A DNA stretch of 29,998 bases from Promethearchaeota archaeon Loki_b31 (GCA_005222975.1 NJBI01000042.1:1-29998); one strand, 5' to 3'. Positions 1 through 29,998 are shown, counted from the first letter of the stretch. Notes: generated from the sequence alone by a model not told the origin. Numbers and translations are program-made.

Positions 1-1391
1 TAAAATAGGAAAAAGAAGATAGTTATATTTATGACACATAAAAACAACTAATATGGAAAAATCCATGTTCTTCTTTTTCCCAATTAAATATGGGTGCGAA
101 GTTTAATAAAAACCTTTTGGTTAAAATTATTAAGTCATATTGCAAGCCGAGACGGAAACGATATGACGGCCATTCGAGCGAGGAATTCCCGATCGTGACC
201 CTGTTTAACGCTTTAGTAGGGAATAGTCAGAGAACCGGAACGCAGATATTGAATCGAAAATTGATTGTTCTGTTGAAAAATAATTCCCAACAATCAACGA
301 ATAAAGGGCGTATTTTACCCCATCCTTCTCAGATGAGGGAATATGCGAGAAGATTTTCAATGGAAGAAGCCAACCAAACGTTTTTAAATATTTCTAAGGA
401 AATATTGCCCTTATTATTGGAGCAAAAATTGATTCCAAGAAAATTAAAGATAGCTTTTGACTTTCATAAAGAATTATATTACGGAAAGAAAGACAATCCT
501 TACGTGATCGGCATAAAACCCGAAAAAGGAACGAAGAAAGCTTTCATTTGGCATACTTGTAGCGTTATTCTAAAAGGGAGGGAAATGCAGATCGGAAGCG
601 AACTACTGAAAAAAGGCGTAAAAGCAGGAAGATTCGTGCAGAAAATGATTGAATTCTTCGAATCATTAGAATTAATAATAGAATTGACGGCGATGGATAA
701 GGAATATTATCAAAAATGGATTTTTAAATACTTAGATGGGAAAAACATCACCTATATCATTCCCGTGAGAGAATCTAAGACATTAAAGGGAATGAAAGAA
801 GCCGCCTTGAAAGATCCGAAGGATCGAGTTCAAACCTATGGAATGAAAGAGGATTACGTGAAAGGTAAGGGTTATCCACTTATTGAATTTAAAGTGGGTT
901 TTTATGGGAAGAAAAACGTTAATTTTGGAAAACTAAGAGCTCAATATAACAACGGAACCAGGGATTTGAAGGATATTTTAGCGGATATCTTCGTATTAGC
1001 AACAAATGGCTTCATTCAATCGCCGATCGTTAAAAAAAAGTACAAATTTTATAAAACTCGAAAAGAATATGGAGGTCGTTGGCGGATAGAAATTTCTTAT
1101 CGAGAAGGTAATCCCTTTATCATGTATTCGACCAGCGCGACCCGAATGTTAGGAATTTTTACTTTATTATTAGCCTGTTGCTTTACAACTTCTGGATAAT
1201 TGCGAATTTATTTGTTCACAAAAAGAGGTATTGGTTAGCAAAAGAGCCGAAGGCGTATTTTAAAGAAGACTTCAAGATTGTCTTGTTGAGAACATTTGAA
1301 TATTTTGTAAATACGGGGCCGCCCATCTCAAAATTTTGTCGAACTAAAGAATTAATAGGGAAGGGGTGTATTTTTATTTAGTCAAGTACTG
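1..1391 (+). mobile_element. ISH3-family (IS4-like) insertion sequence; left end probably at or just outside the window start
   Basis: Contains a DDE transposase. The sequence after the stop ends TTTAGTCAAGTACTG at 1391, whose reverse complement CAGTACTTGACTAAA fits the 5'-CAG terminus of ISH3 elements. It is followed by ATTAT, a candidate 5-bp target duplication. The window starts TAAAATAG, compatible with the inner part of a left IR. Confidence 0.7.
31..1381 (+). pseudogene. ISH3-family DDE transposase, frameshifted (ORFs 90..1199 and 1178..1381)
   Basis: Motifs IAFDFH, AMDKEY and YGGRWRIEISYR (Y-2-R-3-E-3-R). The expected C-terminus DPNVRNFYFIISLLLYNFW is in another frame from about 1139. 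A second apparent 1-nt deletion in the A5 run at 40-44 separates ATG 31 from the main frame. Confidence 0.85.
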
Positions 1392-1410
1392 ATTATATTA
1401 AAAAACACAA

Positions 1411-1423
1411 TATATAAACTTCT
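1411..1423 (-). promoter_or_regulatory. Putative archaeal TATA box (TTTATATA) with purine-rich upstream bases, directed leftward toward the IS end
   Basis: Minus strand reads AGAAGTTTATATA (1423..1411). The AT-rich background lowers specificity. Confidence 0.4.
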
Positions 1424-1434
1424 AAAATATTGCT

Positions 1435-1600
1435 TATCGTAATACGAAATAAGAATGTAATACGAAAAACGACAAAAATCGTATTACAAATCAACCAAAA
1501 TAACAATTCCAATGTTCTTAAAAAAAAAATATATCGTAATACGAAATAACAGTATCAATCAATTGTAATACGATTAAATATTACCATATATCGTAATACA
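1435..1600. repeat. Cluster of six (TC)GTAATAC(GA) quasi-palindromic sites; putative operator array
   Basis: TCGTAATACGA at 1437-1447 and 1534-1544, both within the identical 18-mer TATCGTAATACGAAATAA. GTAATACGA at 1457-1465 and 1565-1573. Inverted TCGTATTAC at 1479-1487. TCGTAATAC at 1591-1599. Confidence 0.8.
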
Positions 1601-1736
1601 GAAAAACTCTTTGTATCTTTGTAATTTTTAAACGATAGTTGCGACATGCAGTAAATATTATGGTTTTATTAGTAAAATATATTTTCTGATATAAAAGGAC
1701 GGAACAAAAATCAATAAAAGGAATTTATTTTTTATA

Positions 1737-4523
1737 TTATTTAATAACTATTGCAGGTCGACCTGGTAGCGATTGGGATGCTTTATTTTCTTTTGAGTCG
1801 CTCTCTAAAACGATATTTATCTGGCAGTTGAATTTTTTTTTAATTATTGGTATCATCTCCTTAAAGAATTGATACTCTTCTTCAGTTGAAAGTGTATATT
1901 TTGGATATTTACCAATATTTTTTAATATTTTTGCCGTTGTTTGATTAATGAATTTAGCGTAAGTTTTAAACTCGTCATGTTGCATTATCTTTTTCATGAT
2001 TTCTCCTTGATCTCTTGATTTTTCTATTAAACTAATTAAAAGCGAATAGAATTTGAATTTCCACGAAGCGGCAATTATTATGTTAATGTGTTTTAACTTG
2101 TCTTTTTTGGTTGCTAATTTAATGCTGTTAATATCGTCTACAGTATTGCCCATAAGTTTCCATTTAAATTCATTTTCGACAGTTAATAAAGAATCGTTAT
2201 ACGATGGCCAATTGGCTAAACTGATAAATTCTTTTTTTCCCAAAAGCTCCCAAATCTCCTCTGTTGTATGTGGAGCAATTGGGTGAAAAAGTAATGTCAA
2301 TTTTTCTCGACACTCGTTGAAAATTTCTTTTAATCCACCTTCGTCCTTATATTTTGTTAAATCCGAAAAAAATAGAATAATATGATTTATAACATCTCGA
2401 ATGGCAAGTTTCTCGTAGCTTTCCGTAACCGTTTTTATAGTTTTATTCAAATTGTATGTGATTAATTCGTCCCTAATGGAGCTCTTTGCTCGTACTTTTT
2501 CGATTGGTTCTCTTAACAAGTGAAAAAAATTCCTTATAAATTTGTAAGCGAAATCTACGCCTTCGTCAGACCATTCTAACCCCGATTTTGGACTAGCTCC
2601 AAACAAAATAAAAAATCTCGCTGCATCGGCTCCATACTTATTCAAAATTCCAATTGGTTCTACAGTATTACCAAGACTCTTACTCATTTTAACGCTTTTC
2701 AAAATATATTCCGTTCCGCATCGTTTACATCTTTTATCGTGCATTTCTGCTTTCTTTGCGAATGTTTCGCATTCAAGACAGAAAGGATGGGCTTTATTTA
2801 TCATTCCTTGTGTTAATAACTTTTGAAATGGTTCATCACACGAGTGAAGCCCAAGATCTCGAGCTACTTTAGTGAAAAATCTTGCATATAATAAATGGAG
2901 CACAGAATGTTCAACACCTCCAATATACTGATCGACATTCATCCAATAATCTGCTATATCTTTTCTGTATGGTAATTTCTTCTCATCAGGATCGCAATAC
3001 CTGAAGAAATACCACGAGCTATCTACAAAAGTATCCATTGTGTCTGTTTCTCTTTTAGCTGGTTTTCTACATTTTGGGCATTGGACTTTGACAAAACTTA
3101 CACTTGTTTTAAGAGGATTTCCTTTACCTGCGAACTTTATGTCTTTAGGTAGCTCCACAGGTAAGTCTTCATAAGGTACGGGAACGATTCCACAAGTATC
3201 ACAATAAATAATTGGAATAGGGCAGCCCCAATAGCGTTGTCTTGAAATTAACCAATCTCTTAATTTATAATTGATTGCATCTTCCCCCATTTTCATTTTT
3301 TCTAGCTTCTTTGTAATTGATTTTATAGCAGAGCGGTTTTCCATACCATTAAACTCGTTTGAATTAACTAACGTCCCATCGCCTTCATAAGCTCTAATCA
3401 TTTTTTTCTCATGTATTTCATAATCAAACGGCTGAATAACTATTTTTATTGGTATATCGTATTCTTTTGCAAATTCAAAGTCACGTTGATCGTGTCCAGG
3501 AACGGCCATAACGGCTCCAGCACCATATTCATAGATGATAAAATTACCTACATAAATTGGAATTTCTTCCTTAGTCATGGGGTTAATGGCATATTTACCA
3601 ATAAATAATCCTTTCTTTTCTACCTCAATATCGGTTCTTTCAAACTTATCTTGTTTCGTTGCTTCATTGTAGAATTTTTCAAAGGCCTCCTCATATTCCG
3701 TCCCTTTTACCCATAATTTTATCCAAGGATGTTCTGGTGCGAAGACCATAAAGGTAACGCCAAATAAAGTATCAGCTCTAGTTGTAAAAATGTCGATTGT
3801 TCGATCCTCTCCTACAATTGGGAACCGAATGACGCTTCCTTCGGAGCGCCCAATCCAGTTTCTTTGCATAGTTTTCACTTTTTCTGGCCATTCAACTTGG
3901 TTTAATCCATCCAAAAGCTCTTCAGCATATTCTCTAATTTTTAAAAACCATTGAGTTAAGAACTTCTGTTCAACTTCAGAACTACAACGCCAACATTTAC
4001 CGCTTAGAACTTGTTCATTAGCTAATACCGTCGTGCAATCTGGGCACCAATTCACATAGCTTTCTTGTCTGTATGCTAAACTTTTCTCGTACATTTTTAT
4101 AAAGAACCATTGATCCCACTTGTAATAATTAGGATCGTGACTGTAGACCATTCGCCTCCAATCGTATGAAAGCCCTATGTGCTTTTGTTGTTGTTGAATC
4201 GATTTTATATTAAAGTCTGTCCATTCTGCGGGATCAACTCCTTGATTTATGGCAGCATTTTCTGCTGGTAATCCATAGCTATCATAGCCCATTGGGTATA
4301 ATACATTAAAACCTTGCATTCTTTTGAATCTTGCAAAAGAATCTCCTATTGAATAATTGCGAAGGTGCCCGATATGTAAATCTGAGCTTGGATAGGGGTA
4401 CATCTCCAAAACATAATATTTATCCTTCCCCTTTTTGCTCAAATCTTCTTTAACTTCGAAAATCTTCTCTTTTTCCCACTTATTTTGCCATTTTTTCTCG
4501 ATTTTTTGAAAGTTATATTCCAT
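1737..4523 (-). CDS. leuS: Leucine--tRNA ligase
   Basis: [23 protein letters not shown]1 editing motifs FTTRADT and [39 protein letters not shown]. Confidence 0.98.
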
Positions 4524-4654
4524 TTTAGATAAAAGTAATTCCTTTAATATTGCTATAAAAATATAAACTTGAATAATTTATACAATAAATTTTTTTTGAA
4601 TTGAGTCATATTTTTATAAAAAAGGTTAACTTAAGAGAAATTATTGGTTTAATA

Positions 4655-5656
4655 ATGACAATAGAGAAAATTAGGGTGTCAATTGGGAGCGCTTCAGTGC
4701 TTGGATTATATCAAAGTAAAAGATTTAAAGATATTCCAACTACATGTTATATCATGACTTATAAAGAGGGGCATTGTATTGCAAATTGTGGTTTTTGTCC
4801 CCAAGCCAGGGAATCAGAAAGCTCAGTTGAGATGCTCTCACGAGTAAGTTGGCCAGTTTTTTCTTTTAAAGAATTTCTAACAAAAATTAGTTATTTACCA
4901 CCTACAAAAAGGTTTAAAAGAGTTTGCATTCAAACTCTAAATTACACTCAAAATTTTCAAGATTTGTTAGAAATTATTACTCAACTTAAAAAGAACAGTA
5001 ATACACCAATATCTGTCGCAGTACCACCTATGTCGAGAGAAAAATTAGAAGAATTAAAACTTATTGGTGTAGAGAGGGTGGGTATAGCTCTAGATGCCGC
5101 TACGCCTAAAATCTTTGAGGAAGTAAAAGGTAAAAAGGTTAATAGCCCTTACGATTGGGATAATCATTTTCAAAATCTTAAAGCGGCATTAGAAATTTTT
5201 TCAGAAGGATTTGTTACCACACATTTAATCGTTGGTTTAGGCGAAACTCAGAAAGAAATTTTAACAACGATTAACAAACTAAATACACTAAGAATCAGAG
5301 TAAGTTTATTTGCATTTACACCAATTAAAGGAACAAGTCTTGAAAACCTCAGGCAACCTGATATTATTCATTTTAGAAAGATACAGCTTGGAAGATACCT
5401 TCTTATAAATGGACTTAAAAAACTTAAGGATTTTACTTTTAATACTAACGGCGATGTAATCAAATTCAATTTAAATAAAAGAGATTTATGGAATATTATT
5501 GACGAGACCAGCGCATTTCTAACATCGGGATGTCCAGGTTGCAATCGTCCATATTATACATCAAAACCTTCTGGTCCAATCTATAATTACCCGAGAAAAC
5601 TCATAACAAATGAAAAAGATAATATTTTTCAATCCTTAATTAAGCTCGTTCATTAA
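4655..5656 (+). CDS. lipS2: Radical SAM lipoyl synthase subunit LipS2 (archaeal type)
   Basis: CxxxCxxC motif (CIANCGFC) plus C-terminal TSGCPGCNRP, matching the LipS2 TxGCPxC(N/D)RP signature. Adjacent to a lipoate ligase. ATG 4655 (MTIEKIRVSIG) is preferred over TTG 4601. Confidence 0.85.
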   Translation: MTIEKIRVSIGSASVLGLYQSKRFKDIPTTCYIMTYKEGHCIANCGFCPQARESESSVEMLSRVSWPVFSFKEFLTKISYLPPTKRFKRVCIQTLNYTQNFQDLLEIITQLKKNSNTPISVAVPPMSREKLEELKLIGVERVGIALDAATPKIFEEVKGKKVNSPYDWDNHFQNLKAALEIFSEGFVTTHLIVGLGETQKEILTTINKLNTLRIRVSLFAFTPIKGTSLENLRQPDIIHFRKIQLGRYLLINGLKKLKDFTFNTNGDVIKFNLNKRDLWNIIDETSAFLTSGCPGCNRPYYTSKPSGPIYNYPRKLITNEKDNIFQSLIKLVH

Positions 5657-5661
5657 AGACA

Positions 5662-6453
5662 ATGGTAAAAAGTTTGAAAGAATGGAGATTTATTCCTATA
5701 GAAGTTAGAAATGGATATTGGAATATGGCATTAGATGAGGCTATTCTAAATGCTGTTATTGAAAAAGAATCTCCTAACACCTTAAGGTTTTTTAAGTGGG
5801 AACCATCAACAGTATCAATAGGTAGAAATCAAAGCCTTTCAAACGAAGTTAACACGAATGTAGCTATTGAAAAGGGTTTTAATATCGTGCGGAGAATTAC
5901 AGGGGGAGGAGCAGTGTTTCACGACAATACTCGCGAAATTACATATTCTATTGTGTGTCCTATAAAATTTCTAGAAAGACTTAATGCAAAGAAAGTGATT
6001 GAGCAGTTTGAAATATTAGAGGCAGGAATAATTGCGGGTTTAGCAAAGTATGGATTACAACCAGAAAAAGGAGTTATACATTGCCCCGCAATTTTTTTAG
6101 ACGGAAAAAAGTTTTCTGGAAATGCGCAAGTCAGAAAAAGAGGTTTTCTCCTCCAACATGGAACGATTTTATTAGAACTCGATCCAGAACTTATGTATTC
6201 AGTTCTAAAAGCACCTCATAACATAGGCAAATCGAAAATGGTAAATTCTGTTTTTGCTAAATGTATTGGTATAAAGGAACAATTAAATTATTATAATGAA
6301 GAAGATTTTCTATTATCTCTAAAAGATGGTTTTGAAACCACATTAGGGATAAAATTAAAAGAAGGAACTTATACAGATTATGAATTGGAATTAGCAGAAG
6401 AACTTGTTCTACAGAAATATTCGAATATTGAATGGTTAAAGAAATATGAATGA
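5662..6453 (+). CDS. Lipoate/octanoate-protein ligase catalytic domain (LplA-N/LipM-like), no C-terminal LplB domain
   Basis: NMALDEA, RRITGGGAVFHD, GKKFSGNAQ, LQHGTI; 263 aa. Confidence 0.9.
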   Translation: MVKSLKEWRFIPIEVRNGYWNMALDEAILNAVIEKESPNTLRFFKWEPSTVSIGRNQSLSNEVNTNVAIEKGFNIVRRITGGGAVFHDNTREITYSIVCPIKFLERLNAKKVIEQFEILEAGIIAGLAKYGLQPEKGVIHCPAIFLDGKKFSGNAQVRKRGFLLQHGTILLELDPELMYSVLKAPHNIGKSKMVNSVFAKCIGIKEQLNYYNEEDFLLSLKDGFETTLGIKLKEGTYTDYELELAEELVLQKYSNIEWLKKYE

Positions 6454-7498
6454 AATTAGAGTATTATTAGAGAAATTTGAAACTGGTACCCAGACTTGGT
6501 TTGATTATGAAGAGTTGATAAATCTTAAATCAAAAGATTTAGAACCTTTTTTTAAACTTGCTTATAATTTGAAAAAGCAAAATTTTGGTAATGAATTAAA
6601 GATTTATATCCCCAATAATAGGTTTCCGGCAATAAGTATTACTGGAACCGAATGTTCGTTAAACTGCGAACATTGTAATAAAAAATACCTTGATGGAATG
6701 ATAGCAATTTTAAATAATAAGGACCTAGAAGCTTTTTTAATGAATTTATCTAATAATGATGGCGTTGGAGTTTTAATCTCAGGAGGATGTCAACCCAATG
6801 GTTCAGTTCCTTTATTAAATTTTTTAGATACTATTAAAAAAATAAAGAAGAAAACGAACTTAATAATAAATGTGCACACGGGTTTACTCAGCGAAGAAAC
6901 GGCTAGGAAATTAGCCGAGGTAGGTGTAGATATCGTATCTTTTGACATAAACATGGATGAGGAAATTATAAAAGAGATATATCACTTAGACAAAGATTTA
7001 GAGGATTATAAAAGGGCAATAGAAATTCTGCAAAAATATAAATTGAATGTGGTTCCTCACATTTGTATTGGTTTATATTACGGAAAACTCCATAAAGAAT
7101 TAGAATCAATAAAATTCATAAAAGAATGCGGATTAAATCCCTCCTTAATAGTATTAATTGCTTTAATTCCCCCTAAGAATTCTAAAACAAAATTCATTAG
7201 ACCAAAACCTATTGATATCGCAAAGGTTATTTCAATAATTAGATTTATTTATCCAAGATCAGAAACTTCCTTAGGATGCATGAGACCAAGGGGGACCGTA
7301 AAAGTAGAAATAGAAAAATGCGCAATTCGAGCAGGTATTACGAGGATCGAAATTCCTTCAAAAAAAACTTTAAAATGGATAAAAGTAGAAGATCCTGAAG
7401 TGAACTTTAATTTTTTATCTGCGTGTTGTGCTATTCCAAAAGAATTTGAGAAATTTGCTAGAAGTAAAGCTTCTGATTTAAAGAGTTATCAAATCTAA
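6446..7498 (+). CDS. lipS1: Radical SAM lipoyl synthase subunit LipS1 (archaeal type)
   Basis: ISITGTECSLNCEHC, LISGG, LGCMRP and ACC match the GC(M/A)R and CC signatures of LipS1. Overlaps the ligase stop codon. Confidence 0.85.
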   Translation: MNEIRVLLEKFETGTQTWFDYEELINLKSKDLEPFFKLAYNLKKQNFGNELKIYIPNNRFPAISITGTECSLNCEHCNKKYLDGMIAILNNKDLEAFLMNLSNNDGVGVLISGGCQPNGSVPLLNFLDTIKKIKKKTNLIINVHTGLLSEETARKLAEVGVDIVSFDINMDEEIIKEIYHLDKDLEDYKRAIEILQKYKLNVVPHICIGLYYGKLHKELESIKFIKECGLNPSLIVLIALIPPKNSKTKFIRPKPIDIAKVISIIRFIYPRSETSLGCMRPRGTVKVEIEKCAIRAGITRIEIPSKKTLKWIKVEDPEVNFNFLSACCAIPKEFEKFARSKASDLKSYQI

Positions 7499-7523
7499 TT
7501 AGATATAAAGAATATTTAAGAAA

Positions 7524-8927
7524 ATGAAAGAAAAAGTTAACTTAATCGCGATTAAGGAAATCCCTCTAATAAAAGCTGGCGACGATATTCCCAAAATTAT
7601 TTTTAATGCTTTAAAATTAAATAGTTTAGCGTTAGAAAATGGAGATATTTTAGTTATTGCCCAAACTATAATTTCAAAAAGCCTTGGAAGGACACAGAAT
7701 TTAAATCAAATTAAACCAAGTCAAAAAGCTATTGAAATCTACAATAAAATAGCGCCCTTGGTAAAGAAAAATTCTTTACCAGAAAAAAGCACTGAATTAA
7801 TTCAAGCTATATTAGACGAATCTACGGAAGTAATAAAAACTGAACACGTAATGATTGTTGAGACTCACCATGGTTTTGTATGTGCTAATGCGGGTATTGA
7901 CAAATCGAATGTTGAAGGTAAGGATGAAATTACTTTGTTACCCTTAGATTCAGATAAAGAAGCAGAAAAAATTAGAACTTCGCTCCAAAGATTAACTGGA
8001 AAAAAAATTGCTGTAATAATTTCTGATTCATTTGGGAGATCATTCAGGATAGGATCAGTGGGCGTAGCTTTAGGAGCTTCTGGCATAAATCCAATTTTGG
8101 ATAAAAGAGGAAGCAAAGATTTATATGGAAAAGAGTTACAGAGTACTATTGTGGGTCAAATTGATAATTTAGCATCTGCAGCTCAATTAATTATGGGAGA
8201 AGCTGACGAAGGACAGCCAGTTGTAGTTATAAGAGGGTACGATTTTAACATAACTGAAAATACTTCAATAAAACAAATCTTAAGAAAAAGAGAGCTAGAT
8301 TTGTTTAGAGACGCAAAATTTCGAGAGAATTTTGAAAAATTATTAAAATCACGAAGAAGTTACAAATTAGAGTTTAGTAATAAAAAAATAGAGGAGAATG
8401 TGATAAAGGAGTGCATTGAAATGGCGCGATGGGCACCAAGCGCGCATAATGGTCAGTTTTGGCGCTATATTATAATGGAACAAGGAAAATTGCGTGAAAC
8501 TTTAATAAAAAATATAAATTTTAAACTAGGAGAAGATTTGTTTAAAGATGGTAAATCGAAAAATTTTATTAAAAAAAAAATCGAAAAAACAAAAAATCAA
8601 TTTTTAAGATCTCCTTATTTAATTCTTCTTTGTTTAGACACACAAGATTTAGAGAAATATTCTGATCAAGAAAGAGAAAAAAACGAATATGTTATGGGAG
8701 TGCAAAGCATAAGCGCGTCAGCAACATATTTGCTTCTTGCTTTTGAAATAAGAGAGTTAGCAGCGTGTTGGTATTGTGCTCCTTTATTTGCTAAGGAAAT
8801 TATTAAAAATACATTGAATCTACCGTCTTCTTTTATTCCAATGGCATTTTTTACAGTAGGACAATCGTTAAAGACGCAAGAAATACCCAAACGTAAAGAA
8901 TTGAAGGATATAGTTTTTAAAGTATAA
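7524..8927 (+). CDS. cofE: Coenzyme F420-0:L-glutamate ligase fused to a C-terminal nitroreductase-fold domain (FbiB architecture)
   Basis: N-terminal CANAGIDKSN, IISDSFGR and GEADEGQPVVVIRG. C-terminal SRRSY and WAPSAHNGQFWR (nitroreductase). Confidence 0.9.
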   Translation: MKEKVNLIAIKEIPLIKAGDDIPKIIFNALKLNSLALENGDILVIAQTIISKSLGRTQNLNQIKPSQKAIEIYNKIAPLVKKNSLPEKSTELIQAILDESTEVIKTEHVMIVETHHGFVCANAGIDKSNVEGKDEITLLPLDSDKEAEKIRTSLQRLTGKKIAVIISDSFGRSFRIGSVGVALGASGINPILDKRGSKDLYGKELQSTIVGQIDNLASAAQLIMGEADEGQPVVVIRGYDFNITENTSIKQILRKRELDLFRDAKFRENFEKLLKSRRSYKLEFSNKKIEENVIKECIEMARWAPSAHNGQFWRYIIMEQGKLRETLIKNINFKLGEDLFKDGKSKNFIKKKIEKTKNQFLRSPYLILLCLDTQDLEKYSDQEREKNEYVMGVQSISASATYLLLAFEIRELAACWYCAPLFAKEIIKNTLNLPSSFIPMAFFTVGQSLKTQEIPKRKELKDIVFKV

Positions 8928-8949
8928 AAAACTAATCATGTGAATAAAT

Positions 8950-9885
8950 ATGAACGAAAAATATTATTTAATACTCGCTGGAGGTGTTGGAGCCGCAAAA
9001 TTCATTAAAGGTCTAGCAAATGTTATTGATCCCGCGTTATTAAAGATTATTATTAATACTGGTGACGATATCGAATTATTCGGTTTAAAAATGTGTCCCG
9101 ATATAGATATTATTACTTACACCTTAGCCAATATAGTGGACAAAGAAAAGGGATGGGGTTTTCAAGATGAAACTTTTAATTGTTTAAGTATTTTGAAAAA
9201 GTATTACGGATTTGAATGGTTTAACGCTGGAGATAAAGATTTGGCAACTCATATTTATCGTACCGATTTATTTAAAAAAGGGTTTAATAAGGCAGAAATA
9301 ACCACGATAATTTGTGAAAAATTTGGAATTAAATCTCAACTTATCCCTATGTGTAATGAAGACGTACAAACATTTATTACAACGGATTTAAAAAAAATGC
9401 ATTTTGAAGAATATTTCATTAAATACCATTGTGAACCTAAAGTTATTGATGTACAATTTCAAGGCATTAAAAAAGCAAGGCCAGTGAATAACATTTTGGA
9501 TTATATCAAGAAAGCAAAGAAGGTTCTAATTTGCCCTTCGAATCCGATAGTGTCAATAGGAACCATATTAGGTGTGGAGGGAATTAGAGAATCGTTAAAA
9601 AATGTTAAGCAAAAGGTAATAGCAATTAGCCCCATTATAGAAGGAGCAACGGTACAGGGTCCAGCGGACAAATTAATGAAATGCTTTGGAATAGAAGTTT
9701 CTTGCGTTGGCGTAGCAAAATATTATCGTGAGATTATTGGTCATTTTATCATTGATAAAAAGGATTGTAAATTAAAATCGGAAATAGAGAAATTTGATAT
9801 ACATACTTATTGTTTTGATACCATGATGGTAACCTTAGAAAAAAAGAAAGAATTAGCTCAGTTTGTAATTGATATTAAAACATAG
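8950..9885 (+). CDS. cofD: 2-phospho-L-lactate/phosphoenolpyruvate transferase CofD (FbiA)
   Basis: LAGGVGAAKF, NTGDD, CPDID, GDKDLATH, HFEEY, CPSNPIVSIG. Confidence 0.93.
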   Translation: MNEKYYLILAGGVGAAKFIKGLANVIDPALLKIIINTGDDIELFGLKMCPDIDIITYTLANIVDKEKGWGFQDETFNCLSILKKYYGFEWFNAGDKDLATHIYRTDLFKKGFNKAEITTIICEKFGIKSQLIPMCNEDVQTFITTDLKKMHFEEYFIKYHCEPKVIDVQFQGIKKARPVNNILDYIKKAKKVLICPSNPIVSIGTILGVEGIRESLKNVKQKVIAISPIIEGATVQGPADKLMKCFGIEVSCVGVAKYYREIIGHFIIDKKDCKLKSEIEKFDIHTYCFDTMMVTLEKKKELAQFVIDIKT

Positions 9886-9894
9886 AAATTTGTC

Positions 9895-11343
9895 TTAAGT
9901 ACTTTGTGTTGGCGCTTCCTCAATTTCAACTTCTTTTTCCTCTTCAACTTCCCCTTTTTTAACATAATCACCTACAGAAGCCAAAATTTCTTTAATTCGT
10001 CCTTCTTGTTGAAGTCGAATAATTAGGTTCCTATGTTTTATAAAAGAAATTAATTTTGAGATTACAGGGAATATTAACATTAACGGAATTAATAAAATTA
10101 TTATAATTTCAGGAGAATACATAACAACGCTCTCAACGATAGCGGGAGGTAATTGAAAAATATATTTCATAAACCATTTTGGATGAATGATAATAAAACT
10201 AATAATTACTAATAGCCCAACTCGGAAAACAAAATTAATGATTGTTGAAACCACAAGACTTTGTGGTTTAGGAGCCGAAGATTTGGCCGTTAAAGTATCA
10301 CGAGCTTCAAAATCTTCTTGGAAAAGTCGATGCATATATCTTCCAAGCCTTCTGGTTTTTGATGCGGCGGTTATTAACTTTTTTTCTTCTTCTTCTAATT
10401 TTTTTTTTTCAATCATTTCCTTTACATATGAAAATCTTTCTCCAGTTTTCGCAAAAAAACCGCTGATACCCATTGTTGTTTTATCTTCAATCATTAACTC
10501 TTCTCTTCTTTTTTTATCTTCTTCTTTTATTTTATCGACATTTGCAGTTATATAATGTGATTCGCTTTTTAATATAGTTAATTGCGCCTCTAATCGTTGG
10601 CTTCTTTCTAAAGACGGTTTAGTAACAGTGTATGTATAATTTATCTGAAAAGCCATTTCTAAATAAATATAAGATGTTATTGCAAGAAGGATAACCGGAC
10701 TTGCAAAAAATTGAAATACATCATCAATAGGTATCTCCTCTAGAGAAATATCAAGAGGATACGGCAAATCTTCAAAATATTGAATGCTCATATTAAATAA
10801 ATCTAGCATATCCTTAAATCCAAACACCATAAGAGGAATTACTAGCATAAGAACTATAGAACCAACGACTATAAGATCATTCTTTGGGTTTGTTTTAAGA
10901 AAAGCTTTAATTGCGTAAATTATTGAGATTATAATTAAGATTTGAAATGCTATTAAATAAATATTCTCATTAAAAATAGCGAATTCTTGCCCGAGTAAAT
11001 CAGGAATTTGACTAAAGTTTGGAGTTGTCCCATTAGGGAATGTAAACCAAAGACTTAATAGACCTCGAAAAAAGTGCTCTAATAACATAATCATTTGTGG
11101 TTGTGCTGCTAAAAAAATAAAGGATGAGATAAGAACGCTAAGAATAGCAACGCCGTACGCTGCTGTAAAAATAAGATAAGTAAATATATTTTTTAAACTA
11201 GTAAAAAATGCATTCAATACAAGTTCTCCACTTGAAGTTGTAACAACTTCGTCAAAATGAAATATTGAGAAAAAAATAGTTAGAATCCATACAAAAATTA
11301 ACACGTTAACAATTTTTAAAATTAAAATGTAATATCTTGTCAT
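9895..11343 (-). CDS. Multi-pass membrane protein of unknown function; last gene of the MoxR cluster
   Basis: Several hydrophobic segments flank a charged coiled-coil loop; 3-bp gap after the DUF58 gene. Confidence 0.75.
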   Translation of the reverse strand: MTRYYILILKIVNVLIFVWILTIFFSIFHFDEVVTTSSGELVLNAFFTSLKNIFTYLIFTAAYGVAILSVLISSFIFLAAQPQMIMLLEHFFRGLLSLWFTFPNGTTPNFSQIPDLLGQEFAIFNENIYLIAFQILIIISIIYAIKAFLKTNPKNDLIVVGSIVLMLVIPLMVFGFKDMLDLFNMSIQYFEDLPYPLDISLEEIPIDDVFQFFASPVILLAITSYIYLEMAFQINYTYTVTKPSLERSQRLEAQLTILKSESHYITANVDKIKEEDKKRREELMIEDKTTMGISGFFAKTGERFSYVKEMIEKKKLEEEEKKLITAASKTRRLGRYMHRLFQEDFEARDTLTAKSSAPKPQSLVVSTIINFVFRVGLLVIISFIIIHPKWFMKYIFQLPPAIVESVVMYSPEIIIILLIPLMLIFPVISKLISFIKHRNLIIRLQQEGRIKEILASVGDYVKKGEVEEEKEVEIEEAPTQST

Positions 11344-11346
11344 TTT

Positions 11347-12675
11347 TTAATACGCACTCCCTTTTTTCTTCGCTTCCATATATGTAGCTAAAACTTGACT
11401 CATCATATCATCTGGACCAACAGTTATAATATTAACTCCTAAATGTCTTACCTCTTGTTTAAATTTTAGGATGTGCTCCATCATTTCTTCACTGATCGCT
11501 TCAGCAAGAGCCTTATCTGTTGACGACAAATCAATTTCATGAATCTCAAACCAGGGGCTAAAAGGATTGATGATTATAATTGTATGATTAAATGGAAGCA
11601 ATTTTCGAATTGCATGTCCTATTTCTTTAACATCTGCTTCTAAATCTGAAATAACAAATATTAAACTACGTTTTTGGAATCGTCTGTTAAAAAAATCCAT
11701 TGCTTCAACCATTCTTAACTTTCCTTGTGGTTTGATTTTTGCAACAAAGTCTAATACTTGATAGAATTGATTATCTCCACTCCTGGGTTTTAAGAATTGG
11801 AGATTTTTCTTATCTGAAAAAGTAAATACGCCCACATTATCTTTACGAGTTAAAGCCACTTTAGTTAACAGCATACAAGCTCTGATTGCGTATTCGAATT
11901 TTGTGTTTTCTATTGCACCACCTGCCATAGAACTCGATGAATCTACCAATAGCATGATCGTTACATCTCTTTCACTTTCAAATTCCCTTACTATTAACTT
12001 CTGGGTTCGAGCACTCGCTTTCCAATCAATGAGTCTAAATTGATCTCCAAACACATACTTTCTCATTCCATAAAATTCTGAGCCAAGACCCTTCAGTTTT
12101 GATCTTTGTAGCCCATAATTTAAAGTTAAAGAGCGTTTAGAACCTAAAATTTCTATTCTTTTTATATCTTCGTAAGGAGGATAAATCAGTATATCTGAAA
12201 CACTGTCAGGCACAATTCTTTCCACCGAATTAAACCCTAATCTATCTTTAACCGTTACAGATAGTGGACCTAGAGGGTATTCACCCCTCACTTTTGGTTC
12301 CAGCACATAACTAAATTTTATTACATTTTTTGGTCCTATTCTTGTAGAAATAAAATTTTCCCCCAATACTAATCTAAAAAGTTGAGGGTTGTAATAATCC
12401 TTTATTTCCAGAAAATCAAAACTATTTTTGCCAGTATTCTCAATTACAACTTTTATATGAACAAAATCGTCTTTGAATACTTTCTCTTTTTCGAGCTCTC
12501 TATGTACCCGCAACTCTTCTATGTTCATTTGGTAATAGAAAAGGGGTAAGCTTACAACGGTACTAAATAGCAAAAGTATAGCGAAATAAACCAAAAAATA
12601 ATTCTCAAATGCAAATCCAGCTGTTAGAAAAAAAATTGAAAATAGAATTAAAGTCCTTCCTTTTCCTCCTAACAT
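11347..12675 (-). CDS. DUF58 family, membrane-anchored VWA-like MoxR partner
   Basis: N-terminal TM pair, RGEYPLGP, GSEFYGMRKYVFGD..RLIDWKASAR, VREFESE, MIDAS-like LLVDSSSSM. Confidence 0.92.
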   Translation of the reverse strand: MLGGKGRTLILFSIFFLTAGFAFENYFLVYFAILLLFSTVVSLPLFYYQMNIEELRVHRELEKEKVFKDDFVHIKVVIENTGKNSFDFLEIKDYYNPQLFRLVLGENFISTRIGPKNVIKFSYVLEPKVRGEYPLGPLSVTVKDRLGFNSVERIVPDSVSDILIYPPYEDIKRIEILGSKRSLTLNYGLQRSKLKGLGSEFYGMRKYVFGDQFRLIDWKASARTQKLIVREFESERDVTIMLLVDSSSSMAGGAIENTKFEYAIRACMLLTKVALTRKDNVGVFTFSDKKNLQFLKPRSGDNQFYQVLDFVAKIKPQGKLRMVEAMDFFNRRFQKRSLIFVISDLEADVKEIGHAIRKLLPFNHTIIIINPFSPWFEIHEIDLSSTDKALAEAISEEMMEHILKFKQEVRHLGVNIITVGPDDMMSQVLATYMEAKKKGSAY

Positions 12676-12733
12676 TTTATTCCTCCATTCTTAAATTATT
12701 TTGATTTTATTCCAATGTTTTTAGAAAAAAAAA

Positions 12734-13714
12734 TTAAATAGGTATTGGTATATCTTCAACAATGTTCTTTATCACAGATTTAACATCTAGACCTTCTAAT
12801 TCAGCTTCAGGCTTTAATAAAATTCGGTGATTCAAAGCGGGAATAATTAATGCCCGCACATCGTCTGGAGTTACGTATACTCTTCCTAAAATTGCTGCTC
12901 TTGCTTTTGAACATTTCATTAATACAAGCGATGCACGTGGTCCGCATCCAAGAGCTATCTGAGGATGATTCCGAGTTTTCAATACAATATCTCTAATGTA
13001 TTTTAAGATTCTATCATCTATGTAAACCATATTCATTAGTTTCTGAGCAGCAAGTATTTCTTCTCCGCTCGTTATTTCCGTTACTGAAGGAGACTCTCCA
13101 GAAATTTGTCTTCTCATTATATCTACTTCTTCTTCTTGACTAGGATAATCTAACCAGACTTTCATGATGAAACGGTCTAGTTGTGCCTCTGGTAAAGGAT
13201 ATGTACCTTCCATTTCTACCGGATTTTCAGTAGCAACTACCATAAAGGGTTTTTCAAGCGGAAGTGTTTCTCCTTCTATGGTAATTTGTCTTTCGGCCAT
13301 AGCTTCGAGTAGAGCTGCTTGTGTTTTAGGAGCGCTTCGATTAATCTCATCTGCTAAAACTATATTTGCAAAAAGGGGTCCTTTTTGAAGTACAAAGGAT
13401 CCTTCGTTCTGATCAAAAATTTTTGTCCCGGTTATATCTGATGGTAAAAGATCAGGCGTAAATTGTACCCTTCGAAACGAGATTCCAAGCGTTTTTGCAA
13501 AAGTTTTTGCCATTACCGTCTTTCCCAATCCAGGAACTCCTTCAAGGAGAACATGACCATTCACTAGCAAAGCAATGAAGAGTTGTTGTAAAATTTCTCC
13601 GTATCCAACAATGACTCGACTTACTTCTGAAAGAACCTCTTGGGCAATTTCTCTAATAGGTTCTACATTTAATTCTTCTCTTTCGTAATATTTAGCTTTA
13701 TTTGGGGCTTCCAT
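12734..13714 (-). CDS. moxR: MoxR family AAA+ ATPase
   Basis: GHVLLEGVPGLGKT, RVQFTPDLLPSD, LADEINR, PKTQAALLEAM, YPLPEAQLDRF. Confidence 0.96.
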   Translation of the reverse strand: MEAPNKAKYYEREELNVEPIREIAQEVLSEVSRVIVGYGEILQQLFIALLVNGHVLLEGVPGLGKTVMAKTFAKTLGISFRRVQFTPDLLPSDITGTKIFDQNEGSFVLQKGPLFANIVLADEINRSAPKTQAALLEAMAERQITIEGETLPLEKPFMVVATENPVEMEGTYPLPEAQLDRFIMKVWLDYPSQEEEVDIMRRQISGESPSVTEITSGEEILAAQKLMNMVYIDDRILKYIRDIVLKTRNHPQIALGCGPRASLVLMKCSKARAAILGRVYVTPDDVRALIIPALNHRILLKPEAELEGLDVKSVIKNIVEDIPIPI

Positions 13715-13805
13715 TATTTATCACATCTCTTTTTTTTATATTTTAAATTGATTTTTAATATTTTCTTTTTATTTTTAATTTAAATTAATTACCTTGATTT
13801 ATTCT

Positions 13806-15554
13806 TTATATGTTATTAACCACCCATTCCATTTCAAAAAATAGGGTTTCAAAATCTTGTTCATTTTTTATTTTGCTTCTTCCTTCTTTAATTGCAATAA
13901 TTCTATCCATAAATTTAGCAATCCTTCTAGTCTTAAGTTTTGTTATTTTTGGGTCTTTCGCAATAACCATTGCCGTTACATTTTGAGTGGTAATTTTACG
14001 ACCGCCTAGAAGGGCATTTAATTTTCGCTCTAATCTCCTATAGAGTAACGTCAACGCTTTACCATATCTGCTTTTTTCTCTATACCACTCAATTTTTTCA
14101 GCAAAAAAGGACGAAGTTCTAAATCGTTCTCTTTCTTCTTGAGTTTCTTGTTCTTTTGCCTTCTTTTTTTCCTTCTTTTCGTCTTTTTTGGGTAAATACT
14201 TTTTCAACATAAAAATTGCTAGAAGCGGATACGCCCATGCTGTTATTGGATTTGTGCTTAAATGAATTACATATTGCATAATAAAACCAAAAATTCCTGC
14301 TGATGTTAAATCTCTGGATAATTCAGGACGGATATGTAATTCATCAAAAGCAATAACCCATTCATCTTTATTCACTCCTCCATAAGTAAGCCAATTGATT
14401 ATATTAATACCAAATTGACGATTATCATAGCTTGGGTGATTAATAAGTTCATTATTAAATAAACTCGCATCTGCTGATACGAATACACGTCCACTTCCCG
14501 TTTCTTTTGCTAAAAAAACTGGTTGTGCCATAGTTCCAAAGGTTATATTTGTATTTGTAAATCCAAGTATACCAGCAATACTACTAAAATCAAAAGAATC
14601 TTCTTCATAGCTAAACATATGATCTCCATTTATGTCAACATAACCATAGTCTGTTGTTTGCCCTATTAAATCCCACCCAAAAAATTCAATAAATTCTCCG
14701 CCAACCGCTGCAGTAGCTTCTGAAAGAATTACTTGGTTAATATCATCGGTTGTGTCATGAGAGGAATCAAAATCCTTTATTATAGGAAAATCAGGAGCCG
14801 TATCATATGAGGCGTTATCACGTAAAATACCTTTATCTTCTGGGAATATTATGACAGGAATTTGTCCTTGAATATCTGTATCAAGCATACTGGCTAAAAA
14901 TAATTCCCATAATAACATACTTGTACTCCCATGATCGTGGCAAATTAAAATTGAATTCATACTTTCTTTACTGAAAAAATCTAAAAAGTATGGAATTTCA
15001 AAAATTGGATTATAAAATGTGTTTGGCCCTAATAATATTAAACAAATTGATTTATCCAGCCTTTCAGTTGCGCTTAAGCTAGATTGAATATTCATTACAT
15101 TATAACCTTCCTGTTCAATTGTTTTTTTAAAATCAGATGCCCCATTCCAAGAATCGTTATAAACTGAAAAATTTTGATCGTTTTTCCCATGATCAAATAT
15201 AGGACCAAATAAAGGTACAAATGCAAATATAAAAATAACTAAAAACAAGGCTTCCTTGTAATAAGATCTTGTTTTTATTTTTTTACGAGATTGTATTTCC
15301 CTTGACTTTTGAATGGTAGTATTTCTAATAAATATTACTAAGCCAAATCCTAAAAATATCGCCCCAATATAACAAACAAGAGGGAGATAATTAACAAATA
15401 CTGGAAGATATTCGCCAATATTATGTAATGGATAATCCTCAATAAATTTAGTAATAAATATACCATAGATTATAAGAAAAATCGTGAAAAACGCTATGAT
15501 TAAACCCTTTGAAAAAGTAACGTTTCTTCCTGATGTTTTTCCAACGCTTGACAT
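13806..15554 (-). CDS. Membrane protein with an extracytoplasmic DUF4350/GldG-like domain
   Basis: Three N-terminal TM segments, FSVYNDSWNGAS, GSGRVFVSADASLFNN..DNRQF..NIINWL and AFDELH, then a TM segment and a basic cytoplasmic tail. Typical MoxR-cluster context. Confidence 0.7.
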   Translation of the reverse strand: MSSVGKTSGRNVTFSKGLIIAFFTIFLIIYGIFITKFIEDYPLHNIGEYLPVFVNYLPLVCYIGAIFLGFGLVIFIRNTTIQKSREIQSRKKIKTRSYYKEALFLVIFIFAFVPLFGPIFDHGKNDQNFSVYNDSWNGASDFKKTIEQEGYNVMNIQSSLSATERLDKSICLILLGPNTFYNPIFEIPYFLDFFSKESMNSILICHDHGSTSMLLWELFLASMLDTDIQGQIPVIIFPEDKGILRDNASYDTAPDFPIIKDFDSSHDTTDDINQVILSEATAAVGGEFIEFFGWDLIGQTTDYGYVDINGDHMFSYEEDSFDFSSIAGILGFTNTNITFGTMAQPVFLAKETGSGRVFVSADASLFNNELINHPSYDNRQFGINIINWLTYGGVNKDEWVIAFDELHIRPELSRDLTSAGIFGFIMQYVIHLSTNPITAWAYPLLAIFMLKKYLPKKDEKKEKKKAKEQETQEERERFRTSSFFAEKIEWYREKSRYGKALTLLYRRLERKLNALLGGRKITTQNVTAMVIAKDPKITKLKTRRIAKFMDRIIAIKEGRSKIKNEQDFETLFFEMEWVVNNI

Positions 15555-15604
15555 TTTAAAATATTGTGAATTTTTATATTAAATACTTATATAGTGAATT
15601 TTTT

Positions 15605-16000
15605 TTACTGAAAACTTACTGTTGGCAATGTCTTTCCTGTTAAATCGTTGTATAAATTTGAAAATAGCTGAACTGCAAAATTTAGCTCTTTATTTGTTGG
15701 TTCTACCCCTCCATATATAATATCCTCGATTTTTTTAATAAAAGGGTATATGGATTCTGGCTTTTGATCTAACTCGGTAACACATCTAATCGCATATTCT
15801 CGTATCGTTTGGTAAGCTAATCGTGGTTTTTTGAATTTTATTGTTGTTATATCGTTGTAAATAAGGTAGATATATGCAATTGCTTCTTTTGCCCTATTAG
15901 TATCAACTAATACTTTTACATTCTCAAATTTTTGCTTGATATTTACTTCAGGTTCTTGCTCTTTTTTTGATTTTTTCTTTTTTGCCATATTCTTTACCAA
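15605..16000 (-). CDS. Small soluble DUF4129-like protein
   Basis: QTIREYA...IYPFIKKIEDIIYG; clearly paralogous to the C-terminus of 16105..17658. The start may be the second Met (MAKKKK). Confidence 0.7.
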   Translation of the reverse strand: MVKNMAKKKKSKKEQEPEVNIKQKFENVKVLVDTNRAKEAIAYIYLIYNDITTIKFKKPRLAYQTIREYAIRCVTELDQKPESIYPFIKKIEDIIYGGVEPTNKELNFAVQLFSNLYNDLTGKTLPTVSFQ

Positions 16001-16104
16001 TTTGTGTATTTTTTAAATTGTTTAATTTATAATTTTTTTTAACTTTAAATTTTTTTCTACAATTTTTTCTTTATTATTATTTATTTTGTTTCTATTCTAA
16101 TTTT

Positions 16105-17658
16105 TTAAAAATTTAATACAAAATTATAACCTGTTAATTCGAAATATATAGGGGAAAATAAATTAATTGTGTTATAAAATTCTTTATCTGTAATTTGAAA
16201 CGGTTTAGCATAAATAATTTCCTCAACTTTTTGTATAAAGGGATAAATTGTGGTTGGAGATAACTTTAAATTTTTAACAGAAATTATAGCAAAATCTCTT
16301 ATAGTTTCATTATCACTTCGGGTTCTTCCAAACTTAGCATTTATTAAATCCATATAAATTGCGTTAAAAAGGTAGGATAAAGATTCTTCTAATCTTCCTG
16401 TATCCTTAAGAATTTTCAGATTGATTATTTTACTTTCAAGTGGTAAATAGACAATTCGCGATTCCTTATCTTGTTTTTTATAACGATAATATCCATATGC
16501 ACTCAACCCAACAACAAGCCCAATTATAATAGGTAAGAATATTATTAAAAACCCTAAATAAGGGGTTTCAGTGTCAGTAGGATCAGAAGGGGGAATAATT
16601 ATTTTTGTTATATTTATAAAATAAAAGCTTGATAGTGAAAGTCCAACTGAATTTATCAATTTAATTTGTATAGATTTATTACCGGTACCAGTAGGAATAG
16701 TATAAGCGTAAGAAAAATTTCCGTTTGTATCTGTATTTGTACTATTAATATAATTTCCATCATAGTAAATATCAATAGTTCTATTATATATCTTGAGCGC
16801 ATTATTGATTTTTGAGGACAATTGTCCATTAATTATTACCTTATCTCCTTCAGACGCATCAGAGATGGTGTTCCATTCACAATTGATATCCCAAAATAAA
16901 TTTATTGATAGGGTTTTTTGCGTACTATTAGTATATGGTGAATCACCAGAATAACTTAAATTTAAATATAACTTTTCACAAAAAGCATCAATTGGAATTG
17001 ATATACTTTGTGATATGGAGCCATCTGTTGGGTTTGTAAAAAAAGAACTACTAAACCAATTGTATGAACTATTATACCAATAATAGTTTATTTGTGCGTT
17101 TGAAATACCTGTACCATTTATATTATCGCATCTTAGATATCCATTTAATAATAAATTTTCTCCAGGAATGTATGGAATATCCATATCATTGACATTAAGA
17201 TATGAAGTTGTGCTTATGGAAATATTATAATAAGATGTATAATCAACATCTCCAGGAGGTATGGGATTATCAACAATGACTTCTAACCAGTGAGGAGTAT
17301 ATACGTCAAGAAAAGGATCAACAGTGAAAGCAATATCAAAATCACCATTTCCATCTGTAATATCATTGAAACTATGGTATGGATTTCCATCTATATAAAT
17401 TATTACAGCATAATTAGGTTTTCCTAATCCATCGAAGAGATTATAAAGCCTTCCTTGTACATTAATGACACTATTAGCTTGATGTCTTGTATTGTTTATT
17501 CCTATTGGATTCGTCAAATCTAAAGTAGCCCAAATTCCAGAAGAGTTAGGTTCTTCTTGGTTATATTTCGAACAGTTTGAGTGATAATTCATATAAAATA
17601 AAATTGAGATAAAAATCAAGAAACATGAGCTAATCAGTATTTTTTTATTGAACTTCAA
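16105..17658 (-). CDS. Cell-surface protein: signal/TM, Ig-like beta domains, TM, cytoplasmic DUF4129-like domain
   Basis: TTG start preceded by a GAGGGGTGA RBS. Repeated T(D)xNG(D/N)F beta motifs, many N-x-S/T sequons, TM LGFLIIFLPIIIGLVVGL, ETIRDFA tail. Confidence 0.75.
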   Translation of the reverse strand: MKFNKKILISSCFLIFISILFYMNYHSNCSKYNQEEPNSSGIWATLDLTNPIGINNTRHQANSVINVQGRLYNLFDGLGKPNYAVIIYIDGNPYHSFNDITDGNGDFDIAFTVDPFLDVYTPHWLEVIVDNPIPPGDVDYTSYYNISISTTSYLNVNDMDIPYIPGENLLLNGYLRCDNINGTGISNAQINYYWYNSSYNWFSSSFFTNPTDGSISQSISIPIDAFCEKLYLNLSYSGDSPYTNSTQKTLSINLFWDINCEWNTISDASEGDKVIINGQLSSKINNALKIYNRTIDIYYDGNYINSTNTDTNGNFSYAYTIPTGTGNKSIQIKLINSVGLSLSSFYFINITKIIIPPSDPTDTETPYLGFLIIFLPIIIGLVVGLSAYGYYRYKKQDKESRIVYLPLESKIINLKILKDTGRLEESLSYLFNAIYMDLINAKFGRTRSDNETIRDFAIISVKNLKLSPTTIYPFIQKVEEIIYAKPFQITDKEFYNTINLFSPIYFELTGYNFVLNF

Positions 17659-17674
17659 AATTTCATCACCCCTC

Positions 17675-20600
17675 TCATGGTCTAAATAATTCTATCTCTG
17701 TAAATTCGATATAATAATGGGCTGGTGGAGTAAAACTATCTTCGGGATAAAAATTAGCCCATATTTCAGTCCCATCTGGCCAAATAGTATCAATGAAAAC
17801 AGTTATATTGAACCATCCACTACCATCAGTGGAACCAATCTCAGTTTTTATAATTCCCCCAAAACCATCTTCGATAGTAATGGTAATATTCCTGCTTCCT
17901 GTAATAAGAGATCCATTATCCCAATACAAATAACCATAAGCATATAATTCATCACCTTGATAGAATCCACCTTTAAAGATCGTATCATAATTACCAACTA
18001 TGTAAGTTCCTGCAGTTATATTCGCTGGAACGAGTATGCTACTTGTATTAATCATATAATTGGTAACATATATTCCTGGTTGACTAATTGTTCCATTAAA
18101 ATCAATCCTAAAGTAATATTGTCCTTGAGGACAATTAATTGAAATTGAATTCACATCAAATTGATAACTCCCGTCAAATACATTAATTATTTGACTTCCT
18201 GCTAAATTCAAATGATAAGAGACATCATTCATACTAGAGTCAAATAGTAAAATTTTGATATCCAATCCATTCAAATTGGTCGTTCCATCTTGAACAGAAC
18301 CGTATACGTTAAAAGTATCGACATTTCTTTGGATTTTAGGAATATTGGAAAATGCCGAGATACTTATTGTTTTGTTAATTATCACGAAAGTCGTGTTATA
18401 TGCCGGGAATGTTGACCATTGAACTCTTATTTTATGTAAACCGGCATGCCAAGAACTTGAATTGATTACAAAATCCCATCTCCCATTATCAGCAAGTTCA
18501 AATAGATGTGATCCAATCTGGGAATTAATATAAACATCGGTAAGTGTTACGGTTTCATCACTTACAAAACTTCCACTCACTGTAACATATACCGAAAATG
18601 TAATGTTATCTCCTTGATTATACCTTTCTGGCAGATTAGAATCGTCGTAAAACGATAAAGCCGGATTTCCATCAACCCAGAATTGAATGGCAACATTATT
18701 TGGGTCGATTACCTTCAATTCGAAGTTTCCATTATCATTACTAGTAAAATTACTATAAGTAAATATGTCAAAATAAAAATTAAATTCATTAAACTGATTA
18801 TTAGGAAATGAATAAATAAACACTCCATAAAATCCTACATTAATTGTAAAATTTATAGCAGGAGTCCCACTATCGACAGATAAAGTAAGATCGAATGTGC
18901 CAGTATCATCCAATTGGAACCAATTAGAAGATAAATAATAGGAAACATCTGTCATTGTATCATCAAATAATGCAATATAAATTTCAGTAAATTTTATTGG
19001 TGCGCCATTTGAAGCATCACTTATAGTACCTTGAAGCGTAAATGTTTCTCCACCCCTGTTAATTTGATTAGGATTGGGACCAACTTGAACATCAAGAGTT
19101 ATGTTATCATTCAGAGTGAAGTATGAATAATTATAATTCGATCCCCATTTCGCATATATTAAATGAGGTCCTGCGACCGTTGAAGCGTCTGTATTATAAA
19201 TTAATGAAGCTCTCCCATTATTTGTTTGAACGGTTCCAAGAAAGATATCTTGAGAGAGATCATAAAAATCGATAGCTTCATTATCAAGAGGATCACCCCA
19301 CTCTAAATAAACAGATAAATTTACATTTTCATTTCTATTAATTACAGGTTGATAATAATCGTCAAAAGTTGTACCATCTATCCAAAAATTAAATAATAGG
19401 GGTAAATCTTCTGTCACATTAAACTCTAATCTATTACTTGAATCAGTAATAGTGGGTATAAATACTGGAAAATTAAAATATGGCGTTAATATCCACCAAG
19501 TTCCGTTAAAATCTACTCTTATTTCGTATAGTCCTGAGGAAACAGAGGGATTTAAACTTAGTATTTCATCAAAATCGCCATTAACATTTGTATTTTTAGT
19601 CTCTGGGTTAAAAGCGTTCGGCACAATAGAAGAAGTGCCTTTTTGTAACAAAACAAAATTAACTTCTGCATTCTCAATCCTTTTTCCGTTAACGGGATCA
19701 TACACATATCCTTGAACATCGGATGTATGAGGTGGGGGATCAGATATACTAATTTCAGAAGGATTAACGCTAATAAGATCAACTTCAATAGGTCCTAAGA
19801 CATTAAAAATTGTATAGTTAAATGTACTTATATCATATTTTGCTTCAATTATATGGGGTCCTACAACTTGAGTATCATTAATACTTACCAAAATTGATGC
19901 GTTACCGTTTGAATCTGTAATGGCTGAGCTAATAGGTTGTCCAGACAAATAATCTGTGAAATAAATTGTCTTATTATCTACGGAGCTGTTATTAGAAATC
20001 AATGTAGCAGTAATGGTCGCGACATCAGGTCTATTATACGCGAACTGATCTGTTGATACAGTGATATTATAATCGCTTTCAAAAATGTTATATGGGACAC
20101 CCTTGAATATATCTATTTGAACCCATTCGCCATCCCCAGAAACATCCGTAGGCACATAAATTTCAGCCCAATTGTATATGTTTTTATTTTTTATTAAAAG
20201 AGCATTTTTCCCTTCCACTGTGTCATTTATTTCATCTGCCAAGAAACCACTAAACCCTTTAACATAACGACTAGCAACTCCAAAAGCTCTAGTAAAAGCA
20301 CAAAAGGCGGAAGCAAAATCTGACCATATTCCTTTTTCTTGTTCACAAAACCAATCAACAATATCTCTCCCTTGTGGAGCAGGATTGTAATCAGGAATTG
20401 ATGCAGGAAAAGAAAATGGAGGGCTCGTTAAATAATTTCTAATAATATTTGCAACTTCAAAAGCATTATCGCTAATATTTATTATCCCATACAAGATATT
20501 AAAATGATTTGTAAAAAAAGTATTAATAAGTTTATATGAATCGATCGAAGGAGGTAATTGTAAATATTGATTTCGAATTTCTAAGGGGGTGTATAAAGCG

Positions 20601-21301
20601 CTGAGTGCACTATTATTTATTTCAGCATCAGTGGGCAAATCTAAACCAAAAAGTTGATAAGATAAATTAACAGGTTGAGAATCACTAAAATGAAGATCCA
20701 CACTTACTGCATTAAAATCATCTTTATATAATACAGTTGATGCTTGATCTAAATTTGGAGCATCAATACTGTCTTCAATAATGAATGGTATAGGGAAAAG
20801 AGAAGGAAGAATCATTAAGTTATTACCAACTGCCGGAGAAATTGGGAATTGAATTTTTAATAATTCAGGATCTGGAAAATAATTATCAATATATTCTTGC
20901 ATTGGATAAAAACTATATAAACTTTTTCCAGCTAATAGAGATGATTTCCATTCATCGCCAGTATATTCATCAAAAGATTCAAATTTCCATAATTTTGTTT
21001 TTATTTCATTTATAGCACCATAATCAAATATTCGGAATATTTCCTTCTCATATTCAGAGGGATCAATATCAGGTAAGTCACCTATTTCAAATATTGTAGG
21101 AAAATAGATTAATATTGCATCTTCATCTTCTGCTTCGGACAATCGGTCGCTAGGATTGGGTCTTGGCCCCCCCCAGAGCAGACTAAAGAAAAAGATTGAA
21201 AACGCAAATGCTGTAATCAATAAACTAGCAACAAGAATTATTTTAATTACTTGTATTATACTAATAGCAGTAACTAATAAATCCTCACGAAATTCTGACA
21301 T
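17675..21301 (-). CDS. Membrane-anchored transglutaminase-like protein (catalytic residues substituted) with tandem Ig-like repeats
   Basis: N-terminal TM, LWKFESFDEYTGDEW (TgpA-N-like), DIVDWF..KGIWSDFASAF...RAFGVASRYVKGF, YNWAEIY and WVQID, followed by repeated beta-sandwich modules. Confidence 0.85.
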   Translation of the reverse strand: MSEFREDLLVTAISIIQVIKIILVASLLITAFAFSIFFFSLLWGGPRPNPSDRLSEAEDEDAILIYFPTIFEIGDLPDIDPSEYEKEIFRIFDYGAINEIKTKLWKFESFDEYTGDEWKSSLLAGKSLYSFYPMQEYIDNYFPDPELLKIQFPISPAVGNNLMILPSLFPIPFIIEDSIDAPNLDQASTVLYKDDFNAVSVDLHFSDSQPVNLSYQLFGLDLPTDAEINNSALSALYTPLEIRNQYLQLPPSIDSYKLINTFFTNHFNILYGIINISDNAFEVANIIRNYLTSPPFSFPASIPDYNPAPQGRDIVDWFCEQEKGIWSDFASAFCAFTRAFGVASRYVKGFSGFLADEINDTVEGKNALLIKNKNIYNWAEIYVPTDVSGDGEWVQIDIFKGVPYNIFESDYNITVSTDQFAYNRPDVATITATLISNNSSVDNKTIYFTDYLSGQPISSAITDSNGNASILVSINDTQVVGPHIIEAKYDISTFNYTIFNVLGPIEVDLISVNPSEISISDPPPHTSDVQGYVYDPVNGKRIENAEVNFVLLQKGTSSIVPNAFNPETKNTNVNGDFDEILSLNPSVSSGLYEIRVDFNGTWWILTPYFNFPVFIPTITDSSNRLEFNVTEDLPLLFNFWIDGTTFDDYYQPVINRNENVNLSVYLEWGDPLDNEAIDFYDLSQDIFLGTVQTNNGRASLIYNTDASTVAGPHLIYAKWGSNYNYSYFTLNDNITLDVQVGPNPNQINRGGETFTLQGTISDASNGAPIKFTEIYIALFDDTMTDVSYYLSSNWFQLDDTGTFDLTLSVDSGTPAINFTINVGFYGVFIYSFPNNQFNEFNFYFDIFTYSNFTSNDNGNFELKVIDPNNVAIQFWVDGNPALSFYDDSNLPERYNQGDNITFSVYVTVSGSFVSDETVTLTDVYINSQIGSHLFELADNGRWDFVINSSSWHAGLHKIRVQWSTFPAYNTTFVIINKTISISAFSNIPKIQRNVDTFNVYGSVQDGTTNLNGLDIKILLFDSSMNDVSYHLNLAGSQIINVFDGSYQFDVNSISINCPQGQYYFRIDFNGTISQPGIYVTNYMINTSSILVPANITAGTYIVGNYDTIFKGGFYQGDELYAYGYLYWDNGSLITGSRNITITIEDGFGGIIKTEIGSTDGSGWFNITVFIDTIWPDGTEIWANFYPEDSFTPPAHYYIEFTEIELFRP

Positions 21302-21362
21302 TATATACTCAAATGTTCCCTTAACTTTTCCATATTAAGTTTGCAATATTAATTAAAATAAT

Positions 21363-21379
21363 GATATAAATAATTTTCC
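21363..21379 (-). promoter_or_regulatory. Putative BRE-TATA promoter of the MoxR cluster
   Basis: Minus strand GGAAAATTATTTATATC about 65 bp upstream of ATG 21301. Confidence 0.4.
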
Positions 21380-21488
21380 TAGTAATTCAAATTTATATGA
21401 AATATTGATTAATAAAACCAAATAAACGAAAATATTGAATGTAGATTTTGTTTAAATTCACATTAAAAAGTTGAAAAATAAAAATAAT

Positions 21489-22340
21489 TTAAAATTCAAA
21501 ACCACATTTGGTGCAGACAAATTTCTTTGCAAAAATCGGTTTAGGGATGTAACTTATTATTTTTGATTTATCTTCAACCTCCTTAATTGCAAATCCAGTA
21601 GCTCCACAATTAGGGCAAATTCTCCTTCCCGATCCAAGTCCTGGGCTTATACTAGGCGTTGGTGTTGGGGCAGGGGTTGAAATTGGTGTAGAATCGGTTG
21701 AAAGTCCAAAAGAAGGGCTGCTACCGTATGATGGAGTTTGTGAAGTAATCCCTTGAGATAAACTTGATGGCATGACAGCTTTGGGCTCCTTCAATTCTTG
21801 AATTCTTTTTTCTTTATAAGCGATTTCTTCTTGTAATTTGTTGATATGGGCTTGTAATGGGCCAATTTGTTGTTGTAGGGTCATATTTTCTTGTTGAACT
21901 TGTTGAAGTTGATTTTGTAATTGAGGAATGTGAGCTTGTAGTTGAGCTTTCTCATTGTTTAACTGTGTAATTTGACTCTGAAAACTTTCTATTGTTGTTT
22001 GAAAAGATTGAACTTGTCCAGTTAATTGTCTTACTTGATTATCTTTATCTAAAAATTGCGCATTTAAATTAGCGTATTGAGCATTAACTTCATTTATCTG
22101 ATTTTGTAGTTCATTGAGTGTTCTGTCTTTTTCTTGAACTTGAGTCATTATCATGTTATAATCTGCCTGTGAAGGACCACTAGGAATAGTAGTTTCTGGT
22201 TGATAAATGGGAGGGGGTATCGGTGGCTGGGTTATCATTGGTGGAGGTACTGTAGGTGGAGGCATAGATGGAGGTTGAACTGGAGGAGGGGCACGTGGTC
22301 TATATTCATCTTCGTCATCTCTTTCATATTCTTCCGACAT
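21489..22340 (-). CDS. Hypothetical protein: Pro-rich N-terminus, Gln-rich coiled coil, S/T/P linker, C-terminal Zn ribbon
   Basis: APPPVQPPSMPPPTVPPP, a heptad Q/L pattern over about 120 aa, CPNCG...CTKCG. Confidence 0.85.
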   Translation of the reverse strand: MSEEYERDDEDEYRPRAPPPVQPPSMPPPTVPPPMITQPPIPPPIYQPETTIPSGPSQADYNMIMTQVQEKDRTLNELQNQINEVNAQYANLNAQFLDKDNQVRQLTGQVQSFQTTIESFQSQITQLNNEKAQLQAHIPQLQNQLQQVQQENMTLQQQIGPLQAHINKLQEEIAYKEKRIQELKEPKAVMPSSLSQGITSQTPSYGSSPSFGLSTDSTPISTPAPTPTPSISPGLGSGRRICPNCGATGFAIKEVEDKSKIISYIPKPIFAKKFVCTKCGFEF

Positions 22341-22470
22341 AATTATCTTCTCTTATTGTTTAAATATAAAAATTACTATAGTTTGTAACTTTAATAGTGG
22401 ATTTAGTTTAAAAATTTTAGTTTAAATTATAGCACAAAGGCGTATTATTTTTTGAAAGGAACTTTAAAAA

Positions 22471-23568
22471 TTAAAAGCAATTCCAATAGGGATTTAAATG
22501 TTCTTTTAATTCGGGGATTAGTTTGCTATTTACATAATTTAAAACTTCTTCACCAGATTTTCTAGGCTTTTCTTCAATTAAATTGTCATCATTATTATTA
22601 AGAACTTGCAAACAATTATATACCGCTTTTGCTTGTTTATCGATTTCGTATCCCCCTTCTAATGTTATTAAAATTCTTCCATTTGCATATTCTTCTGCCA
22701 TAGTCTTTATGCTTTTTAGATAAGTTGCGGGTCCTTGAATTGTCCATCCCATATTGGTTAATCTATCTGTCCAATGAGTGTCGAACCCAGCAGAAATCAA
22801 GATAAATTCTGGTTTAAATTCTTGACATATTGGGTTTATTATTTCTTCGAAATATAACATTACAATATCTTCGGCAGCTCTTGGAGGCATAGAGTAATTT
22901 ATTATTTTTCCTTCACCTTTACCAGATCCTATGTCATTTACAAAACCGCTGCCAGGATATAATGTTCTACCGTCTTGGTGAGAGTTAAATATTACGACAT
23001 CTCCATTTTCAGAGCCGTTATAAAATATATCTTGAGTTCCATTTCCATGATGGCAATCCCAATCAATTATGGCAACTCTTTTAATATTTTTTTCTCTAAA
23101 TAGATACTCTGTAGCGATAGCGATGTTGTTGAATATACAAAACCCTGAACATTTATAGGCGTTTGAGTGATGTCCTGGAGGTCTAACTGCCGCGAATACA
23201 TTATTTACCTTACCCTCTAAAATTTCATCAATTCCATTTAAAAGACCTCCAACGCTATATAAAGAAGCGTCATAAGTCTTAGCAGATACTGCTGTATCCA
23301 TATCAAGTTGTTGAATATGTCCAGTAACTTGAGATATTTCACTAACTTCTTTAACTTCGTTAATTAAGCTCTCTTGATGGACATATTTAATTTGTTCGGT
23401 AGTAGCTTTTCTAGGTTGAATTAATTCGAAATTAGGATTTTCCATCACCTTTTTATCTTTTAAAAAATTCATAATACCAACAAGTCTTTCGTGGCTTTCA
23501 ACATGAACCCCAATCCGGTGGCTAAGGTATACTGGATCGTATACTATCCCTGTTTTCATTTTAACCAT
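22471..23568 (-). CDS. Histone deacetylase family (HDAC/AcuC/AphA) Zn-dependent deacylase
   Basis: RPPGHH, GFCIFNN, DWDCHHGNGTQ, YPGSG, SAGFD and LEGGY; catalytic set intact. Confidence 0.95.
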   Translation of the reverse strand: MVKMKTGIVYDPVYLSHRIGVHVESHERLVGIMNFLKDKKVMENPNFELIQPRKATTEQIKYVHQESLINEVKEVSEISQVTGHIQQLDMDTAVSAKTYDASLYSVGGLLNGIDEILEGKVNNVFAAVRPPGHHSNAYKCSGFCIFNNIAIATEYLFREKNIKRVAIIDWDCHHGNGTQDIFYNGSENGDVVIFNSHQDGRTLYPGSGFVNDIGSGKGEGKIINYSMPPRAAEDIVMLYFEEIINPICQEFKPEFILISAGFDTHWTDRLTNMGWTIQGPATYLKSIKTMAEEYANGRILITLEGGYEIDKQAKAVYNCLQVLNNNDDNLIEEKPRKSGEEVLNYVNSKLIPELKEHLNPYWNCF

Positions 23569-23604
23569 TTTTCAAACTATTGAATAATGTTTTTTTATTA
23601 TACT

Positions 23605-23620
23605 GCTATAAAAAACTTTC
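23605..23620 (-). promoter_or_regulatory. Putative BRE-TATA promoter of the HDAC gene
   Basis: Minus strand GAAAGTTTTTTATAGC about 38 bp upstream of the ATG. The same TTTTTATAGCA occurs upstream of leuS (4551-4561). Confidence 0.5.
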
Positions 23621-23737
23621 TATTTTTTTTTAACAGATAAGAGTCGTATAGAATATTTTCTATTAACCTTTTGGATATACCAATATCTTCAAAATCTATT
23701 TAACTAAATAATTAAAAATCTGATTGCTTTTAAAGAT

Positions 23738-26700
23738 TTATCCAAACCTTTCTTCTAAATAATCAATTACAGGAAATTTTTGAGAAGCTTTTATAATTCT
23801 TTTGTGTTCCTTTTGAATATTTTTTGTCAGTTTTTCGTAAAAGTAGTTAATCCTTTTAACATATATCTCTTTTTTTTCCATATCTACGAATATCTCTTCA
23901 GAATGTTCTCTAAATATAGTCGCTTCACTCATCGTGTGACAATTCGCACATAAACATATACATTCTTCTTGAATCATTTTATTTGCTAATTGCTTAATTG
24001 AAAACTTTCTAAAAGCTTCACTAGAAATATCCTTTTTCTTTTCAGGATTCATATGGTGAAAAGTTAAGAAACTAAGATTGGTTTCACCACAATTTATACA
24101 TTTACCTCCATAAAGCTGTTCTACGATTGCACGTTTTCGAATCCACGACTTAATCATATATTTTACATGTCCTATATATTGAGAATCTTTTTCTAATTTA
24201 TCTTTAAGGTTAGGATAGTTTAAAATGGCTTCATCAATCATATTGTTTATTTCTTTTGTATTTTTTTGTATACCTGATTTATTTTTAAACAAATGCTGGC
24301 TTAGAATTAAATTTTTATAATCTAAAAGAATACTTTGCTGTTTTGGAGCATGACAATTTTTACAGAGAGGAAAAACACCATCTTCTTCCAATAATTCCTT
24401 AAGGGTTTGATATTTTTTTTTTAACAATTTAATCCAAGAATAATTTTTCTCAGAAGGATGATGAAAATCAAAAGCTGGGAGGTGTAAAAAATCCGTTGAA
24501 CAATTAGAAGTGGAACACTTACCCTTAAATCTACCATTTTGCATTTCAAATAATAGCCGTAATTTTTTTTTATATTTTATAATTTCACCATATATACTCA
24601 TGCATTTTTTACATTTAGACAGGTGTCCTCCCTTAGATATTTTTTGAAACTCGCTCCATGGTTTTTTAATACCACAATACCCACATACTTTTCCTATTTC
24701 ATCTTGCTCCAATATTCTTTTGCTTAATGTTTTTAAATTAAAATCTGTAAAGATATGGTTCAAATGGTTTAGAATCTCTGGTAAGATTTTTGTTCTTAAT
24801 GTAACCAAAGCTGATTCTAAATTATAATTTCTCTTAATCAACTCCTGAGCAAAATTTTTTAGCTTCAATAGTTCTCCCTTAGATTTTTCGTTATATATCA
24901 TTAGACTACTTATAATAACAGTGAAATCTTTTATTGTTTTATCAAGAAATTGCTTGAATCCAGGACTATTTATAGGGGAACGGTCTAATATATTATTAAT
25001 TTTGATATAATTTTTCACTCTTTTTTCAATATCAACATTCTCCATGAAGATGTCCTGTTTATCTTTTAAACCAGACTTTAGTAGTAGGCTGTAGGTAATT
25101 TTACTTAATGTTTTGACAAAATTAATTGATAATCTAAATTTATTATCATATATAAAAATCTGGGTGTCTTTAACTCCAGGAATGTGATAGTCTTTAGAAA
25201 CATCCTTTGATATTAAAATACTTTCCCTTCTATGTAGTCCTCTCGGAAATCTCTTAGAATACAATTTTGTATTCCCTTGATAAATATACTTTAATGCTAC
25301 ATTCTTAACTGTCTCAGGATTTAAGGACAAGCCAAGGTTGGTCAAAACCTCTACTAACTGTGTTTGATTTAGATTCGTCGTTTGAATTAAGTCAATAATG
25401 AAATTTATGATTTCATTTCTTTTTATGATAGAATTACAGATTTTTTGTAATTCTTGGGAATTTTCTTTGTTATCAAGCCAATTCTTAAAATCTTTAGTAA
25501 TATATCGAGTTCCAAAATTGGGAGATTTATCCTCTCCTAAATTCTTAAAATGCTTAATATATTGAATAAAAGCAGTTACCAACTTTGGATTGAGTAGATA
25601 ATGATATTTAATTTTTAAAAATTCAGGTATTTCGATGTTTTTATTGAAGGACTCTTGATTATTATTGTTAGTTTGGATGAGCCCTTCAATATCAGATTTT
25701 GTAAATTTCTCAGTTAATTCTTTTACTTCATTTTTAAGAGAATTTTGTTGTTTCACAAGATCCAGACTAGGATCACATTCCTGGTTTTCAATTAATTGAC
25801 ATTTCTTTAATTTTAATTTTTCATTAGGATTTATTAACTCCTTTAATTTTAACATTTCTTGTTTCAAAATTTTACAATTCTGCGATATATGCTTAAAAAA
25901 TTTGCTAAGCACTCGATTAACAAGAGGTTTATTCCAAAAATCGTACCAATATTGCTCGGTGATATCTTTTTTAATAAAAAAAACACTTAATAATAATTCA
26001 AATTGGATCGGATCTAGCTCCTGTAGCCTTCCCGTCAAGGATTTTAATCTATTCTTTTCTTTTTCAGAGAGTTTTTCGTTTTGACCCTTTTCATATAATT
26101 CCATAAACTTTCGAGTCAAATCCTCGAACTCGTTATAACTCTCAAGGGCTTTTTTTAACTCAGATTTAAATTCAGCGTTGCAAACTTCCTCAGAAGCCTC
26201 TTTTATCCATTGATTAAGGGTTGTTTTCCAATCCTCTTCGTCCGATTCTTCACTTCCTAGCTTAGTAATTTCCTCAAGAAAATCTTTCTTATCTTTGGAT
26301 TCGGTTTCGATAGCGTCTAATTCTAGTTTTAATACTTTTAAATTTTCTTTATTTTCCTGCGCTTTCTTTAATTTTATTATTTTCTGCGAGATGTGTTTAA
26401 AAAAATGGCTAAGGATTCGATTTACTCGTGCTTTGTCCGAGAATTCGTCAAAATTTTGATCATTTAAAAAATGTTTAATAGCCCGTATGTTTGCAAATAG
26501 TTCGATCTTGCCGGATTCGAGTTTTTGGAGCGTTTTCGTTAACAACTTTAATTCTTGTTTTTCATGTTTAGAGAGTTTTTCGCGTTGTTCCTTGGTGTAT
26601 AATTTCATGAACATAGTCGCCAATTCTTCTAGTTCGCTATAGTTCTCAACGATTTCTTTTAACTTTACTTTAAGTTCGGGGCTAATTTCCCCTTCAGACA

Positions 26701-28939
26701 CTTGCTCTATCCAATCTTTTATTATTAATTCTGAATTTTCTTTATTTTCTTGCGCTTTCCTTAACTCTTTATATTTCTGTGAGATGTGCTTATAAAATTT
26801 GCTAAGCACTCGATTAACAAGAGGTGTATTCCAAAAATCATACCAATATTGGGTGATATAGTTTTTAATAAAAAAAACACTTGTTAATAGTTCTAGTTGG
26901 ATCGGATCTAGTTCCTGCAGCCTTTTTGTTAAGGATTTTAATGTATTCTTTTCTTTTTCAGAAAGTTTTTCGTTTTGAGACTTTTCATATAATTCCATAA
27001 ACTTTCGAGTCAAACCCTCGAACTCGTTATAACTCTCAAGGCCCTTTTTTAACTCAGATTTAAGTTCAACATTGCATTTTTCTTCAGAAGCTTCCTCTAT
27101 CCATTCTTTAAAGGTTGTTTTCCAATCTTCTTCTTTTTTCTGTTCTTCTTTTAGTTCTTTCTTCTGTTTCGGTTTCTCTTTTTCTTCCGATTTTTTTTTC
27201 TGTTCTAGCCACTGTTTAAATCCTTTTGTTTCCTTGTTCGCATAAATTGGTCTTTTCCCAGTCTGTTGTTTATAGAGCTTTTTAACTATCTCGTAGTTTT
27301 TTTCTTTGGTTTTATCCAAATCTTTTTCTTCCTGTTCGATTTCGTTGAGAGCTTCTTGTTCGATTTTTCTAACTTGTTCTAGGATTTCTTCTAATTCTTG
27401 TTGGTGATCTTTATTTTCCTCTATTTCTAATTGCTCTACCACTTCCTCGTCTGGAGAAGTAGTTTCCTGCTCTAGTTCTCTTTCTTGACTATTGTTTTCT
27501 ACTTTGGTCTCGCCAGTGTTTATTTTTTGGGGTATGTCGAGTTCGCGCATGATTTGAGCTACTTTCTGTTCTGTGGAGATTTCTTCTTGATCTTCATTCT
27601 CCTCGCGTTCTTCTTTTTTTTCATTTTGCTTATTTGCTAGTTCTTCTATGAATTCGTAAAAAAGCTCAGCTGCGAGTTGTTTCTCAGGCTCCAAGTTTTT
27701 GATGTATTCCAACTCTTCCTCGTTGATAATAGGTTTAGGCTCTGTTTTGAGTTCTTCCTCGATCGCGGCTTCGACTTGGTGTTGCTCAACTATGTCTTTT
27801 TCTTCATACTCCCACTCTAACTCCTGCTCTTGTTCTTCTAATCTTTCTTGGAGATAGGTCGATTGATGTATTACATCTTGAGTCTGTTCGATATTTTCTT
27901 TTTCTTGCTCAATTTTATCGTTCTCAATGTTTTTATCTTCTTCTTGCCTTTCTACTAATTCTTCTATGTATTCGCTAAGATGAACCATTTGAAACTGTTC
28001 CTCGATGTCCAACTCTTGAAGCTTTTCTATTCCTTTTTCGTTAACTATAGGTTCTGGTATGGTCTCGAGCTCCTCTTCGATCGTAGCTTCCACTTCATGT
28101 TGATCGAGCTCATCTCTTTCTACCTCTACTACTTCATATAGTTCAGAATTCGCTTCTTTTATTTTACTTGCTTGAGCTTCTACCTCATCCTTTTCTACTT
28201 GTTCTTTTAATTGTTCAATTTCTTCATTTTGCTTTTCCACTAACTCATCCACATATTCGTTAAGATGAACGGTTTGAAATTGTTCCTCGATATCCATCTC
28301 TTGAAGCTTTTCTACTTCTTTTTCGTTAACTATAGGTTCAGCTTCGGTCTCAAGTTCCTCTTGAATTGCAGATTCGACTTGATGTTGCTCAACTTTGTCT
28401 TTTTCTTCATCAAGTTCTTCGTATAGTTCTAGAGTTTCTTCTTTTAAATCGCTCAACTGAGGTTCTGAGATTTCCTCGCTTTGCTCTACTTCTTTTTCAA
28501 TTTCAAGATCTTCTTTATTTTCGGAAATTTCTTCATTAATGGTGTTAGTTTCTATTTCTTTCATACTTTCGTAGAGTTTTTCAGCGGTATAGGCAGCAGT
28601 TTCGACTTCTTTTTCCCATTCTTCATCGGTCATCTGATGTTCATCGCCTTCGAGCTCTCGTTCTTCGTCTAACGCCCTCTCTTTCCCCACCATTTCCTGA
28701 TAAGCGTTAATAAATTCTGCTTCGTCCTCTAAATATTTGTTTATGCCCTCTACTCCTTCCTCGAGTTCTTTCTCAATTTCTCTTTCTAATTCCTCTTGGT
28801 CGATTTCCTCACTGCCTTGATCACCATTCTGTATATTTTCGCTTACTAAGACTGTACTTGAGGATTCAGAACTGAGATTTTCGGAAAATTCGTTTCCTTG
28901 CTCAGAACTATCTGAAGGCGAATCACTATTAATATTCAT
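23738..28939 (-). CDS. Giant acidic multi-repeat protein with a C-terminal Zn finger and two HNH-like domains; frame is open a further 125 codons upstream (to 29314)
   Basis: E/Q-rich N-terminal half, two repeat families, CGYCG..CKKC, AFDFHH...LCKNCH, and GGKCINCG..TFHHMNP..LCANCH. Confidence 0.85.
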   Translation of the reverse strand: MNINSDSPSDSSEQGNEFSENLSSESSSTVLVSENIQNGDQGSEEIDQEELEREIEKELEEGVEGINKYLEDEAEFINAYQEMVGKERALDEERELEGDEHQMTDEEWEKEVETAAYTAEKLYESMKEIETNTINEEISENKEDLEIEKEVEQSEEISEPQLSDLKEETLELYEELDEEKDKVEQHQVESAIQEELETEAEPIVNEKEVEKLQEMDIEEQFQTVHLNEYVDELVEKQNEEIEQLKEQVEKDEVEAQASKIKEANSELYEVVEVERDELDQHEVEATIEEELETIPEPIVNEKGIEKLQELDIEEQFQMVHLSEYIEELVERQEEDKNIENDKIEQEKENIEQTQDVIHQSTYLQERLEEQEQELEWEYEEKDIVEQHQVEAAIEEELKTEPKPIINEEELEYIKNLEPEKQLAAELFYEFIEELANKQNEKKEEREENEDQEEISTEQKVAQIMRELDIPQKINTGETKVENNSQERELEQETTSPDEEVVEQLEIEENKDHQQELEEILEQVRKIEQEALNEIEQEEKDLDKTKEKNYEIVKKLYKQQTGKRPIYANKETKGFKQWLEQKKKSEEKEKPKQKKELKEEQKKEEDWKTTFKEWIEEASEEKCNVELKSELKKGLESYNEFEGLTRKFMELYEKSQNEKLSEKEKNTLKSLTKRLQELDPIQLELLTSVFFIKNYITQYWYDFWNTPLVNRVLSKFYKHISQKYKELRKAQENKENSELIIKDWIEQVSEGEISPELKVKLKEIVENYSELEELATMFMKLYTKEQREKLSKHEKQELKLLTKTLQKLESGKIELFANIRAIKHFLNDQNFDEFSDKARVNRILSHFFKHISQKIIKLKKAQENKENLKVLKLELDAIETESKDKKDFLEEITKLGSEESDEEDWKTTLNQWIKEASEEVCNAEFKSELKKALESYNEFEDLTRKFMELYEKGQNEKLSEKEKNRLKSLTGRLQELDPIQFELLLSVFFIKKDITEQYWYDFWNKPLVNRVLSKFFKHISQNCKILKQEMLKLKELINPNEKLKLKKCQLIENQECDPSLDLVKQQNSLKNEVKELTEKFTKSDIEGLIQTNNNNQESFNKNIEIPEFLKIKYHYLLNPKLVTAFIQYIKHFKNLGEDKSPNFGTRYITKDFKNWLDNKENSQELQKICNSIIKRNEIINFIIDLIQTTNLNQTQLVEVLTNLGLSLNPETVKNVALKYIYQGNTKLYSKRFPRGLHRRESILISKDVSKDYHIPGVKDTQIFIYDNKFRLSINFVKTLSKITYSLLLKSGLKDKQDIFMENVDIEKRVKNYIKINNILDRSPINSPGFKQFLDKTIKDFTVIISSLMIYNEKSKGELLKLKNFAQELIKRNYNLESALVTLRTKILPEILNHLNHIFTDFNLKTLSKRILEQDEIGKVCGYCGIKKPWSEFQKISKGGHLSKCKKCMSIYGEIIKYKKKLRLLFEMQNGRFKGKCSTSNCSTDFLHLPAFDFHHPSEKNYSWIKLLKKKYQTLKELLEEDGVFPLCKNCHAPKQQSILLDYKNLILSQHLFKNKSGIQKNTKEINNMIDEAILNYPNLKDKLEKDSQYIGHVKYMIKSWIRKRAIVEQLYGGKCINCGETNLSFLTFHHMNPEKKKDISSEAFRKFSIKQLANKMIQEECICLCANCHTMSEATIFREHSEEIFVDMEKKEIYVKRINYFYEKLTKNIQKEHKRIIKASQKFPVIDYLEERFG
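25875..27135 (-). repeat. Three ~125-aa helical repeats; copies 1 and 3 are DNA-level direct repeats about 900 bp apart
   Basis: EEDWKTT...WI.EASEE...YNEFE.LTRKFMELYEK...LQELDPIQ...YWYDFWN.PLVNRVLSKF.KHISQ occurs twice, with a divergent middle copy. TTTGCTAAGCACTCGATTAACAAGAGG is at 25901 and 26798. Confidence 0.9.
27620..28430 (-). repeat. Three ~65-70-aa acidic repeats
   Basis: QH(Q/E)VE(S/A)(A/T)I(Q/E)EEL.T..(E/K)PI(V/I)NE...E(Y/F)(V/I)(D/E)EL..(K/R)Q, three copies. Confidence 0.9.
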
Positions 28940-29021
28940 ATCACCACCTTCATCTGTTTCTTGAGAATTATTAGGCTCTCCTGTTGGCTCTAATTCATTT
29001 TCCTCATCGATTTTTTCCCTT

Positions 29022-29140
29022 TCGCTAAAATCAAGGGAACCATCAAAATCGTATTTATCTACTTCACTTAAATCAAGCGAACCATCAAAATCGTATTTAT
29101 CTGCCTCACTTAAATCTAGGGAACCATCAAGATCGTACTC
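29022..29140 (-). repeat. 42-bp tandem repeat, about 2.8 copies (encodes KYDFDGSLDLSExD in the giant-ORF frame)
   Basis: CCATCAA(A/G)ATCGTA starts at 29040, 29082 and 29124. Confidence 0.92.
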
Positions 29141-29306
29141 CTTATCAGAACCGAACCCTTCCTTGGTATCACTACTCGAATCGTCCTTATTATCTGACTC
29201 GCTCTCAGAACCAGTGTCTGACTCGCTTTCTTTTTCTCCTCCACTACCCTCGCCATATTCGCTGAAGAACCCTCTCCTCCCACTTGAAAATTGAATACTT
29301 TTTAGT

Positions 29307-29998
29307 TCACTTATTTATGTATTTTGCTCTACTGGTATTGAAATCAGGATAATAAAAATCGGGCGTAAAAATTTCGTATTTATACCCGTTAACACCATCA
29401 ATAACTATTGCTCTTCGGTGTTCTAATCCTTTTAAAAACTCTTGCTCTTCAATAATTTTCGTAAACAAATGGTTGCAGGAATGTGCCGTTCGGAAAACGA
29501 TTTGTATACTTGGTAATGAATGTACGCTCTCAAATAATCTTGATGGCTTATTATCGGCTGATAGTAGAGAAACACCTCGACTTCTAAAAACGCCTAAAAT
29601 GTTTTCCCACTTTTCATTTACGTAATATTTTGCCAAATGTTCGTCATCTGAATAGATTGGACTGCTTGCTTCTGCTAAAAAATCACCAATTTCGTCTAGC
29701 ATTATTACATACTGTAAATTTCCAAGAATCTTTTTGTTAAAATCGAGCTCATCGAGCTCTGGCGTAAAGATGCTTATCATTTGAAAAATTAAGAGCAAGA
29801 GCAGTCGCTTTTTTACGGCACTTTTACAACCGGTTAAATCGATAAAAACATCTTTACCGTTTTTCCATTCTCTAAACCAACTTGGTAGTTCTTTACGTAA
29901 CCTTACGATCTTATTAAGTACTGGCGAATTTAAAAGTCTGATAACCCGATTTTCGATTGCACTTCTCGTTCGTTGATTTATTTCGTCGTCGTATTTGA
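29307..29998 (-). CDS. C-terminal part of an FtsK/HerA-superfamily (HerA/VirB4/TraD-like) P-loop ATPase, truncated by the window edge
   Basis: The frame is open to the window end (KYDDEINQRTRSAIENRV...VFIDLTG...). Walker B YVIMLDEIG, then FRSRGVSLLSADNKPSRL (equivalent to RKxGhxhhhatQxP) and QIVFR. Walker A is not in the window. Confidence 0.72.
   Translation of the reverse strand, partial: KYDDEINQRTRSAIENRVIRLLNSPVLNKIVRLRKELPSWFREWKNGKDVFIDLTGCKSAVKKRLLLLLIFQMISIFTPELDELDFNKKILGNLQYVIMLDEIGDFLAEASSPIYSDDEHLAKYYVNEKWENILGVFRSRGVSLLSADNKPSRLFESVHSLPSIQIVFRTAHSCNHLFTKIIEEQEFLKGLEHRRAIVIDGVNGYKYEIFTPDFYYPDFNTSRAKYINK

Follow-up and report, generated by a model that had tools for sequence, protein, structure and literature searches.

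The window analysed here, a stretch of 29,998 bp comprising the entire contig C1, contains a gene arrangement that is best explained as a lineage-specific, multi-copy accessory module of Lokiarchaeia and that appears to be a new system for translocation or conflict. A divergent HerA/DUF87-type ATPase is followed by a giant acidic protein with an exchangeable C-terminal nuclease cassette. The first-pass annotation had proposed a module of ATPase, stalk and C-terminal nuclease outside the named systems, and this proposal is supported by our checks of linkage, swapping and distribution. The choice between an effector, a mobile element and a defence system is narrowed but not settled by the data. 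The module, which is common in one Lokiarchaeia family, is clearly delimited and internally coherent and therefore directly testable. Its features are compiled in Table 1.

Table 1. Features of the module and its right-hand border; positions refer to the window, residues to the giant protein counted from its first ATG.
Feature	Position	Strand	Remark
Histone-deacetylase-family (HDAC) gene	22471-23568	-	conserved core gene
Right-hand junction, inserted module/HDAC gene	23569-23737	none
Giant gene, open frame of 1,858 codons	23738-29314	-	purifying selection along the whole frame
Exchangeable C-terminal cassette, ~660 aa	23741-25726	-	matched in the G005 protein
HNH unit 2	23903-24130	-	residues 1604-1679
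HNH unit 1	24323-24541	-	residues 1467-1539
Zn ribbon (CxxC...CxxC)	24602-24685	-	C1419-C1446
HTH-like module	25175-25594	-	residues about 1116-1255
Recombination junction	25726-25813	-	C66 identity ends at 25813; G005 cassette identity begins at 25726
Helical-bundle repeats, three of ~135 aa	25832-27133	-	family-defining scaffold
Helical repeat A'	25832-26239	-	residues 901-1036
Helical repeat B	26330-26749	-	residues 731-870
Helical repeat A	26723-27133	-	residues 603-739
Basic/aromatic motif (TGKRPIY...T.GF.QWLEQ)	27161-27262	-	residues 560-593, ahead of the helical repeats
Acidic region, D+E 27-38%	27275-28939	-	probably disordered
Three ~95-aa acidic repeats	27617-28465	-	residues 159-240, 254-335, 350-441
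N-terminal extension, 125 codons, no ATG/GTG/TTG	28940-29314	-	upstream of the first ATG
ATPase, C-terminal 229 aa	29307-29996	-	divergent HerA/DUF87 clade; truncated by the contig end

Because the window is the whole contig, which stops within the ATPase gene, this gene is truncated, and the fragment present comprises Walker B (MLDEIGDF) and the arginine-finger region (RSRG..SADNKPSRL). By synteny, contig C41 is expected to follow beyond this end. A paralogue on contig C66 with 94% identity provides the full-length gene, which encodes 681 aa with the Walker A motif GLTGAGKS; an in-frame TAG is present in this copy. The catalytic motifs are intact, Walker A (GxxGxGKS), Walker B (DE) and the arginine being invariant across 11 ATPase homologues. 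A profile of these 11 sequences matched HerA chains in the PDB with E-values from 6.7e-6 (8xau) to 4e-5, as well as 4d2i and STIV B204, while FtsK, VirB11 and DotL reached only 0.13-0.15. We take 8xau and 8wiv to be HerA chains from Sir2/DUF4297-HerA-type defence complexes. Pfam DUF87 scored above the cut-off on the copy from contig C13 and below it on the C66 copy, all Atlas neighbours of the ATPase were DUF87 clusters, and distant relatives gave weak TrwB_AAD_bind matches. On these profile similarities the ATPase is placed in the HerA/DUF87 clade of FtsK-HerA P-loop ATPases, with a single P-loop domain and an N-terminal domain of its own of ~300 aa. It is not the ordinary repair HerA. NurA (PF09376) was not found anywhere in the host genome (92% complete), other DUF87 genes of this genome score better than the module ATPase, and instead of a HerA-NurA operon, the ATPase gene is flanked by genes for a membrane protein and for the giant.

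These matches bear on one alternative, an intracellular defence against viruses or plasmids, in which a HerA-type ATPase, tethered at the membrane where foreign DNA comes in, would load on or sense invading DNA and license the giant nuclease, the tips varying by arms race as in other defence systems. We consider this possible, if rather doubtful. The best ATPase matches in the PDB and PADLOC are indeed HerA chains, mad8, the 'type III coevolved' HerA and DndH, and the mad8/HerA models gave E-values of 3e-9 to 2e-14 with ATPase homologues, namely the copies from G009 and from contig C13. With PADLOC v2, however, the matches to mad8, 'type III coevolved' HerA and DndH are confined to the P-loop core of the ATPase, and no PADLOC model matched the giant, the membrane proteins or the whole module. 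Furthermore, we know of no HerA defence system with TM-fused ATPases or with a counterpart of the 500-750-aa acidic region and its short linear repeats.

The giant gene directly abuts the ATPase gene on the same strand, as had been described for a protein of at least 1733 aa. Read from the first canonical start, the ATG at 28939 (23738-28939, minus strand), it encodes 1,733 aa; in fact the frame is open further upstream, starting 8 nt ahead of the end of the ATPase stop codon. This abutting or overlapping position suggests translational coupling. The N-terminal extension, for which the ATA at 29312-29314 is a candidate start, encodes 14-aa acidic-aromatic tandem repeats (DKYDFDGSLDLSEA) and is kept in 3-4 copies with synonymous changes. 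We regard its codons as coding because dN/dS is 0.22-0.25. Relative to the ATPase frame, the giant frame is +1 in C1 and C66 and in-frame in C96. A BHB micro-intron that would remove the ATPase stop and fuse ATPase and giant was rejected, since no bulge-helix-bulge motif is conserved across these three copies, and inspection revealed no conserved slippery site for a programmed frameshift at the out-of-frame ATG/GTG beside GGAGG.

The acidic low-complexity region described in the first reading was borne out and takes up the N-terminal part of the giant (D+E 31-38% over residues 1-500); it is probably disordered. Three acidic repeats are present as predicted, with a mutual identity of 50-68%, but their period is ~95-106 aa rather than 70 aa. 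The short acidic-aromatic motif arrays at the N-terminus vary by subfamily (DKYDFDG, EFDDLIPEVFSE, WDDIDWSED, DFDPND, YDPFSL). Pfam detected no significant family on the giant and no WXG or LXG match, and no cell-surface or export signature was found on the protein. Matches to RelE and HepT in its repeats were below the cut-off and were taken as chance.

The short basic/aromatic motif, already recognised in the first reading, hardly varies among 27 homologues, all of which share its T, G, R, Y, T, W and L residues, and a related motif occurs again at residues 1141-1166. The helical repeats that follow are three in number and helical, as had been stated, with a unit larger than the 125 aa originally given (Table 1). 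They are arranged in the order A-B-A', A and A' sharing 83-88% identity. The AF2 model of this region predicts all-helical bundles (pLDDT 80.7), for which a fold search returned nothing significant.

At the C-terminal side, the segment described as HTH-like is a repeated module, which is found in three copies in the C66 paralogue. Its identity as an HTH was not confirmed: a profile search of these modules against the PDB returned only Nab2 (E 0.08), and structure searches did not support one either. The CxxC zinc finger of the first reading is a CxxC...CxxC ribbon. Two HNH domains had been proposed. C..C, HH and C.NCH are invariant in both units of five proteins, and PHROG phrog_2255 ('HNH endonuclease') matched two stretches of the giant (E 2.9e-18). 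The best PDB match of the HNH-unit profile was the McrA HNH domain, in register and with a marginal E of 0.065; Pfam HNH reached only 0.53 on the giant. With an AF2 model of the C-terminal 334 aa (pLDDT 78.6), Foldseek yielded only weak Cas9/IscB HNH rows and VIA-align Z-scores up to 4.5, none of them significant. By signature and profile similarity, both C-terminal units qualify as putative HNH (beta-beta-alpha-metal) endonucleases.

Downstream of the giant, at a distance of 170 nt, the next gene is that of the HDAC family, a single copy of which was found in 31 of the 41 genomes from this genus. In five relatives a divergently transcribed small GTPase gene lies upstream of the HDAC gene, the gap being only ~110 nt. 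The module is an insertion into this ~110-nt intergenic site, which is unoccupied in the five relatives. In a sixth genome (G005), the same HNH cassette occupies the same chromosomal site on a different N-terminal head: the cassette shares 89.8% identity over 658 aa with the C-terminus of a 929-aa protein whose N-terminus is unlike the giant. No significant Pfam family was detected on the G005 proteins. The neighbouring genes had been regarded as having no obvious link to the module, and this applies to the HDAC gene, which lies outside the module and belongs to the conserved core, next to a hot spot of insertion. Its single-copy core status and the unoccupied site in relatives led us to reject HDAC as a functional partner.

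At least nine paralogues of the giant were detected in the host genome, sharing a common scaffold with unlike C-termini. Their tips comprise tandem HNH, LAGLIDADG_3, T5orf172 and DUF4379 with CapR (Zn-finger), to which 42 database homologues add TFIIB-cyclin, RNase_T and intein domains. LAGLIDADG is the commonest tip. The scaffold shows 87-90% nucleotide identity between copies and then an abrupt drop at repeat ends; against the C66 paralogue, the identity of the giant amounts to 89.6% across 4,186 nt and stops at 25813. The C-termini of the giants were thus exchanged by recombination with sharp breakpoints at repeat boundaries, and homologues retain the N-terminal scaffold while swapping their C-termini, as the first-pass annotation had envisaged. 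A constant N-terminal trafficking part with recombined C-termini is a general mark of polymorphic toxins (PMC3482391), and the giants show this pattern of constant scaffold and recombined tips. Cognate immunity genes and stand-alone cassettes, the other marks of such toxins, were not found: no conserved small gene lies downstream of the giants, downstream genes differing at every locus, and the copies examined were followed neither by stand-alone toxin cassettes nor by silent cassette arrays. In the host genome, about 60% of the giants have no adjacent ATPase, and ~10-11 giants per genome stand against 4-5 ATPases. One copy of the giant, on contig C75, is fragmented.

Domain swapping of this kind, patchy multi-copy spread and insertion at variable sites are typical of defence genes, too, and a defence system would not require an immunity gene, consistent with none being found. 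Nucleases of the HNH, GIY-YIG-like and Vsr types often serve as effectors in defence. Tips such as LAGLIDADG and TFIIB-cyclin would be atypical there, however, and ~11 effector paralogues against 4-5 ATPases would be unusual for a defence system. If the module is nevertheless one, it would represent a new, membrane-tethered HerA-nuclease type.

The insertion site and the tips also raise the alternative of a selfish mobile module, in which a homing-type cassette would cleave DNA site-specifically and thereby promote its own copying, or that of the whole gene, into new loci and paralogues, with the membrane ATPase as a Ced/T4SS-like DNA translocase and the giant as a pilot coupling the cut DNA to this pump. 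This is unlikely in our opinion. The tips do stem from classical homing-endonuclease families (LAGLIDADG, phage-type HNH, T5orf172/GIY-YIG-like), and the breakpoints in repeated scaffold sequence fit gene conversion after cleavage. That two genomes have one cassette at a shared intergenic site, yet with different heads, is what would be expected if the cassette specifies the site. At three contig ends the assembly is broken by copies with 87-90% nucleotide identity, and a mobile element would explain these recurrent breaks and part of the genome plasticity in these organisms. Furthermore, the archaeal Ced DNA-import system has the layout of a polytopic membrane protein with a HerA/VirB4-like ATPase. 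Yet the module flanks that were read contained neither integrase or transposase genes nor terminal repeats or genes for replication, one pattern scan with the ATPase alignment revealed no relative in viral contigs, and movement of DNA is conjectural. Simple homing would also leave a long acidic scaffold under purifying selection unexplained.

The linkage of ATPase and giant is conserved beyond the host genome. Among 28 informative loci of the family, taken from different genomes, 23 have the ATPase directly followed by a same-strand ORF with a D+E fraction of at least 0.30, starting between -35 and +40 nt from the ATPase stop. This arrangement persists at ATPase identities of about 28-30% and with giants that have no helical repeats (G055, G019); in the closed 6.0-Mb genome G055, an ATPase of 859 aa precedes an acidic giant of 1,823 aa. 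Within one family of Lokiarchaeia (Asgard archaea), 54 of the 135 genomes carry the ATPase, some of them with as many as 9 copies; the helical scaffold was detected in 8 of 40 genomes belonging to this family and in none of 160 from other families of the phylum. The distribution of the module is patchy, with multiple copies, and the module is inserted relative to the five relatives. Among the data sets listed as sharing the sampled words there was none of RNA; marine sediment and cold-seep DNA metagenomes contain 0.23-0.33 of these words.

The strongest new clue beyond the first-pass annotation is a membrane component, with which the ATPase is associated in three arrangements. At 13 of 30 loci, all sister loci of the window, the gene upstream of the ATPase encodes a polytopic protein of 232-285 aa with 4-7 TM helices and a HExxH motif, conserved as HE(L/I)(S/C)H, which reaches 26.4 bits with Peptidase_M50B (cut-off 26) and remains under the cut-off with M50. 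Alternatively, the upstream protein comprises 1,308 aa with two TM hairpins. The PDB profile search returned nothing for this protein and Pfam no significant family, but towards its C-terminus it can be aligned with the core of the ATPase (hhalign 80%, E 1.4e-5; PADLOC mad8 E 2.4e-5), on which basis we predict it to be a membrane-anchored, degenerate ATPase paralogue. In the third arrangement 3-7 TM helices are fused to the ATPase itself, many full-length homologues having 4-6 of them at the N-terminus. In the host genome, the upstream genes of sister copies lie on contigs C97 and C19.

Some operons contain a 304-aa gene that is TFB-like by eye with an N-terminal Zn ribbon; its Pfam matches had E-values above 0.05 and none was TFIIB. 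Together with the TFIIB-cyclin tips and the differing acidic-aromatic arrays of the subfamilies, this gene would fit a chromatin or transcription scaffold, in which the C-terminal modules, with or without an active nuclease, would bind specific DNA sequences, histones or other basic partners would be held by the acidic-aromatic repeats, and the complex would be remodelled or loaded by the ATPase. Binding of this kind is found with the acidic tracts of histone chaperones and activators. This explanation appears highly improbable to us, since it leaves the membrane association of the ATPase unaccounted for, and patchy, multi-copy and insertion-polymorphic behaviour ill suits a core chromatin factor. 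The HDAC neighbour, lying outside the module, lends it no weight.

Our preferred reading, which we put forward tentatively, is that a translocase at the membrane delivers an effector of polymorphic type with a homing-type nuclease. The system would consist of a membrane component (the ~255-aa polytopic, M50-like HExxH protein, the ~1,300-aa protein or the ATPase-fused TM helices), an active ring ATPase of the HerA/DUF87 clade and the product of the giant gene. At the membrane, the ATPase would physically engage the giant via its N-terminal acidic-aromatic repeats and long polyanionic region, and either translocate it across the membrane or present it there. The part delivered would be the C-terminal DNA-targeting cassette of HTH-like modules and a homing-type nuclease, here tandem HNH, whose presumed cleavage activity may be directed at neighbouring cells or at invading DNA. 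The HExxH protein may process the substrate, comparable to leader-peptide processing by peptidase-containing exporters. The helical repeats would serve as stalk and, at the same time, as recombination substrate for cassette exchange, thereby giving rise to a family of polymorphic effectors.

To our knowledge, the membrane-anchored members of the FtsK/HerA superfamily (FtsK/SpoIIIE, EssC/EccC, VirD4, CedB) are all translocases. A precedent is known from PMC3482391, according to which polymorphic toxins of T7SS are exported by a YueA-like FtsK/HerA ATPase after recognition of an N-terminal helical domain and without a Sec signal; classical polymorphic toxin systems are described there as rare in archaea. 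Against the preferred reading speak the absence of a conserved candidate immunity gene and of a cell-surface or export signature, the majority of giants without ATPase, the TAG in the C66 ATPase and the fragmented C75 copy. The commonest tip, LAGLIDADG, is a sequence-specific homing-type nuclease, a word that does not occur in the searched text of PMC3482391, and TFIIB-cyclin tips are not toxins. Moreover, the characterised ATPases nearest in sequence do not serve secretion but are HerA proteins of the cytoplasm that act in repair and defence. A translocase would constitute a new secretion or delivery route on a HerA-type motor, and the interchangeable, probably sequence-specific nuclease cassettes are a possible source of new DNA-targeting domains. 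One might go further and imagine that a membrane-anchored HerA ring threads the polyanionic, DNA-like leader of 500-750 aa and exports homing-type nucleases between Asgard cells. If these cut only genomes without the matching insertion, they would act as a kin-discriminating weapon and, at the same time, as a protein-delivered gene drive for their own cassettes; we judge this extension decidedly unlikely.

A description of the module was not found in the literature searched, which did not include the 2019 mBio survey of archaeal polymorphic toxins, and no phage or plasmid context of the module was detected. Among known systems, type VIIb secretion with its LXG toxins (EssC/YueA) resembles it in the membrane-tied ring ATPase of the FtsK/HerA superfamily. 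Its substrates, too, have no Sec signal, contain a helical N-terminal part and recombined C-terminal nucleases, and occur as several paralogues per genome (PMC3482391). In contrast to type VIIb systems, neither WXG100, LXG, EsaA nor EssB-type components were found in Pfam scans or in the flanks read. EssC has three FtsK domains and two TM helices, whereas the module ATPase has one P-loop domain of the HerA/DUF87 clade. Of the marks of type VII/LXG systems, neither the EssC-type ATPase nor the WXG100/LXG domains nor the downstream immunity gene were found, and the module differs further in the 500-750-aa acidic region of its substrate, its homing-type tips and its archaeal host.

Sir2-HerA and DUF4297-HerA defence and HerA-NurA repair contain the closest ATPase relatives of known structure and share the operon of an ATPase gene with a nuclease or effector gene. 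Their effectors are small and bind to a soluble HerA ring, whereas the partner in the module is a modular acidic protein of 1,200-2,000 aa, and the ATPase, besides its own ~300 aa N-terminal domain, has partners in the membrane or fused TM helices. The archaeal Ced system and the T4SS coupling proteins (VirD4/VirB4) likewise combine a polytopic membrane protein with a HerA/VirB4-like ATPase, a likeness at superfamily level only; no pilin or other Ced/T4SS genes were found in the flanks, and these systems have no giant acidic partner. Finally, free-standing homing endonucleases and the polyvalent proteins of phages and conjugative elements resemble the module in the C-terminal repertoire of LAGLIDADG, phage-type HNH (phrog_2255) and T5orf172, in large proteins of modular and shuffled build, and in the mobility of the genes. 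In the module, the nuclease does not stand alone as a small gene or an intron/intein ORF but forms the end of a conserved scaffold that is encoded in the chromosome and coupled to an ATPase.

Apart from the ATPase and giant protein genes, the window, which is an entire 29,998-bp contig of a Lokiarchaeia (Promethearchaeota) bin (3.5 Mb, 99 contigs, 92% complete), holds ordinary genes, i.e. those for LeuRS, lipoate ligase, radical-SAM enzymes, F420 genes, and DUF58/VWA, transglutaminase-like and histone-deacetylase (HDAC)-family proteins. The transglutaminase-core and DUF58/VWA proteins (Table) appear unrelated to the ATPase/giant module.

Positions of the features discussed. Plain numbers are window positions; G000 is the window's own genome, G005 and G017 are other genomes, C numbers are contigs and L numbers loci.
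Feature	Position	Strand	Remark
ATPase, last 229 aa	29307-29996	-	encoded at window end
Codons before first ATG of giant	28940-29314	-	125 codons
Same region, C66 copy	L007:2539-3027
Same region, C96 copy	L008:617-943
Giant ORF, 1,733 aa from first ATG	28939 to 23738	-	directly after ATPase
Transglutaminase-core protein, 1,208 aa	17675-21301	-	downstream of HDAC gene; CarboxypepD_reg-like domains
DUF58/VWA protein	11347-12675	-	downstream of HDAC gene
In-frame TAG, C66 ATPase	L007:1860-1862
LRR protein and small GTPase, C96	L008:4745-6220
Split family member, C75	L034:5735-9399
304-aa protein	L029:12142-13053	-	equivalents in L030
208-aa/929-aa gene pair	G005:C69, L045:3107-6504
197-aa gene	G000:C41:93-683	-	left edge of insertion
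Match to 197-aa gene	L025:997-1604 (G017:C82)
Orthologue of 710-aa gene	G000:C41:4252-7989	-	about 1,246 codons

The first-pass annotation had proposed a HerA-type ATPase and a giant HNH protein as a candidate undescribed system, and the linkage of the two genes holds across the family. Of 135 genomes of the archaeal family, 54 have members of the ATPase family, up to 9 in one genome; 9 of 13 genera are represented. Downstream sequence was readable at 28 of the 30 best ATPase loci, and 23 of these carry a same-strand ORF (D+E ≥0.30) starting -35 to +40 nt from the ATPase stop, which demonstrates the gene order. Upstream, 13 loci encode a weakly M50-like protein of 232-285 aa with 4-7 TM helices and a conserved HExxH. 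Other loci, including the sister copies of the window locus, encode a protein of about 1,300 aa with two TM hairpins, the C-terminal part of which is a degenerate ATPase core (hhalign E 1.4e-5; PADLOC mad8). In further homologues the ATPase itself carries 3-7 fused TM helices. This membrane link, demonstrated here in all three forms, indicates at the sequence level that the ATPase acts at a membrane. To our knowledge, all known membrane-anchored members of its superfamily are translocases. A 304-aa protein that looks TFB-like and has a CxxC...CxxC ribbon at its N-terminus is encoded upstream of the membrane protein in the M50-type operons; its Pfam scan gave insignificant matches only (E > 0.05).

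The full-length ATPase can be read in paralogues. The C66 copy (681 aa, 94% identical to the window copy) has an in-frame TAG where the window copy has TAC (Tyr), which may reflect a pseudogene or an error. Single in-frame stops occur in several homologues of other genomes, too, and an intact copy (91% identical) was found in G009. Walker A, Walker B and Arg residues are invariant among the homologues, demonstrating intact motifs. The profile matches HerA chains (8xau E 6.7e-6; 4d2i) and the STIV B204 packaging ATPase, and the Atlas neighbours are DUF87 clusters. That the ATPase is an ordinary HerA of a repair operon, a possibility raised at the outset, was rejected because NurA was not found in the 92%-complete genome and better-scoring DUF87 genes are located elsewhere in it.

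The open frame of the giant gene starts at 29314; the ATPase stop ends 8 nt further downstream. ATG, GTG and TTG are absent from the 125 codons 5' of the first ATG of the giant gene. These codons contain 14-aa DKYDFDGSLDLSEA repeats, are kept among the copies and show synonymous changes, and their dN/dS (0.22-0.25) is as low as elsewhere in the gene. The substitution pattern indicates that the giant gene extends upstream of the first ATG. In all, four copies belonging to two genomes carry a conserved stretch of 109-163 codons, evolving under purifying selection, ahead of their first ATG/GTG/TTG; the C96 copy shows a 1-nt deletion in this region and a private ATG further down. Most homologues of other genomes have an ATG, GTG or TTG at most 3-14 codons from the ATPase stop; the first codon of the frame in the window's subgroup is ATA or ATT. 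Because the 'I-S-E' N-terminus recurs in other family members, our guess is that initiation in this subgroup may be non-canonical and overlap the ATPase stop (ATAAGTGA). A bulge-helix-bulge intron fusing both genes was considered, too, but no such motif was found.

Residues 1-500 of the giant protein contain 31-38% D+E. The three acidic repeats described initially are present, measuring about 95 aa instead of 70 (residues 159-441), and the three helical repeats are about 135 aa instead of 125 long, in the order A-B-A' (residues 603-1036). They are preceded, as described, by the basic/aromatic motif TGKRPIY...GF.QWLEQ, which is nearly invariant across the family. An AF2 model of this motif and repeats A-B (27-sequence alignment, pLDDT 80.7) consists of helical bundles with long helices between, and a fold search with it gave no significant match. 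For the 'HTH-like' module (about 1116-1255), which a paralogue carries in three copies, no search confirmed an HTH. The last 334 aa comprise the expected CxxC...CxxC ribbon and two HNH units with invariant C..C, HH and C.NCH; phrog_2255, a PHROG HNH-endonuclease family, matches the C-terminus in two stretches (E 2.9e-18), and the top PDB match of the HNH-unit profile is the McrA HNH domain, in register.

The helical-repeat scaffold is encoded by at least nine genes of the window's genome, and four of these adjoin an ATPase. As the first-pass annotation had suggested checking, the N-terminal scaffold is kept while the C-termini are swapped: tandem HNH in the window copy, LAGLIDADG_3 in C96, C13 and C5, a DUF4379 Zn finger with CapR in C75, T5orf172 in C44, and no assigned domain in C66 and others. 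Nucleotide identity between the window copy and C66 (89.6%, unbroken over 4,186 nt) ends abruptly where repeat A' does, at 25813, and that to C96 where repeat B does, at 26398. The scaffold occurs in 8 of 40 genomes of the window's own family, multi-copy where present, and in 0 of 160 elsewhere in the phylum. The C75 member is interrupted by stops within the repeat region, leaving three or more ORFs (of 184, 385 and 671 aa), and is probably a decaying copy. Directly 3' of the LAGLIDADG-tipped C96 paralogue come genes for a leucine-rich-repeat (LRR) protein and a Roc/Arf-type small GTPase; the LRR protein is not kept 3' of other copies.

LAGLIDADG_3 is also the commonest tip among 42 database homologues, some of which have TFIIB-cyclin, RNase_T or intein domains; all homologues with a stated source organism are from Promethearchaeota. 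We tentatively favour a membrane translocase delivering a polymorphic nuclease-tipped effector. The ring would grip the giant protein by its acidic-aromatic repeats and polyanionic region, and the HExxH membrane protein might be a processing peptidase. We infer this mechanism as a whole. It is weakened by the missing immunity genes and by tips that are either of the homing type (LAGLIDADG) or not toxic (TFIIB). A scaffold for chromatin or transcription, weighed beside the TFIIB tips, seems very unlikely.

The HDAC-family gene just downstream of the giant gene belongs to the core genome and has a single copy in 31 of 41 genomes. In five relatives its upstream neighbour, only about 110 nt away, is a divergently transcribed small GTPase gene, followed by a fixed gene order, and the counterparts of these GTPase-side genes in the window's genome are at the start of C41. 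This arrangement demonstrates insertion polymorphism and indicates that the module is an insertion at a hot spot between the GTPase and HDAC genes. At the same site G005 carries a 208-aa and a 929-aa gene; Pfam found no family on the pair. Over its last 658 aa the 929-aa protein shares 89.8% identity with the C-terminal cassette of the window giant, and its first ~300 aa are from a different multi-copy family. This demonstrates cassette exchange: judged by identity, the ~660-aa cassette travels from one head to another, unrelated one. A selfish element for homing or DNA transfer, a reading that this mobility and the homing-type tips would suit, is unlikely.

Copies of the second family, in which a ~208-aa gene precedes one for a ~900-aa protein with an N-terminal Zn-ribbon part of ~300 aa, occur in G005:C69 and on contigs C87, C72, C46 (three copies), C38, C45 and C12 of the window's genome. 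Parts in C12 and C45 look like a TFB-like cyclin, tandem HNH and wHTH, and the exact HNH cassette of the window giant is common to this family. The 197-aa gene on C41 shows 91% nucleotide identity to a G017 sequence ~2.7 kb upstream of an M50-like/ATPase/giant module and may likewise belong to the mobile unit; an ORF resembling a PD-(D/E)xK nuclease lies beside it. Also on C41, the orthologue of a conserved 710-aa gene has an in-frame insertion of ~520 aa around the relatives' residues ~341-355 that is probably an intein and may contain a homing endonuclease.

The view that the architecture belongs to no named system stands: literature searches found no description of an ATPase/giant/membrane-protein module, and the PADLOC matches of the ATPase, to mad8 and HerA models, are confined to its core. 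A membrane-tethered HerA-nuclease defence system, the reading to which these matches are closest, is possible but rather doubtful. Although all membership features of T7SS/LXG that we tested came out negative for the Lokiarchaeia module, this system, with export by an FtsK/HerA ATPase, is its nearest analogue (PMC3482391).
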